DNA of 64,000 nucleotides from Sedimentisphaerales bacterium (GTDB lineage: Bacteria > Planctomycetota > Phycisphaerae > Sedimentisphaerales > SM23-30), in assembly GCA_963663965.2 (NCBI GenBank), contig CAXXFK010000011.1, forward strand, positions 1 to 64,000, in the 5' to 3' direction. Positions 1-64,000 of the stretch are shown piece by piece; position 1 is the first letter of the stretch; each line of letters begins with the position of its first letter. The notes below the pieces were generated by a model that saw nothing but the letters and a program-made list of their open reading frames with translations, did no database searches and had not been told where the DNA came from. The translations under genes were made by a program, and so were the position numbers.

Positions 1-1947
1 CGATTTCGATGTTGGATTGTATAATTCAATGGCATAGCAATCAGACTCTTCAATAGCAACACCAATTGTTTTTTTGTATTTAGCTAACGCAATTTCAGAA
101 ATATAAACACGATCTGCGGTTGGTTCAAATCCATAATAGGTCCGTTGATTTGAGCCAATATTTATATCGAAATATGACTCCAGCGGGGTCGCTTCCGTAT
201 CAATAAAATCAACCAGATTGACCGCTAATTGACAGGCCAGATCAACGCGATCCATATTCCATCGGTCATAATTGTAAGTACCCACCGCTGTACCAGCGGG
301 TTTTTTATTCAAATTCCAAGCGGGTATTGGGAGAGGCGGAGATGGATCTTTTAAACCCAACCAGATCGCAGCCGACAAGGTCAGCAATCGTTGTTTTCTT
401 TCATTCTGGTCATCCGTTGCCAATACCCATGATAACGGAACCGGTTTAAACGAAACATTTACGTCATTGGCGCCTGAATTCCAGTGATTATAATTATTCC
501 AAGCTGTTTCCATCTCGCCTGGCATACCAGAATTCCAATTATTTCGACGAGGGACCAGCAAGCGATCAACATTATAAGTTGTTGTAATGTGCCTGCGATC
601 ATACGCAGACAAGTCATAATCGTTAAGGTTGGGATTATAACCTGTCAATGCCAGATACCATTCATATTTAGTTGCAAGAGGAATAATAACGCTGGAAAAA
701 GTATTATTCCATAAATTGGCAAATCCCAACCGATTAACCGCCCCGGGATAAAGGAAGAAATAGCTTCGCATAGCTAATTCATCCTCAGTATTAAAGAAAT
801 AATATTCATTATCAGGATTAAATAACCATTCGTTTATGGCCAAGCTATATTTATCAGATTTAACAGGCAATGGGTTCGGCCAAGCTATAGACCCCCAGCG
901 AACTTTATGCAATTGTTCTAAGCCGTCAAAGGGATATTTAGCCAAATCAATATTTTTACGTAATCCATAAATATAATATTTATTTGTTGAATCATCGACC
1001 GTATCCAGATTAATGTGAGATAAGTATGAGCCATCCCATAAATCCGTCGGATCAGAGAATGATGGATCATGCCAGGAGGTGTTGACATTAAGCATCGCCG
1101 CATTATCGATAATGCGGACAGCCGTATAAATATCCTCACCTTTAAAACCAAATAATTGTGGAATGATCACCCAACGGGAATCGGCAAAACCATCTCCATC
1201 CGCATCGGCTTTGTCACCCCGTTGAATACTTGCGTTTATATCCTTGATCGCACTGGTACGCATATTCCTGAAACTGATCCGATCATTTTCCTGGTCCAGA
1301 TAAGCTGTTGGAACGCTGGTACCTGCGGGTAAAGTATAATCCGCATTTCGATACGGGAACATGGTATATTCATAGATATCATGCAACGAACCATAGAGAT
1401 CTGTAATATGATGGTAGCCCAGATCATCGTCATTTATATTCCCGGGTGTTTCCAAATAATCAACATATTCTGGCTCTAATGAACATAGCCAACCATCATC
1501 CTCAGAATTATACACATCGGGCCTGTCATCGCCTGCCGGATCAAATGGATTCGTACTTGCCGGTTTTTGATAAATTGTATCTACACCCGGATTTCTGAAA
1601 GTATCATCAATTGTTCCATAGATATTATCCGGTCCCGGCATAATATTATGAGACGGATAATCACCATATTCATTTTGACCCGAGCCATCAAGAAACTGAT
1701 CGGGGCCTCTCCGGTCAAACAAGTCATCAACCAGCACCTCACTTATCTGTTCAATGACCGCATCAATAGCACCCTCGGTCAAATCGATCGCATCGGCACT
1801 ATCCGCAATATGCATATTAACGCGGGAAGACAGAATGAAGGATGTGCCTATGATAAACAGTAAAGTCACTATGATGATTACCAGTAACAACGCACTACCC
1901 CGGCAGCGTCGATTGTTATACATGTTGTAATTGGTCCTAGTATTCAT
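1..1947 (-). CDS. Large PilX/GspK-like minor pilin-associated protein, 3'-truncated by the window edge
   Basis: Not in the ORF track, presumably because no stop is reached. Translated by hand from ATG at 1947: MNTRTNYNMYNNRRCRGSALLLVIIIVTLLFIIGTSFILSSR (basic leader, G|S cleavage, hydrophobic helix lacking Glu5, as in PilX/GspK). Downstream it contains ADADGDGFADSRW. It starts 8 nt after the preceding pilin gene. Confidence 0.75.
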   Translation of the reverse strand, partial: MNTRTNYNMYNNRRCRGSALLLVIIIVTLLFIIGTSFILSSRVNMHIADSADAIDLTEGAIDAVIEQISEVLVDDLFDRRGPDQFLDGSGQNEYGDYPSHNIMPGPDNIYGTIDDTFRNPGVDTIYQKPASTNPFDPAGDDRPDVYNSEDDGWLCSLEPEYVDYLETPGNINDDDLGYHHITDLYGSLHDIYEYTMFPYRNADYTLPAGTSVPTAYLDQENDRISFRNMRTSAIKDINASIQRGDKADADGDGFADSRWVIIPQLFGFKGEDIYTAVRIIDNAAMLNVNTSWHDPSFSDPTDLWDGSYLSHINLDTVDDSTNKYYIYGLRKNIDLAKYPFDGLEQLHKVRWGSIAWPNPLPVKSDKYSLAINEWLFNPDNEYYFFNTEDELAMRSYFFLYPGAVNRLGFANLWNNTFSSVIIPLATKYEWYLALTGYNPNLNDYDLSAYDRRHITTTYNVDRLLVPRRNNWNSGMPGEMETAWNNYNHWNSGANDVNVSFKPVPLSWVLATDDQNERKQRLLTLSAAIWLGLKDPSPPLPIPAWNLNKKPAGTAVGTYNYDRWNMDRVDLACQLAVNLVDFIDTEATPLESYFDINIGSNQRTYYGFEPTADRVYISEIALAKYKKTIGVAIEESDCYAIELYNPTSKS

Positions 1948-1955
1948 AATATTAA

Positions 1956-3200
1956 TCACGGTTGCGGTAAGGGGAGAATTATTGAATTGGTTACTCCATC
2001 TGGATATTGCGAACGATTCTCATCAAATACAATAAATGTAATTTTTATCGCACGAGGCCATATATTCATTCCAGACCAATTGAAGTTTTTGTTGTAATAA
2101 TCTTTTATTTTTGAGATACCCATCGGGGTTCTCCAATTGACGGGAAGAGCGACCTCTGTCGGTGGAGTCGTTGTTTTATCGTAATATGAACCCTGAATGA
2201 ATGTTTCGCTTTTATTGGCAGACAAATCACCAATCAAGTCAGGAATATTCCAGGCAAATCCAAATTGCCCCCCGGATTCCCAACCGGCTTTCCCATTATG
2301 TAAAAAACGATTAAATGACGTGTCGAAATGTACAGTATTAGCCAGAATAGGATCAGGAAACCAGCGGTCCGCCCCCTCAAACCATAATTGAATTTTGAAA
2401 CTGCCAACATCTCCCAATAAATAAACAGGTTGGAATTCATCAGGACTCATGCCGGCAATTTGCGTGCGCCGAATCCAGGAAGCAGATATATTCAAATTAT
2501 CCTGTAACAATATATTGGAATATGTATTAAATTGTAGCGATTTAAAATATTGATATAGCGATGTAAACGTGCTTAAAGTCGTTAAATAGTAGGGATTTTC
2601 TATTGGGATTGAATCATATTTTTTTATTGGATCCGGCAATTTATTATCATCATAATCAACCGAAGCGCCTAACGAAGAACCGGACCATGGGACATAACTA
2701 ATTGGTCCGCATAATCCCTGATAACCTCCCAATGTAAATGCGGCAACAGCCTGATCTATATCATAGGATAAGATTTTGGAACGACGGATCAGATGCCGGA
2801 CTGGAATTATATTTGAATAGGAATTGACTGATGGGATGGCATCCGATTCATGACTATGGCCATAAAAGATACGGGCCATTTGACCCGAATACAGACCATT
2901 TGTAGTTTTAAATCTTCCATTCGCAAAAAAAACTATCCGATCTTGCGAATATCCATATTGATCGTTCTCAAATAACACGACAAAAGGCATGTCGGGCCGC
3001 AACCCTGCCAGATCCTGTTTTAATTGCGTGGTAAGTCCACGAACCTGCCGGGAAATATCGGCGGAAGATGTGGATTTACCTGCGGCCGTAGTCGTACTTT
3101 TAAATACCATTCCTGTAATACCGAAAATCACGACCATTAATGCCACAGCGACCATCATTTCGGCAAGCGTGACACCAGATTGTATTCTTTTTAATCTCAT
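1956..3200 (-). CDS. Prepilin-type minor pilin (PilW/GspJ-like)
   Basis: N-terminal class III signal QSG|VTLAEMMVAVALMVVIFG; position in the pilin cluster. Confidence 0.8.
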   Translation of the reverse strand: MRLKRIQSGVTLAEMMVAVALMVVIFGITGMVFKSTTTAAGKSTSSADISRQVRGLTTQLKQDLAGLRPDMPFVVLFENDQYGYSQDRIVFFANGRFKTTNGLYSGQMARIFYGHSHESDAIPSVNSYSNIIPVRHLIRRSKILSYDIDQAVAAFTLGGYQGLCGPISYVPWSGSSLGASVDYDDNKLPDPIKKYDSIPIENPYYLTTLSTFTSLYQYFKSLQFNTYSNILLQDNLNISASWIRRTQIAGMSPDEFQPVYLLGDVGSFKIQLWFEGADRWFPDPILANTVHFDTSFNRFLHNGKAGWESGGQFGFAWNIPDLIGDLSANKSETFIQGSYYDKTTTPPTEVALPVNWRTPMGISKIKDYYNKNFNWSGMNIWPRAIKITFIVFDENRSQYPDGVTNSIILPLPQP

Positions 3201-3340
3201 ATTTAATTATACGTGGCTGTCCAGTTTGATTGGTGTAATGATACGGATCGATTTTCTTATTTACATATTTTACGATTTGGGCGGTTCAATTAGAATCCCG
3301 TGCTACAAAAACCTGAGAAAACGGTTTCTATAAACCAATG

Positions 3341-4561
3341 TTATATCCGTTTCATTCGCAATACGACATCGATAACCGGTTGTTTCTCTTCAAACTCACC
3401 AGACTCTCTGTTGATGGCGGGAGGGAATACCCAAAAATATTTCATTGTCCCTATCATGGGCGTTTCGAGCGTGACAATAAATTCACCCGTATTGTATTCA
3501 GGTTCGATATCACTAATTTTATAGAGAAATCCACGACGACCATCCGTAGTCGTATCCAGACCGGCGTCAGCATCAATGATATAGCTGCCTTTGCGGAGAA
3601 GCGGTTCCAGCGCTCCAGTTACAGTAAAATAATCAAATCCAATTGCGCTTCCATCTATTTGTAACAGCCATGGGATAGGAAAACGGCGATCTTCATTGCG
3701 GGGGCGGGGCGTAGGATTATAACTGCACTGGGTAGGATAAAGCGTCGATATCTGCCAGGGGTAATTCGCGCCATTTTGAACCGCATACCTGGGATTGTCT
3801 TTCAGGTGTTCGAAGGTAAATATGTAAATTCGAGTCGTATATAAATTATCATTATCCATAGTCATATAGAATGAAGCGGTACTATATTTGCGTGTCAATG
3901 CCACTTCATAGATGACATTAGTCAAATTGTAATTTCCAACTCCAAAACGGTCCTCGTATTCGGTAAAAAGCCGGATCACTTCAGGATCAGAGGCATCTAC
4001 CGGTGGATAAACAATCTGACCGATCGCTTCGGGCGCTAACTGCCCCGGTGATGATATCTGTGGATAATAATCCGGTACGAGTTTGCCGGTCCAGGGAGTG
4101 TTGGAAATTTGATACGGGTAGATAATATCCGCAGCAGGATAAGTCGGAAAATATAAATTGGTCGGGTCATCGTAGATGACAGGGGGAAATGTGTCCAGAG
4201 GGAAAGGCGCCGTTGGATTATCGGCGTAAATATTCGGTTGGAAAAGGTAAAAGGGATGGGCATTGCGACCCACCAAATTGTCGACTTTAATTATACCATC
4301 TGGATTGGCAGGATCATCAATCATTTCATTTCTGCCAATGCCATTCCCCGGCATCTTTCGAATAGACTCGAACTGAAAGGTGAGCAGAGTGTCTGCACTG
4401 GATCTGGTAAGGCCAATAACCGTATTGCGGGTAACACGATGCGTATTTGCAATACCAAGCGGAAACATAGCCGCGATAAAGGCCAATCCCATAGCCAAAA
4501 CCGCCACAGCCAACATAATTTCCATTAAGGAAAAAGCAGATTGTCTAATATTTTTATTCAT
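3341..4561 (-). CDS. Prepilin-type minor pilin (PilV/GspI-like)
   Basis: SA|FSLMEIMLAVAVLAMGLAFIAAMFP N-terminal methylation motif. Confidence 0.8.
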   Translation of the reverse strand: MNKNIRQSAFSLMEIMLAVAVLAMGLAFIAAMFPLGIANTHRVTRNTVIGLTRSSADTLLTFQFESIRKMPGNGIGRNEMIDDPANPDGIIKVDNLVGRNAHPFYLFQPNIYADNPTAPFPLDTFPPVIYDDPTNLYFPTYPAADIIYPYQISNTPWTGKLVPDYYPQISSPGQLAPEAIGQIVYPPVDASDPEVIRLFTEYEDRFGVGNYNLTNVIYEVALTRKYSTASFYMTMDNDNLYTTRIYIFTFEHLKDNPRYAVQNGANYPWQISTLYPTQCSYNPTPRPRNEDRRFPIPWLLQIDGSAIGFDYFTVTGALEPLLRKGSYIIDADAGLDTTTDGRRGFLYKISDIEPEYNTGEFIVTLETPMIGTMKYFWVFPPAINRESGEFEEKQPVIDVVLRMKRI

Positions 4562-4588
4562 TTAATTTATGAGTAATCAATTTATTAA

Positions 4589-5407
4589 TCATTCATCTCT
4601 AGGCAAGAACTGACCAGTATAAATATTTATTAAATAGGGCTTCAAGTCTTTCAGGTAGCCACTGTATCTTAAATCAGGATTACACTGCCTCAGGGCATCA
4701 ACCTCAGCAATAAACAAACCCGCTGCGCTTATTTCGTATAATCCTGAGGAAGAATTGTAGGCATTTAACCAAAGCGGCGTGCCTTTATCCAAGGTATCGG
4801 ATGCAAGCAATCCAATATTGGATTTCGTAATAAAATTATAGACGTTAATCAGTTTGTCATTATTATCCCGTGCAGTTACAACATATCGATCTTCAATGGT
4901 AACCTGCCCTGAAGGAGAGAAAAATATACAGAAGGATAAAGAATCGTTTAAACATACTTTTGAAGATGTTGAATCATTTAAATACAGGTTCAGGTCACCC
5001 AGTTTATACATGTTGTCGACAATCCCGCTATGAATTACTGCTATGCCTTGCGGTAAAGGAATGGCCCTGGTGTCAGGCGCAGTTTTGTATTGGGATAGTG
5101 GCGGATTGTAGTTGTAATCAATCTTTGTATTTTCTACCAATACCATGTATTGTGTACCTTGTTGCCAACCTTCACCATCAAATTGGAAACGGATACCAAC
5201 ATTGCGATTATTGGCCGCGGCGCGGCTCTGGGCCAGGGCGAGCATGCTGCGAATAGTGCGGACAGCAGCTTTTTCTTTATTGGTCGAGAGAATGTCCGTA
5301 AAGGAGGGCAAGGCCAGGCTCATCATGAGCAAGGCGATGACCAGAACCATGACGATTTCGACCAGGGTAAAGGCAGCTGTTTGTTTTGATTTATAAGCGT
5401 AATACAT
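4589..5407 (-). CDS. Prepilin-type minor pilin (FimT/GspH-like)
   Basis: AA|FTLVEIVMVLVIALLMMSLALPSF...LALAQSRA, plus a C-terminal IFFSPSG motif typical of FimT/GspH. Confidence 0.8.
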   Translation of the reverse strand: MYYAYKSKQTAAFTLVEIVMVLVIALLMMSLALPSFTDILSTNKEKAAVRTIRSMLALAQSRAAANNRNVGIRFQFDGEGWQQGTQYMVLVENTKIDYNYNPPLSQYKTAPDTRAIPLPQGIAVIHSGIVDNMYKLGDLNLYLNDSTSSKVCLNDSLSFCIFFSPSGQVTIEDRYVVTARDNNDKLINVYNFITKSNIGLLASDTLDKGTPLWLNAYNSSSGLYEISAAGLFIAEVDALRQCNPDLRYSGYLKDLKPYLINIYTGQFLPRDE

Positions 5408-5412
5408 AGTGG

Positions 5413-6066
5413 TTAAATATCGGTAGAGAAAATATCATCTTCGGTATCAAACTGGCCGTCTTTGCCGGCGGATTGAATTAAAGGGAGATTGTTGACACCC
5501 TGATTTTGATATCTGAGCGGGGTGCCCCAGGCATCGTAGATCTCACACATTTCACGATTGAGCGTCGTAGAGCGGACCGCCAAAGAGTCGTTATCGAGAT
5601 TCCGGACGGTCTCATTGGGTAATTTGTTCAGGAGAGTCCGGCAGGCCGCGACATCACTAATAACTGTATAAAAGATTTCGATTGAATTGGCGGCCATGCA
5701 ATAGCTTTCGTAGGGCCAGGGCGCAGCATTATGATTACCCGCGGAATAATCATTAATAAGCCCCCCCAGGTTTTCTGGACGGCTGTTTAAAATGGTAAGC
5801 ATATCTGCAAACAAGGTGTATGGCCCCACACCGGATTCGTTGGGAAAAACGAATGCCCGGCCCATCTGACCTTTGGAAGATTTATATTCCTGCAACGCAT
5901 CGACAAGAATCTGGAGGGTCGATTTGGTGAGTTTTTCACGCGCATTGTCATGGACGATTTTGCCCAGGCCGATGATGGCGGAGATCATGATCAGCATGAT
6001 GACCACGACGACCATGATTTCGACGAGGGTGAAGGCTTTTGAGTTTTTATTAGAATAGCATTGCAT
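5413..6066 (-). CDS. Prepilin/pseudopilin with GspG-like C-terminus
   Basis: KA|FTLVEIMVVVVI; C-terminal DAWGTPLRY...SAGKDGQFDTEDDI. Confidence 0.85.
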   Translation of the reverse strand: MQCYSNKNSKAFTLVEIMVVVVIMLIMISAIIGLGKIVHDNAREKLTKSTLQILVDALQEYKSSKGQMGRAFVFPNESGVGPYTLFADMLTILNSRPENLGGLINDYSAGNHNAAPWPYESYCMAANSIEIFYTVISDVAACRTLLNKLPNETVRNLDNDSLAVRSTTLNREMCEIYDAWGTPLRYQNQGVNNLPLIQSAGKDGQFDTEDDIFSTDI

Positions 6067-6137
6067 GCGTTATTTCAACCTTCGGTTATAAATCCCTTGT
6101 GACTTTGTCACAAGATCCACTAATCGGCACCTATACT

Positions 6138-6161
6138 AACCCGCAGCGTTAACTGCGGGTT
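6138..6161. terminator. Stem-loop downstream of the putative major pilin gene (terminator/attenuator or REP-like)
   Basis: AACCCGCAG-cgttaa-CTGCGGGTT, a perfect 9-bp stem; no clear U-tract. Confidence 0.45.
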
Positions 6162-6202
6162 GAGTACTTTAGTCCCTGCAAAGAAATATCAGCAAGGCTT
6201 GA

Positions 6203-7123
6203 TTATTTGCCGGCGTTTTGATCGAAGTTGCAGATATCATCTTCAGTGCCATACAAACCATCACGGCCGGCAGTAATAATTATAAACCCATCATATTGAT
6301 GAGGACGAGCCTTGGGAGCAGTTAAACCACCCGTTTTGGGATCCCAGATATAATTACGGAATGATTTCATGTCGCCGGCTCCCGGACTGGTATAGTCAGC
6401 CGCATACATATCAGAATAATTGGTTACGGACATATTATCGGAATAGTAATAGATACTATTAATATCAAAGGCCCGTTCATGCGAACGGTAATATAAAAAT
6501 GGCCTGTTCATGTTGTTATTAGAACTCAGATCATCCAGGATGACAGGATTAGGATTGTCCCAGGCAGCCTGGTCCCAGTTTTCAACAAAATCCTGAGGGC
6601 GTTCAATTTCACTCATTCGACCAATATTCAGGTTATCTGTATCAATATACATGCTCCTTTTGACAACATTTGTACCCGTATAATCAACTGGTTGACCAAT
6701 CTGAATTGTACCCGTAGGGTTAGTGGCCGGGCTAATGTAATATTCGTGATTTTTCTGATATCCCAACATATCCAAACCAAACAATGCTTCAGCCAGGCGA
6801 TGAGCACCAATATCCATACCTGAACCATTAACTATTTGCTTGATTGTGCCTGGGGTTGAATCTCTATTCAACATTGAATAATCACCCGTTGAACTTAGCC
6901 TCTGATCAGAGTCAGGAAAACTTCCCATATCGTTCTTAAACATTTCCAGACCACTGGAGACGGCATTGATGGTCGCTTTAACTTTCATTTCTTTGGCTCT
7001 TATGCGAACTTCATTATAGGCCGGCATAGCAATGGCCAGCAACAGCGCAATAATACCGATAACAGTCAGCAGTTCGATAAGGGTGAAGGCTTTGGCAGTT
7101 CTTTTCATGATTGATTTCTCCAT
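6203..7123 (-). CDS. Prepilin/pseudopilin, probable major pilin (GspG-like)
   Basis: KA|FTLIELLTVIGIIALLLAIAMP; C-terminal TAGRDGLYGTEDDICNF; first pilin gene after pilC. Confidence 0.85.
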   Translation of the reverse strand: MEKSIMKRTAKAFTLIELLTVIGIIALLLAIAMPAYNEVRIRAKEMKVKATINAVSSGLEMFKNDMGSFPDSDQRLSSTGDYSMLNRDSTPGTIKQIVNGSGMDIGAHRLAEALFGLDMLGYQKNHEYYISPATNPTGTIQIGQPVDYTGTNVVKRSMYIDTDNLNIGRMSEIERPQDFVENWDQAAWDNPNPVILDDLSSNNNMNRPFLYYRSHERAFDINSIYYYSDNMSVTNYSDMYAADYTSPGAGDMKSFRNYIWDPKTGGLTAPKARPHQYDGFIIITAGRDGLYGTEDDICNFDQNAGK

Positions 7124-7130
7124 ATTTAAA

Positions 7131-7207
7131 AAGTAGTCAAGTAGACAAGTAGTCCATAAACAAGCTGGCTAGCAGACAAGTCGTCGAGTAGACAAATAGT
7201 CAAGTAG
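7131..7207. repeat. Degenerate 8-nt tandem repeat (AAGTAGWC) between pilC and the pilin gene
   Basis: AAGTAGTC AAGTAGAC AAGTAGTC ... AAGTCGTC GAGTAGAC AAATAGTC AAGTAG. Confidence 0.75.
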
Positions 7208-7245
7208 CCGAGCGGGTTGTCTTTTTTATTTTTGTAAGAGCAGAC

Positions 7246-8499
7246 TTAAGCGCCCACGGCTTCGATCATTTTGACCATGGGCATAAAGAGCGCGACAACG
7301 ATATAACCGCAGACAGCGCCCAGGAAGATAACCAGTACGGGTTCGAGCAGGGAGACGAGGGCGCCGACGAGGACGTCAACTTCGTCGTCGTAGTTATCGG
7401 CGATTTTGGCGAGCATTTTGTCGAGTTCGCCGGTTTCTTCACCCACGTCGATCATATTAACCACCAGGTTATCGCAGACCTTGGCTTTGCGGAGCGGTTC
7501 GGCGAAGGTTTCACCTTTGCGGATGGAGTCCATCACACCATCGAGCGCCCGGGCATAGACCTCGTTACCGGAGGTATCGCGGGTGATGGCGATGGCCTCG
7601 AGAATGGGCACACCGGCCGCGATCAGGGTACCCAGGGTCCGGGCAAACCGGGCAATGGAGGTTTTACCGATGATCTGGCCGACGACGGGAATTTTTAGGT
7701 TGACCGTGTCGAGTACAAACCGGCCCATTTTACTGAAACGGATGAGTTTGACCAGGAAGATAATGGCAAACGGGGTGCCCATGAGCCACAGCCAGCCGCC
7801 GCCGCGGGTGATCCAGACGGAAGCGTTGAGCAGGCTGCGCGTGACGCCGGGCAGGTCGGTGCCAAAGTCGGCAAAAATGGACTCGAATTTGGGAACCACA
7901 AAGGTCATGATACCCATGACGATACCGAACGCGATGGTCAGTACGCAAATGGGATAGACCATCGCGCCTTTGATTTTGCCTTTGAGTTTTTCGGCCTTTT
8001 CCATGAAGTCCGACAGACGGTTGAGGATCAGGTCGAGTACACCGCCCGCTTCGCCGGCCGCTACCATGTTGGTATAAAGACGGTTGTAGGTTTTGGGGTA
8101 TTTGGCCATGGCCTCGGAGAGCGTGGAACCGGCTTCGACATCATCGCCGACGCCGCCGACGACATTTTTGAGGGTACCGGGCTTTTGCTGCTCTTCGAGA
8201 ATACGAAGAGACCGTAATATGGGCAGTCCAGCATCCTGCAGCGTACTGAGCTGACGGGTAAACTGGGTAAGCTTTTTGACCTTGGTCTTGCCGCCGGTGC
8301 CCCGTCGGGCTTTGGCTTTGATGGTTTTTTTAGCATCACCACCGAAGGCGCGACGCCGGGCGCCCTTTTCCTTGACTTTGGTGGGGAAATAGCCCAGGTT
8401 GCGAATTTTGCTGATCGCTTCTTCGCTACTGAGGGCCTCGACGGAATCTTTGACTTCCTTGCCCTGGGCATCCATCGCTTCGTAAGTGTAGGTAGGCAT
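7246..8499 (-). CDS. pilC: Type IV pilus/T2SS inner-membrane platform protein PilC/GspF
   Basis: FTRQLSTLQDAGLP, AGEAGGVLD, YP, GEETGELD and EP motifs; two T2SSF domains. Confidence 0.95.
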   Translation of the reverse strand: MPTYTYEAMDAQGKEVKDSVEALSSEEAISKIRNLGYFPTKVKEKGARRRAFGGDAKKTIKAKARRGTGGKTKVKKLTQFTRQLSTLQDAGLPILRSLRILEEQQKPGTLKNVVGGVGDDVEAGSTLSEAMAKYPKTYNRLYTNMVAAGEAGGVLDLILNRLSDFMEKAEKLKGKIKGAMVYPICVLTIAFGIVMGIMTFVVPKFESIFADFGTDLPGVTRSLLNASVWITRGGGWLWLMGTPFAIIFLVKLIRFSKMGRFVLDTVNLKIPVVGQIIGKTSIARFARTLGTLIAAGVPILEAIAITRDTSGNEVYARALDGVMDSIRKGETFAEPLRKAKVCDNLVVNMIDVGEETGELDKMLAKIADNYDDEVDVLVGALVSLLEPVLVIFLGAVCGYIVVALFMPMVKMIEAVGA

Positions 8500-8754
8500 G
8501 TTACTTAACTCGCTTATTCTGTTTTCTATTCTGGTTGGGGCCGTCAGGCCGGCAACACTGCTTTTTAACTGCCCAATTATACCTGATACGGCATTGATCG
8601 ACTACATCCGGCAGAAAAAATGTAAATTTTTTGTCAGCAATGCTTAACAGGCACCAGTGTCAAAATGATTGTGCCGCGTCGTTTCTGAGTTTTCGGCGCC
8701 ATTTTAAGAGATTATTCGGACTTATGACGCCAGCATCAATCCTTTAGTCGGGCA

Positions 8755-10515
8755 TTAATCGCCAACTTCTTCAAGAACCGTTTCTTTAACAACTTCTTCA
8801 ATGGTCGTCATGCCATCGTAGATGCCGAGAATGCCGGATTCACGCATGGTTCGCATGCCGTTGCGGATGGCCATTTCTCGCAAGACGTTGGATGAAGCGC
8901 GGTTCATAATGGCTTCGCGCATTTCGTCGGTAAGGGTCATGATTTCGTAAATCCCCATTCGGCCGCGATAACCGGTATTGTTGCAATAGTCGCACCCTTT
9001 GCCGATGTAGAACTGTCGGCCTTTGGTATCTTCAGGCGTGAGTTCCAGTTCCATCAGCATCTCTTCGGTGGGCTGGACGGGCGTGCGGCAGTTGGAACAG
9101 ATTTTTCGCACGAGACGCTGGCCGACGATGCCTTCAAGAGTCGCGGTGATCAAAAACGGTTCAACGCCAAGGTCGAGCAGACGGGCAATGGTGCTGGGCG
9201 CGTCATTGGTATGGAGGGTAGTGAACACCAGGTGACCGGTCAGAGAAGCCTGGATGGCGATCTGGGCGGTTTCGAGGTCACGGGTTTCGCCGACGAGTAC
9301 GATATCGGGGTCCTGACGAAGGATACTACGCAGGCAGGCGGCAAAGGTAAGGCCGATTTCGGTACGGATCTGGCACTGGACCAGGCCGTCGATATCGTAT
9401 TCGACCGGGTCTTCGGTGGTGATGATCTTGGTGTCGATGTCGTTCAGTTCGTTGAGGGCGGAATAAAGCGTGGTGGTTTTGCCGGAACCGGTGGGACCCG
9501 TTACAATAACAACGCCATTGGGTTTTTCGATCAGCTGGCGGAATTCGGCGCGTTCCTTGTCACGCATGCCGAGTTTGTCAATGTCAAGTTCCACCTGGGA
9601 CCGGTCCAGAACACGCAATACCACGCTTTCGCCGAACATGGTGGGCAAAATTGCGACACGCAGGTCGACCTGGCGGCCCTGGACGACCAGAGGAATACGA
9701 CCGTCCTGAGGCATACGACGTTCGGCAATGTCCAGGTTGGCCATAACCTTGATACGGGAACTGACCGCCACGGCAATGTGACGCGGAGGCGGCACCATTT
9801 CGTACAGCACACCGTCGATACGATACCGCATTTTGAATTCGTTTTCGAAGGGCTCGAAATGGATGTCGGATGCCTTGTCGCGAATCGCCTGGAGCAGAAC
9901 CAGGTTGAGCAGTTTTTTAACCGGGCTGGATTCGGCCGCCTCACGGAGTTCGCTGAGGTCAATACTTTCGCCGCGATCTTTTATTTCGGCCAGAACACTG
10001 TCATCGGTGAATTCGCTGATCAGATCCTGGAGGGATTCAGCCTTGTCGCTGTAATAACGGTTGAGAGCTTTTTCCAGCGCCTCGGTTTCGGTGATAAAAG
10101 CCTTAATACGGTAATTGAGCAGGGTTTGCAGGTCATCGGTAGCGCGAAAGTTATCCGCCGAATCGATAGCGATACTGAGCGTGTGGGTGGACTCTTCGTA
10201 ATCCACCGGCAAGACCCGATAATTCAGGGCCATCAGGCTGGTGAGTTGCCGTATGATATCATCCGAAATATCCAGGTTATTGAGGTCGATATATTCCATC
10301 CCCATCTGAAAGGCAAGGGCAAATCTGAGGTCCTGTTCCGAAATATAACCCAGATCGAGCAAAACCTGGCCGATGGGAACTTTTTTAGTTGACCGTTTCT
10401 GGATATTGAGCGCCTCCACAACCTTTTCACGCGTAAGCAACCCCATTTTGATGAGGACGCGGCCAAGTTGTCGGCCTTTGAGTTGCTGGACAGGCAGCAT
10501 TTTTGCCATAATCAC
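8755..10515 (-). CDS. pilB: Type IV pilus assembly ATPase PilB/GspE (paralog 1)
   Basis: ASDIHFEP, GPTGSGKTT, EDPVEY, LRQDPD, TGHLVFTTLHTN, tetracysteine motif; N-terminal MshEN-like LGRVLIKMGLLT. Confidence 0.95.
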   Translation of the reverse strand: MIMAKMLPVQQLKGRQLGRVLIKMGLLTREKVVEALNIQKRSTKKVPIGQVLLDLGYISEQDLRFALAFQMGMEYIDLNNLDISDDIIRQLTSLMALNYRVLPVDYEESTHTLSIAIDSADNFRATDDLQTLLNYRIKAFITETEALEKALNRYYSDKAESLQDLISEFTDDSVLAEIKDRGESIDLSELREAAESSPVKKLLNLVLLQAIRDKASDIHFEPFENEFKMRYRIDGVLYEMVPPPRHIAVAVSSRIKVMANLDIAERRMPQDGRIPLVVQGRQVDLRVAILPTMFGESVVLRVLDRSQVELDIDKLGMRDKERAEFRQLIEKPNGVVIVTGPTGSGKTTTLYSALNELNDIDTKIITTEDPVEYDIDGLVQCQIRTEIGLTFAACLRSILRQDPDIVLVGETRDLETAQIAIQASLTGHLVFTTLHTNDAPSTIARLLDLGVEPFLITATLEGIVGQRLVRKICSNCRTPVQPTEEMLMELELTPEDTKGRQFYIGKGCDYCNNTGYRGRMGIYEIMTLTDEMREAIMNRASSNVLREMAIRNGMRTMRESGILGIYDGMTTIEEVVKETVLEEVGD

Positions 10516-10544
10516 TTACCTCTCGGAATTTCTTAAAAAAGGGA

Positions 10545-11687
10545 TTATTCTTCCTCTCCCTCAGTCGGTTTCTTCTTTTCGATTACCGGGCCACCGCCAA
10601 GAATGGAACGTTTCATGCCATCGATACGTTCTTTCATCTGTTCGGGAGAACGGGCATGGTCCATGGCTTCTTCTTCACCGATCACTTTATTCATATAAAG
10701 CGTCCAGAGATGATCATCCATCAATTGCATGCCGAATTTTTTACCGGTCTGGATGGCGGAATTGATACGGTAGGTTTTATTTTCGCGGATCAAGTTGGAA
10801 ATCGCCGGCGTAACAACCATGAATTCGTAACCGGCTACACGGCCTTTGCCTCCGACCTTACGGCAGAGGGTCTGACTGAGCACGGCAATCAGGTTGGTGG
10901 AAAGCTGAACACGGATCTGTTCCTGCTGATTCACCGGGAACGCGTCGATCAGACGGGTAATGGTACCCTGGCAACCGGTGGTGTGAAGCGTACTGAAAAC
11001 CAGGTGGCCGGTTTCGGCGGCACGCACCGCCGCTTCGATGGTTTCCAGGTCACGCAACTCACCGACGAGAATAACGTCTGGGTCCTGACGCAATACCCGG
11101 CGGAGACATTCGGCAAAGCTGGGCACGTCAACACCCACTTCACGCTGATTGACAATGGATTTTTTATGATAGTGATAATATTCGATCGGGTCTTCCACCG
11201 TGACAATATGGCGGTCAAAAAACTCGTTGATGTAGTTGATCATACTGGCCAGGGTGGTGGATTTACCGGAACCCGTCGGGCCGGTCACCAGAAACATGCC
11301 CTGTGGACGACGGCACAGTTCGGCAATAATGGGCGGCAAGCCGATCTGATCGAAGCTGAGCATCAAGTTGGGAATCAAACGCAAAACCAGGGACAGATGG
11401 CCGCGCTGGCGGAAAACCGATACACGAAAACGGCCTTTGTCCCCGAAGGCAAAACCAAAGTCGGTGGAACCGGCTTCCTGAAGTTCCTGTTGATTCCTGT
11501 CAGGGGTGATACTTTTCATCAGCGCGACCGTATCGTCCGCATCGAGCACTTTGGTTTCGAGACTTCGCAGTCCGCCGTGCAGACGCAGAACGGGAGGACG
11601 ACCGGTAACAAGGTGAATGTCAGACGCGCCTTGCTTGACGCAGGTTTCCAAAACACGATCAATATGCACAGTTGCCATAAAAAACAC
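10545..11687 (-). CDS. pilT: Retraction ATPase PilT
   Basis: GPTGSGKST, EDPIEY, NQREVG, AETGHLVFSTLHT, AISNLIRE; likely start is MATVH near 11678. Confidence 0.95.
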   Translation of the reverse strand: MFFMATVHIDRVLETCVKQGASDIHLVTGRPPVLRLHGGLRSLETKVLDADDTVALMKSITPDRNQQELQEAGSTDFGFAFGDKGRFRVSVFRQRGHLSLVLRLIPNLMLSFDQIGLPPIIAELCRRPQGMFLVTGPTGSGKSTTLASMINYINEFFDRHIVTVEDPIEYYHYHKKSIVNQREVGVDVPSFAECLRRVLRQDPDVILVGELRDLETIEAAVRAAETGHLVFSTLHTTGCQGTITRLIDAFPVNQQEQIRVQLSTNLIAVLSQTLCRKVGGKGRVAGYEFMVVTPAISNLIRENKTYRINSAIQTGKKFGMQLMDDHLWTLYMNKVIGEEEAMDHARSPEQMKERIDGMKRSILGGGPVIEKKKPTEGEEE

Positions 11688-11817
11688 CTTTGGTCAAACG
11701 GACCGTTGGTATGTCAGGTAATATTATCCTTAATTAACAAAATATTCGAATTCCGCTATTGCGGTGACTCGGATCGATAAACAGAGAAACGTCATCGGGG
11801 CGCAGCGGTTAATTCGA

Positions 11818-13572
11818 TCAGGCTTCTTCTTCCATCTCTTCTTCAACAAGGCCGGAGACCTGGGCCACACGGGCGATTTCTGCCACAGTAGTAACGCCAG
11901 CCAGACACTTGAGCCGTCCGTCCTCCACCAGATTACGCATTCCTGTTGCCAGGGCAACATTACGTATCTCATTTACCGGTGAACGCTTAAACGCCAACTC
12001 ACGAATCCGGCTGTTCATCAACATCATTTCAAAAATACCCAGGCGGCCACGATATCCCGTTCCGTTACACCGCTTGCATCCCCGACCCTTGTAGAGGGTG
12101 ACATCCTGCATGTTCGCGGGGTCGAAGCCGACCAGGCGCAAATAACGCAGATCAGGTTCCGGATCGATTTCTTTGCATTCTTTGCATATGACACGGATCA
12201 AACGCTGGGCCATAATTGCCTGAATGGCGCTGGCCACCAGAAACGGCTTCACGCCCATATCGATCAAACGGGTAATGGCGCTGGGGGCGTCGTTAGTATG
12301 AAGCGTGCTAAAAACCAGGTGACCGGTCAGGGCGGCCTGGATCGCGATATCCGCTACTTCACGGTCACGAATTTCACCGACCAGAATGATATTAGGCGCC
12401 TGACGCAACATCGAACGCAGAATACGGGCAAAGGTAAACCCGATATCGTGCCGAACCTGACACTGGTTCATGCCGGTAAAATTATATTCAACCGGGTCTT
12501 CCGCCGTAATGATCTTTTTGTCCGGTCGATTCAATACCTGAAGCGCGGAATACAGGGTCGTGGTTTTACCGGAACCCGTCGGACCGGTTACCAGGAAGAT
12601 GCCGTTGGGGCGTTTAATGACTTTCTGGAATTTTTCGAAATCATCATCACCAAAACCCAAAGCCTGGATACCAACGAGTACGGAATCAGGACGCAAAATA
12701 CGCAAAACGATACTTTCGCCATGATAAGCAGGCAAAGCACTCACACGAAAATCAATATCAGTGGTTCCAACCCGTTTTTTGATACGACCGTCCTGCGGGA
12801 TCCGGCGTTCAGCAATGTCCATACCCGACATGATTTTAAATCGGGCCGTCACCACATTTTGCAGCTGTTTGGGGATGTTATCGCGCTCGATACAAACACC
12901 GTCAATACGATAACGGACACGGACACGGTCCGCCATGGGTTCGACATGGATGTCAGACGCGCGCAACTTAACCGCTTCATCGATAATCCGATTGATCAGT
13001 TTGACGATCGGGGCCGAATCTTCTTTGAGCTGGTTGGGATCGAGTTTATCCAGGTCAATTGAGGAGTCCAGGGATTTGTCGACACTGGCATCGATCGTTT
13101 TGTCGATGGTGTCCAGGGTTTTGTCGATGGTGTCCCGCAACTGGTCGAGGTTTTTGTCGATATAAGCTTTGATTTTATCTTTGGGGGCCAGGGCGCATTC
13201 CAGTTCGCTATTGAGCCGGAAACGGAGCAGATCGAGAGTATCCAGATCGAGTGGATCATGGATCAGTAATTTAATTTTGCCCCCCTCCTTGCCGATCGGC
13301 AGGATCTGATATTGGCGGATCAGGCTTTCGGGCACCAGGTCCAGAGCGGAACGATCAACAATATGATGTCCAAGATCGACATATTCCAGATCGAACTGCC
13401 GGGCCATGGCCTTGGTGACCTGTTCTTCACTGGCCATTTCCATTTCAACCAGGACATCGCCTAATCTGCGTTTACTGGCCTCAGAGGTTTTGGTCGCCTC
13501 ATCGAGTTGCTTCTGATTGATCAGTCCCCATTCAATCAGAATATCGCCAAGCATTTTTTTCTTTTTTGCCAT
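11818..13572 (-). CDS. pilB: Type IV pilus assembly ATPase PilB/GspE (paralog 2)
   Basis: ASDIHVEP, GPTGSGKTT, EDPVEY, LRQAPN, LHTND, CKEC...CKRC; N-terminal LGDILIEWGLI/LGDVLVEM. Confidence 0.93.
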   Translation of the reverse strand: MAKKKKMLGDILIEWGLINQKQLDEATKTSEASKRRLGDVLVEMEMASEEQVTKAMARQFDLEYVDLGHHIVDRSALDLVPESLIRQYQILPIGKEGGKIKLLIHDPLDLDTLDLLRFRLNSELECALAPKDKIKAYIDKNLDQLRDTIDKTLDTIDKTIDASVDKSLDSSIDLDKLDPNQLKEDSAPIVKLINRIIDEAVKLRASDIHVEPMADRVRVRYRIDGVCIERDNIPKQLQNVVTARFKIMSGMDIAERRIPQDGRIKKRVGTTDIDFRVSALPAYHGESIVLRILRPDSVLVGIQALGFGDDDFEKFQKVIKRPNGIFLVTGPTGSGKTTTLYSALQVLNRPDKKIITAEDPVEYNFTGMNQCQVRHDIGFTFARILRSMLRQAPNIILVGEIRDREVADIAIQAALTGHLVFSTLHTNDAPSAITRLIDMGVKPFLVASAIQAIMAQRLIRVICKECKEIDPEPDLRYLRLVGFDPANMQDVTLYKGRGCKRCNGTGYRGRLGIFEMMLMNSRIRELAFKRSPVNEIRNVALATGMRNLVEDGRLKCLAGVTTVAEIARVAQVSGLVEEEMEEEA

Positions 13573-14500
13573 TGAGAACTTCTCTTATGGTCCAGATTGA
13601 TTAATTGAAACTTATCTTGTGGTCAGTTGTGATAAATACTTTCTTCTGATAATTAAATATGGAGGAATCAAGGTGCTTATCATTATTATCGTAAAATACG
13701 GATAGTCGGTTGAGGCCGACTATTTTTGATTACCAGTATCGGTCGAATATTCAGCGGGATACACAAGTTCCAGGATAAACAAAGGCATGTGTAACCATTT
13801 ACGATAAAAGGAGGTTACAATTTCAAGGCATGAGCCGCCACTCTGGGCGGCCTGATTGGACTCTCCATTAAAATCTTTGGCTATGCTATTCATTTTATAC
13901 CATAAGTCAAGTGAAAATACCAGATTAAAGTCAGTAGTCTTATTCGATTTTATGGCAAAAACAGGGTTTAGCAAACCAAACGGATATGAAAGAAAAATCA
14001 GATATGATAAAATTTAGAAAGCGTTTTCATCATAAAACAATATGGGCAGCCCTGATATCGCGAGCGTTGAATAACTGGTTGAGTGAACAATTCCACCTCA
14101 ATTAAATGATAATGCGAGTTGTTCTGATTTATCTATTCTCTTATTGCTTATCCTCCTTGATAGGGATGTCGGCCGGTGGTTTGGTAGGGATGCCGAGGGC
14201 GTGGAGGGCTTCGTAGCGGTTTCAGGCGTAACTGAAGACCTGGTCGTCAGTTACGACGCTTTGGTCGGCCATCAACTCTGGCAGGCACCCTTTGATGTAT
14301 TCGGGGGCGAGTTTGGCTTCGCTGGGGTGCGTGGGGATTCTGGGCAGGTCGGGAAATGGGTACTCCGGGGGGTAGGCATTGGATTCATTTGGTTTATTCC
14401 GTGAAAATATCTTCTTATATTTTTAAAACTTAACCCCGTTTTCACCTGTGTCCATCTGCGGTTAAACCGGCTGTTAGGGAATCTTATAGGGGTCAGGAAC

Positions 14501-14637
14501 GAATGGCGGTAGCTTATGGTAATTATAAAAAAAAGCCTCCGGAGTCGATAGTGAAATTATGAACAAAACATTATCGAACGGAGGCCACATATGTCTGACA
14601 GTCATTTCGGTGATCGTCGTGAAAAACCTTTAGAACC
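14501..14637 (+). mobile_element. Probable IS4-family left-end remnant
   Basis: Begins GAATGGCGGTAGCTTA (xAATGxC...TTA pattern like IS4 IRs) directly after GGGGTCAGGAAC. A hairpin GCCTCCG..TCGATAGTG / CATTATCGA..CGGAGGC covers a GGAGG RBS before ATG 14591 (MSDSHFGDRREKPLEP*). Confidence 0.4.
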
Positions 14638-15207
14638 TTAAAGGGGCCAGAAGCCGATTTTCGGTCTTCCTCTGGGCCGGAGAGTTGACTCTAACTCGAA
14701 TTGGGCGGCAATCCTTTCTGACCAGCCCGCATCCCCCAGCGAACAGCCCCGCCGGATCGCGTTTTGAAAACGCTCGTTATCCTTCTCGTCGAGTTTAGCA
14801 TGAACCAGTCTAACCCAGTTTTCCGGCAGAGGCGTGCTATACTCGCTCAGGGTAATCGGCGTATCCCGGCCGGCGTCGCCCGCATGCCGGCCATAGCGGC
14901 TCCAGGGCCAATCCGCCGCATCCTTCACCAAGTCCGGCCCGCAACGGATTGCCTTCGACATATCGCATCGCCGTCACATAATATAGGGTATCTCTAAAAA
15001 TTGCTTTAGAGGCGAAAGCGAGGATGGTCTTTCTCTGGCAAGGAACAAAGAACCGGGCCTATTTGACAATATTCACGGTTTTTTTGTGACGCCGTCCAGA
15101 GGAGAACCAGACCGCTTGCAGCCCTGAATGAATTTTTAGAGGTTCCCGATATCTGCCCCTGAATCGGAAAGCTCTTAAATCGCCCCTGATAAATATGCCC
15201 TATACCG
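14638..15207 (-). pseudogene. RAYT/Y1 transposase C-terminal fragment (copy A), interrupted by a MITE
   Basis: Encodes GHIYQGRFKSFPIQGQI..[MITE]..YVEGNPLRAGLVKDAADWPWS...LRPRGRP; closely similar to 17856-18530. Confidence 0.9.
14986..15147. mobile_element. 162-bp MITE inserted in the RAYT fragment (copy A)
   Basis: Ends GGGTATCTCTAAAAATT ... AATTTTTAGAGGTTCCC (17-bp imperfect TIR); flanks TATA/GATA; absent from the intact RAYT at the same position. Confidence 0.85.
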
Positions 15208-15223
15208 TATCTTTATCCCCCAC

Positions 15224-15249
15224 GTACGGGCAACCCCCCGTGGTTGCCC
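15224..15249 (+). repeat. GTAG-type REP-like palindrome (second copy at 19037-19062)
   Basis: GTAC-GGGCAACC-cccc-gt-GGTTGCCC-type stem-loop, next to the point where RAYT homology stops. Confidence 0.65.
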
Positions 15250-16173
15250 TCCCCCGCAATCGCCCATCACCCCCAGTTATCTTTTTTTCAATTCTCATCT
15301 CCTCCCTTTTCCTCGGCCTGCAATCCCATCAATCTCACAATATCAATAAACCCACATTCACATCAGTGAAGCCCGAAGGGTCGAAGATCCGCCTCAGGCG
15401 GGCTGCCAGTTCCCGGCCCGTTCGGAGTTCGCTTCAGCGTGCTTTTTTCATCTCTTCGGCCGTTCCGGAATTTATCCCGATATTCATCGGGACTCCCTTC
15501 ACTTACTATACGGTGAAAATGTATGATATTTCCTTCCGTACTACAATCATTCAATTCTTTGTTATTTTAGCGAAGTTTGTTGTGTTGGAGAATAGATGAT
15601 CTTTTAAAACAAAAACTTATATCACTTTGCGCCTTCCGTCAACTATTGACTCTCCCAGCCGTTGCCCACCCTTTGCACCTTAGCGTCTTTGCGTTAAACC
15701 GGCTGTTTTTCTGGGGCTTGGTGTGAGCTATTTTTGGCGTTGCGGCTTGACCGCCCTAAGTCCATCTGCGGTTAACCCTGCCATTATATTTTCCCAACCC
15801 TCTTTTCTTAAATCCTGTCAATCCTGTGATCCTGTCTAAAAAGCTTTTATTCTTCCCTGCTCCTCATCCTCTATGCCCTCCTGACCTCTGTGGTAATAAC
15901 GCATTTAAATCGTGGCGCAGCCACCTGCTTTTCTTCCGTGTCTTTCCGCGTTTTTCCGTGGTTATATCTTCTTATATTTCAATATCTTAAATAATTTTTA
16001 TCTGCATCATCTGCGGATAAACCGGCCGTTATATGCTCAACCCTTATCTCCCGCCTTTCCCCAACCCCCTCGCTAATTCAAATACGCCTCATCCCCCCCT
16101 CCATCCCCGTCCGTGCAGGTCCGTGCCCGTCCGTGCCCGTCCGTGGCACAATGCTATCCCCCCAATCCCATCT

Positions 16174-16317
16174 CCCCGTCCGCTCCTGCCCCTGGCCGAG
16201 GATGGCCTCAAACGCCGCAAAATCCCCGGCCTTGCGAAAAAAACACAGCCGGCCATTCGCCCGGTTGAGCACATGGTACAGATAACCGCCATAACTTTTG
16301 CGTCTAGCTCGTGGCAT
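16174..16317 (-). pseudogene. RAYT/Y1 transposase N-terminal fragment (copy A)
   Basis: MPRARRKSYGGYLYHVLNRANGRLCFFRKAGDFAAFEAILGQGQERTG, after which homology stops; IR-like end at 16358-16378. Confidence 0.9.
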
Positions 16318-16408
16318 GATCACCCTATTCTGGCACCATCTCAGCACCCTGTCAACCTAAAGGGTTCCTGACCAATTCAATCCCAAGTCCTTTTAATTCC
16401 CGGCAGCT

Positions 16409-16786
16409 TTACAGGCTTTCGCCTTGATAACTGAGAAATAACTCTAAAACATAATGCCGAATCTGGTCCATCAGCAGGCAATGAGAGACAAATGCAGGAT
16501 AAGTGTCTTTATTCGTTATAATCCAGTTAAGCAGCTTGGGAACAATATATAACGCATGTTTTTTTAAGAGTATGATCTTTCCATCAAGATCCTCCACAAA
16601 ATTATTATCTCGCTTAATCCAAGATGCACACCCGGCAATATCAGAGTGCATCATTTCAAAATCCAAAAACACATGAGTCGATGTGTCTTTATCTGCAAAT
16701 AATTCATTTGTTTCAGACATATGAAGCCGATTCATTTCCTGACGAAAGATTTCATCATTGAAATGTTTTTCCATGACTTCAATCAA
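16409..16786 (-). CDS. Hypothetical AT-rich protein, candidate orphan immunity protein
   Basis: 125-aa helical-looking ORF, AT-rich, between RAYT ends and near the Rhs cassette; function inferred from context only. Confidence 0.55.
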   Translation of the reverse strand: MIEVMEKHFNDEIFRQEMNRLHMSETNELFADKDTSTHVFLDFEMMHSDIAGCASWIKRDNNFVEDLDGKIILLKKHALYIVPKLLNWIITNKDTYPAFVSHCLLMDQIRHYVLELFLSYQGESL

Positions 16787-16957
16787 ATAGGCTATTATAG
16801 ATTTTATATTTGAGTTTATATTAATTCTTTTTTAATCGGGAGGTATATAGTCAATAGTTTTGTCATCTTTTGTTATCAAAACCTGGCATTTGCAAAACGC
16901 TTACAAACATATAGAGTAAAAGCAATATCTGCTTTCTGATTGGCATAAATATAGATC

Positions 16958-17788
16958 CTAATCCGCTTTAAATTCCGCTAACGGCTTAAAATCCACCCCT
17001 TTTAATTTATTATCAACAATTATACGATACAATTGATTGGATACTATTATTCCCTTATCGGCTGCATGGCCGGAACCAAAGTATTCCTGTGTTTTAAAGA
17101 TCAAGCCATTTTGCGGTTCAGCAAAAGGCGGCCAATAACCCCTGACGACATAATTATATTTGATGCGTTCACAATGCCTGCAATACTCACCCTCCAATGC
17201 TTCTCGTTTCAATGGACTGGTTGCGACTTCATCAATCACCAATTGCACAACGGTCTTCAATTCCGTCTCCTTTTTATAATGAAGCACCGGCCGACAATCA
17301 ATCCCCAGTGGCTTGAAATACTCTTGCCACACCTCCGGCAAAACAAAATATTCATCATAAATCCAGTGCAACTGCAATAGATGCCTTTTTCCCCATTTCG
17401 GTTCGCTTTTCATACGAAAAGGCGCTTTCTGATTATAACCTGTACCGCATTCAAGGCAATAATCAGACAAATCATATATCAATGCTTCCCAACCACCATC
17501 CTCTTGTGGCATGGGATAACCGTGATGCCATTGAGGATTCAATTCCAGAAAAGCCGCGTGAACCTGCTCTTTTGGGGTAAATTTCGTATAAATCTGTGAC
17601 GGCCTGATCCCCTGGCCATCCAACTCTTTGATCAGTTCAATTTGAGGGCTGTTTTCTATTAAATCGAAATAAAGAAATGTGCCTATGACAGACTTGTCGT
17701 AATTGTATTTAACTTTATGAAACTCAAGTAACTGCTTCAAAGACAAATTTTTACCAATATTCTTGCCATAATGATATACAATTTTCAT
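16958..17788 (-). CDS. Hypothetical protein with two CxxC pairs, candidate immunity protein (double-CXXCG/Imm11-like)
   Basis: CLECG and CRHC motifs, C-terminal GIIVSNQLY...KLKG; AGAGGA RBS; toxin-immunity context. Confidence 0.6.
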   Translation of the reverse strand: MKIVYHYGKNIGKNLSLKQLLEFHKVKYNYDKSVIGTFLYFDLIENSPQIELIKELDGQGIRPSQIYTKFTPKEQVHAAFLELNPQWHHGYPMPQEDGGWEALIYDLSDYCLECGTGYNQKAPFRMKSEPKWGKRHLLQLHWIYDEYFVLPEVWQEYFKPLGIDCRPVLHYKKETELKTVVQLVIDEVATSPLKREALEGEYCRHCERIKYNYVVRGYWPPFAEPQNGLIFKTQEYFGSGHAADKGIIVSNQLYRIIVDNKLKGVDFKPLAEFKAD

Positions 17789-17837
17789 AATATCCTCTAA
17801 GCTATAAACCTAATAAGGTCAAAATCTCTGAAAGAGT

Positions 17838-18589
17838 AAAAGGGTCAGGAACCTTTTAAGTCGATCTCGGCCTTCCTCTGGGCCGCAGAGTCGACTCTAA
17901 CTCGAATTGGGCGGCAATCTTTTCTGTCCAGCCCGCATCTCCCAACGGACAGCCCCGCCGGATCGCGTTTTGAAAACGCTCACAATCCTTCTCACTGAGA
18001 TTAGCATGAACCACTCTGTCCCAGTTTTCCGGCAGCGGCGTGCTATATTCACTCAGGGTAATCGGGGTCTCCCTGCCCGCGCCGCCCACATGCTGGCCAT
18101 AGCTGCTCCAGGGCCAATCCGCCGCATCCGTCACCAGTCCGGCCCGCAACGGATTGCCTTCGACATATCGCATCGCCGTCACATAATAAATCTGCCCCTG
18201 AATCGGAAAGCTCTTGAATCGCCCCTGATAAATATGGCCCGTACCGGCGCTGCGGTGGGCGGCATGATACCGCTGCGTGTGCGTGACCGTCACCCATCGC
18301 ATATACTCCGACAGCTCCCCGTCATGCCGCGGCCACAACAGAAGATGCCAGTGATTGCCCATCAGGCAATACCCACAGATCCGCATCCCCGTCCGCTCCT
18401 GGCCCTGGCCGAGTATGGCCTCAAACGCCGCAAAATCAGCGGCCTTGCGAAAAATACGCAGCCGGCCATTCGCCCGGTTGAGCACATGGTAAAGATAACC
18501 ACCATAACTTTTGCGTTTCGCTCGTGGCATATATCCCATTCTGGCACCGTATCAGCGCCAAGTCAACCTAAATGGTTCCTGACCCCTTT
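17838..18589. mobile_element. Intact RAYT unit bounded by 21-bp inverted repeats
   Basis: Left end AAAAGGGTCAGGAACCTTTTA (17838-17858) matches the reverse complement of right end TAAATGGTTCCTGACCCCTTT (18569-18589) at 19/21. Confidence 0.85.
17856..18530 (-). CDS. REP-associated tyrosine transposase (RAYT/TnpA-Y1, HUH superfamily)
   Basis: YHVLNR, CLMGNHWH (HUH), GHIYQGRFKS, RYVEGNPLRAG (catalytic Tyr), WPWSSY. Confidence 0.93.
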   Translation of the reverse strand: MPRAKRKSYGGYLYHVLNRANGRLRIFRKAADFAAFEAILGQGQERTGMRICGYCLMGNHWHLLLWPRHDGELSEYMRWVTVTHTQRYHAAHRSAGTGHIYQGRFKSFPIQGQIYYVTAMRYVEGNPLRAGLVTDAADWPWSSYGQHVGGAGRETPITLSEYSTPLPENWDRVVHANLSEKDCERFQNAIRRGCPLGDAGWTEKIAAQFELESTLRPRGRPRST

Positions 18590-18599
18590 CAACCCAACC

Positions 18600-19907
18600 C
18601 GTCGAGTTTAGCATGAACCAGTCTAACCCAGTTTTCCGGCAGAGGCGTGCTATACTCGCTCAGGGTAATCGGCGTATCCCGGCCGGCGTCGCCCGCATGC
18701 CGGCCATAGCGGCTCCAGGGCCAATCCGCCGCATCCTTCACCAAGTCCGGCCCGCAACGGATTGCCTTCGACATATCGCATCGCCGTCACATAATATAGG
18801 GTATCTCTAAAAATTGCTTTAGAGGCGAAAGCGAGGATGGTCTTTCTCTGGCAAGGAACAAAGAACCGGGCCTATTTGACAATATTCACGGTTTTTTTGT
18901 GACGCCGTCCAGAGGAGAACCAGACCGCTTGCAGCCCTGAATGAATTTTTAGAGGTTCCCGATATCTGCCCCTGAATCGGAAAGCTCTTAAATCGCCCCT
19001 GATAAATATGCCCTATACCGTATCTTTATCCCCCACGTACGGGCAACCCCCCGTGGTTGCCCTCCCCCGCAATCGCCCATCACCCCCAGTTATCTTTTTT
19101 TCAATTCTCATCTCCTCCCTTTTCCTCGGCCTGCAATCCCATCAATCTCACAATATCAATAAACCCACATTCACATCAGTGAAGCCCGAAGGGTCGAAGA
19201 TCCGCCTCAGGCGGGCTGCCAGTTCCCGGCCCGTTCGGAGTTCGCTTCAGCGTGCTTTTTTCATCTCTTCGGCCGTTCCGGAATTTATCCCGATATTCAT
19301 CGGGACTCCCTTCACTTACTATACGGTGAAAATGTATGATATTTCCTTCCGTACTACAATCCTTCAATTCTTTGTTATTTTAGCGAAGTTTGTTGTGTTG
19401 GAGAATAGCTGATCTTTTAAAACAAAAACTTATATCACTTTGCGCCTTCCGTCAACTATTGACTCTCCCAGCCGTTGCCCACCCTTTGCACCTTAGCGTC
19501 TTTGCGTTAAACCGGCTGTTTTTCTGGGGCTTGGTGTGAGCTGTTTTTGGCGTTGCGGCTTGACCGCCCTAAGTCCATCTGCGGTTAACCCTGCCATTAT
19601 ATTTTCCCAACCCTCTTTTCTTAAATCCTGTCAATCCTGTGATCCTGTCTAAAAAGCTTTTACTCTTCCCTGCTCCTCATCCTCTGTGCCCTCCTGACCT
19701 CTGTGGTAATAACCCATTTAAATCGTGGCGCAGCCACCTGCTTTTCTTCCGTGTCTTTCCGCGTTTTTCCGTGGTTATATCTTCTTATATTTCAATATCT
19801 TAACTAATTTTTATCTGCATCATCTGCGGATAAACCGGCCGTTATATGCTCAACCCTTATCTCCCGCCTTTCCCCAACCCCCTCGGCAATTCAAATACGC
19901 CTCATCC
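18600..19907. repeat. Direct repeat copy B: truncated RAYT C-terminal fragment, MITE and repeat-rich spacer
   Basis: Matches 14787-16094; its left end is cut about 10 nt from the right IR of the intact RAYT. Confidence 0.95.
18799..18960. mobile_element. 162-bp MITE (copy B)
   Basis: Same sequence and insertion site as 14986-15147. Confidence 0.85.
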
Positions 19908-19910
19908 TCT

Positions 19911-20054
19911 CCCCGTCCGCTCCTGGCCCTGGCCGGGTATAGCCTCAAACGCCGCAAAATCGCCGGCCTTGCGAAAAATCCACAGCCGGCCATTCGCCCG
20001 GTTAAACATATAGTAAAGATAACCGCCATAACTTTTGCGTCTAGCTCGTGGCAT
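19911..20054 (-). pseudogene. RAYT/Y1 transposase N-terminal fragment (copy B)
   Basis: MPRARRKSYGGYLYYMFNRANGRLWIFRKAGDFAAFEAIPGQGQERTG; IR-like end TAAATGGTCCCTGATCCC at 20095-20112. Confidence 0.9.
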
Positions 20055-20134
20055 GATCACCCTATTCTGGCACCATATCAGCGCCATGTCAACCTAAATG
20101 GTCCCTGATCCCAATGGCACTTAATAAGCTTAAA

Positions 20135-20884
20135 CTATTTTTTTTCAATCCGTTTCTCAATTTTTCGGATCGCCTTTCCTATCGTTTTCAAACTCAACTT
20201 CAGATAGTTTCTCCTCAGTTCCTCCTCACTGATCGATATTGGCAGGCTCGAGGCATAAGACACATTTTCTTGCGGTATAAACTTGCAGTCATTACCAAAT
20301 CGCTCAAGGCTAATTTCGTTTTCAATTTCCGCTTTCTTCCGTTCCAGAAATTCATTCACAGAAGATTCTTTTCCAATTCTGCCTAACGCAATAGCGCTAT
20401 GAGCCGGCAAATCATCAAACACCGCCTGTAACACAGCAACAGCCTCACCGTACGACAGCATTTTTGCGATTGCATCACAAAGCATTTCACGAGATTTGCC
20501 ATATTTTTTATTTTTTACTGCAGTTGTTACCCACTCGTTAATATGCATTGGTTTAGAGATAGCTATCGTATTAGCAATGGCCCAGCGGTTATTACGAATC
20601 CCATCCGATTTTTCAAACAGTGTTGCCAAAGGCATGCCATCATATTTACATTTGGTATTACCAATAGCCCGTATTACCATATTCTGAATATTGTGCTGTT
20701 TGATTGCCGGCAACCATTTTAATAATACACAGACGACATCCTCAGGCAAATTTGTATATTTGTTAATTAAATCAGAAATATCATCTATTTCAATCCCTAT
20801 CAGTTTTAAACTTTCAAGGACAGGACGTTCAGCTTCTTCAATATCTTCTAAATATTCTTCTCTACTTTTTTTTTCATTCTCCAT
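20135..20884 (-). CDS. HEAT-repeat-like protein, probable immunity protein downstream of the Rhs toxin
   Basis: AT-rich helical protein (VIRAIG, RWAIANTI, AIALGRIG) immediately downstream of the Rhs-CT. Confidence 0.6.
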   Translation of the reverse strand: MENEKKSREEYLEDIEEAERPVLESLKLIGIEIDDISDLINKYTNLPEDVVCVLLKWLPAIKQHNIQNMVIRAIGNTKCKYDGMPLATLFEKSDGIRNNRWAIANTIAISKPMHINEWVTTAVKNKKYGKSREMLCDAIAKMLSYGEAVAVLQAVFDDLPAHSAIALGRIGKESSVNEFLERKKAEIENEISLERFGNDCKFIPQENVSYASSLPISISEEELRRNYLKLSLKTIGKAIRKIEKRIEKK

Positions 20885-20962
20885 TATTTTGCATACCTAA
20901 TCAATTGTTTAGTTTAAGACGTTTTTACCTACTGGGTTGATTTTATATTTTTAGAAGTGTAC

Positions 20963-21817
20963 TTAGTCATAATAGTCAATAATTATCCCACCAACCTTTT
21001 CTAATTCTTTTATTCGCTTAGCAATTTTTTTACAACCACTATTTAACCTAATAGTAAACGTTAAATTTTTTTTGTTAGCATATAAAATAAAATCCTCGAT
21101 TTGCTTTGTATAATTCAAATTTTTTACGTTTTTTACTTCAGTCAATGATGTCTTAGTTAATTCATCAGGGATACGATAATGCGCACTTCCTGTAATAGAA
21201 TCTATATGTTTAGAATTCTTAGCTATACCTGATGCAACTTCACCATATAGTCCTTTAGCTCGAATCCAACTCATCACTCCGCCACGAACATCTGCTAACG
21301 CTTGAAATACTTTGCCACCAGCATAATCCATACCCACATCAATTGCAACAGTTAGCATTATATTGCCTAATGATAATCCACTGGTAAACATTTCAACATA
21401 ACCATATACTTGGTGAGCTTGATCGGCAGCACCATATGCGCGCATACCATTTTGTACGCCTTGTGTAAAATTTAACTCAGATAAATTCCCCTCTAAACCT
21501 GTTGGATCGATAATGTTTACCGGCTCATTAACGCAATACAAATACCGGTGCAGACTCAACGGCTCATTAAAATCACCCCGAACCGGATCCCGCCCCGTAA
21601 ACCGCATCATCACCGGATCGTACCACCGCGCGTTGCAGTCGTACATGCCGACGGCCGCGTCCCATTTATATCCGGCGAACCGGTGATAACTGTTATAAAT
21701 GGTTCCCGACTTGAACGCTTCCCGGATCGGATTGCCATACGGGTCGTAACTGAACTGGTTGACCACCTCCCCGGCCTCATCCATCACCAGCCGGACACTG
21801 CCCAGCCGGTCATACAT
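20963..21817 (-). CDS. Orphan Rhs cassette: truncated Rhs core end plus C-terminal toxin of the Tox-REase-7 type
   Basis: YDRLGSVR, YDPYG, ARWYDP..RF..DP, YLYCVNEPVNIIDPTG (core end at ~21497); CT contains RIPD...TEVKNV...YTKQI. Sharp GC-rich to AT-rich shift at DPTG; Rhs-like frame extends to ~21850. Confidence 0.85.
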   Translation of the reverse strand: MYDRLGSVRLVMDEAGEVVNQFSYDPYGNPIREAFKSGTIYNSYHRFAGYKWDAAVGMYDCNARWYDPVMMRFTGRDPVRGDFNEPLSLHRYLYCVNEPVNIIDPTGLEGNLSELNFTQGVQNGMRAYGAADQAHQVYGYVEMFTSGLSLGNIMLTVAIDVGMDYAGGKVFQALADVRGGVMSWIRAKGLYGEVASGIAKNSKHIDSITGSAHYRIPDELTKTSLTEVKNVKNLNYTKQIEDFILYANKKNLTFTIRLNSGCKKIAKRIKELEKVGGIIIDYYD

Positions 21818-22672
21818 ATTGAAATAGGTCGCCGACGTCTGCCAGGAATTATACCAGCCTTTTGACCATCTTGATATTGATTCGTGTTGCTACATTCGAG
21901 CAATTCGTTAATCTTAACCCCACAAACTCATTTAAGCTTGCGGCCTGCCCGCCCCAGATGGTAAACCCCGGCTGTTTCATCTGCGTCCATCTGCGGTTAA
22001 ACCGGCTGTTAATTCTTCCTCTTAACTTCATGCCCTTCACGATCTTCATGGTAAAACCCTGCCTTTAAAAATTTAACTCGTGGCGCAGCCACTCTTTATT
22101 TTCGCCCCTTTCTATAGTTCCATCTTCTTTGATTTTAACTTCTTAACCCTGATTTCTTCCGTACTACAATCCTTTATTTCTTTGTTTTCTTAGCAAGCTT
22201 TTTGTTCTTATGTTTTATAAGCGAAGTAATTACTTCATCTTACAAGATATTTTAATGGTCCCGAACTTTTTATCCTGTTGATCCTGTGATCCTGTCTAAA
22301 TGGCTGTTTATCTTCGTGGCTTTGCGGCTTTGTGTGAACTATTTCTTATTTGGTTGCGGCTTGACCGCCCTGTGTCTTTCAGTGGTTATATCTTATTATT
22401 TATCAATTACTTAACCACGTTTTTTATCTGCGTCTATCTGTCCCGATGTACATCGGGATCTGCGGTTTTATCGGCCGTCATATATTTCTCATCTCTCCGG
22501 CTGTTTCTTCACTCCCTTCACTTACTTCACGGTGAAATTTTCTTATATTATGTATTTATTGCAATTAATATTATTATTTATTTGACTATTAATGAAATGT
22601 AACCTATAATCCCAACAGTCGGCCACCAACGGTCAAACACAAAACATTATTAAGGTTAAAAGGAGGTATAAC

Positions 22673-23459
22673 ATGAATCGTTCCATGCAAATTCTCGCCC
22701 GTGCCCAATACTACCACCGCCCCGAAATCGATGACATGTTCCTCGCCACCATCAACACCACCCGCCGCCAGCACCAGTACATCATCGATACCTACCCCTA
22801 CCACTGCGAACTGGCCGGCCTGATCGCCTATGATCGCCGCGACTTCAAACTCCGGGCCACCCCGCGCCGGCCACCAGGCCCTCCAGCGCCTCGTCGTCCA
22901 GTCCCGCTCCGACAACACCGTCACCGCCCGCCGCGCCACCGCCCAACTCATCCAGCAATTCATCAAAATCACCGATCCCATCAAAGACCTCATCCCCGAA
23001 GGCCCGCCCAATGACAAGGAATACCAGCAGATCATCGACAATTGCAAAAATATCCTCTTCGACGCCGGCTACCAGATCACCCCCGCCATCCAATGCGACC
23101 CCAACGCCACCCCCGAACCCGATAAAGAACCCGAAACCCAACCAATGCCAAACGAACCCAAAATCGGCAAATTCGACTATAAAACAAATAATAACAACAA
23201 CTTAGAAACAGACAAACCAACCCATAACTACCACCACACTTCCAGCTACGAACGCTACGAATCTCATCCCGATCCTTTGAACCAAACACCCCATCAATAC
23301 AACCCCACCCGCTCCAACTACCCCCCAGCGCCAAACGAACCCAACACCAATAATCACGACTATAACCACAATTATAACAATGACATAAAACCATTCACGC
23401 CGGCAGAAAATTCCCAGAACACCCCAACCGACACCACCCTCCAATGCCGCCACTACTAA
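22673..23459 (+). pseudogene. Hypothetical protein with low-complexity N/P/T-rich tail, split by a frameshift at 22860-22863
   Basis: AGGAGG RBS before ATG 22673. C-ending codon bias continues from ORF 22673 into the frame of ORF 22830 if one C of CCCC is removed (LRAT-RAGHQALQRL). Confidence 0.6.
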
Positions 23460-23493
23460 AACACAGGCCGGCCACCACCCACGCTGATTAAAC

Positions 23494-23528
23494 TACTTGC
23501 AACTTCCAACTTGCTACTTTTAACTTTC
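23494..23528. repeat. Degenerate heptamer tandem repeat (WACTTNY)
   Basis: TACTTGC AACTTCC AACTTGC TACTTTT AACTTTC. Confidence 0.6.
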
Positions 23529-23723
23529 GCCCCTCCGAACCACTACCGACAGGATTTCGCACCGAAGGCGAAAGATAAAACCAAATATGAGCGCAGCGAA
23601 TACCAGCAGGAGCCCCAAACGAAACAAACCCAACCCACAAAATAATGCCATAACCTTACACATAAGTTGAGGTTAACAAAACACTATTCATCGGGATGAA
23701 TACTCAACCCGCTAAATAGTAGC

Positions 23724-23759
23724 AAAAAAAAGAGACAATCCCTGTGATGGATGTCTCTC
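23724..23759 (-). terminator. Rho-independent terminator of the prepilin gene
   Basis: Minus strand GAGAGACATCC-atcaca-GGGATTGTCTCT followed by a T-run. Confidence 0.65.
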
Positions 23760-23794
23760 AGATAATTAACCATTGCGAAGAATCGCTTTGGGCC

Positions 23795-24703
23795 CTACTT
23801 GAATTCTTTAGTAATCCAGGCCCAGGCGTTCACATTCATAACGCGATAAGTTTCCGTAGACTCGAATCGCCGTACACTGCCATCCAGGTACCCTGCATTC
23901 AGATTATTCTTAGGCTGGAGCGTCTCTTGAAAAACTTCATTTGCATTATCCGCTTTGATCGAAAAATAAGGAACACCCTTACTGGATCCTTTAAATGGAT
24001 GACAGCTATACCAGCTATTCTGTGGATTATTCCACAGGATATTTTGATTACTGGTCAAATAGAAAAACGAATCCTGCACCACCAGTTTATTCTTACTGCC
24101 CATATTGGTTGGGGCATCAAAGAATTTTTCAACATTCTGATTCGCTCTGGGGCTGTTCTTGGCGTAACCTTGATAGCTCCAAAGCAGTTGATACGTTGCG
24201 TGCAGCGGATCGTAATTGCCCGTTTCATAAAAATACTGATAGGTCCCCTTGGGTACGGAATCCATCGGGTTCCCATTATTCGGCGGCCATTCCGAATCGC
24301 CATCGATAGGTGATACCGTACAGTTAAATACATCAACCTGAGGCAGATACTTATATAAAAACATCCCGGTATAAACGTAATCAGCCGGCTTTGTAACGCC
24401 AATATAACTCCGAAAACTGTTTCGATACCAGTTTAGTTCAAACGGCCGATGCGATAAACCCAACATCGTATTCCAGGATGTAGATATGGGCAACTTGCCT
24501 TCGTTATCCGAGGCATAAGCCAGCAATCCAACCACCAACTGGTGTTGATTGGACCCGCATACCACCAGTTTCGCTTGCTGACGAGCGCTGTTCAAAGCAG
24601 GCATCAAAATCGCCACCAGCAAGGCAATAATTGAAATCACCACCAGCAATTCAATCAGGGTAAAAGCGGTTCGATGCCGGTAACTTCTTCTTGGATATTT
24701 CAT
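23795..24703 (-). CDS. PVC-type prepilin protein (DUF1559/H-X9-DG-like)
   Basis: TA|FTLIELLVVISIIALLVAILMPALNSARQQAKLVVCGSN; C-terminal NAGYLDGSV. Confidence 0.9.
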   Translation of the reverse strand: MKYPRRSYRHRTAFTLIELLVVISIIALLVAILMPALNSARQQAKLVVCGSNQHQLVVGLLAYASDNEGKLPISTSWNTMLGLSHRPFELNWYRNSFRSYIGVTKPADYVYTGMFLYKYLPQVDVFNCTVSPIDGDSEWPPNNGNPMDSVPKGTYQYFYETGNYDPLHATYQLLWSYQGYAKNSPRANQNVEKFFDAPTNMGSKNKLVVQDSFFYLTSNQNILWNNPQNSWYSCHPFKGSSKGVPYFSIKADNANEVFQETLQPKNNLNAGYLDGSVRRFESTETYRVMNVNAWAWITKEFK

Positions 24704-25103
24704 AATATCTGCTCCATACAGTACTTACTATTTGTTAGCCAACGAATCAATCCTTACCGGTTAACACTATCGTTATCTTGGATGAAGAAAAAAACCACTG
24801 TTGACAGCTTAGCGTAAATAACTCGTTCCTATACAATCAGTTATATTATCTCACGCCAATTTCTCCAACACTCTTAACATTCTATAATATCCCGACAGAA
24901 CCAGGCAGGAACTTATTTTTAAAGCCACCCTTCAAATTGCTGAAGATGGCAATTCAATAAATTTTCTCATGCCTCTCCGAATGACCATGAAAGGCACCCA
25001 ATACCATATCCCCGGCGTTACCTGAATAGCGCGGCATGCCTCTGGAAATGGCCTTAATTCTTATGGAACCTCAATTCTGAAGATCCCCATCATACGGTTC
25101 CGG

Positions 25104-26384
25104 CTACCGGTCCCCCAGACAGGTATCCACCAACCGGGCGGACTGAATCATCGGATGATCCGGCGGGATCAATTTTCGCTTGTGAGCGACTTCCTCCAGA
25201 GGAACAGGATTACACACCCCTCCATTATAGGCCACCATGACATTATAGACACCTTCTGCCATAAGTTGGACAGCTTTGGCGCCCAGTCGGGTGCATAACA
25301 TCCGGTCAAAAGCGCTGGGAATTCCGCCACGTTGGACATGTCCCAGCGAAGTAACCCGAGCCTCTGTCCCTGTCATTTCTTGCAGTTTACGAGCGACCTG
25401 GCTGGCAATAGGCTCCTGAACGATATGAAAAGCTCGTTTCTCACCCCTCACCTGACGAACTACCAGGGTCGCTTCATCGCCTGCCTCCGCCGCCAGTGCG
25501 TCCAGTTCACTGATATCTTCAATGATTTCATCCTTCCCATCCGACTTACGATCCTTTTTTGACTGTTTTCGGTCCTTTTCTGACTTGTCAGCCTGGCCGG
25601 CTTTGATCTTATTAAAATCCTCGACAGACCGTGCCCCTTCAGCGACCGCAATGATCGAAAACCGCTTACCAGTTCGTCGCCGTTCAAGCAGATAATCGGC
25701 AATCACCTCCAGACGATAAGGCAACTCAGGTATCAGGATCACATCCGCCCCGCCGGCAATCCCGGCGCTTAATGTCAGCCAGCCGGCATTGTGCCCCATA
25801 ATTTCACAGACGATAATCCGATGATGACTCGTTGCAGTGGTATGCAACCGGTCAATTGCGTCCGTTGCGATCTGCATGGCCGTATCATACCCGAAAGTCA
25901 CCTCTGTGCCCCACACATCGTTATCGATGGTTTTCGGTAGGGTAACTACATTTAAACCACACTCTTTATGCAGCCGCAAAGCATTTTTCTGAGTTCCCCC
26001 GCCTCCCAGGCACACCAGACAATCGATATGCAAACGACGGGCATTATCCACTGCAACCTGGGTCATATCGATCACCTTATTCCCCATGGGCATCTTATGC
26101 GGTTTATCGCGGCTAGTCCCCAGAATGGTCCCTCCCTGCGTCAGGATCCCGCTGGCCTTTTTCATATCCAGATGGACGGATCGATTCTCAACCAGCCCCC
26201 GAAATCCATCATAAATCCCAATCACCTCCATATCGTATTCAGTGATAGCCGCTTTTACAAGTGCTCGTATCGCGGCATTTAAACCAGGGCAATCTCCCCC
26301 GGCAGTTAAAATCCCAATACAGCGTGTTTTTGTTGGACTGGCCACGTATGTTCCTTTCATATTGAAAAGGCAGGTAAATACCAA
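25104..26384 (-). CDS. pfkA: 6-phosphofructokinase, group III type
   Basis: [50 protein letters not shown]; start codon uncertain (26384, 26360 or later). Confidence 0.93.
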
Positions 26385-26776
26385 TTCCTCAATGCGTGGA
26401 TTGCATAATTGGAATTTTGCTGGTGTATCATTTGCGTTGTTTACATACTAAACAACCAGTATTTTTCTTGCATTCAATAACGACAAGTAAATTAGAGGTT
26501 TATACATTTATTAAATTTTATGACTCCTGCCCCCTTTAAAACCAACTTTTTACAGAACCAATTATAGTATAAATATCGGTTAATTAAACCGATATTTACA
26601 TAAATACTCATAAGTTCCCAAACAAATACTTTCTCTGTTCCATCACTTGGCCTACAATCAATTATCTGGATATGAAGCCGTGCTCTTATTTTCCTAACAT
26701 TTTTTTAACTTTATACTAATGCGGCGAACAACTATAGTGATATCTGTTTTAAATTTTATCAATATACTCTGATATT

Positions 26777-27856
26777 ATGATGCTAAACGATCCCTGCATA
26801 ACATATCTGGCAGCTCAGTATTTTGATCAGCAACTGCAACCGCTACCCGGTTGGCTGGATAGTATCAAAAACGAAGGCAGTCCAGATTCAGTGCACCAGG
26901 TTCGCGTCATCTGCCGCAGAATACGGGCCGGACTCAGATGTTTTAGTGATTGCTTTAATAAAAAAGAACTAAAAAAATTGAACGCCAGTTATAAAAATCT
27001 TGCCCGGGGCCTAACCAAGGCGCGTGATAAAGATGTCCAACTGGCTTTTTTAAAGGAATTTCAAAACTCTCATCCCGACAAAAAGCTTCAATCCGGTATT
27101 AACCGGATAATCTTAAGATATCATCAAGCCCGCCAGTTGGAGAATGAGACCATATCCAAATGTCTGAAAAAATATGAAAAATCGGAAAGACTCACTAAAT
27201 TATCAACCTGGTCTCAAGATATTCTAAATACTCAAGATACCACGATCCTCAATTTGTCATGCCCAGCGAATATCGAACTGGCTCGCAATACCATATGGTC
27301 TATTTTAAATGACCTTTTAAGCTTGAGACCGGCGCTGGATAATCTTAATGACCATGCCGGCCATCATAAAATGAGAATAATTACCAAACGATTACGCTAT
27401 ACTTTAGAAATTTTTAAGCCTGTTTTGGGCAAAAAACTTAATTCGATTATAAAAAATACCAAAAAAATGCAAACTCTGGCCGGCCTTCTACAGGACTGCT
27501 ACGTATGGATCGACAGACTCCCCGAGTTTATCATAGAAGAAGAAACTCGAACCAGAGAATATTACGGACATACCCGGCCATTCCGTCCCATACAAAAAGG
27601 AATTGAAACCCTCTTAAATGACCGGCAAGCGACTGCGGAGAATCTACTTGCGGATATTAAAGCGCTTTGGTTGAAATATGATCATAATCGGTACTGGCAA
27701 CGTTTAATGAATATCATTGATGCCGGTGAATCCCAAAAACAAGTAACCAATATCCCTTCGAGTAACAATACCTGTTCTAAATCTCCCTCAATAATGACCC
27801 CATCAACACCGGATAGTCAAATCATAAAATTAAGTGAGAATAAAATGAATGAATGA
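26777..27856 (+). CDS. CHAD domain (polyphosphate-binding) protein
   Basis: VHQVRVICRRIR, ARDKDV, HKMRIITKRLRYTLE, QTLAGLLQD; upstream of ppx/ppk1. Confidence 0.85.
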   Translation: MMLNDPCITYLAAQYFDQQLQPLPGWLDSIKNEGSPDSVHQVRVICRRIRAGLRCFSDCFNKKELKKLNASYKNLARGLTKARDKDVQLAFLKEFQNSHPDKKLQSGINRIILRYHQARQLENETISKCLKKYEKSERLTKLSTWSQDILNTQDTTILNLSCPANIELARNTIWSILNDLLSLRPALDNLNDHAGHHKMRIITKRLRYTLEIFKPVLGKKLNSIIKNTKKMQTLAGLLQDCYVWIDRLPEFIIEEETRTREYYGHTRPFRPIQKGIETLLNDRQATAENLLADIKALWLKYDHNRYWQRLMNIIDAGESQKQVTNIPSSNNTCSKSPSIMTPSTPDSQIIKLSENKMNE

Positions 27857-28082
27857 ATAAACGAAAATCTCAAAATATTACCCCCCCTCATCACATTCTA
27901 ACACAAGTACATAACAATCATTATCGACAATCCTGTATGTTTACAATTGGACCTTTTTTTTTCAAAAGAGCTTATCATGCCGGCAGTCGGCTTTCATCTT
28001 GATCAGATTTATTTGTGCGACCTGGATTTATGCCTCCAAAAATTTAATTTTTCCAGCTACGGAAAATAACAGAATAATAGTA

Positions 28083-28676
28083 ATGACTATGAATTATCAA
28101 TCAGCTTTAACTGCAGTTTTGAACCTGGCACAGCGCTATCACTACGAGAAACAACACTCTCACCAGGTTGCCCGTCTGGCATTAATGTTCTTCGATCAGT
28201 TGAAAAATAATCATAACTTGGATGATTATGACCGGCTCTTGCTGGAAGCAGGCGCTCTTTTACATGATATCGGTTGGTATGAGGGCCAGAAACGTCATCA
28301 CAAAACTGCCATGAGTTATATTTTAGCATCAGACCTTCCCTTTGAACGCTCCGATCTGATTATGCTGGCACTGATTGCCCGATATCATCGTAAAAGTATG
28401 CCTCAGGAAAATCATGATTATTACACAGATCTTAATCCCAACGAGCGTCGCAGACTGGCCTTTCTCGCCGGCATGGTGCGATTGGCTGACGGACTGGATC
28501 GCAGTCATTCCAATCGTATCCAGACGTTAAGCTGCAAAATTAATGATGATTCCATAACAGTTTTTTGCCAGAGTCAGTTGAACCCGGAAGAGGAATTCAG
28601 CACCGCTGAAAATAAAAGCGACCTCTTATCAGATGCGTTCAATCGAACGATTAACTTTCAAGCCATTCCTGTTTGA
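28083..28676 (+). CDS. Stand-alone HD-domain protein resembling the Ppx/GppA C-terminal domain
   Basis: HSHQVARLAL, LLHDIG, HHK, IARYHRK, RLADGLDRSH. Confidence 0.85.
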   Translation: MTMNYQSALTAVLNLAQRYHYEKQHSHQVARLALMFFDQLKNNHNLDDYDRLLLEAGALLHDIGWYEGQKRHHKTAMSYILASDLPFERSDLIMLALIARYHRKSMPQENHDYYTDLNPNERRRLAFLAGMVRLADGLDRSHSNRIQTLSCKINDDSITVFCQSQLNPEEEFSTAENKSDLLSDAFNRTINFQAIPV

Positions 28677-28985
28677 TTTGTGAACTTTAATTTGACTCAA
28701 CAACTTACATTAGTCAGAACAAATATAACCAGGGCGTTCCTGAATAATAACTCCAATGTACAAACCACCTGACAAGTAAAAACTATTTATATTCTATTGG
28801 TGTTTTTACCTCAAAAAACTTATTTGAAAAATTTATCCCTCGGGATAATGATTGTTCATGCTTTGAATTGTTTATTATATCTATGGCGCGACCTTAATCA
28901 CCTGTTTATTTCATTCAAATGTGTTATTTTGAATAAATAAAATGCCTGTTATTTTTTATATACTGACATTCGATGGGATTGATAA

Positions 28986-30581
28986 ATGGACAAAACTCAC
29001 ATATCATCCAATACAAATCCGGACCATATGATGGCAGCGATCGATCTCGGTACCAATCAGATTCGTATCGAGATTGCGGAGGTTCAGCCCGATGGTCAGT
29101 TTATGATTGTCGAACAACTCCAACAAGCCATTGCCCTGGGCCAGGACACCTTCACTTGTGGGCGAATTTCTGCTTCAACCATCCGATCCGCGGTTAAAAT
29201 ATTACGTGATTTTCGCCAGATCATCGAACTTTACCAGATACAGCATATCCGGGCTGTCGCCACCACTGCAGTACGCGAAGCCTTTAATTCCGATACCCTG
29301 CTCGATCGTATTTTTAATGCGACCGGGATTGAAGTCAATGTCATTGAGCCGGCAGAAGAATGCCGGCTGACCTTCACGGCGATACGGCATGAGTTAGGGG
29401 ATATTCTGAATAACCTGGACATCAATTCTTTGATTGTTGATGTCGGTGGTGGCAGTACGCTCCTGAGTGTCTTGCATGGTCAGGAACTGCTCGCCTCACA
29501 AAGTCTCCCCCTGGGATCCATTCGCCTCCAGGAAGTACTGGATACTGCCAACGAAACACCGGATCAGGCGGCTCGTATATTTAAGACAAGAATCAGCCAT
29601 GAAATCAACGCCACCGGGAAACATATGCTGCCTCACAAAATTGATTTTATGATTGCGGTTGGTGGTGATATCCGTCTGCTTGCCCAGGAATGCGGTGAAG
29701 ATCACGATCGTCATGGTGTCCGCCAATTATCGCCTTCGGCCCTGGACAGATTCATCAAACAGACACAAACCCTTTCCCCCGATCAAATTGCCCGCCAATA
29801 CGGTATCTCGTACAGTCAGGCTGAAACCCTGAATCCCGCCTTGCTGGTCTACCAGACAATCCTGCGCACTTGCAAACCCAAACGCCTGTTGGCCTGTCAA
29901 TCATCCATGCGAGATGGCTTGTTACTGGATATGGCCCGTATGGTAACCGGCCAGGAGGATAACACCCTTACCTACTGTATCGTCCAGTCGGCGCTCACTA
30001 TCGCCGAAAAATATCAGGCGGACATCTCCCACGCGCTCAATGTCGAAGAACTCTCTCTCATCTTGTTCGATCAGCTCAAAACGGATTTAGGACTGCATCA
30101 ACGTCACCGTTTATTGTTGCGTCTGGCGGCCATTCTCCATGAGGTTGGCAAATTTGTCAGTAACCGGGCACATCACAAACACAGTTATTACCTGATTACC
30201 AATTCTGAACTTTTCGGAATCAATCGAGACGATCTGACTAATATAGCTCTGATTGCGCGCTATCATCGCCGCAGTTGCCCCAAACCGGCCCACACGGAAT
30301 ACAGTATTCTGGCTCGGGAACGCCGACTGATCATCAGCAAACTTGCCGCGTTATTGCGGATGGCGGATGCTCTGGATGTCTCTCATCGCCAACCCATTCA
30401 TCAACTGCAATGCTATCGCGTTGGTGACGAACTGACTATCAATGTCTATGATGTATCAGACCTGACACTGGAACGTCGGGCCATGTCGATCAAAGGTGAT
30501 TTATTCTGTGATCTGACAGGACTGAAAGTCCGGCTGGAAAGTATACTGAAAACGGATATCGGCTTGTCTGTTGAAGGTTAA
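28986..30581 (+). CDS. ppx: Exopolyphosphatase Ppx/GppA with C-terminal HD domain
   Basis: AAIDLGTN, VATTAVREA, DVGGGST, LGSIRL, LHEVG...HHKHS, ARYHRR. Confidence 0.92.
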   Translation: MDKTHISSNTNPDHMMAAIDLGTNQIRIEIAEVQPDGQFMIVEQLQQAIALGQDTFTCGRISASTIRSAVKILRDFRQIIELYQIQHIRAVATTAVREAFNSDTLLDRIFNATGIEVNVIEPAEECRLTFTAIRHELGDILNNLDINSLIVDVGGGSTLLSVLHGQELLASQSLPLGSIRLQEVLDTANETPDQAARIFKTRISHEINATGKHMLPHKIDFMIAVGGDIRLLAQECGEDHDRHGVRQLSPSALDRFIKQTQTLSPDQIARQYGISYSQAETLNPALLVYQTILRTCKPKRLLACQSSMRDGLLLDMARMVTGQEDNTLTYCIVQSALTIAEKYQADISHALNVEELSLILFDQLKTDLGLHQRHRLLLRLAAILHEVGKFVSNRAHHKHSYYLITNSELFGINRDDLTNIALIARYHRRSCPKPAHTEYSILARERRLIISKLAALLRMADALDVSHRQPIHQLQCYRVGDELTINVYDVSDLTLERRAMSIKGDLFCDLTGLKVRLESILKTDIGLSVEG

Positions 30582-30587
30582 TTAATT

Positions 30588-32695
30588 ATGAAAGCATCCA
30601 AAAAACGCTTTTTACCCGATCATTTTATCAATCGTGAGCTTAGCTGGCTGGAATTCAACGACCGGGTTTTACAGGAAGGTCTCAACGAAAACGTTCCGCT
30701 GATGGAACGACTGAAATTCCTGGCAATTGTCAGTTCCAATCTGGATGAATTTTTCATGATTCGAATGGCCGGAATCAAGCAGCAGTATATGGCCGGAGTA
30801 CGCACTCGTGATATCAGCGGATTAACCCCAGACAGCAACTCCTGTTGACGCATCAGCGCATCCGCCGGCTATTGACCGAGCAGTCTGAAGGAATCAATCA
30901 GACATTCCGTCAATTAGAAAACCATCAACTTCATATTTTACCTCCGGAGCATTGGACAAATCCTCAGAAGAAATACCTGAAAAACTACTTCCTTACCGAA
31001 GTTCTTCCCATTTTAACTCCCATTACTATCTCTTCGGCTCAAGACATACCGCTATTGCCCGGCCAGCAAATAAATATTATCCTCACGGTATCAGAAACGC
31101 CTGAAACGGAGCAGGCCACTGTCATTGTACCTGTTCCGCGCGAAACGTCACGTTTTATCACGATTCCTTCTGAAGAAGGACTTTTGCTGGCACGGTTGGA
31201 AGATACTATTCTACAGAATGCCGAAATACTGTATTCCGGCAAGACAATTTCGGATCGGGGGGCCTTTCGTATTGTCCGCGATGCCGATGTGGCCGTCGCA
31301 GATGATGAATCCGATGATCTGCTGAGCGCAATTGAAAAAGCTATTATCGACCGGCGACTACGCCAGGTGGTTCAAATTACCATTATGGCCCACCCTCGCT
31401 CCCCCCTGAGAAACTTGCTAAAAGACTGGTTTAACTTGCAGGATTACGAAATTTATGACTGTCAGAGTCTGTTGGATCCTGCTGCCCTGATGAGTATCGG
31501 ATTACGGGGTGGATTTGAACACCTGCACGATCCCCATTGGATACCCCAGGTGCCACTGGACCTGCTCGATAGCGATGATATCTGGCAGTCTGTGCGTAAC
31601 CAGGATATTCTGCTGTTCCATCCCTATGACAGTTTCGATCCGGTCGTTCAACTGGTACAACAGGCCGCACAAGACCCCAATGTTCTTGCGATTAAACAAA
31701 CCCTATACCGAACCAGCGGCAATTCTCCCATTGTCCAGGCGCTTGAGCTGGCGGCTATGAATGGAAAGCAAGTGACCGTCTTAGTAGAATTAAAAGCTCG
31801 TTTTGATGAAGCGCGCAATATTATCTGGGCCCGCCGTCTGGAAAATGCTGGATGCCTGGTCATCTACGGAGTTGCTGGTCTGAAAACACATTCCAAAGCC
31901 CTGCTGATTATTCGCCGGGAAGCCAACGGAATCCAGCGTTACGCCCATTTAGCGACTGGCAACTACAATGATAAAACCGCAAAGCTATATACGGATCTGG
32001 GACTCATAACCTTTGATCGCGATCTGACCGCCGACGTCAGTGCTTTTTTCAATATTTTAACCGGTTACTCTGAAATAATCGGATGGAATTCCCTCACAAT
32101 TGCCCCCACCGATATGCGTCGCCGGTTTCTGGAACTGATCGATCGGGAAATTCAAACCCATGCAGAGGATAATCCCGGTTTAATTATCGCCAAATGTAAT
32201 TCGCTGCAAGATCCGGAGATCATCAAAGCCCTGTACCGGGCCAGTTGTGCGGGAGTCAGAATTCAATTGAATGTGCGGGGTATCTGCTGTTTGAGACCCG
32301 GTATCAAAAAATTATCGGAAAACATTGCGGTAACTTCGATCATCGATCGCTATCTGGAACATGCCCGGATTTACTATTTCCGCAACGGCGGCCATGAAGA
32401 ATATTATTTAAGCAGCGCCGACTGGATGACACGAAATCTTGATAAACGCATGGAATTACTCTTTCCTATCCGAAAAGATCATCTTAAAAAACGAATTTCA
32501 CGAATTCTATCAATTTATTTTCAGGACAATACCAAAGCATTCACGATGATGCCCGATGGCACTTTTCTAAAAAAAGGTTCACATAACCCGCCATGCAGGG
32601 CACAGGAACTCTTTTATACCAATGCCGTTGAAACAGCCAGAAAAATGCCGGGAAAAACAGAATCATTTCGGCCAATAAAGAATCCGGATGCCTGA
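30588..32695 (+). CDS. ppk1: Polyphosphate kinase 1, frameshifted at CCCC 30826-30829
   Basis: ORF 30588 has [12 protein letters not shown]...[14 protein letters not shown] 30845 has [49 protein letters not shown]. One extra base restores [14 protein letters not shown]. Confidence 0.93.
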
Positions 32696-32851
32696 TATAT
32701 TTTAATTGAATAATAGTTCCTGCCAGACTATGTTTTATGCCTGAATCGATACCCTGATTGCTAAAATATAATTTAACATAGTCAATCAAAAGGCATTAAC
32801 TGTATATCAAGACCAATATACATATAACTACTTAATTTACGGAGTGTTACA

Positions 32852-34027
32852 GTGAGCAAGGTACTAATTGTAGGAGCGGGTGGCGTGGGAAACGTGGTCG
32901 TCAACAAATGCGCGCAACTCCCCGATATTTTCACTGAGATCGTCTTAGCCAGCCGTACCAAAGAAAAATGTGATCAGATTGCGGCGAATTTATCTCGCCC
33001 CATCGAAACGGCTCAGGTCGATGCGGATAACGTGGCTGAAATGGCGGCTCTTATCAAAAAAGTCAAACCCGATCTGGTCATCAATGTGGCGTTACCTTAT
33101 CAAGATCTGCCTATCATGGATGCCTGCCTGGAAACCGGGGTAGACTACCTGGATACTGCCAATTACGAACCCAAGGACGAAGCAAAATTCGAATACAAAT
33201 GGCAATGGGCCTACCAGGATCGTTTTAAAGACAAGAGTATCATGGCATTACTGGGCAGTGGTTTTGATCCTGGTGTTACCAATGTTTACTGTGCCTACGC
33301 TCTGAAACATTATTTTGATGAAATTCATTATGTCGACATCGTCGATTGCAATGCCGGCGATCACGGTCACCCTTTTGCCACCAATTTCAATCCGGAAATC
33401 AATATCCGTGAAATCACCCAGAACGGCAAATACTGGGAAGAGGGCCAATGGATTGAAATACCCGCAATGAGTGTTTCCCAGGATATCGACTTCCCTGAAG
33501 TCGGCATTAAAAAGGGCTATCTGCTCTATCATGAAGAACTCGAATCGCTGGTCAAGCATATTAAAGGCCTCAAACGCATCCGCTTTTGGATGACCTTTGG
33601 CGAACAATATATTAACCACCTGCGCGTGTTACAGAATGTAGGGATGACCAGTATAGAACCGGTTGATTTTGAAGGCCGCAAGATCATCCCCTTGCAGTTT
33701 CTCAAGGCCGTCCTGCCGGATCCTGGGTCACTGGGTGTTAACTATAAAGGAAAAACCTGTATCGGATGTATCATGGAAGGGATCAAAGATGGAAAACCCA
33801 GGGAAATAATGATTTATAACGTCTGCGACCACGCCGAATGTTACCGTGAAGTCAAGGCGCAGGCTGTTTCCTATACAACCGGCGTCCCGGCCATGATTGG
33901 CGCCAAGATGATGCTCACCGGCCAGTGGCATCAACCCGGGGTATTTAATATGGAACAATTCGATCCCGATCCCTTTATGGCTGACCTGAACCAGTATGGA
34001 CTACCCTGGAAAGTGATCGAGATGTAA
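32852..34027 (+). CDS. Carboxy(nor)spermidine synthase/dehydrogenase (saccharopine dehydrogenase family)
   Basis: GAGGVG, LPYQDL, YLDTANYE, GFDPGVTN, FATNFNPEINIRE, VSYTTGVP; operon with nspC. Confidence 0.92.
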   Translation: MSKVLIVGAGGVGNVVVNKCAQLPDIFTEIVLASRTKEKCDQIAANLSRPIETAQVDADNVAEMAALIKKVKPDLVINVALPYQDLPIMDACLETGVDYLDTANYEPKDEAKFEYKWQWAYQDRFKDKSIMALLGSGFDPGVTNVYCAYALKHYFDEIHYVDIVDCNAGDHGHPFATNFNPEINIREITQNGKYWEEGQWIEIPAMSVSQDIDFPEVGIKKGYLLYHEELESLVKHIKGLKRIRFWMTFGEQYINHLRVLQNVGMTSIEPVDFEGRKIIPLQFLKAVLPDPGSLGVNYKGKTCIGCIMEGIKDGKPREIMIYNVCDHAECYREVKAQAVSYTTGVPAMIGAKMMLTGQWHQPGVFNMEQFDPDPFMADLNQYGLPWKVIEM

Positions 34028-34082
34028 CTTTCTTCACCCAATGCTCTATCCCTAACATGAATAGCTTAAATAAGGAATTATT

Positions 34083-34385
34083 ATGATTATCATCGCTGCT
34101 ACGCTTGAAGCCAGACCGGGCCAGGAAGCGCCATTACAAGCCGCTTTGGAAGCTATGGTCCCCAAAGTCAAAACCGAATCCGGAGCCCTGACCTATACCC
34201 TGCATCGCGTCCAGGATAACCCGGCAAAATTCTTTTTCTATGAATGCTATACTGACCAGAATGCGGTCGATATCCATTGTTCCACCCCTTATTTCAAACA
34301 ACTTTTTGAAACGATAGAGCCGATGCTGGCCAGTGAACCTCAAGTCGAATTCTATGAAAAAATCGTCAGCCTGGAAGATTGCTGA
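34083..34385 (+). CDS. Antibiotic biosynthesis monooxygenase (ABM/quinol monooxygenase-like) protein
   Basis: ARPGQE...ESGALTYTLH...FFFYECY...H..TPYF; AAGGA RBS. Confidence 0.85.
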   Translation: MIIIAATLEARPGQEAPLQAALEAMVPKVKTESGALTYTLHRVQDNPAKFFFYECYTDQNAVDIHCSTPYFKQLFETIEPMLASEPQVEFYEKIVSLEDC

Positions 34386-34435
34386 ACTGTTCGTTTTTCT
34401 CAAATAGTGTCATAAAACCGAATTCACCTGAAATA

Positions 34436-35644
34436 ATGCACGATCCATCCAATTTGAACATCACTTTCGGCCAGAAATCCCAAATCAATCCAGACTGGGA
34501 TTTATCCACGCTCAGAACCCCCTGTTATCTGATCGATCGCGAATTACTCGCCAGGAACCTGCAAATTCTGAACCGGGTACAGCAACAGACCGGCTGCAAG
34601 ATCCTCCTTGCTTTGAAAGGCTTTGCCTGTTGGAGTGTCTTCGACCAGTGCAGCCGGATATTGAAAGGTGTTACCTGCAGTGCTTTACACGAAGCCAGGC
34701 TGGGCCGTGAATATTTTCCGGGTGAAGTCCATCTCTGTGCACCGGCCTGGCGTCCGGACGAAATGTCAGCACTCCTTGATCTCGCTGACCATATTGTCTT
34801 CAACTCCTTTAGCCAATGGCAATATTTTCGCCAACAGGTCCTGGATTACAACCAGTCCTCAAACAAACCAGTTGAATGCGGCCTGCGAGTCAACCCCCGT
34901 CACAGCGAAGTGGATACGCCCATTTATGATCCCTGCAGCCCCGGTTCCCGCCTGGGAATCACACCCGAAAATTTCCAGCCGGACCAGCTCACCGGTATCG
35001 ACGGCCTCCATTTCCACACCCTCTGTGAACTCAATGCCGACTCTCTCCAGCGCACCCTGCCTGCTTTTGAAAAACACTTTGGCCAGTTTATTCCCAAAAT
35101 GAAATGGATCAATTTTGGCGGCGGTCATCATATCACCCGCGCCGATTATGATATCGATCTGCTCTGCCAACTCATTACCGACTTTCGTCATCGTTACAAC
35201 AAGATTACCGTCTATCTCGAACCCGGTGAGGCCATCGCCCTGAATACCGGTTTCCTGATTGCGTCCGTTCTCGATATCATTCATAACGACCTGGATATCG
35301 CCATTCTCGACACCTCCGCCTCGGCCCATATGCCCGACGTTCTCGAAATGCCCTATCGCCCCCACATCGAATCCGGCGATCTACCCGGCAAACGCTCTCA
35401 CACCTACCGCCTGGCCGGCCCCACCTGTCTGGCCGGCGATATCATCGGCGACTACTCCTTCGATGCCCCTCTGAAAATCGGTGATAAACTTATTTTCCAC
35501 GACATGGCCCATTATACCATGGTCAAGAACACCATGTTTAATGGCATCAACCTGCCCGATATCGCCCTTTACAACCCGGCGGACAAACAAATCACCCTCC
35601 AGCGCCGCTTCGGATACGAAGACTTTAAAAACCGCCTTTCCTGA
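34436..35644 (+). CDS. nspC: Carboxy(nor)spermidine decarboxylase
   Basis: LLALKGF (PLP Lys), GLRVNP, YDPC..GSRLG, HFHTLCE, NFGGGH, LEPGEA, MPDVLEMPY, GPTCLAGD. Confidence 0.93.
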   Translation: MHDPSNLNITFGQKSQINPDWDLSTLRTPCYLIDRELLARNLQILNRVQQQTGCKILLALKGFACWSVFDQCSRILKGVTCSALHEARLGREYFPGEVHLCAPAWRPDEMSALLDLADHIVFNSFSQWQYFRQQVLDYNQSSNKPVECGLRVNPRHSEVDTPIYDPCSPGSRLGITPENFQPDQLTGIDGLHFHTLCELNADSLQRTLPAFEKHFGQFIPKMKWINFGGGHHITRADYDIDLLCQLITDFRHRYNKITVYLEPGEAIALNTGFLIASVLDIIHNDLDIAILDTSASAHMPDVLEMPYRPHIESGDLPGKRSHTYRLAGPTCLAGDIIGDYSFDAPLKIGDKLIFHDMAHYTMVKNTMFNGINLPDIALYNPADKQITLQRRFGYEDFKNRLS

Positions 35645-35671
35645 TCTGTTCCCTGGTTGCTACCCACCAGC

Positions 35672-36877
35672 CTACAACTCCCCAAATAAACTCGACTCAA
35701 CTCCCACTGGCTCCCTGGCCGGTAGTGTCAGATAAGCTCCTGCCACGCCAGTCCGCACCCCCAGCTGCTTTAAATCCGCCAGTGAACGAAACTTGCTTTC
35801 CTTGCGATATTTCAAAATCCTTCTGACCGAACGCGGTCCGATACCCGGCACCCGCAACAACAGCCAGCGGTCGGCGCGATTGATATCCACCGGAAACAAA
35901 TGGGGATGATGATCCGCCCAGATCTGCTTGGGATCACGTTTCAGATCAAGCTGTCCTTCTCCATTTAAAGCAATATCTCCCAACTCGAATCCATATTGCC
36001 TGAACAGAAAATCAACCTGATAAAGACGATGCTCGCGCATAAATGGCTCGGTTTTCTCTCGGACGCCTTTTGCCATAACAATATCATCCTGGAATAATGT
36101 GCTGCTGCACATGTCTCGTCGATCCGGGGATTGATAGGCGGAAAAATAGACCCGCTCCAGTTGAATTTTTTCATACAGCCGATGCGTCGCCAACACAATC
36201 TCCCGATCGGTCTCTCCCGCTGCCCCCACGACAAACTGGGTCGTCATATGACATTGCGGTCGATATTGCAACCGCGCTTCTCGAATGGCTTTCATGGTGT
36301 CGATAATATCTTCATGAAACCGTTTCCGCTGGCTCAATCTCGCCATCCGCTGCGCGGTCGGCGCTTCAATATTCACCGAGACCCGCGTGGCAACCTTGAC
36401 GGCCTGTTCGATAGCTTCCCGGCTGGCGCCCGGAATGACCTTCAGGTGGATGAACCCCTTAAACGCGTAGCGCCGGCGGACCAGTTCAACCGTCGCCAGC
36501 ATTTTCTCCATGGTCTGATCGGGTGTTCCGGTCACTCCGGATGACAGAAACAAGCCCTCCACCAGACGAGCCTGATAAAGCTGATCGAACACCCCGGCCA
36601 GTTGATCGGGACTCAGCGTGCACCGGTTCATATCCCGATACTGATTGAATGGACAATACGAACAGTCATTGACACATTGATTCGATTGCAGCGTCTTTAA
36701 TAAAAAGACCCTCCGGCCATCTGGAAGCGCCGCCGGATAGATCCACTGCCCTTCGATCCCGCGCCGGCGGCCGGGCTCTTCCGCCCGTTTACAGGCGCAA
36801 GACAAATCGAACTTACTCGATTCCGCCAATACATCCAGTTTTTGCCGCGCATCCATTCCGGCACCTGTGTTGTTCAT
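35672..36877 (-). CDS. Putative DNA modification/repair radical SAM protein with C-terminal HhH (TIGR03916-like)
   Basis: CVNDCSYC, GLFLSSG, IHLKVIPG, REHRLYQVDFL, VDINRA...LLRVPGIG. Confidence 0.88.
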   Translation of the reverse strand: MNNTGAGMDARQKLDVLAESSKFDLSCACKRAEEPGRRRGIEGQWIYPAALPDGRRVFLLKTLQSNQCVNDCSYCPFNQYRDMNRCTLSPDQLAGVFDQLYQARLVEGLFLSSGVTGTPDQTMEKMLATVELVRRRYAFKGFIHLKVIPGASREAIEQAVKVATRVSVNIEAPTAQRMARLSQRKRFHEDIIDTMKAIREARLQYRPQCHMTTQFVVGAAGETDREIVLATHRLYEKIQLERVYFSAYQSPDRRDMCSSTLFQDDIVMAKGVREKTEPFMREHRLYQVDFLFRQYGFELGDIALNGEGQLDLKRDPKQIWADHHPHLFPVDINRADRWLLLRVPGIGPRSVRRILKYRKESKFRSLADLKQLGVRTGVAGAYLTLPAREPVGVESSLFGEL

Positions 36878-36988
36878 CCTGTAAGGTTATTATCAATCGA
36901 AAATGTCCGCATGGCTGTGAATGGCGTTTTTTTAAAATATAACGCCACTGGCGAGCGATTGGATATTTCCATACCCGAGGGGTATCGA

Positions 36989-39900
36989 TCAGGCCACCGC
37001 CCCTTCCGGTTCAGGATTATCTTCTTCGCCGGAGAATTTGACGGATACCTTCTTGCTCACACCGCGTTCCTGCATGGTAATACCGTATATCACATCGGCA
37101 ATACTCATGGTACGCCGCGCGTGGGTAATAATCACAAATTGCGATTCATTCAGGAACTCTTTCACTACCATATTAAACCGTTCGATATTCGCCTCATCCA
37201 ACGCCGCGTCCACCTCATCCAACAGACAGAACGGACTCGGCTTGCTGCGGAATATCGCCATCAGCAGCGCCACTGCCGCCATGGTTTTCTCGCCGCCGCT
37301 CATCAGCGTAATGCTCTGCAACTGTTTGCCGGGCGGTCGCGCGATAATATCAATCCCGCATTCCAGAATATTCTCCGGATCCTGCAGGATAATATCCGCC
37401 TTACCCCCTCCAAATAATTTCCGGAACAACTCCGCAAAATTCTCCCGGATCGCCTCAAAGTTCTTACGGAAGATCTCGGTACTCTCCACATTAATCTTCT
37501 CGATCAGCTGCTCCAGCTGCTTGCGCGATTCCGTCAGATCGTTAAACTGTCCGGTCAGATATTCAAACCGTTCTTCCAGCTCCTCCTGTTCGGCAATCGC
37601 GTCCAGGTTGATATTGCCCAGCCGGTGAATCTTGTCTTTAAGATCCTTGATCTCCGCGGCCACGGCCTCCCAGTCCATTTCCTGGATTTCGTGTTCCTGA
37701 ATCTTCTCTTCCAGATTGATTGCCAATTCTTCGTTGGCGCGTTGCAGCAAACTCTCCGTTCGCAAATTGGCCTCGTTGTATTTCATCTGCAATTCATGCA
37801 AACGGTTCTGCTTTTCTTCGCGCAAACGATTCTGGGCGCGACAGGCCTCTTCCAGAGCCGCTTTTTCGCCAGTCAATTCTTCCTGACGCTGGCGCACGGT
37901 TCGCAGTTGCTCCTGACCTTGCTGACGCTCCATAAACAACTCGGCAATCCGGCTCTCGGCCTGCAATATGGTGCGTTGTGTCTGCACCAGGTTCTCACCT
38001 GCCGTATCCAGATCATGCTGCATACTCGAAATATTATGACGATACTGCTGCATCTGGGATCGGATCGTTGCCAATTGCTCACGCGTACCCAGTGTTTTCT
38101 GCTGGATCTGGCCAAGAGTCACTTTCAAATTGGTGATGCTATTGATCGCGTCTTGATCCTGATTTTCCAGAACGGCTATCTGTTCCTCCAGAAAATCGAT
38201 ATGCTCCTGACGCTGACGGTTGATTTCCTGCAATTCATCCAGGTCTCGCTTACTGGTGGCTTGGTTTTCCATCGCTTCGGTGATTTGCTGTTCGATCATG
38301 GACACTTCCGAAGCAATCAATGGTTCTTCCTGTTTGAGACGGTCAGTATTCTGATCGATCTGTTCGATCCGTCCCCGGGTCTCCACTTCCTCGGCCCGTG
38401 CTTCATAGATCGCTGTTCGCAACTCCTGCAGATTCCTTTCCAGATGCTGGGCCTGGCTGGCAAACTGCTCCGATTGACGCACCAGTTCCTCGATCCGTTC
38501 CTCCACTTCCTTGATACCCGACTTCAGTTCTCTTAATTCGCTTTTACGCGAAATCAGACCGGCCTGCCCCGTATTCGGCCCCACATGCAAAACACCCGCC
38601 GCCTCCAAAACCTGGCCATCCATCGTGACAAACCGGTAACCGGCCGGAACAAGATTGGCCACCTCAAAAGCAGCCGCAAGATTGTCTACCAGCAAGGTCT
38701 TGCCTAACAACTGGCCTGCCAGTTTTTCGCAATCGTGCGAGGCGCTGACCAGATCGGATAACCTTGCCCTCACCTGAGACAACCCCGAACAATCGAACGG
38801 CTCATCGGCAGTATTGATCCGATCCAGGCATATCATTCGAACCCGTCCCTTAAGCTCCTCATAATGGGCCGCGTGATTCAGAAGCGCCTGACTGTCCGAC
38901 ACCACCAGATATTGCGATACATTATCCAGCGCGGCTTCGACCAGCGCGGCATGTTGCACATCGGCCCGGATCAATTCCGCCACAATCCCCCGAATATAAT
39001 AATAATCGTCCGGGGCTTTTTTCCGCTCCTGCAAGATCTGCCGGACGCCCTGATCGATGCCTTCAAAACGCGATTCCATGTCCGACAACACTTGCTGCCT
39101 TGACAGCAAACCGCTGCGGTACTCCCGGGCCGTTGACAGGTTTTCTGAACATTGCAACCGTTCTTCACTGATCCGGGCCAGTTGCTCCCGCTTGGTCTCC
39201 AGCTGCTGTTGCGATTCGCCTTGCAGTTTCTGGATGGCGCCCAGTTTCTCTTCATATTGAGCCCGGCGTGTCAGCAACTCCCCCACTTCCTTGCGGATCT
39301 GATCCGACCGGTCATTTAACCGGTCTTTCTGACCCGATAGATTGTCCTGACGCATCGTTAGCGATTCTATCTCGTTATGCAGCCGCGCGGTTCGACGCAC
39401 GATATCGAACAATCCGGTTTTCTCATCATCCAGTTGGGCCCGATACTCATTCAGTTCCAGAATCGTTTGCTGCCGTTCCTGTTGGGCCGTTTCCAGCTCA
39501 CTCCGCCGTTGTTCCACCTCTCCATCTGAAGCGGCCAGTTCCTGTTCACAATGGCGGATCTGTTCTTCAAGCCCCTGGCACTGCTGACGCATCTCCATAA
39601 TCTGCTGACGATTACGCGTGATCATCCCCTGCAACTCTTCGCAACGGGTATGACCAAAATCGATCCGATCCTGCTGAGAACCGATCTGGCTGGTATACTG
39701 CAATAATTGATTCTCAATCTGCCGCAATTCCCGATCCACTTGATCCACCTGATCGGTCAGGATACTCAGCTGCGCTTGATTTCGCTCGTTTTCCGTGGTC
39801 AGGCCTACCAACTCATCCTGAACCACATCCATATCGTGCCGCTTCTCACGCGAATCAATCTGATACCGGTTATATTCTGACAGATATTGATTCAAACGTA

Positions 39901-40573
39901 ATTCATTCAAGCGTTGCGAATACGTCTGGTAGTTCCGCGCCTTACCGGCCTGCACCTTGATCGCTCTCAGCCGTTTTTCCACTTCAGCAATAATATCCTG
40001 CAATCGCAACAGGTTCTGTTCCGTTCGGTCCAGTTTCCTCAATGCTTCTTTCTTGCGCGCCTTGTATCGACTGATCCCTGCCGCTTCCTCAAAGATCGCC
40101 CGCCGTTCATCCGCGTTCGCTTGCAGCATGGTCGTCACTTTACCCTGCTCGATAATCGAATAGGTGTCCGCCCCCACACCCGTATCCATAAACAGTTCCC
40201 GAATGTCTTTCAAACGGCAAGTCTTTCCCCCCAGCATGTACTGGCTCTCACCGCTGCGAAATAGTTTGCGTGTTACCGACACCTCATTCATGTCCAGATT
40301 TAATAGCCGGCTGCTGTTGTCGAATACCAGCGTCACTTCGGCATAACCCATGCTTTTCCGGTTGCTGGTCCCGTTAAAAATCACATCCAGCATCTGGTTG
40401 CCGCGCAGGCTCTTGGCGCTCTGTTCGCCCAATACCCATTTCACCGCGTCCACAACGTTACTTTTACCGCAACCATTGGGTCCGACAATCACCGTCACAC
40501 CGTCGCCGAAATCAAATTCGGTTTTATCGGCGAAACTTTTAAATCCGCAAACAACGATCTTTCTTAATTTCAT
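36989..40573 (-). CDS. smc: Chromosome segregation protein SMC
   Basis: GFKSFA, GPNGCGKSN, long coiled coils with hinge, MSGGEK, LLDEVDAALD, IITH. Confidence 0.97.
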   Translation of the reverse strand: MKLRKIVVCGFKSFADKTEFDFGDGVTVIVGPNGCGKSNVVDAVKWVLGEQSAKSLRGNQMLDVIFNGTSNRKSMGYAEVTLVFDNSSRLLNLDMNEVSVTRKLFRSGESQYMLGGKTCRLKDIRELFMDTGVGADTYSIIEQGKVTTMLQANADERRAIFEEAAGISRYKARKKEALRKLDRTEQNLLRLQDIIAEVEKRLRAIKVQAGKARNYQTYSQRLNELRLNQYLSEYNRYQIDSREKRHDMDVVQDELVGLTTENERNQAQLSILTDQVDQVDRELRQIENQLLQYTSQIGSQQDRIDFGHTRCEELQGMITRNRQQIMEMRQQCQGLEEQIRHCEQELAASDGEVEQRRSELETAQQERQQTILELNEYRAQLDDEKTGLFDIVRRTARLHNEIESLTMRQDNLSGQKDRLNDRSDQIRKEVGELLTRRAQYEEKLGAIQKLQGESQQQLETKREQLARISEERLQCSENLSTAREYRSGLLSRQQVLSDMESRFEGIDQGVRQILQERKKAPDDYYYIRGIVAELIRADVQHAALVEAALDNVSQYLVVSDSQALLNHAAHYEELKGRVRMICLDRINTADEPFDCSGLSQVRARLSDLVSASHDCEKLAGQLLGKTLLVDNLAAAFEVANLVPAGYRFVTMDGQVLEAAGVLHVGPNTGQAGLISRKSELRELKSGIKEVEERIEELVRQSEQFASQAQHLERNLQELRTAIYEARAEEVETRGRIEQIDQNTDRLKQEEPLIASEVSMIEQQITEAMENQATSKRDLDELQEINRQRQEHIDFLEEQIAVLENQDQDAINSITNLKVTLGQIQQKTLGTREQLATIRSQMQQYRHNISSMQHDLDTAGENLVQTQRTILQAESRIAELFMERQQGQEQLRTVRQRQEELTGEKAALEEACRAQNRLREEKQNRLHELQMKYNEANLRTESLLQRANEELAINLEEKIQEHEIQEMDWEAVAAEIKDLKDKIHRLGNINLDAIAEQEELEERFEYLTGQFNDLTESRKQLEQLIEKINVESTEIFRKNFEAIRENFAELFRKLFGGGKADIILQDPENILECGIDIIARPPGKQLQSITLMSGGEKTMAAVALLMAIFRSKPSPFCLLDEVDAALDEANIERFNMVVKEFLNESQFVIITHARRTMSIADVIYGITMQERGVSKKVSVKFSGEEDNPEPEGAVA

Positions 40574-40762
40574 ATGTGGTTAGTCCTCCGTGACTATATC
40601 TTTCTGACTCAAGTCAGTCTATATTTTATTTATCAATTCGATTTCTCATCCAGTGCCGAAAGACTGGGTCTATTACGAATACAATTTTACGTAAAATGGC
40701 AAAGAAATCTCAACAGGGCGACAAATACTACTGTGATCCTGTTTGGCTCCGGCACTGCCGGG

Positions 40763-42448
40763 TTAAGAGGTGGATTGTCCCTCGGTTGAAACCGTCTCGC
40801 CATGCTGGGTGTCCCGGGTATGCAAATGAAACTGAGCCGGGATAATCCCCTGCTCACTCAGATCTTTTAAAACCCCGGTAATCTGACTGAACGTCAATCC
40901 CGCCCCCGGATTACTTGGTTGTTCATAGGACCGCGCCAGGGACGTCACTAAACGGTCCACCACCATGGAGCAGGTGAACTGAACATGTTTTCCATCCCCC
41001 GGCAATATCCGGATAACGGTAATTTCAGAATCGTCCGGCCTGGCATTCAAGGTGAGCTGCTTTTCCGGCGTCTCATAAAAGACTTCCCGCCGGGCCACAA
41101 TATTCTTACCAAAAAGTATGATCCTGGGATCCACATCCGCCCAGACATAAATCATCGGCTGGCCAATCGTTTCCACCAACTCCAGTTTGAACCCTCCCGG
41201 CATATCATAAGTCCGGATCCGGGGGTCTTGAATCTTCCTCAACCCTTCATAAGCCAGCAGCCGAATCCGGGTGACCGGGTGATTCAACAATTCAATCAAA
41301 GCACGGTTCGCCCTCACTGTACTCGAATACTCGCCCAATTGTTCAATAGCATCCATTTGCCTGGGATGCTCGTCATTTAGCCCTATCTGAACCATCGTAT
41401 CAATCGCCCGGGTATCCCCTAGATTGAGCGCCGTTCGAGCGGCATAAAAAGACAACTCCGTTCCGGCATTCAGATAAAATGGTTCAACATGAACCAGGGC
41501 CTGCCGTCCGATCGCTTCCCATTCCAGGGCAATTTGTTCATAATCCGGATGCTCTTCCAGCGCCCGGTTACTTAACTCCTGCAACTTCTGCTTCTGAAAG
41601 ACAATATCATCCCGGAAATACAACGCCAGCAGCAACTTGAAGAAATGCTCATAATCATCATGATATTCCTCCGGCACCGAGATTTCGATTCGGCTGCGAT
41701 CCAGGGCGTCAGCGACTTTGCGAACCCCGCTCGAACCAAACCGGGTATCGATACGACGCTGTAAATGCTGCGCGACCCGATAATCCGGATCCATCAACGC
41801 CAATTGGATACGGCGATCTCGGATGGAGCGTCCACCTCCCAGCACCGTACCGGTCAATAAAATGTCGCTGCCTGATTTGTTTGCCCCTCCATTGAATGGA
41901 TCGGTAAAGACCGGCCCGATAGCGCGGGCGCTGATTGGACGGACAATGGGACCACTGTCTCCCAGTACCACTTCCTGCAAATCCGTAGGCATCAAATAAC
42001 CCCCTTGCAATGAAGTCGCCTGAGAGGACCAGGGAATCCGGATATTCACATTAAATATGCCACCTTTGGGGACTCCCGGCGGCACGTCACCACTGACCAG
42101 TACCGCGGCGGTATCCCGGCTGTCGATCAACCCTTCTGCGGTCATTTGACTGTACGGCGCGCTCATATATTTCTGGGCTTCTGTCCGCATAATCAAATCT
42201 AACAGGGTTGCCCGGATACTGGGCGGACATTCATCGGATCCAGTGCCATGCAAACCCCAAATCAGTGAATAGCCCTGCACTCGAACCGGCTGATAACCCA
42301 GTAACTCACAAAGATCTCCAATTGTCCGGTCTGTCACCTCTGCCGCTATCGGTTCCGTACTGATCGTCGGAGCCGGCTTACGCTTCCCACAACCATTTAA
42401 TAACAAAATCGAAGAGGAAATCAGCATTATGGTGACTAATTTTTGCAT
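40763..42448 (-). CDS. FlgI (P-ring)-like lipoprotein with HEAT-repeat insert
   Basis: Lipobox LLNG|C; VQGYSLIWGLHGTG, TAAVLV, ATSLQGGYLMPTDL as in FlgI; helical repeats in the C-terminal half. Confidence 0.75.
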   Translation of the reverse strand: MQKLVTIMLISSSILLLNGCGKRKPAPTISTEPIAAEVTDRTIGDLCELLGYQPVRVQGYSLIWGLHGTGSDECPPSIRATLLDLIMRTEAQKYMSAPYSQMTAEGLIDSRDTAAVLVSGDVPPGVPKGGIFNVNIRIPWSSQATSLQGGYLMPTDLQEVVLGDSGPIVRPISARAIGPVFTDPFNGGANKSGSDILLTGTVLGGGRSIRDRRIQLALMDPDYRVAQHLQRRIDTRFGSSGVRKVADALDRSRIEISVPEEYHDDYEHFFKLLLALYFRDDIVFQKQKLQELSNRALEEHPDYEQIALEWEAIGRQALVHVEPFYLNAGTELSFYAARTALNLGDTRAIDTMVQIGLNDEHPRQMDAIEQLGEYSSTVRANRALIELLNHPVTRIRLLAYEGLRKIQDPRIRTYDMPGGFKLELVETIGQPMIYVWADVDPRIILFGKNIVARREVFYETPEKQLTLNARPDDSEITVIRILPGDGKHVQFTCSMVVDRLVTSLARSYEQPSNPGAGLTFSQITGVLKDLSEQGIIPAQFHLHTRDTQHGETVSTEGQSTS

Positions 42449-42716
42449 GGATGAGCCTTTACTAACTTGATGGACATGCACCATACAGCAATATTATCGG
42501 ACATTCGTATCAAAAATCTTTGAAATAAGCTCCAACGATTGGCTCGCAGGATAATCAGGCGTGAAATAAATTCTTACAGGTTTCTGAAAACAGAACCAAG
42601 TCATAATATAGGCTGATTACAACCGATATGCAAGGATATTCAGCTGTCTCAGGTGAATGATTCTCTAACAATGCCCTTATTACTGCCAGAATCTCTAAGA
42701 TTTCATAACTATCTAA

Positions 42717-44900
42717 TTAAGAGTCACTTACATCATCTATTGGTGTTAGCTTGATGATTCGCGCCTGGATATTGACATCCATAATCCGCACCGTCAACTC
42801 ATGCCCCAGTTTAAATGGGATCTTTTCGGTCATCTTTTCCGGCCGGAACTTTCTGGACCGCCCTTTTCCCTTTTTCTGGCTGGGCACCTTCCCGGCCATG
42901 TATTTATGGATATCCTCCGAGGATATCAAACCCTCGATCAGGTATTTCTCCAGCTGAACAAACATCCCAAACGAGGTGACCGCGGTAATCACCCCTCGAA
43001 TATCCTCGCCGATCGAATTCGTCAGCAGTTGCATGATCTTGAAGTCCCTCAGGTCGTTTTCGGCCTTCTCGGCATTCCGTTCCCGCCCGCTGCAATGCTG
43101 GCCCGATTCTTCCAGCTCCGTATAACTTGGAAAATCCTCCAGCGTATTCTTATTCAGCCGCCCCTCAATCCAGGCATCCAGCAGCCGATGCACCGTCAAA
43201 TCCGGATACCGCCGGATCGGGCTGGTAAAATGGCAGTAATACTGGCTCGCCAGCGCGAAATGCCCGATATGGGCCGGGCTGTACTCCGCCTTCTGCATGC
43301 TCTTGAGGATCGCCAGGTTGATCATAAATGATTCCGGCTTGCCCGCCACCGAATTCAACAGCGCCTGCATCCCCATCCGGTCGATTGTCTTCGGCACCAC
43401 ATAACCGCAGATATTCACCGTACGCGCCATGGTCCCGGTCGCCAGGGCATCCGGCTGTGGGTGAATCCGCCGCAAAAACGCCACCTGCTGACGGTCCAGC
43501 AGTCGCGCCACCGCCTCATTCGCCTCCAGCATAAACATCTCGATCAACGTATGCGAAAAAGTCGTGCTTTCCGGATGCGCGTCAATCACATGTCCCGAAT
43601 CATCGTACACCAGTTCCGCCTTCGGCAGTTCCAGCCGCAACATCCCATCCCGCAACCGCCGCGCCTCGATAATCCGAGCCAGCTTCTCCAACTCGCCCAC
43701 CAGCGCCACCGCCCGCGGATCGAATCCCTCCAGCCCCGTCAACGCCCCTTCCATGATCCGGTCCACCTCTTCATAGGTAAAGCGCTGGCACGAACAGATC
43801 ACACTGTTGGCAAACCGTGTCCGGATCACCTTACCGTGGTCATCCAGCGTCATATAAGCGCTCTTGGCAAACCGCTCCTGATGCGGCTGCAGCGAACAGA
43901 TCCCGTTCGATAACTGCTCCGGCAGCATCGGTATCACATGCTGCGGCAGGTAAACGCTCGTCGCCCGGGCGTAAGCCTCCTCATCCAGCGGCGTCCCTTC
44001 CTGCACAAAATGGGCCACATCCGCGATATGCACCCCCAGTTCCCAATAGCCTTCCGGCGTCCGGTCCATGCTGATCGCGTCATCAAAATCCCGCGCGTCC
44101 ACCGGATCGACCGTCACAATCACCTTGCCCCGGATATCCTCCCGGCGGCCCGCCTCAATTTCCGCCTGCGGATCATGCCGCGCGATCGCCTCGCGGACCT
44201 GATGCAGCACTTTCCGCGGAAATTTCTCGGCCAGCCCATACCGCACGATCACCGACTTCAACTCCGCCGGCATCTGGCCCGCCTTGCCCAGTTTTCTCAC
44301 AATCGCGCCAAACGCGTAACTCTGGCTGGTTGGGTATTGGACAATTTCAACCTCCACCTTATCGCCCGGCCGGGCATTCTTCGCTCCCGGATCATCCACA
44401 TAGATCAAATCCGTGTTATCCCGTCCATCCGGCCGGACAAACCATTCCCGGTCCTGCCGTTCCAGTATCCCGACATAACTGCTCCGTCCCCGCTCGATCA
44501 CCTTATCGACCGCGCCATAATACCGCATCTGCCCCTTCCGGTCCGGCCGCGGCCGCACCCGCGCGCTCACCCGGTCACCCGTCACCGCGTCCAGATTCTG
44601 ACCTCCCGGCACAAACACATCCCCGCCCGCAAACACACCCTCCGGCCGGATAAATCCATACCCATGCCGGCTCGCCTCATACGTTCCGCTGATCCGCTTC
44701 GGCATCGGCGGCAATTCCACCCGCTGGCGGTTATCGACATGAATCCGCCCCTCCTCCTGCAACGCGTTCAACGCCTGATAAAACGCCTCAAAATCCCCTT
44801 CGCCCAAAAACAGGCTCTTCGCCAGATCCCGCTTCTTCACCGGCACATAGTCCGCCTTCGAGATCAAATCCAGAATCGGCTTAAAATACTTCTGATACAT
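42717..44900 (-). CDS. rnr: Ribonuclease R
   Basis: TVDPVDARDFDDAIS, VHIADV, RATSVYLP, IEMFMLEANE, HFTSPIRRYPDL, C-terminal S1 domain. Confidence 0.95.
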   Translation of the reverse strand: MYQKYFKPILDLISKADYVPVKKRDLAKSLFLGEGDFEAFYQALNALQEEGRIHVDNRQRVELPPMPKRISGTYEASRHGYGFIRPEGVFAGGDVFVPGGQNLDAVTGDRVSARVRPRPDRKGQMRYYGAVDKVIERGRSSYVGILERQDREWFVRPDGRDNTDLIYVDDPGAKNARPGDKVEVEIVQYPTSQSYAFGAIVRKLGKAGQMPAELKSVIVRYGLAEKFPRKVLHQVREAIARHDPQAEIEAGRREDIRGKVIVTVDPVDARDFDDAISMDRTPEGYWELGVHIADVAHFVQEGTPLDEEAYARATSVYLPQHVIPMLPEQLSNGICSLQPHQERFAKSAYMTLDDHGKVIRTRFANSVICSCQRFTYEEVDRIMEGALTGLEGFDPRAVALVGELEKLARIIEARRLRDGMLRLELPKAELVYDDSGHVIDAHPESTTFSHTLIEMFMLEANEAVARLLDRQQVAFLRRIHPQPDALATGTMARTVNICGYVVPKTIDRMGMQALLNSVAGKPESFMINLAILKSMQKAEYSPAHIGHFALASQYYCHFTSPIRRYPDLTVHRLLDAWIEGRLNKNTLEDFPSYTELEESGQHCSGRERNAEKAENDLRDFKIMQLLTNSIGEDIRGVITAVTSFGMFVQLEKYLIEGLISSEDIHKYMAGKVPSQKKGKGRSRKFRPEKMTEKIPFKLGHELTVRIMDVNIQARIIKLTPIDDVSDS

Positions 44901-45354
44901 AATAATTCGTTCCCCTTTCAAGGTTTTTCCCTTTGTAAACACATAAATAACATTAATTTCCCAACTATTATACCCTCCCCCCTACATTAAGCAATCTCCG
45001 TTTTACCTGCTCAATAAATTAGAAATGCAGCCTGATTGAAAATCGGGAGCACTGACACCTATCTTTACATATGCTCACTCGACATACACCACTTCTCATA
45101 ATCTGCATTTAACCTTTATCTATTATACATCTAAAATGCAGATAAACGCAGATGCATATTATAACAATATATTTTACACTTATCCAGTCAGATCCTTATA
45201 CAATACTTAGCGGCCATGCTTTATTAAACTATTTCCTCTTATACCCTTTCTTTATCTGCGTTCATCTGTGTCCATCTGCGGTTCAAAATATGCCTTGATA
45301 TTATTCTGTAGTTTCAACGAATTGACCTGCTCCACGATCAGCGCCAACAGTCTC

Positions 45355-45701
45355 GTAGGATAGGCAAACTTGTTTTGCCCATGCTGAGCGAAGCGAAGTC
45401 CCGATCCATCGAGGCTGATCAAAACAACTTACCTCCCACATCTTCACTCAGACTTCTCCGGCAAACTTAACGCTTCGGCCTCATCACTAGTCAGTAATTT
45501 GCACCACTGATGCGTCATCACCGTAAAGAAAAAACGACGCCCCATGCCATATCGCCTGCGATAATAGGTCATGGCTCAAGCCTCCAAAAACCAATTGCGC
45601 GTTTCTCGCTTATCATTCACATCCATTCCAAAAGTCAAATTAAACCAACAGCATAGGCAAATCACAGAGTTGCCTCATCCTATGAATTTTGCCCACGCTA
45701 C
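45355..45701. repeat. Inverted GTAG-family REP-like palindromes flanking a RAYT remnant
   Basis: GTAGGATAGGCAAActtgtTTTGCCCATGCTG (45355-45386); CAGCATAGGCAA...TTGCCTCATCCTATG and TTTTGCCCACGCTAC (45649-45701). Confidence 0.65.
45444..45572 (-). pseudogene. N-terminal remnant of a YafM-type RAYT
   Basis: Translated by hand: MTYYRRRYGMGRRFFFTVMTHQWCKLLT..., matching the YRR..G..FFTV start of YafM-type RAYTs; GGAGG RBS upstream. Confidence 0.7.
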
Positions 45702-45761
45702 AATACTGGTCCCCTACGCCCAATATTCAAAATCAATTTGAAACAACAAACTGATTTAACG

Positions 45762-48700
45762 TCACAATCCTTTATTTTCCACCCATAACGTCTCAATCTC
45801 ATCATCACTTAATACGCGACGATATATCCGGACATCATCAATACATCCATTGAAGCCATTTAAGCCATCCAGCGTGTTACCGATTGACAAAGGATATTTG
45901 GTGGCGTAACGACTTAGTGAAATTGCAGAAGCATTAGTTTTATATTCGACCTCCACACCATTAACATACATAGAAATTGTGGCGTCACCTAAACAATCAT
46001 ATGTCATTACAACATGATACCAGACACCGATATCCGGCGTGAATTGAGAGATTGCTTTTGCACCATCATGTCCAGTATCTGCCGAAAGAGTTCCATCAAG
46101 CCCTGAAGTCAGATAAAAGCCCCACATTCTACTCTGATTTATTATCATTCCACTGGCTCTAGTTTCCGGCCGGGACATAACTTTCATCCACAATGATATC
46201 GTAAATATCGATAAATCACGGATATCCCCTCCCATTCCACAAGCCACCTCATCATCGTTGCCATCCAGTTTTAATGCCCCACTGCCACATTTGAATTCAC
46301 CCGGCGCCTGACTGATTACAGATCCATACAACAACTCACAATGGTTACTTCCAACCTTGTCCTGACCATCGGTATCGAAAGTCCAGTGAGCCATTAGGTG
46401 TTCTTGATCCAGTTTAAAAATTCCATGATTCCAGTTCCTGCTCATTATCGCAAAATCTCCCAATTCCAGCCGCCCATTCTGATCGATATCGCCAGATGCA
46501 GTATCCCCTTGTCCCCACGTTCGCGTCCACTCAGCCAGGTCGGTTCCGTCAACGCCCCACAACCCGGAGATATCGCCCTCAATAGGTACCTGCCAGTTTA
46601 AGCGCGGATAATCGTAACCAGGACGAATATTCTTCCAGACTGGTCCAAAGTCATTACTCGATTGCCAGCCCAAAGTTCCCTCTTTCATTTGATTACTCGT
46701 CAAATAATGACCGGTATCGATCAAGCGGGTTCGGCCAGATACTTCCCCATCCCAATAATTCTTGTCCGAACCTATCGAACTGAAGCTCCCACTTAATCCT
46801 CCGACTGTAATGCCTCCCCGAATCGTACCCACCGCGTAAGTCTCATCGATTATCCCGGAAGCATTATAGCCGTACAAACCGCCAACACACTCACTCTCAG
46901 GTCCGGCATAAATGGCGCTATGGGTATAAGACTGCTCTATCGAACCACTATTGAATCCACAAATGCCGCCAATATGATCTCCCCAACCTTGAATATCCCC
47001 CGTATCATAACATCCAATCACCAGCCCCTTATTATGCCCGACAATACCGCCCACCAGTGAGCCACCCGATATCCGGGCCCGTTCCAGACCCAGGTTTTTG
47101 ACGATCCCATGTTCACCCAGTATCCCAATCAATCCCACACGATTAATTGACTCCGCCTCGATAACCAGGTTCCGGATCAATTTGCCATTTCCATCCAATA
47201 CCCCCTGAAAATAATCTTCACTGCCTGTTACCGCCCGGTTAAACGAATACCCCGCCAGATCTATATCACTTTCGACAATAAAATAAGTGCCAGCGGTCCA
47301 GTCACATACCCGTTCACTCAAGCAAATGATATCCTCCTTACTGTCAATCTGAAAGGGCTCCTCCGCTGTCCCGTTCCCCCCATAGGTACGCTCCGGATAA
47401 TTCGTCATGATTGGATCCCCGTCTTTGTCTTCCCAGGCCAGCCGGGGATAATCCATCCCCCCATCGATTATCCAGTTTCCATCCTCCCAGCCGTAATACC
47501 AGGCAGCCTGCTTCATTTCCACTGTGGACCGCCCCCGGCCACCTGAACTGCTATCGATTTCAGCGGCTTCCCGATCCCAGTAACACGCCCGGATACGATC
47601 ATTATTCTCCCCACAGAAACCGCCGGAGCCCGATGCTCCCATCACTTCACCCACACTATAACTCTGCTGGATCAACGCCACATTAGAGCCACACAATCCC
47701 CCCCCAATACCGCTGCTCTCTACCCGCCCACTGCTATAACAGTGGCTGATCTGACTGCCTTTTCCATTACCTCCACACAAACCACCCTCCATTGAGTCAT
47801 CCTCTCCATGACAGATCACTGCCCCTGATGCAAAACTCTGGCGAATAATCCCAACCGGACCATTCGATCCGCACAAGCCACCTGTCGTCGATTTTAAACC
47901 CGTTACGACACCGCTCGCGCTACATCGCTCAATCCTGCCCCCGGCATTACTGCCGCACAAGCCTCCCACTTCATAAGACCCCGTCACGCCGGCAGTAGCC
48001 AGACTGTCCGCAATCGTGCCAAAATTCATTCCACACACACCCCCCGTAATGGCCCGGCCTTCAATACTCCCATGACCGCTACATTGAATAATCGTTCCTT
48101 GAGTGAAATTTTTTCCGCACACCCCGCCACACCAGGTATTAGTCGCCCGAACCATACCGGTTACCTCGCAACGCTGGATTACGCCGGCATTCTGACCACA
48201 CAACCCGCCGACACCATAATCTCCCGAAACAGTCACATCCTTCAATACGACATCTTTTACAACGCCACCCTCTCCAATATAGCCAAATAAACCGATGTAT
48301 GCCTTATCCCCTCCCATGATCGTTAAATTTGACAAAGTGTGCCCGTTCCCATCGAATACCCCGGTAAACTTCTCACCATCAAATTCCAGATCATCCCAAC
48401 TATTTAAATCCCAGCCGATGACCGCAGTATCAAATACCTGACCGTTTAAATCCAGATCCGCCGTCAGAATAAAATGGCTATCATACTGGAGCGGATGATT
48501 TCTCAAACTGACCAGGTCATCCACCGAACTGATCTGAAAAGGATTTTCCTCTGTGCCATCCCCACCTGAATAACCCACCCGGTCAGAATTCTGAAACAAG
48601 ACAAAAATCTCGGTTTTCGTTAGTACTCGCCGGTAAAGCCTTACCTCATCGATACACCCGTCAAAAGCATAATGACCAGACCTATCACCACCAATTGTCA

Positions 48701-49322
48701 ACGGAATTGTTGAGCTTGAATATAAATCTCCTTCGGCTCTGTATGTATTTTTATACTCAAGTTCTTTTCCATTAATATATAAATGAATTTTGCGATCATA
48801 TTCATCATCGTAAATCATTACCAGATGGTACCACTCCCCTGGCATCACTGTAAACTTACTGTTTGCAAGAACTCTTGTTTCTGCATAAATCCTGCAAATC
48901 AATATTTCATCTTGTATCCGAATACGATGAATTTCCCAGTAAGGATAAATTGCAATCAATAGATCATCAGAATTTTCTGCAGCCATCTCGCTTGCCATAA
49001 ACCATAGTGACACAGACCGCGTTGTCAAATCCGCCAGATCACTGCCCATATCGCACACTGCCACATCATCCTCTCCATCCAGTTTCAATGCCCCGCCCCC
49101 TAATCTGAAATCCCCTTCTTCATGAGACACCACCGCCCCCGATTCCAGTGAGGCATGATAACCGCCCGCAATATCCGTTCCATCGACATCGAACGGCCAG
49201 TACGCCACCAGTTGATCATCACTGACCAAATCAGCAGACACAATACGTCCCAGGCAAAAACACACCGAAAAAATACCAGATACGACTGCTAACCACTGAC
49301 ATAGACCGGACTTATACATCAA
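45762..49322 (-). CDS. Secreted LamG-like / GLUG-repeat / dockerin-like protein
   Basis: Signal peptide; two LamG domains (LVAYWPFD...WYHLV...FDGCIDEVRLY); GDGTEENPFQI; many GGLCGxN repeats; GDI...D..D dockerin-like segment. Confidence 0.85.
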   Translation of the reverse strand: MMYKSGLCQWLAVVSGIFSVCFCLGRIVSADLVSDDQLVAYWPFDVDGTDIAGGYHASLESGAVVSHEEGDFRLGGGALKLDGEDDVAVCDMGSDLADLTTRSVSLWFMASEMAAENSDDLLIAIYPYWEIHRIRIQDEILICRIYAETRVLANSKFTVMPGEWYHLVMIYDDEYDRKIHLYINGKELEYKNTYRAEGDLYSSSTIPLTIGGDRSGHYAFDGCIDEVRLYRRVLTKTEIFVLFQNSDRVGYSGGDGTEENPFQISSVDDLVSLRNHPLQYDSHFILTADLDLNGQVFDTAVIGWDLNSWDDLEFDGEKFTGVFDGNGHTLSNLTIMGGDKAYIGLFGYIGEGGVVKDVVLKDVTVSGDYGVGGLCGQNAGVIQRCEVTGMVRATNTWCGGVCGKNFTQGTIIQCSGHGSIEGRAITGGVCGMNFGTIADSLATAGVTGSYEVGGLCGSNAGGRIERCSASGVVTGLKSTTGGLCGSNGPVGIIRQSFASGAVICHGEDDSMEGGLCGGNGKGSQISHCYSSGRVESSGIGGGLCGSNVALIQQSYSVGEVMGASGSGGFCGENNDRIRACYWDREAAEIDSSSGGRGRSTVEMKQAAWYYGWEDGNWIIDGGMDYPRLAWEDKDGDPIMTNYPERTYGGNGTAEEPFQIDSKEDIICLSERVCDWTAGTYFIVESDIDLAGYSFNRAVTGSEDYFQGVLDGNGKLIRNLVIEAESINRVGLIGILGEHGIVKNLGLERARISGGSLVGGIVGHNKGLVIGCYDTGDIQGWGDHIGGICGFNSGSIEQSYTHSAIYAGPESECVGGLYGYNASGIIDETYAVGTIRGGITVGGLSGSFSSIGSDKNYWDGEVSGRTRLIDTGHYLTSNQMKEGTLGWQSSNDFGPVWKNIRPGYDYPRLNWQVPIEGDISGLWGVDGTDLAEWTRTWGQGDTASGDIDQNGRLELGDFAIMSRNWNHGIFKLDQEHLMAHWTFDTDGQDKVGSNHCELLYGSVISQAPGEFKCGSGALKLDGNDDEVACGMGGDIRDLSIFTISLWMKVMSRPETRASGMIINQSRMWGFYLTSGLDGTLSADTGHDGAKAISQFTPDIGVWYHVVMTYDCLGDATISMYVNGVEVEYKTNASAISLSRYATKYPLSIGNTLDGLNGFNGCIDDVRIYRRVLSDDEIETLWVENKGL

Positions 49323-49634
49323 ACACCACCTTCATATACCATTAACGAGTAAAAATACCCGCTTGGCCGTGAAACAAATCTTTTTCGAGCAACTACTTAG
49401 CTTACGAGCGATCAGAAATTTTCATACCCATTGGGTAACACTCTTCTTTCCATATACTCAAAATAATACTTAACGATCCCATCATACTCAACATCACCCC
49501 AAAAGTCAAGGCTTAACTCACCGCTCATCATAGCCTTACAAAACACTTGATAAATTATCCCTTTTTAAAAGATTGAATCATCCCCGATAGCCGGATATGA
49601 TAATACCCGATATCTTAGCGAGCATCGAACCCTT

Positions 49635-50930
49635 ATGAAAAACCCCATGACACGCAGGCGTTTTCTACATCGGGCCGCCTCACTGACAGCCGGAGCGCTG
49701 TCTGTCCCCATAATCATCCCATCTTCGGTACTGGGAAAAAACGATGCCATCTCACCCTCCAATCGCATCACCATCGGCTGTATCGGTGTCGGCAGTCACG
49801 GCGCCGGCGTCAATCTCAAAAGTTTCCTCTCCCAGCCGGATGCGCGGGTGGTCGCCGTCTGCGATGTCGATCGCAACCATCTGGAACAGGCCCGGCAAAT
49901 CGTCAATGCCCAATACGCCCATACCGATTGCTCGAGCTACGCCGATTTTCGCGAAGTCCTGGCCCGCGCCGATGTTGATGCCGTCATGATCTCCACCCCC
50001 GATCACTGGCACACCCCCATCTCCATCATGGCCGCCCGCGCCGGCAAGGATATCATCTGCGAAAAGCCCACCTTATGCATCAGTGAAGGCCGCACCCTGA
50101 TCGATACCATCCGCCGCTACGGCCGCGTCTTTCAGACCTCAACCGAAGATCGTTCACTATTCGTTTATCACCGTATGGCCGAACTGGTCCGCAACGGCCG
50201 CATCGGCCGGCTACACACCATCGAAGTTGAATTACCCCGTCAGCCCGGCCGTCCCGGCAATCCTCAGCCCATGCCCATTCCCAAAGAACTCGACTACGAC
50301 ATGTGGCTGGGCCCGGCCCCCGATGCCCCTTACACCAAAGACCGGATCCACTTCGATTTCCGCTGGATCTGGGATTATTCCGGCGGCATCATCACCGATT
50401 GGGGAACCCACCTGTTCGATACCGCCCAATGGGGCAATGATACCGAATTGAGCGGCCCCGTTGCGATCGAAGGCCGCGCCACCTTCTGGGAAGAAGGCCT
50501 GTTCAATACCCCCAAAGACTATGACATCGAATACCAATATGAAAACGGGGTCCGTATGACCTGCCGGGCCGGCAATCCCAGCATCCGTTTTATCGGCTCC
50601 GAAGGCTGGATCGGTAACCGTGGCTGGATCGGCCCCTTGCAGGCCGAACCGGCCAATATCCTCGATTCGGTCATCGGCCCGGACGAAATCCATCTTTACA
50701 CCTGCCCGGGCGGCGAACACCGCAATTTCCTCGACTGCGTCAAGACCAGAAAAGATCCCTATTTCCCCGTTGAAATCGGACATCGGGTATCCACCGTCTG
50801 CCATCTGGCCAATATCGCCATCCGGCTGGGCCACCCCTTGAAATGGGATCCCCAAAACGAAGTCTTTATCCAGGATGAACAAGCCAACCGCATGCGTGAC
50901 CGCTTCATGCGGAGCCCCTGGACCATATAA
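49635..50930 (+). CDS. Tat-exported Gfo/Idh/MocA oxidoreductase
   Basis: TRRRFL twin-arginine motif, GCIGVG, TPDHWH, CEKP, WLGPAP, DWGTH. Confidence 0.92.
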   Translation: MKNPMTRRRFLHRAASLTAGALSVPIIIPSSVLGKNDAISPSNRITIGCIGVGSHGAGVNLKSFLSQPDARVVAVCDVDRNHLEQARQIVNAQYAHTDCSSYADFREVLARADVDAVMISTPDHWHTPISIMAARAGKDIICEKPTLCISEGRTLIDTIRRYGRVFQTSTEDRSLFVYHRMAELVRNGRIGRLHTIEVELPRQPGRPGNPQPMPIPKELDYDMWLGPAPDAPYTKDRIHFDFRWIWDYSGGIITDWGTHLFDTAQWGNDTELSGPVAIEGRATFWEEGLFNTPKDYDIEYQYENGVRMTCRAGNPSIRFIGSEGWIGNRGWIGPLQAEPANILDSVIGPDEIHLYTCPGGEHRNFLDCVKTRKDPYFPVEIGHRVSTVCHLANIAIRLGHPLKWDPQNEVFIQDEQANRMRDRFMRSPWTI

Positions 50931-50981
50931 GCCTCAGGATTGTCACGAGAAACCGATTGTTTAAGAAATGGAGTATGTAAA

Positions 50982-52322
50982 ATGGCGAATACCAGAAACA
51001 TGAACCGACGTAATTTTATCCAAACCGCGGCCGCCGGAGTGGCCCTGACCCATATCGCCGGCCAGATCGCCACCAGTAAAGGGGCGACCTCCCCCCATAA
51101 AAAAGTCAATATCGCCGGCATCGGAATCGGCGGCATGGGATTTGCCAATCTCCAGAACCTCGAAAGTCAGAATATTGTCGCCCTGTGCGATGTGGATCAC
51201 ACCTATGCCGCCAAAGCCTTTAATCGCTACCCGCAAGCCAGACAATATCAGGACTACCGCCAGATGCTGGAAAAGCAAAAGGATATCGAAGCGGTCCTGA
51301 TCGCTACCCCGGATCATACCCATGCCCAGATCACCATCGATTGCATGAAAGCCGGTAAACATGTCTATTGCCAGAAACCGCTGACCCATACCGTCAAGGA
51401 AGCCCGCGCAGTGGCCCGGGTCGCCCGCGAAACCGGCGTGGTCACCCAGATGGGTATCCAGGGCCACTCTGCCGAAGGCATCCATCTGATTTGCGAGTGG
51501 ATCTGGGATGGGGCCATCGGCAAGATCGAACAGGTGGACGCCTGGTGTTCCCTGGCCTATTACCCGCCCGGCCAGGCCTACTGGTGCACTACCCACTATG
51601 ATATCCCCACCGAAAAACCGCCCGTCCCCGCAGGCCTGGACTGGAACCTCTGGCTGGGCCCGGCCCCGTGGCGCGATTACCACCCCACCTATCATCCCGG
51701 CCGCTGGCGGGCCTGGTACGATTTCGGCTGCGGCATGATGGGCGACCGGGGTGTCCATACCCTCGATTCCGTCTTCATGGCCCTGAAACTCCAACAACCC
51801 GAAGTCATCAGCGCCACCGTCTCCAATTTAAACAACCAGACCCATCCCATCACCTCGATTGTCAACTACCACTTTGCCGCCCGCGAAAATATGCCCCCGG
51901 TCAAACTCACCTGGTACGAAGGCATCGAAGTCCCGCGTCCGGAAGAACTCGAAGATGGCCGCAGGCTCCCGGCCGAGGGCGGTATTATCTTCAAAGGCGA
52001 AAAAGGAGCCATCATGTGCGGCGTTTACGGCGACAACCCCCAGATCATTCCCTTGCAAAAAATGCGGGATTATCAACGCCCTCCCAAAACGCTCCCCCGC
52101 ATCGAGGGCTCTCACGAAATGGAATGGATCAACGCCATTAAAGAAGGCCGCCGGGCCAACGCGGATTTCGCCTATTCCGCCCAATTAACCGAATTCGTCC
52201 TGCTAGGCAACCTTGCCAAACGAACCCAGTCAAAGCTCTACTACGACGCCCAACAATGCAAAATCACCAATAACGACCAGGCCAACGCCCTCCTGGAAAC
52301 AGAATATCGTACCGGCTGGTAA
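50982..52322 (+). CDS. Tat-exported Gfo/Idh/MocA oxidoreductase
   Basis: NRRNFI, GIGIGGMG, TPDHTH, VYCQKPL, WLGPAP, GDRGVH. Confidence 0.92.
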   Translation: MANTRNMNRRNFIQTAAAGVALTHIAGQIATSKGATSPHKKVNIAGIGIGGMGFANLQNLESQNIVALCDVDHTYAAKAFNRYPQARQYQDYRQMLEKQKDIEAVLIATPDHTHAQITIDCMKAGKHVYCQKPLTHTVKEARAVARVARETGVVTQMGIQGHSAEGIHLICEWIWDGAIGKIEQVDAWCSLAYYPPGQAYWCTTHYDIPTEKPPVPAGLDWNLWLGPAPWRDYHPTYHPGRWRAWYDFGCGMMGDRGVHTLDSVFMALKLQQPEVISATVSNLNNQTHPITSIVNYHFAARENMPPVKLTWYEGIEVPRPEELEDGRRLPAEGGIIFKGEKGAIMCGVYGDNPQIIPLQKMRDYQRPPKTLPRIEGSHEMEWINAIKEGRRANADFAYSAQLTEFVLLGNLAKRTQSKLYYDAQQCKITNNDQANALLETEYRTGW

Positions 52323-52351
52323 AAAACTTCAGTCCCGAAATAAACTTTTCC

Positions 52352-54184
52352 TCAAACAAGACCAGACACTTTTTTCAGCGCCGACAATGCATAAATAACC
52401 GGATACAGCGTTTCATAATACCATAGCCGGGCAAAATACAAACCAATGGGAGCCGCCGCGAACGACTCACGCGTATGTTCCATCATCCAGTTTGTCCCCC
52501 TGGCGATAGCGCCCTGAATTTCCCCAATAGCCATTGTACATTCACTGCCACCCTGGCCACACCAGACCGGCAGCCCCACAATACTGGCCAGCGCGTCAAT
52601 TGCCAGCGCGGTCTCTTCAATCGACACTGGCGTTGACCGGCCCGCCCCCCATCCGCCGCTGGCATCCTGTGCATCCAGCAGCCATCGAACCGCGCGTACC
52701 ACCATCTCATCCGGCGCCTCATATTCCGTATCTGTGATATGAGACAAAGCCAGCAACACCTTGGCCGTCCCATAGAGCGGGTTTTGCTGGTGCGCCTCAA
52801 ACTGATTCCCAAACCATAACGGAACCCACGCGCCATCCGCCCGCTGCGTCCGCCCCAGGTACCCCAGCGCCTTCCGGATAGCCCCCTTGATCCTTTGACA
52901 CATATCATCCCCCAGCTCATCCCTCCACAAATGCCAGGCAATCATCGCATGCGCGGTAAGATCCGCGGCGCTGCGATCAAAAGGCAGTTTATTCCACCCC
53001 TTGCAAAAAGTCGGTATCCCCCCATCATTATTCTGAATATCCAGCAGCCATTGCACCGCCATTTGAGCCGCTTCTTTAGCCCGGTTTTCCCGCCGATCCA
53101 GGTGATAAAGCGCGATCAGCGCCCCGGCCGTATCATCCGCGTCAGGCACCGCTCCCGTCGCCGGATTCCACGCCCAGCCCCCCGGCGCGGCATTGGTATA
53201 CGGGTGTATGGTACGATGATGCTGATCCAGCAGCCAGGCTTGCAGCCCGACGCGGTCCGCTTCGGACAACACCCCCTGACTCTCGCCACCCACCGCCAGC
53301 ACATTGATCGCCAGCGTGGTGACCCACGTGGCCAGATTGGTGTCAATCGGCCAGCTGCCATCCTCCCGCGCCGAATCCAGCAGAAAACGAACCCCTTTGC
53401 CCACCACCACACTGTCTCCGTTCCCCGCCGCCACCAGGCTCATCATCACAAAACTGGTCAGCGGAATCGCTTCCAGATACCCGCCGCTGTCCGGCTGGAT
53501 CCTGACCAGTTTGCGGCTGGTCCTGTTTCGCGTGATCTGCCGCAACAACCGGGTAACCGGGTTGACAGGTTTCGCACAATGAAAATGATATTGGCCAATG
53601 GCAATCAAAACCGGCAATGCATAGCTGACAATGGGCAATCGCAAAAATTTATAAAACGCGTGCGGCAACACCGCCAGTTCAAAAGGCAACGGTTGGCGCT
53701 GTTTCCGGCCGATCTGTATCCTTCCGGCCAGTTCACCCATCATCAGGATCGGCGTCGAAAAGGTCCGGTCATTGCCATACCGACCGTTAATCGTCTTTAT
53801 TAATTGCTCCGAATCCAGGCTGCCGGCCTGATCCGTCAGCCATTTTTCCGAATTCCTCACAATGGCCTCATACTCAGGACCATCTCCCGCCAATGTCAAT
53901 GCGGACCAGCACAGCATGGTCGTACTGATATTACTCTCACTCAACGGCGTATCGCCCCAGCCGCCATCCCCATTCACCGTCTCCGCCAGCCATTTCAGCC
54001 CGCCCTCAATCTGCAATTCATACCGGGTTCGGTCAACCATCGACAACGCGAATACCGCCGTTGCCGTCGCCAGCGCGCTGCTCGACAAATACCCCTCCCA
54101 ATACCCCTCATCCGTCCTGGCATCCAGCAGAATCCCTTGCAACCGTTCAATACTTTTTTTAAGTGCAGTTTGATCGAGTTCCAT
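52352..54184 (-). CDS. Squalene-hopene-cyclase-like class II terpene cyclase
   Basis: GYWEG N-terminus, QW-like repeats (DGGWG, EDGSW, QNNDGG, QRADGAW, QDASGGWG), catalytic-type PDADDTA (DxDD); real start MELDQ at 54184. Confidence 0.88.
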   Translation of the reverse strand: MELDQTALKKSIERLQGILLDARTDEGYWEGYLSSSALATATAVFALSMVDRTRYELQIEGGLKWLAETVNGDGGWGDTPLSESNISTTMLCWSALTLAGDGPEYEAIVRNSEKWLTDQAGSLDSEQLIKTINGRYGNDRTFSTPILMMGELAGRIQIGRKQRQPLPFELAVLPHAFYKFLRLPIVSYALPVLIAIGQYHFHCAKPVNPVTRLLRQITRNRTSRKLVRIQPDSGGYLEAIPLTSFVMMSLVAAGNGDSVVVGKGVRFLLDSAREDGSWPIDTNLATWVTTLAINVLAVGGESQGVLSEADRVGLQAWLLDQHHRTIHPYTNAAPGGWAWNPATGAVPDADDTAGALIALYHLDRRENRAKEAAQMAVQWLLDIQNNDGGIPTFCKGWNKLPFDRSAADLTAHAMIAWHLWRDELGDDMCQRIKGAIRKALGYLGRTQRADGAWVPLWFGNQFEAHQQNPLYGTAKVLLALSHITDTEYEAPDEMVVRAVRWLLDAQDASGGWGAGRSTPVSIEETALAIDALASIVGLPVWCGQGGSECTMAIGEIQGAIARGTNWMMEHTRESFAAAPIGLYFARLWYYETLYPVIYALSALKKVSGLV

Positions 54185-54188
54185 AGCG

Positions 54189-55070
54189 CTAACCCAGATG
54201 CCCCAGGGCCAGCAGCCCATAATAGGTGTATTCGCAATCCGCCATCGCGTCCAGGCAATGGCCGCGAAATCCCCCCGTTTCGCTGCGCAACGAGTTGACA
54301 AAACGCCGGCAGGCCCCCTTAACCGATTCGATGGGATACCCACCCACCGACAAGGCATGCAGCGAAGTTGCCGTTGTTAGTAAATCGGGAAACGGCGCCA
54401 GCGGCATGGCCACAAACCCACCCACCTCGCGATATTGCGTAAACAGCCAGTCCAGGTTTTTTTGATCTGCCGGATGCCCCAGGTGGTTCAAGGCAACCAT
54501 CGCCGCTGCCGTGGCGTTGCTGGATGCTACATCGATATTACGGTTATTGGTAAATCCCCCCCCCGGAATGGCCAGACTCTCCAGACACCGCAACACCTCA
54601 TCACTTCCCGGCAACTCGGTTTGCAAATCCTGGTACGCGGCCACACCCAGGAAACAGCCATAAGCGGTGCCATTCTCCTCATGAACTCCATTGGCAAACC
54701 CGCCATCCTGACTGCGAAACGGCTCCATTGCGCCAATGAGTTTCTGCCGCACGCTCGTTTCGATCTGACCCTCCATCAGAGTGGCGTAGCATCGTATCCC
54801 GGCCGTCAGATGCACCAGATCACCCGGACTTTTTTCCATAACTCCATTCACAAATCCAAGAATTGCCTCCCTGGAAAAATCACCGCCCAGTGCGATCAGC
54901 GTTTCCAGACCAAACACCGTATAATAAATATCGCTCTTACCATCGCGCCCTTTAAAACCGCCATCGGTATCGATACTCCCCGCCATAAAACGGACAACGC
55001 CCGGCGCTACCTCCGGCGCCACCGCGCTAGCGTGTTGGATGGCTCTCATCAATTCCGTTCTTATAGTCAT
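54189..55070 (-). CDS. Prenyltransferase/squalene oxidase repeat (PTase beta-like) protein
   Basis: Repeated GGF motifs: DGGFKGR..SDIYYT, DGGFA, PDLLTT, GGFRG...ADCEYTYY; start likely MTIRTE at 55070. Confidence 0.85.
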   Translation of the reverse strand: MTIRTELMRAIQHASAVAPEVAPGVVRFMAGSIDTDGGFKGRDGKSDIYYTVFGLETLIALGGDFSREAILGFVNGVMEKSPGDLVHLTAGIRCYATLMEGQIETSVRQKLIGAMEPFRSQDGGFANGVHEENGTAYGCFLGVAAYQDLQTELPGSDEVLRCLESLAIPGGGFTNNRNIDVASSNATAAAMVALNHLGHPADQKNLDWLFTQYREVGGFVAMPLAPFPDLLTTATSLHALSVGGYPIESVKGACRRFVNSLRSETGGFRGHCLDAMADCEYTYYGLLALGHLG

Positions 55071-56718
55071 CACAACACTCCATGATATCGATCTCATAAA
55101 ACAGTTTGCTCACAATCCGGCGGAGCAGGCTTTTCAGCGGCATATTGTCCAAAAGCTCAATCGCGGAGATCGCCTGTTGTTTATAGCTTTCCAGCAACTG
55201 TAACGCGATGGTTCTGGCTCTCAACCGGGCCCCCATGCCGACGATGGCCTCTTGCTTGCCATCATCCCGGCCGGTATCGCCCCAGAGTGACTGAAGCAAT
55301 TGCTTATCCTCATCCCCGGCCCGATCCCACAGAATCGCCAGAAAAATCGACGGTTGCTCAACAATGCCATGATAAAAATCGGCCTGGGTACAGAAATCGT
55401 TAATGTCATCTTTGATCTGATACGCAATTCCAATCGCGTCGGAATAGGCCTCCAGAATACCGTTGAGCTCCGGATTAAACTCCACCGACAACGCTCCCAG
55501 CTTTAACGCCACCTCAAATGCGGTCGCTGTCTTTTTCTGAAAAATCGCCAGCACCTCGGCCATCGTCAGCGGACCGGGCCGCCTCATCCACTCCAGTTCC
55601 AGCCCCTGCCCCAGACACAACTCCAAATGCCCCTCCGACACCACTTTCAGAATTTCCGCTTTACGATCTTGCGGCAATTCCAGTTCGCCCAGCAAGCGAT
55701 AGCCCAGCCCAATCAGGAAATCGCCAAGATTTAACGCAATGGGTATCCCGAACTCGGCATGCACCGTCTGCTTATCATAGCGTAACAGATCCCCATCTTC
55801 GATATCATCATGCACTAATGAAGCCTTATGAAAGCATTCGACGGCCACCGCCAGCTTTTTCAAATCACCGCTCAATTCGAGATCCGTTTCCTGCGCGACC
55901 GCTTTATGGGTATAAACCGTCAACAATGGCCGCCACCGCTTCCCCTCCCCGCCCAGACTCCGCAGCGCCAGCGTTTCGGTAAAACTATCACCCAATCCCA
56001 GCACCGTCTTCAACGACTCCGGTTCGAACAGCTGATTCACCCGGTCGCGAACCTCCTGCAGGTCAATCCGGCCATGCGCGTCGAAGCTCCGTTCATAAAT
56101 AACATCCAGCACCCAATCCGCATCCACCCTGGTATCGACACAGCCATCAAACAACAAGGGTATCGCCACCCCCGGAATGGCCCCCGCTTCAATATACGGA
56201 AAGGTCTTTTCCAGCACATCCAGACAACTGACCCCGATCACCGCCTCAATCTTCCCGGTCTGGATCAGCGACATGACAATCGGCGAACCCTCCGCCACCA
56301 GCACCATCATCCCCAGGCTTTCGGCCTGTTCCTTGATACTGCCAATCACACAACGCCCGCAAGCCCGACACGCCAGACCGAGATCATCAAATTCCGCCGG
56401 ACAATGTTCACTGTCTCGCAGGCAGTTGGGCAACAACAGCAACCGCTTCTCATGCGGGGTCGCCGCCATGGTCTTCAGCCACAACTGGTTATTGATCAGC
56501 ACCACCAGAAAGTCAAGCGTCTCCCTGCCAATCCCATTCTCACGGATAATCGCCTCCCCATGCGCCTGCAACTGCTCCAGAGACAGCGGGCCGCAAAGCG
56601 CCTTGTCCTGAACATAACTCCTGACCCAACGGACCAATTGATCCCGAGTCTCTTTATCCTGGGGGACAACTCTTTGTTCTGTTTTCTGATCCTTGTTTTT
56701 TATACTTTTATTAGACAT
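55027..56718 (-). CDS. DUF116 (Cys-rich) - trans-polyprenyl diphosphate synthase fusion
   Basis: N-terminal LLLLPNCLR..C..C..CGRC..VAEG..GVSC..GC; C-terminal GKRWRP, FARM HDDIED, GD, GQ, KT, SARM QIKDDIND. Confidence 0.9.
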   Translation of the reverse strand: MSNKSIKNKDQKTEQRVVPQDKETRDQLVRWVRSYVQDKALCGPLSLEQLQAHGEAIIRENGIGRETLDFLVVLINNQLWLKTMAATPHEKRLLLLPNCLRDSEHCPAEFDDLGLACRACGRCVIGSIKEQAESLGMMVLVAEGSPIVMSLIQTGKIEAVIGVSCLDVLEKTFPYIEAGAIPGVAIPLLFDGCVDTRVDADWVLDVIYERSFDAHGRIDLQEVRDRVNQLFEPESLKTVLGLGDSFTETLALRSLGGEGKRWRPLLTVYTHKAVAQETDLELSGDLKKLAVAVECFHKASLVHDDIEDGDLLRYDKQTVHAEFGIPIALNLGDFLIGLGYRLLGELELPQDRKAEILKVVSEGHLELCLGQGLELEWMRRPGPLTMAEVLAIFQKKTATAFEVALKLGALSVEFNPELNGILEAYSDAIGIAYQIKDDINDFCTQADFYHGIVEQPSIFLAILWDRAGDEDKQLLQSLWGDTGRDDGKQEAIVGMGARLRARTIALQLLESYKQQAISAIELLDNMPLKSLLRRIVSKLFYEIDIMECCDDYKNGIDESHPTR

Positions 56719-58258
56719 GGGGCTGTTTTCCCGCTCTGGTCCTGTTTCTGATCTGTTTGTCCAGCTTGTTAAACATGCTTCTCCACGTAAAGATTTCGGT
56801 CTTACCCAACATCCGGATGGCCGCCCGTTTCAACCAGGATACCCCGCCGGCCCGCTGATTATCCCAGAACAGCTTGGGAACCATCTTAAAATTAATTTCA
56901 TAACAGGTACGATACAACTCCAGATGATTGCTTTGCATATCCTCGATGCCAAACGGTTTTTCATCCGCAGAAAGCGGCTCATAAAACACCGGAAAGATCA
57001 CGGCATTTTGCGATCCGAGATATTGGACCAGCTTCAGCGTCCTTTCGATATCATCGGGTGTTTCGTTGGGCATCCCGAGCACCAGGCTGAACACCGAAAA
57101 GAATCCCGTTCGTTTCATACGTTCCGCCGCCTGACGCACAATATCCTCCCAGTCATCCGGGTCATACGGAAAGACCTTACCGGGACATAGCCCCGCCACC
57201 AGCCGGCCATTCGCGCTCTCCACCCCCATATTCACCCAGAGATAATCCGCCCGCTTGTTCCAGGTCAGCAGTCGCCGAATCTCTTTCAGCTGTTCGTCCG
57301 TCAGTTGAACCACACTGGTAATATTCGCGTGATCGATCTGCATAAACGACAACCCCTTAACCTGCCGCATCTGCACCAGAAGATCGCGTAACGGCTCAAA
57401 TTCCGGCTTCAAGGTCCCGGCCCCATACCGGAAGAAATCTTCGCTGCCGCTCACCACCGAAGTCACCCCATTGGCAACATTGGTTTCCAGGTCCGCCAGA
57501 ATAATATCCTGCGACAGATGCTCCATCTTTTTCCCGGCCATCGTGCAAAACCGGCACCCGCGCCCACAACCGCGCGACAGTTCAATAATCCCCAGCAGCG
57601 AACCATGCCTCAGCGGACAGATTTTTTCCGCCGAGGTACTTTTCTCGCTTTGATGTCTGTCCACCAATTTCCCATTTAATATCTCCGTAAAAAGCGCCGG
57701 GCCGCTCTCCTCAAAATACCCCTCAAAAACCACATCGATACAATCCCGGGCCACCGGATCATCGTAACGCATAAATTGCCAGGCGCCCGCGCCCCCGGCC
57801 ACCACGCGAAAATGATACTTCTCCTTGGCCGCCAGAATCACCTCCAGGATCGATCTCGTCCAGTACCGGGTATACAGCTCACCGCTCCAGAATTTATCCG
57901 TCGTGGTATTGCTCATCCCCATTCCCAGCGGATCACTGGAACTGAACCCGACGATTTTCACCCAGGGCCCCAATAGCTCAGGCAGATAGTCCGGCGTGGT
58001 ACACACCACATCCTCTTTTTGCAGGCCGGTATAGTCGATCAGCGCGGATTCCACCCGCCGCAACCCCAGCGGCGCTGTTCTGGCCCGCCCATCACCATCC
58101 ACCGCCACCGGCGGCGCGACAAAATGCCTCATCACCATTTCAGGGACATGCGTCGTCTGCATCGTCGCGAAAATACCTTCGAACAGAATCTTATAATCCG
58201 CGCTTAGCGTCCGGTCTGCCACCAGCACCACAGCGGGTTTCAGCCGGGATTTACTCAC
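56711..58258 (-). CDS. Radical SAM protein with extended N-terminal (B12-binding-like) domain, Grs-like
   Basis: ELSRGCGRGCRFC; N-terminal VVLVADR, APLGLRRVESAL, DPLG, GGAGAWQ; GVES; 4-8 nt overlaps with both neighbours. Confidence 0.85.
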   Translation of the reverse strand: MSKSRLKPAVVLVADRTLSADYKILFEGIFATMQTTHVPEMVMRHFVAPPVAVDGDGRARTAPLGLRRVESALIDYTGLQKEDVVCTTPDYLPELLGPWVKIVGFSSSDPLGMGMSNTTTDKFWSGELYTRYWTRSILEVILAAKEKYHFRVVAGGAGAWQFMRYDDPVARDCIDVVFEGYFEESGPALFTEILNGKLVDRHQSEKSTSAEKICPLRHGSLLGIIELSRGCGRGCRFCTMAGKKMEHLSQDIILADLETNVANGVTSVVSGSEDFFRYGAGTLKPEFEPLRDLLVQMRQVKGLSFMQIDHANITSVVQLTDEQLKEIRRLLTWNKRADYLWVNMGVESANGRLVAGLCPGKVFPYDPDDWEDIVRQAAERMKRTGFFSVFSLVLGMPNETPDDIERTLKLVQYLGSQNAVIFPVFYEPLSADEKPFGIEDMQSNHLELYRTCYEINFKMVPKLFWDNQRAGGVSWLKRAAIRMLGKTEIFTWRSMFNKLDKQIRNRTRAGKQPHV

Positions 58259-59098
58259 TGGGTTTCTCCGATTTTTTGCGTAACTCCATTATTTCACCAG
58301 GATTAAGAGAGGCCAGTACCTCCGGCGGTATCCTGAGTTCTTCCTGGAGTTTTTTCATATCCATCACCGGCGAGCCGGCCGGCCCTCCGGTTGCCTGTTT
58401 CGCATCTTGCGTCCGCCGGATCAGCGCCTCATACGCCGCATTGCCCTGGAGCGTCTGCGGACTCCCACCAGCCTGATCCTGCCCACCCTGGCTGTCAGCA
58501 ATTTCCTCACCACAGATCGCCCCCTCGGAATATTTTGGAAACACAATCGCCTGCTTAGGACAAATCCTCGCGCAGGCCGGGCAATTGGTCTTACAGTGCG
58601 AAGGATTGGCCACCTGGACCTGCTTATCTGCCGTCAGCTCATACACCTGGAACAGGCAGAAATTCATGCATTGCTTACATTGAATACACCTGCCAGTATC
58701 AATCACCGGAAACCACGGCACCCACTCACTCCCCGCTTGCGGCTCTGCGGCTTCATGGGTATCCTCCCCCGGCGCAATCCCCAAAGCCTCAAGGATCTCA
58801 ACAGCGCTCCCCGTACGCATATTGAAAAATTCAACCGATCCGTCTTCCAGCGTTACCCCACCCGCCTCAAACAGACTCCTCACCGCGCGCGGATAACAGG
58901 CCACCACTTTCAAATTCCCTTGCCCGGCCCATAATGCCAGCTTCCCGGATTTCTCCGCCGCCAGCTTACACAGGTCATCAACCACCTCAAATCGATAACC
59001 CGATTGATCCAAAGCCGCAAAAGCTGAGATTTCGTCTCTTGATCAATTATCTTCGAATAGGCGCAATAGCATAAAACAATCAAATCACTGTCGGCCAT
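58251..59098 (-). CDS. Fe-S protein: Cys-rich HdrA-like N-terminus plus 2x[4Fe-4S] ferredoxin; frameshift at 59019-59022
   Basis: CYC...DDLC...ACYPR...NMR, then CIQCKQCMNFC and CKTNCPACARICP. One added T joins ORF 59098 to ORF 59012 (KSQLFAALDQSG). Confidence 0.85.
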
Positions 59099-59687
59099 AA
59101 CTTTCAGGTCTCACTTTATAATCGAGATCAATAATCATTTCTCCAAGGCAAGATGCCACTACAAATAACCGGATTATCAGCCTATTTATTGTACCTGACT
59201 TCCCAGATTGCCTCAAGATTTTTCATTAAATCAACAACCAGCACCCGTTTACCATTCAACAAACACCCTCGCCGGCCCAATATGGCAAACCCAGGCCATC
59301 TTTTCGCCTTTTTCTCTTCTTTACCTTCTTATCTACTTTTCTACTCGTCTACTTGCCTTCTTACCATTTTTTACATTAGTAATGATTCGTAATTCTTCAT
59401 CCGAGTAATTCGTGCCCCCAATCCCCTCAAAATCCTCCTGCCTTTTCTCTGTGACCTCGGTGCCCTCGGTGGTACAAACCGGCTGTTATATTTTATACAT
59501 TAAATCCCTCTCCTCATGTACCACACACATCCAACCCCCACGCCGTCCGTGCCAGCCTGTGCAAGTTCGTGATCGTCCGCAAAAATCCAAATTTATTCAC
59601 TTCCCATAATTCCCATAACTCCCATTGAAGAGCATTCATATCCGCACATCATCTCAAAATAAAACCAATCACTCAAACCCAAATCCC

Positions 59688-59712
59688 GTAGAGACGCAAT
59701 GTCTTGCGTCTC
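59688..59712 (+). repeat. GTAG-family REP-like palindrome
   Basis: GTA-GAGACGCAA-tgtc-TTGCGTCTC, a perfect 9-bp stem. Confidence 0.7.
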
Positions 59713-59970
59713 ATAAACCTAAACCGGCAGCACAACTACCCTTCATTGCGATTTAATCCCATTTTACCCAGTTTCCCTCTTATTCCTATTCTTTATCTGC
59801 CTCCATCTGTCCCAGTGTACATCGGGATCTGCGGTTCAAAATATGTCTTTACAACATCCTGCGGTTTCAATTATTCCATCCCCGCCCTCATCCAGAGGAC
59901 CACCACCTGGCTCACCACCAACGACCCGGCTTATCCCTATTAACCCGGTATCCGCCGGCCCGATCAGCCG

Positions 59971-62748
59971 TTAATTCACCGCAAACACTTTCATCACTTC
60001 ATCGCCCAGATGATTAATCACCTTGACCGCGATCCGGCCCGATTGCGGCTTCTGGAAGGGCCGCGACAGATCGCTGCACAGCGACTCCCATGCCTCCCGG
60101 TCGATCTCCGCCTTCAGACTGGTTTTCAGCGCCTTATACGGATCGTTGGCCCCCAGAAAATAGGCATGGCGAACGAAAAAACTCTCCTCGTTATAGTCGG
60201 TATCGATAAACCAGCAGGCAATCCCCTCGGCCCCGTCGCTGCGCACCTCGCCCGTCTGCGGATGGAATACATCCACTCCGTTGATCTTCACCCGGATCGT
60301 ATCGTCCCCGCCATCGATAATCTCGATATCCGGCTCCCCGAATATCACAAACAGGTTGCCCTGCCCGGTATTCTTCAGATCGGCCGCCATGTGCAGATCG
60401 GCGTTCATACGCGCCTTCAACACCGGCAACCGGCCCAACCGGTCAAATTCGCTGGCGCGCGCTTCATAACTGAACGCGCACGCGATCAGCACATCGAACC
60501 CGGCGTCGCCCGCCTCTCGCGCCGCCGCCGCCAGATCGGCCCGCTGCACTGTGCCAAATTCCGGCCCGATCAATATCGCCGCCCGCCGTTCGATCTCCCC
60601 TTCAAAATAACGGCCCTCGGCGCACACATAATGGCCCGGCCACGGCGTCAGGCTGGTAAAATTGATCTTGTCCTGCTTATGCGCCTGCTGCACCCCGGCC
60701 GTCTTCAAATTCTCCAGGATCATCTGGGCAAAGTCCACCAGCTCGCTCTGCCGGCCCGTCACATTCGGATCGATCAGGTTATCCGCTTCATCCACCCCCA
60801 GTGCCCGGTGCGGACTCAGACTCTCCACCGTAAACGGACCCGCCACCCGCACCTTCTTGCGGTCCTCATACGGCTTGTCGTACAGATATTCAAAGTCCGC
60901 CTTCGCCGCGATTGAACCGTCGATCTCCTGCTGACGCGCGATCCGCCCCTGCCACCACTGCCCGTGCAGGTTCTTGACCGCCGCGGGCCACTTCTCATCC
61001 GCCTCCCGCGGTATCTCCCAATCCTGCCAGCGCTTTTTCAATGCCTGATTGATCTGCTCGCGCAGCGGCTCCAGTTTGTCCTGCCACTGCTCCCAGATCA
61101 CATCGATCTCCGCATTGTTCGCAATTGACTTCAGCGTGATGTGCGGCACCCGCTCATACACAAAGCCCTGCCGGATATTGCCGTATACCGGCTGACTGCT
61201 CGCCGCCGTCTGGGTGACCTCCGCTTCCTTCAACTGACCCTCCCGCGAATCGGCCAGCAGATAAAACGGATAACGCGCCCCCATCACCCGCGCCCGCGCC
61301 AACGCCAAAGCCACCCGCGAAGTATCAACTGTGATCCAGCGCCGACCCCACTGCTCCGCGACAGTCGCCGTTGTGCCGCTTCCACAGGTTGGATCCAACA
61401 CCAAGTCGCCGGGATCAGTGGCCATTAATATGCAACGCTGAATGATTCTAGAACTTGTTTGAACAACATATACTTTATCCACCGCACCACCTCCATCCCA
61501 CCAACTATTGGTCAGGGCAGTAACTGGATAATCCTCCCGGTAGTAGATCCAGCGCATCGTCTTTCCAGCAACAATAAGGCGTCCAGCACGGTCCATTCGA
61601 GACATCCCCTCTGCGTTGGGTTTCCAACTCATGCCCGAAACAGGTTTGTAGACATTACCCTCAAATGACCACGGATACATGCAGGTAAGTGTTGAACCTG
61701 AAGATGTCAGCGAAACGGTCATATAGCTCTTTGCGTCTTCTCGCCGTGTCCGCGCTGGAATTTTTCCACTCGCGACCATTTGCTCAATTTCAGATGTAGA
61801 GCGATACGCCTCATCAATTGCGGATTCTGATTTATCCAAAAACAATGGTCTGAATTTCGCTTGTACGCGGGATTTTGCAAACCATAAAACCATATCGAAA
61901 GTACCACTCAAAAATGTCGAGCCCAAGCCGCCTGTTGTTCGATAAACAATTTGGTTAATAAAATTCTCTTCCCCAAACACCTCATCCATCAGCGCCCGCA
62001 CCCGATGGACATTCTCATCCCCAATCTGAACGAATATCGAACCGGAATCAGTCAGCAGATCCCGCGCCACTGTCAATCGGTCACGCAGATAGGTCAGATA
62101 ACTGTGGATGCCATCGCGCCAGGTATCGCGAAAGGCCCGCACCTGTTCCGGCTCGCGGGTGATATGATCGGTCTTGCCATCCTTGACATCGCGGCTGGTG
62201 GTGGACCACTGAAAGTTGCTGTTGAATTTGATGCCGTAGGGTGGATCGAGATAGATGCACTGCACCTTCCCACGCAGCCCTTCGCGCTCGGCCAGACTCG
62301 CCATCACCTGCAAGCTGTCCCCCAGGATCATCCGGTTGGACCAGTTCTGGTCATGCTGATAGAATTCGGTCTTGGCGTTGGTGTCGGGCAGCCCGTTAAA
62401 ATCCTCATACATATCCGCAAACAGCAGCGGCGCGCTGTCTGTCTCTTTGTCCCGCTGTTTCTGGTGGGTCTGGCGGATCAGGTCATCAATCAGTACCTTG
62501 GGATGCACCTTTTCCTGAATGTAAATCGGCGGTACCGGCACCACCAGGTCCGACCAGTCCTGCTCATCCTTGCCCCGCCATACCAGTTGCGGGTCCAGAT
62601 CGGCATTGCGCGGATAGCGCAAAGTGGTCACTTGCTGATCCTGCTGCTTGAGCACCGACTGATATTCGGCAGTAGGGATATTCTTACGCGAATCCTCGCT
62701 ATGCAATAAGGTTTCAACGGTCTTGGTAACTTTTTTCTTTTTTGCCAT
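59971..62748 (-). CDS. mod: Type III restriction-modification methyltransferase (Mod, beta-class amino-MTase)
   Basis: ILGDSL, IYLDPPYG (motif IV), VLDPTCGSGTT (motif I), C-terminal IAVKVIN..G.E. Confidence 0.92.
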   Translation of the reverse strand: MAKKKKVTKTVETLLHSEDSRKNIPTAEYQSVLKQQDQQVTTLRYPRNADLDPQLVWRGKDEQDWSDLVVPVPPIYIQEKVHPKVLIDDLIRQTHQKQRDKETDSAPLLFADMYEDFNGLPDTNAKTEFYQHDQNWSNRMILGDSLQVMASLAEREGLRGKVQCIYLDPPYGIKFNSNFQWSTTSRDVKDGKTDHITREPEQVRAFRDTWRDGIHSYLTYLRDRLTVARDLLTDSGSIFVQIGDENVHRVRALMDEVFGEENFINQIVYRTTGGLGSTFLSGTFDMVLWFAKSRVQAKFRPLFLDKSESAIDEAYRSTSEIEQMVASGKIPARTRREDAKSYMTVSLTSSGSTLTCMYPWSFEGNVYKPVSGMSWKPNAEGMSRMDRAGRLIVAGKTMRWIYYREDYPVTALTNSWWDGGGAVDKVYVVQTSSRIIQRCILMATDPGDLVLDPTCGSGTTATVAEQWGRRWITVDTSRVALALARARVMGARYPFYLLADSREGQLKEAEVTQTAASSQPVYGNIRQGFVYERVPHITLKSIANNAEIDVIWEQWQDKLEPLREQINQALKKRWQDWEIPREADEKWPAAVKNLHGQWWQGRIARQQEIDGSIAAKADFEYLYDKPYEDRKKVRVAGPFTVESLSPHRALGVDEADNLIDPNVTGRQSELVDFAQMILENLKTAGVQQAHKQDKINFTSLTPWPGHYVCAEGRYFEGEIERRAAILIGPEFGTVQRADLAAAAREAGDAGFDVLIACAFSYEARASEFDRLGRLPVLKARMNADLHMAADLKNTGQGNLFVIFGEPDIEIIDGGDDTIRVKINGVDVFHPQTGEVRSDGAEGIACWFIDTDYNEESFFVRHAYFLGANDPYKALKTSLKAEIDREAWESLCSDLSRPFQKPQSGRIAVKVINHLGDEVMKVFAVN

Positions 62749-62751
62749 GGA

Positions 62752-64000
62752 TTAATCCTGTTTGTTTGAAACGGTCCGGGCCGATTCGATCATCTGGTTA
62801 AATTCCGCTTGCACCTTCGCGGCGAAATCGGCTTCGATCCGATAGACTTCCGTCAGTTCGGCAAAGGCCCAACGGCCGTAATTGCCCAGCCGGTTCACCC
62901 CCGGTATCCAATAGGTTTCCATTGTCAGTTTCTTGTCCTTGGCGTCTTCGCCCCGGTAGCCCTTGATCTCCACCACCAGATTCAACGGGTCGTCCGGGCC
63001 GCGTCCGTCATCCACCCGCACAATAAAATCCGGCCGGTACCGGCGGGTATCCGAGCCATATTGATAGGGCACTTCAAAACCCAGGTTGTGATTTTTGACA
63101 TAAGCCAGCACTGCTGGATGTTTCTCCGCCACCCGGCAGAACTCCGCCTCCCAGTCGCCGTCCAGGATCACCCAGTTGATATGACACCGCCGGGAATCGG
63201 TCTGCCAGCGGTCCGTCTTCGAAGTGGTAAAATTCACAAAACACGTGGAACCGGTCGGATTGTAAGGATCGAGGATCGCCTTGATCGATTGGGTCTGTTC
63301 ATGGGCGCGGGTGATGGCCGCGGTAATCCGCTCACAGGCCATGTCCATCAGGGTCTTGTATTTGAGCTGCGCGCGATAAGTGCCCCCGCGGCAATGCAGA
63401 TACTGCTCCACCCATTGGCGGGCGATGTGCTTCAGTTGCCCGAAAAGCTGCAACGGCGGATCAGCCCCCGGCTCGCGCCATTTGTGCATCACCAGATAAG
63501 AAGTCAGTTCATAAACGATCTGCGCGGTGCGGATGGCCCCGGTATGAACCAGATTCAAGTCAACCGGCTCGCCGACAATGCCGGAGTTTTTCGTTTCGGT
63601 CGCTCCCACCATCTCCGGCGTCAGTTCCAGATGCGAATCCGGCGTAAAACTCGCCGCCAGCCGTTCGCGCGGCAGTTCCACCCGGTAGCCCATCACCCTC
63701 GGAAATACGATCTCCAGCGCGTCCCGCTCCGGCCGCATCGCCTTGACCTGGATGAGTCGGGCGGCGGGCGGCTGCGGTATCACCACGACCGGCTTGGCCG
63801 TAAAGTTAAATGGAATCCCCAGCACATCGGCGTATTCCGCCTTGAAGCGGTTATCCTCGTCCAGATCGTACGATAACCGGCGCAGCGCCCGGCCGATCAC
63901 CTGTTCGCACAGCAGTTGCGTCCCGAACGCCCGCACCCCCAGCACATGCGTCACATTGTTCGCGTCCCAGCCCTCGGTCAGCATCGACACCGACACCACG
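62752..64000 (-). CDS. res: Type III restriction endonuclease Res, 5'-truncated by the window edge
   Basis: VSMLTEGWD, EQVIGRALRR (helicase motifs V/VI); YRPDF...VEIKG PD-(D/E)xK nuclease; adjacent to mod. Confidence 0.9.
   Translation of the reverse strand, partial: VVSVSMLTEGWDANNVTHVLGVRAFGTQLLCEQVIGRALRRLSYDLDEDNRFKAEYADVLGIPFNFTAKPVVVIPQPPAARLIQVKAMRPERDALEIVFPRVMGYRVELPRERLAASFTPDSHLELTPEMVGATETKNSGIVGEPVDLNLVHTGAIRTAQIVYELTSYLVMHKWREPGADPPLQLFGQLKHIARQWVEQYLHCRGGTYRAQLKYKTLMDMACERITAAITRAHEQTQSIKAILDPYNPTGSTCFVNFTTSKTDRWQTDSRRCHINWVILDGDWEAEFCRVAEKHPAVLAYVKNHNLGFEVPYQYGSDTRRYRPDFIVRVDDGRGPDDPLNLVVEIKGYRGEDAKDKKLTMETYWIPGVNRLGNYGRWAFAELTEVYRIEADFAAKVQAEFNQMIESARTVSNKQD

Follow-up and report, generated by a model that had tools for sequence, protein, structure and literature searches.

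Organisation of the gene cluster

The window analysed here, a 64,000-nucleotide stretch of contig CAXXFK010000011.1 from a Sedimentisphaerales bacterium, contains five adjacent genes on the minus strand whose earlier described arrangement was confirmed. These encode an Fe-S protein (58251..59098; Pfam Fer4 families), a 515-residue radical SAM enzyme with a CxxxCxxC motif, referred to below as type A (56711..58258; PF04055, with weak matches to B12 radical SAM models of NCBIfam), a fusion of a DUF116 domain with a trans-isoprenyl diphosphate synthase (55027..56718; PF01976 and PF00348), a single (alpha/alpha)6 toroid with the fold of GGTase/FTase-beta (54189..55070; PF00432 and predicted structure) and a 610-residue class II terpenoid cyclase with a DADDT motif (52352..54184; PF13249 and PF13243). 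With gene starts chosen to agree with the N-termini of homologues, the junctions from the Fe-S gene to the cyclase gene are overlaps of 8, 8 and 44 nucleotides followed by a 4-nucleotide gap. The proposal in a preliminary description that these co-oriented genes form one operon is upheld by this layout and by the co-occurrence of the genes in many genomes. A scan for promoter-like sites (4 against 6.8 expected) and terminator-like sites (14 against 7.0) gave nothing usable.

The Fe-S protein consists of a cysteine-containing N-terminal domain and a 2x[4Fe-4S] ferredoxin-like domain, is encoded by two separate genes at some other loci, and we infer that it acts as an electron donor. In the window its gene is split into two reading frames by a one-base frameshift. 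In two public runs of a single sample, which may be the source of the window's own assembly, the contigs of both (depth 2.7-3.9) have an extra C behind position 59014 that restores the frame, and the frameshift is therefore likely to be an assembly slip.

Distribution of the module

A survey looked within 10 kb of the cyclase gene at 80 loci in GTDB genomes; contig ends truncate many of these loci. A prenyl synthase was present at 64 of the 80, DUF116 at 61, the toroid at 59, the Fe-S protein at 46 and the type A radical SAM enzyme at 19. This co-occurrence is far beyond chance, and the module genes are found together in many other genomes, as a check on the preliminary description called for. 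Fe-S homologues were seen at 41 of the 54 loci having at least 7 kb upstream; at one locus (L109) a search of the neighbourhood found no Fe-S gene beside the other module genes. BamB/PQQ-like propellers (near 23/80 loci) and MFS transporters (near 8/80) are not conserved parts. A GcvH-like protein with the carrier lysine was encoded at 21 of 54 loci and a CobW-type GTPase at 16 of 54; neither a GcvH-like gene nor a close CobW homologue of the kind seen in the cluster turned up in the window's own genome.

Among 22 high-quality relatives, ten have the cyclase, the DUF116-prenyl synthase, the toroid and a radical SAM enzyme (type A in nine and the unrelated type B, described below, in one) and the other 12 have none of these. 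In one genus (g5, represented by G054, which is a single contig, G069 and G073) distances of 0.1-4.6 Mb separate the four genes, and yet all are retained. In 40 relatives type A was always accompanied by the module, except in G055, a 70% complete genome with the synthase and toroid and no match to the cyclase. The module travels as an all-or-none set. Because the genomes are related, the counts of carriers overstate their independence, and two pairs are duplicates (L062 and L111; G012 and G059).

The cyclase

Against the model for canonical squalene-hopene cyclase (SHC), TIGR01507, the cyclase scores 107.4 bits, below the cut-off of 431.1. The aspartates of its DxDD motif (D348, D350 and D351) are found in 117/117 aligned rows, the activating histidine H412 in 116/117 and tyrosine Y471 in 112/117. 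In a FastTree phylogeny, which included no SqhC, OSC or epoxy-polyprenyl cyclases and in which a sixth row, L091, was disregarded as a wrongly extracted 79-residue piece, five canonical SHCs are set apart from the cyclase by a long branch with a support of 100. The preliminary description had left nesting within the SHCs as a point to be checked, and in this tree the enzyme does not group with the canonical SHCs.

Judged by published descriptions, the cyclase appears to match the 'SHC-like' clade of unknown function. Locus titles and motifs from the 80 loci place the divergent cyclase, with its catalytic residues intact, in the PVC group, FCB group and Acidobacteriota. Passages of Santana-Molina et al. 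(2020; PMC7306690) report that SHC-like cyclases have a polyprenyl synthase close by and that their precursor may not be squalene, and section 6 of McShea et al. (2025; PMC12324236) describes them as sister to head-to-tail epoxy-polyprenyl cyclases, these closest characterised sisters acting on epoxidised substrates. The DUF116-polyprenyl fusion has also been published (PMC5898192). The word 'undescribed' in the preliminary description is therefore too strong for the cyclase clade, its polyprenyl synthase neighbour, the idea of a non-squalene precursor and the fusion, all of which appear in these passages. It could match the cluster to no characterised pathway, and literature searches, with subscription journals and some supplements outside their scope, found none either.

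The DUF116-prenyl synthase and the toroid protein

The DUF116 domain has seven invariant cysteines and is a probable Fe-S or metal domain. The synthase domain has a first aspartate motif, DDIED, and a full second motif, DDxxD here and D/N-DxxD across the aligned rows (NDxxD in 16/55). Small residues before the first aspartate motif lead to longer products, and here Ala and Ser stand 5 and 4 places before it. The KT motif is present, and G259-K260-x-x-R263 and H297, the usual residues of the IPP site, are invariant. After the first aspartate motif, the RR that aligned PDB synthases have (1wy0, 5jfq, 6kd7 and 3oyr) is replaced by R313-Y314 in 55/55 rows, and the lysine-bearing stretch after the second motif differs from that of canonical elongases. 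Together with NDxxD in part of the family, these changes mean that the enzyme may transfer a chain instead of elongating one. The model (pLDDT 86.8) matched a GGPP synthase with a Z-score of 32.6 in a fold search that reported the C-terminal domain only, and its Atlas fold matches were DUF116 clusters only. The indole prenyltransferase Ord1 also ranked high in the structure comparison (Z 30.8); canonical synthases outscore it by sequence and one does so by fold.

These features raise the alternative of a meroterpenoid, in which the DUF116 enzyme would place a housekeeping prenyl chain on an acceptor other than IPP, as Ord1 and XiaM do on indole (passages of PMC12510300). The radical SAM enzyme, the ferredoxin and, in other lineages, the GcvH-like carrier might produce or activate this acceptor, and the cyclase would then cyclise the tail. 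The invariant RR-to-RY change, the altered region past the second motif, the likeness to Ord1 and the GcvH-like and CobW-type genes at other loci are consistent with such a route, as are two other ordinary trans-prenyl synthases in the genome that could supply the chain. The second motif is nevertheless unlike the DDxxA pseudo-motif of Ord1, the invariant G259-K260-x-x-R263 and H297 speak against the route, as does the better agreement with canonical synthases, and the carrier and CobW genes were not found in the window's own genome. We consider this route rather unlikely.

The toroid protein was modelled with a pLDDT of 96.9, and its best fold matches were GGTase-I beta (1n4p_B; Z 26.1, rmsd 2.8 over 265 aligned residues), FTase beta (Z 24.8) and the monodomain cyclase 8paj (Z 21.4). 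D47-x-YY, D229 and D278-x-EY are invariant, and the protein has neither the CaaX zinc triad nor a DxDD motif. In an in-register HMM alignment to RabGGTase beta, over which a repeat-shifted alignment scored slightly higher, the positions of the Asp-Cys-His zinc triad are occupied by D229, L231 and Y281, each in 55/55 rows. No gene for an alpha subunit was seen in the module. The earlier label 'PTase-beta' is thus apt for the (alpha/alpha)6 fold and misleading as to the zinc triad of the CaaX prenyltransferases, which is absent.

Two unrelated radical SAM enzymes

A search with the type A protein found relatives in 582 representatives at E<=1e-3. The named ones are archaeal B12-binding radical SAM proteins of 25-31% identity over about 450 residues, and all 118 of 118 members of this archaeal family were matched (E 1e-57 to 2e-33), in taxa known to carry grs. 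The family is most likely Grs, an assignment based on this agreement of taxa and on an N-terminal motif taken to be Grs-like. Binding of cobalamin by type A is predicted from the source annotations of its relatives. The structure search returned no close solved structure, and the operon-linked type A copies form one clade (FastTree). The published criterion for GrsA/GrsB is full-length homology to a validated member at E<=1e-20 over at least 400 residues (10.1101/2023.10.20.563219).

Other loci have instead a 396-residue SPASM/twitch-type enzyme, type B, which is unrelated to type A and has additional conserved C-terminal cysteines; a look-up of its relatives by name returned generic SPASM-type names only. 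Tes and Gms belong to this class. Of the 54 loci whose upstream sequence extends for 7 kb or more, 17 have type A, 22 type B and none both, and the two were not found together at any of the 80 loci. Sixteen genomes lacking a radical SAM gene at the locus comprise 14 with type B elsewhere, one with type A adjoining the synthase and one with neither. The radical SAM step is nearly always present, supplied by one or the other of two unrelated enzymes whose chemistry need not be the same. A Grs-like partner, as proposed earlier, therefore holds for this operon and not as a constant, most other lineages having type B.

Squalene, tetraether genes and oxygen

The window's own genome (94.6% complete, 5.4% contamination) has no match to PF00494 (squalene synthase/HpnCD), no second SHC and nothing over cut-off for HpnE, HpnH, squalene epoxidase, heme-copper oxidase or Tes. 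PF00494 is likewise absent from all ten high-quality module carriers (0/10). The check on hpn and squalene synthase genes thus indicates that this is not a hopanoid pathway; it supports the squalene-independent route suggested in the preliminary description, and the suggested independence of oxygen is probably correct as well. Across 50 locus genomes, PF00494 is absent in 24 and present in 26, so that the latter genomes may use squalene, and a separate cyclase above the SHC cut-off is found in 20. The module was also considered as the missing source of squalene for SHC-bearing anaerobes, an idea that gained no support, only one of the 50 genomes (G029) having an SHC-like fragment without PF00494.

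PF00494 is lacking in 17/18 type A locus genomes as against 4/23 with type B. This contrast bears on an earlier suggestion, that radical chemistry joins prenyl chains: the radical SAM enzyme would couple two chains, or form a ring within a single one, and the resulting squalene-like or larger polyene would replace the product of HpnCDE/Sqs, which the cyclase would fold to a hopanoid-like or new skeleton. The probable kinship of type A with Grs, an enzyme that makes C(sp3)-C(sp3) bonds within isoprenoid chains (passages of PMC13459092), and the C-terminal cysteines that type B has in common with the class of Tes and Gms are in keeping with it. However, the contrast tracks lineage, most type B genomes own squalene synthases yet keep the whole module, G093 combines type A with PF00494, and the toroid protein is left unexplained. 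Such joining is possible, without direct support, and we think it very improbable.

Tes was found over cut-off in 5/33 type A genomes. Together with the squalene synthases in half of the locus genomes, this could mean that the genes merely share a lipid-gene neighbourhood, the cyclase acting on squalene or a housekeeping polyprenoid and its neighbours acting separately, for example in Grs-like ring formation in tetraethers; in passages of one study, GrsA-like matches in Planctomycetota are interpreted as enzymes that might form the rings of membrane-spanning lipids (10.1101/2024.06.25.600576). Against this, Tes is absent from the window's genome and from 8/9 high-quality type A relatives, type A was never found apart from the module in the 40 relatives save in G055, and the all-or-none retention persists where the genes are unlinked. 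We give this explanation little credence. Since most type A carriers are without Tes, most would have no tetraether substrate, and caution is called for before ringed tetraether lipids are deduced from GrsA-like matches in Phycisphaerae.

Proposed pathway

On balance we favour a squalene-independent pathway to a non-hopanoid polycyclic lipid, probably an accessory membrane lipid, in which a polyprenyl chain assembled head-to-tail would lose its diphosphate or be capped there, undergo cyclisation by protonation and receive a radical modification, these three steps not necessarily in that order. The cyclase and the prenyl synthase both retain their catalytic motifs. The product of the DUF116-synthase would be a polyprenyl diphosphate built head-to-tail, probably of at least C25 in view of the Ala and Ser before its first aspartate motif. 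The toroid would handle the diphosphate end, either by joining the chain to a polar acceptor or by removing pyrophosphate, in the manner of GroH ahead of the gromomycin cyclase and of YtpB ahead of SqhC. The cyclase would protonate the terminal alkene by its DxDD motif, and protonation of this kind, with the activating SHC histidine and tyrosine retained, would need no epoxide and no O2; the epoxidised substrates of the nearest characterised sister cyclases speak against this scheme. The radical SAM enzyme, fed by the ferredoxin and perhaps by the DUF116 cluster, would form a C-C bond or attach a group, acting either on the chain or on its cyclised product. A complex prediction for cyclase and toroid scored 0.00 and, made without folded controls, carries no weight either way.

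A broader reading, which we advance only tentatively and regard as doubtful, is that the module marks an undiscovered class of O2-independent polycyclic membrane isoprenoids in the PVC group, Acidobacteriota and FCB group, built from a long head-to-tail chain that is capped by a bacterial, zinc-free toroid related to the beta subunit of protein prenyltransferases, in which the radical C-C step was solved twice, by a Grs-derived B12 enzyme in anaerobic Phycisphaerae and by a SPASM-type enzyme elsewhere. If so, orphan sedimentary terpanes would have a source in this skeleton, and many matches reported as 'GrsA' in Planctomycetota would belong here and not to tetraether ring formation. McShea et al. 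regard the substrate of the SHC-like clade as the constraint still lacking on which is older, cyclisation of alkenes or of epoxides; according to Santana-Molina et al., products of the clade could account for unassigned geological fossils. Assays that offer squalene or oxidosqualene to the cyclase by itself would probably not give the answer. Its four partners are named by the all-or-none set, an anaerobic radical step included, and the exchange of type A for type B offers a built-in complementation test.

Comparison with known systems

The cyclase has the fold, DxDD motif and activating His and Tyr of squalene-hopene cyclase. The hpn cluster also includes a radical SAM step (HpnH and HpnP), but the window's genome lacks HpnCD/Sqs, HpnE and HpnH, and many carriers hold a separate true SHC. 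Descriptions of the SHC-like clade agree in the two-domain DxDD cyclase, its occurrence in Planctomycetota, Verrucomicrobiota, Acidobacteriota and Bacteroidota and the nearby polyprenyl synthase, whereas the toroid, Fe-S protein, DUF116, both radical SAM enzymes and the all-or-none pattern go unmentioned in the available passages of PMC7306690 and PMC12324236. The beta subunits of CaaX and Rab prenyltransferases are the closest fold match to the toroid (Z 24-26), which has Asp at the first zinc-ligand position but Leu and Tyr where the Cys and His ligands stand. Type A probably belongs to the same B12-binding radical SAM family as GrsA and GrsB, with 25-31% identity to archaeal members, yet forms a bacterial clade of its own that is linked to a module with a terpene cyclase. 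Gromomycin and darumycin (GroD-GroH-GroF) provide a precedent for the combination of synthase, transferase and cyclase. In these and in sporulenol (HepST-YtpB-SqhC), likened here in pathway logic, a second prenyl enzyme acts on a head-to-tail polyprenyl diphosphate, capping or dephosphorylating it, and cyclisation follows without squalene. Where the gromomycin pathway has Rieske and P450 enzymes, the present module has a radical SAM enzyme and a ferredoxin.

Operon structure and flanking genes

The preliminary description of five co-oriented genes, with overlaps of 8, 8 and 44 nt and a 4-nt gap, was borne out on the minus strand with coordinates as claimed. According to Pfam the genes encode, in order, a 4Fe-4S dicluster protein (59098-58251), a radical SAM protein (58258-56711), a fusion of DUF116 with a polyprenyl synthetase (56718-55027; the synthase), a prenyltransferase toroid (55070-54189) and a two-domain protein of the squalene-hopene cyclase (SHC) family (54184-52352). 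The Fe-S gene is interrupted by a one-base frameshift at 59014. In two runs of one sample, which may be the window's own source, contigs at a depth of 2.7-3.9 have an additional C after this position, so the gene is probably intact and the frameshift probably an indel error of assembly.

The flanks are unrelated: convergent Gfo/Idh/MocA oxidoreductases border the operon at one end, a DNA methylase at the other. The latter, a 925-aa N6/N4 enzyme, and a restriction-like gene upstream of it, of which only 415 aa precede the window edge, look like a type III restriction-modification pair (59971-63999). Elsewhere, at 45762-49322, LamG domains and GLUG repeats are found in a secreted-looking 1186-aa protein.

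Conservation of the module and supply of squalene

In GTDB genomes, cyclase relatives were confirmed in 507 stretches, of which the best 80 were kept; by title these come from Planctomycetota, Verrucomicrobiota, Acidobacteriota, Bacteroidota and a few further groups. Some titles are unreliable (locus L062 bears the label Pirellulales but is identical to a genome from the family of the window). Within 10 kb of the cyclase, these best 80 of 507 loci hold the synthase in 64, DUF116 in 61, the toroid in 59, the Fe-S protein in 46 and the window's type of radical SAM (type A) in 19, counts affected by the many loci that end at contig ends. The Fe-S gene is absent at locus L109. In one Phycisphaerae lineage (L011, L013, L015, L031; 8/80 loci) an MFS transporter gene lies between the synthase and toroid genes.

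Among 40 relatives, 20 carry the synthase, 18 each the cyclase and the toroid, and 16 the window-type radical SAM. In the high-quality set (22 genomes; completeness at least 90%, contamination at most 5%), cyclase, synthase, toroid and a radical SAM occur together in ten genomes and are all absent from 12, two of these being single-contig genomes. In one genus (G054:C1, G069:C1, G073:C1) these four genes are dispersed over the chromosome, at 2.21, 1.84, 1.95 and 0.10 Mb in G054, and all are kept; the synthase open frame is shorter there, about 500 aa. Because of this all-or-none pattern and retention when scattered, the set is a functional, accessory module and not a chance neighbourhood.

The closest named homologues belong to Phycisphaerae/Sedimentisphaerales. 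A search of the genome containing the window (7.24 Mb, completeness 94.6%, contamination 5.4%) found no squalene/phytoene synthase, second cyclase, squalene epoxidase or heme-copper oxidase, and no HpnH, HpnE or tetraether synthase (Tes) above cut-off; it holds one DUF116 copy and two further, ordinary trans-prenyl synthases. For squalene INDEPENDENCE, PF00494 (the squalene/phytoene synthase family) was found in none of the 10 high-quality module carriers and none of the 19 relatives tested; it is present in G093, a non-relative. The supply of squalene from elsewhere, which had been put forward as a possible refutation, does not hold for the window's lineage but may hold for the others: PF00494 is present in 26 and absent from 24 of 50 locus genomes tested from the best 80 loci, and 20 of the 50 have a separate cyclase above the SHC cut-off. 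That squalene is used, as such genomes might allow, or that the neighbours have separate functions, against which the all-or-none pattern argues, we consider improbable.

Cyclase, synthase and toroid

Against the SHC profile the cyclase scores 107 bits (cut-off 431), and in a FastTree phylogeny with five canonical SHCs (a misextracted sixth row ignored; SqhC, OSC and epoxy-polyprenyl cyclases not included) a long branch separates these from the module cyclases. DxDD is kept in all 117 aligned rows, a His aligned with SHC H451 in 116 and a Tyr aligned with SHC Y495 in 112. DxDD with an activating His and Tyr can protonate a plain alkene.

The C-terminal domain of the synthase is modelled with a trans-prenyl synthase fold (Z 32.6, rmsd 2.4, 313 aligned) and keeps both Asp motifs, GKxxR and KT. 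Residues before the first Asp motif set chain length, and by this rule Ala299 and Ser300, found there in 55/55 rows, point to a product longer than C20. Counting against a plain elongase are the change of RR to RY (55/55 rows), the divergent stretch after the second Asp motif and the form NDxxD of that motif in 16/55 rows. Transfer of the chain to a non-IPP acceptor might accommodate these departures, and the indole prenyltransferase Ord1 (PMC12510300) ranks near the top of the fold matches. Ord1 has a DDxxA pseudo-motif that the module synthase lacks, however, and such transfer seems unlikely. DUF116 has seven invariant Cys. Makarova et al. (PMC5898192), who had already remarked on the fusion in Pirellula staleyi, predicted it to be a flavodoxin-like domain for electron transfer.

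The toroid model (pLDDT 96.9) best matches GGTase-I beta (Z 26.1) and FTase beta (Z 24.8), followed by a monodomain cyclase (Z 21.4) and a two-domain cyclase (Z 20.3). When the toroid is aligned in register with RabGGTase beta, Asp, Leu and Tyr stand at the zinc-ligand positions, and it has no DxDD. Four of its acidic residues and three Tyr are invariant, suggesting a different type of catalytic site.

Two types of radical SAM enzyme

The type A family is small (582 representatives at E<=1e-3), and its named relatives are B12-binding radical SAMs of 25-31% identity from Nitrosopelagicus, Acidilobus, Methanopyrus, Thermoplasmata, Desulfurococcaceae and Nitrososphaeria. The copies linked to the operon fall into a single clade within a bacterial-looking branch. 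Other loci carry type B, an unrelated 396-aa SPASM/twitch-type enzyme. Among loci, from the best 80 of 507, whose upstream sequence extends for 7 kb or more, type A occurs in 17/54, type B in 22/54 and both in none (Fisher p 1.4e-5, overstated by kinship). Sixteen genomes lack both types at the locus: in 14 of them B lies elsewhere, one has A beside the synthase and one has neither type. A true A orthologue occurs once among 39 type-B or unassigned genomes, in G093, which is without B. Three Acidobacteria with type-B modules (G008:C9, G018:C38, G040:C17) also encode, away from the module, a Grs-like radical SAM that is only distantly related (27-29%) and seems to belong to a different subfamily.

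On the cyclase tree (FastTree; root not established) type A clusters in one region, with B scattered more widely, which suggests that A displaced B. Type-B loci often include a GcvH-like protein (carrier Lys kept; 21/54) and a CobW-type GTPase (16/54), neither found in the window's genome; loci such as L060:2317-6229 and L108 have the GcvH-like protein, a CobW/HypB-type GTPase and, in many cases, a NifS-like aminotransferase. At the acidobacterial locus L026, type A sits together with GcvH-like and CobW genes, which elsewhere are a mark of type B; this locus is a possible intermediate of the displacement.

Proposed route

From gene content, motifs and folds, on which all reactions are inferred, a five-part route is the reading we favour, with some confidence. 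The synthase would make a long head-to-tail polyprenyl diphosphate, the toroid would cap it or strip PPi, the cyclase would protonate and cyclise the chain, and the radical SAM and Fe-S partners would carry out an obligatory radical step, yielding a non-hopanoid polycyclic lipid by oxygen-free synthesis. Radical joining of prenyl chains, in favour of which the Grs likeness of type A speaks, is an improbable alternative.

Comparison with known systems

Type A is tentatively likened to Grs by its taxon range and by an N-terminal motif of GrsA. Tes is above cut-off in 5/33 type-A genomes, two of the five being one genome. The range of grs reported in the available text of 10.1101/2022.08.15.504015 agrees with the named members. 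A Black Sea study (10.1101/2024.06.25.600576) gave GrsA matches in 94/684 Planctomycetota MAGs, which it took for candidate enzymes of ring formation in tetraether lipids; many of them may be the type A enzyme. The portions available of PMC13459092, which treats Grs, Gms and Mss, added little, and those of 10.1101/2023.10.20.563219, 10.1101/2025.07.29.667474, 10.1101/2025.11.21.689855 and the supplements of PMC11214058, PMC8941075 and PMC8473941 had little bearing on the module.

By analogy of role with gromomycin-type GroH/DarB (PMC12105684 and PMC13625510) and YtpB, the toroid may act on the end of the chain that bears the diphosphate. Earlier publications cover the cyclase clade, the synthase next to it and the DUF116 fusion. 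Searches of the open literature, leaving aside bioRxiv supplements and a PNAS appendix, turned up no study that characterises the pathway or mentions the remaining partners. The module is a real, widespread pathway awaiting characterisation. McShea et al. (2025, PMC12324236) placed the 'SHC-like' cyclases as sister to cyclases of head-to-tail epoxy-polyprenes, and the cyclase of the module, matched by descriptions, agrees in taxa and neighbourhood with the 'SHC-like' group as presented by Santana-Molina et al. (2020, PMC7306690), for which a nearby polyprenyl synthase is described and a non-squalene precursor proposed.
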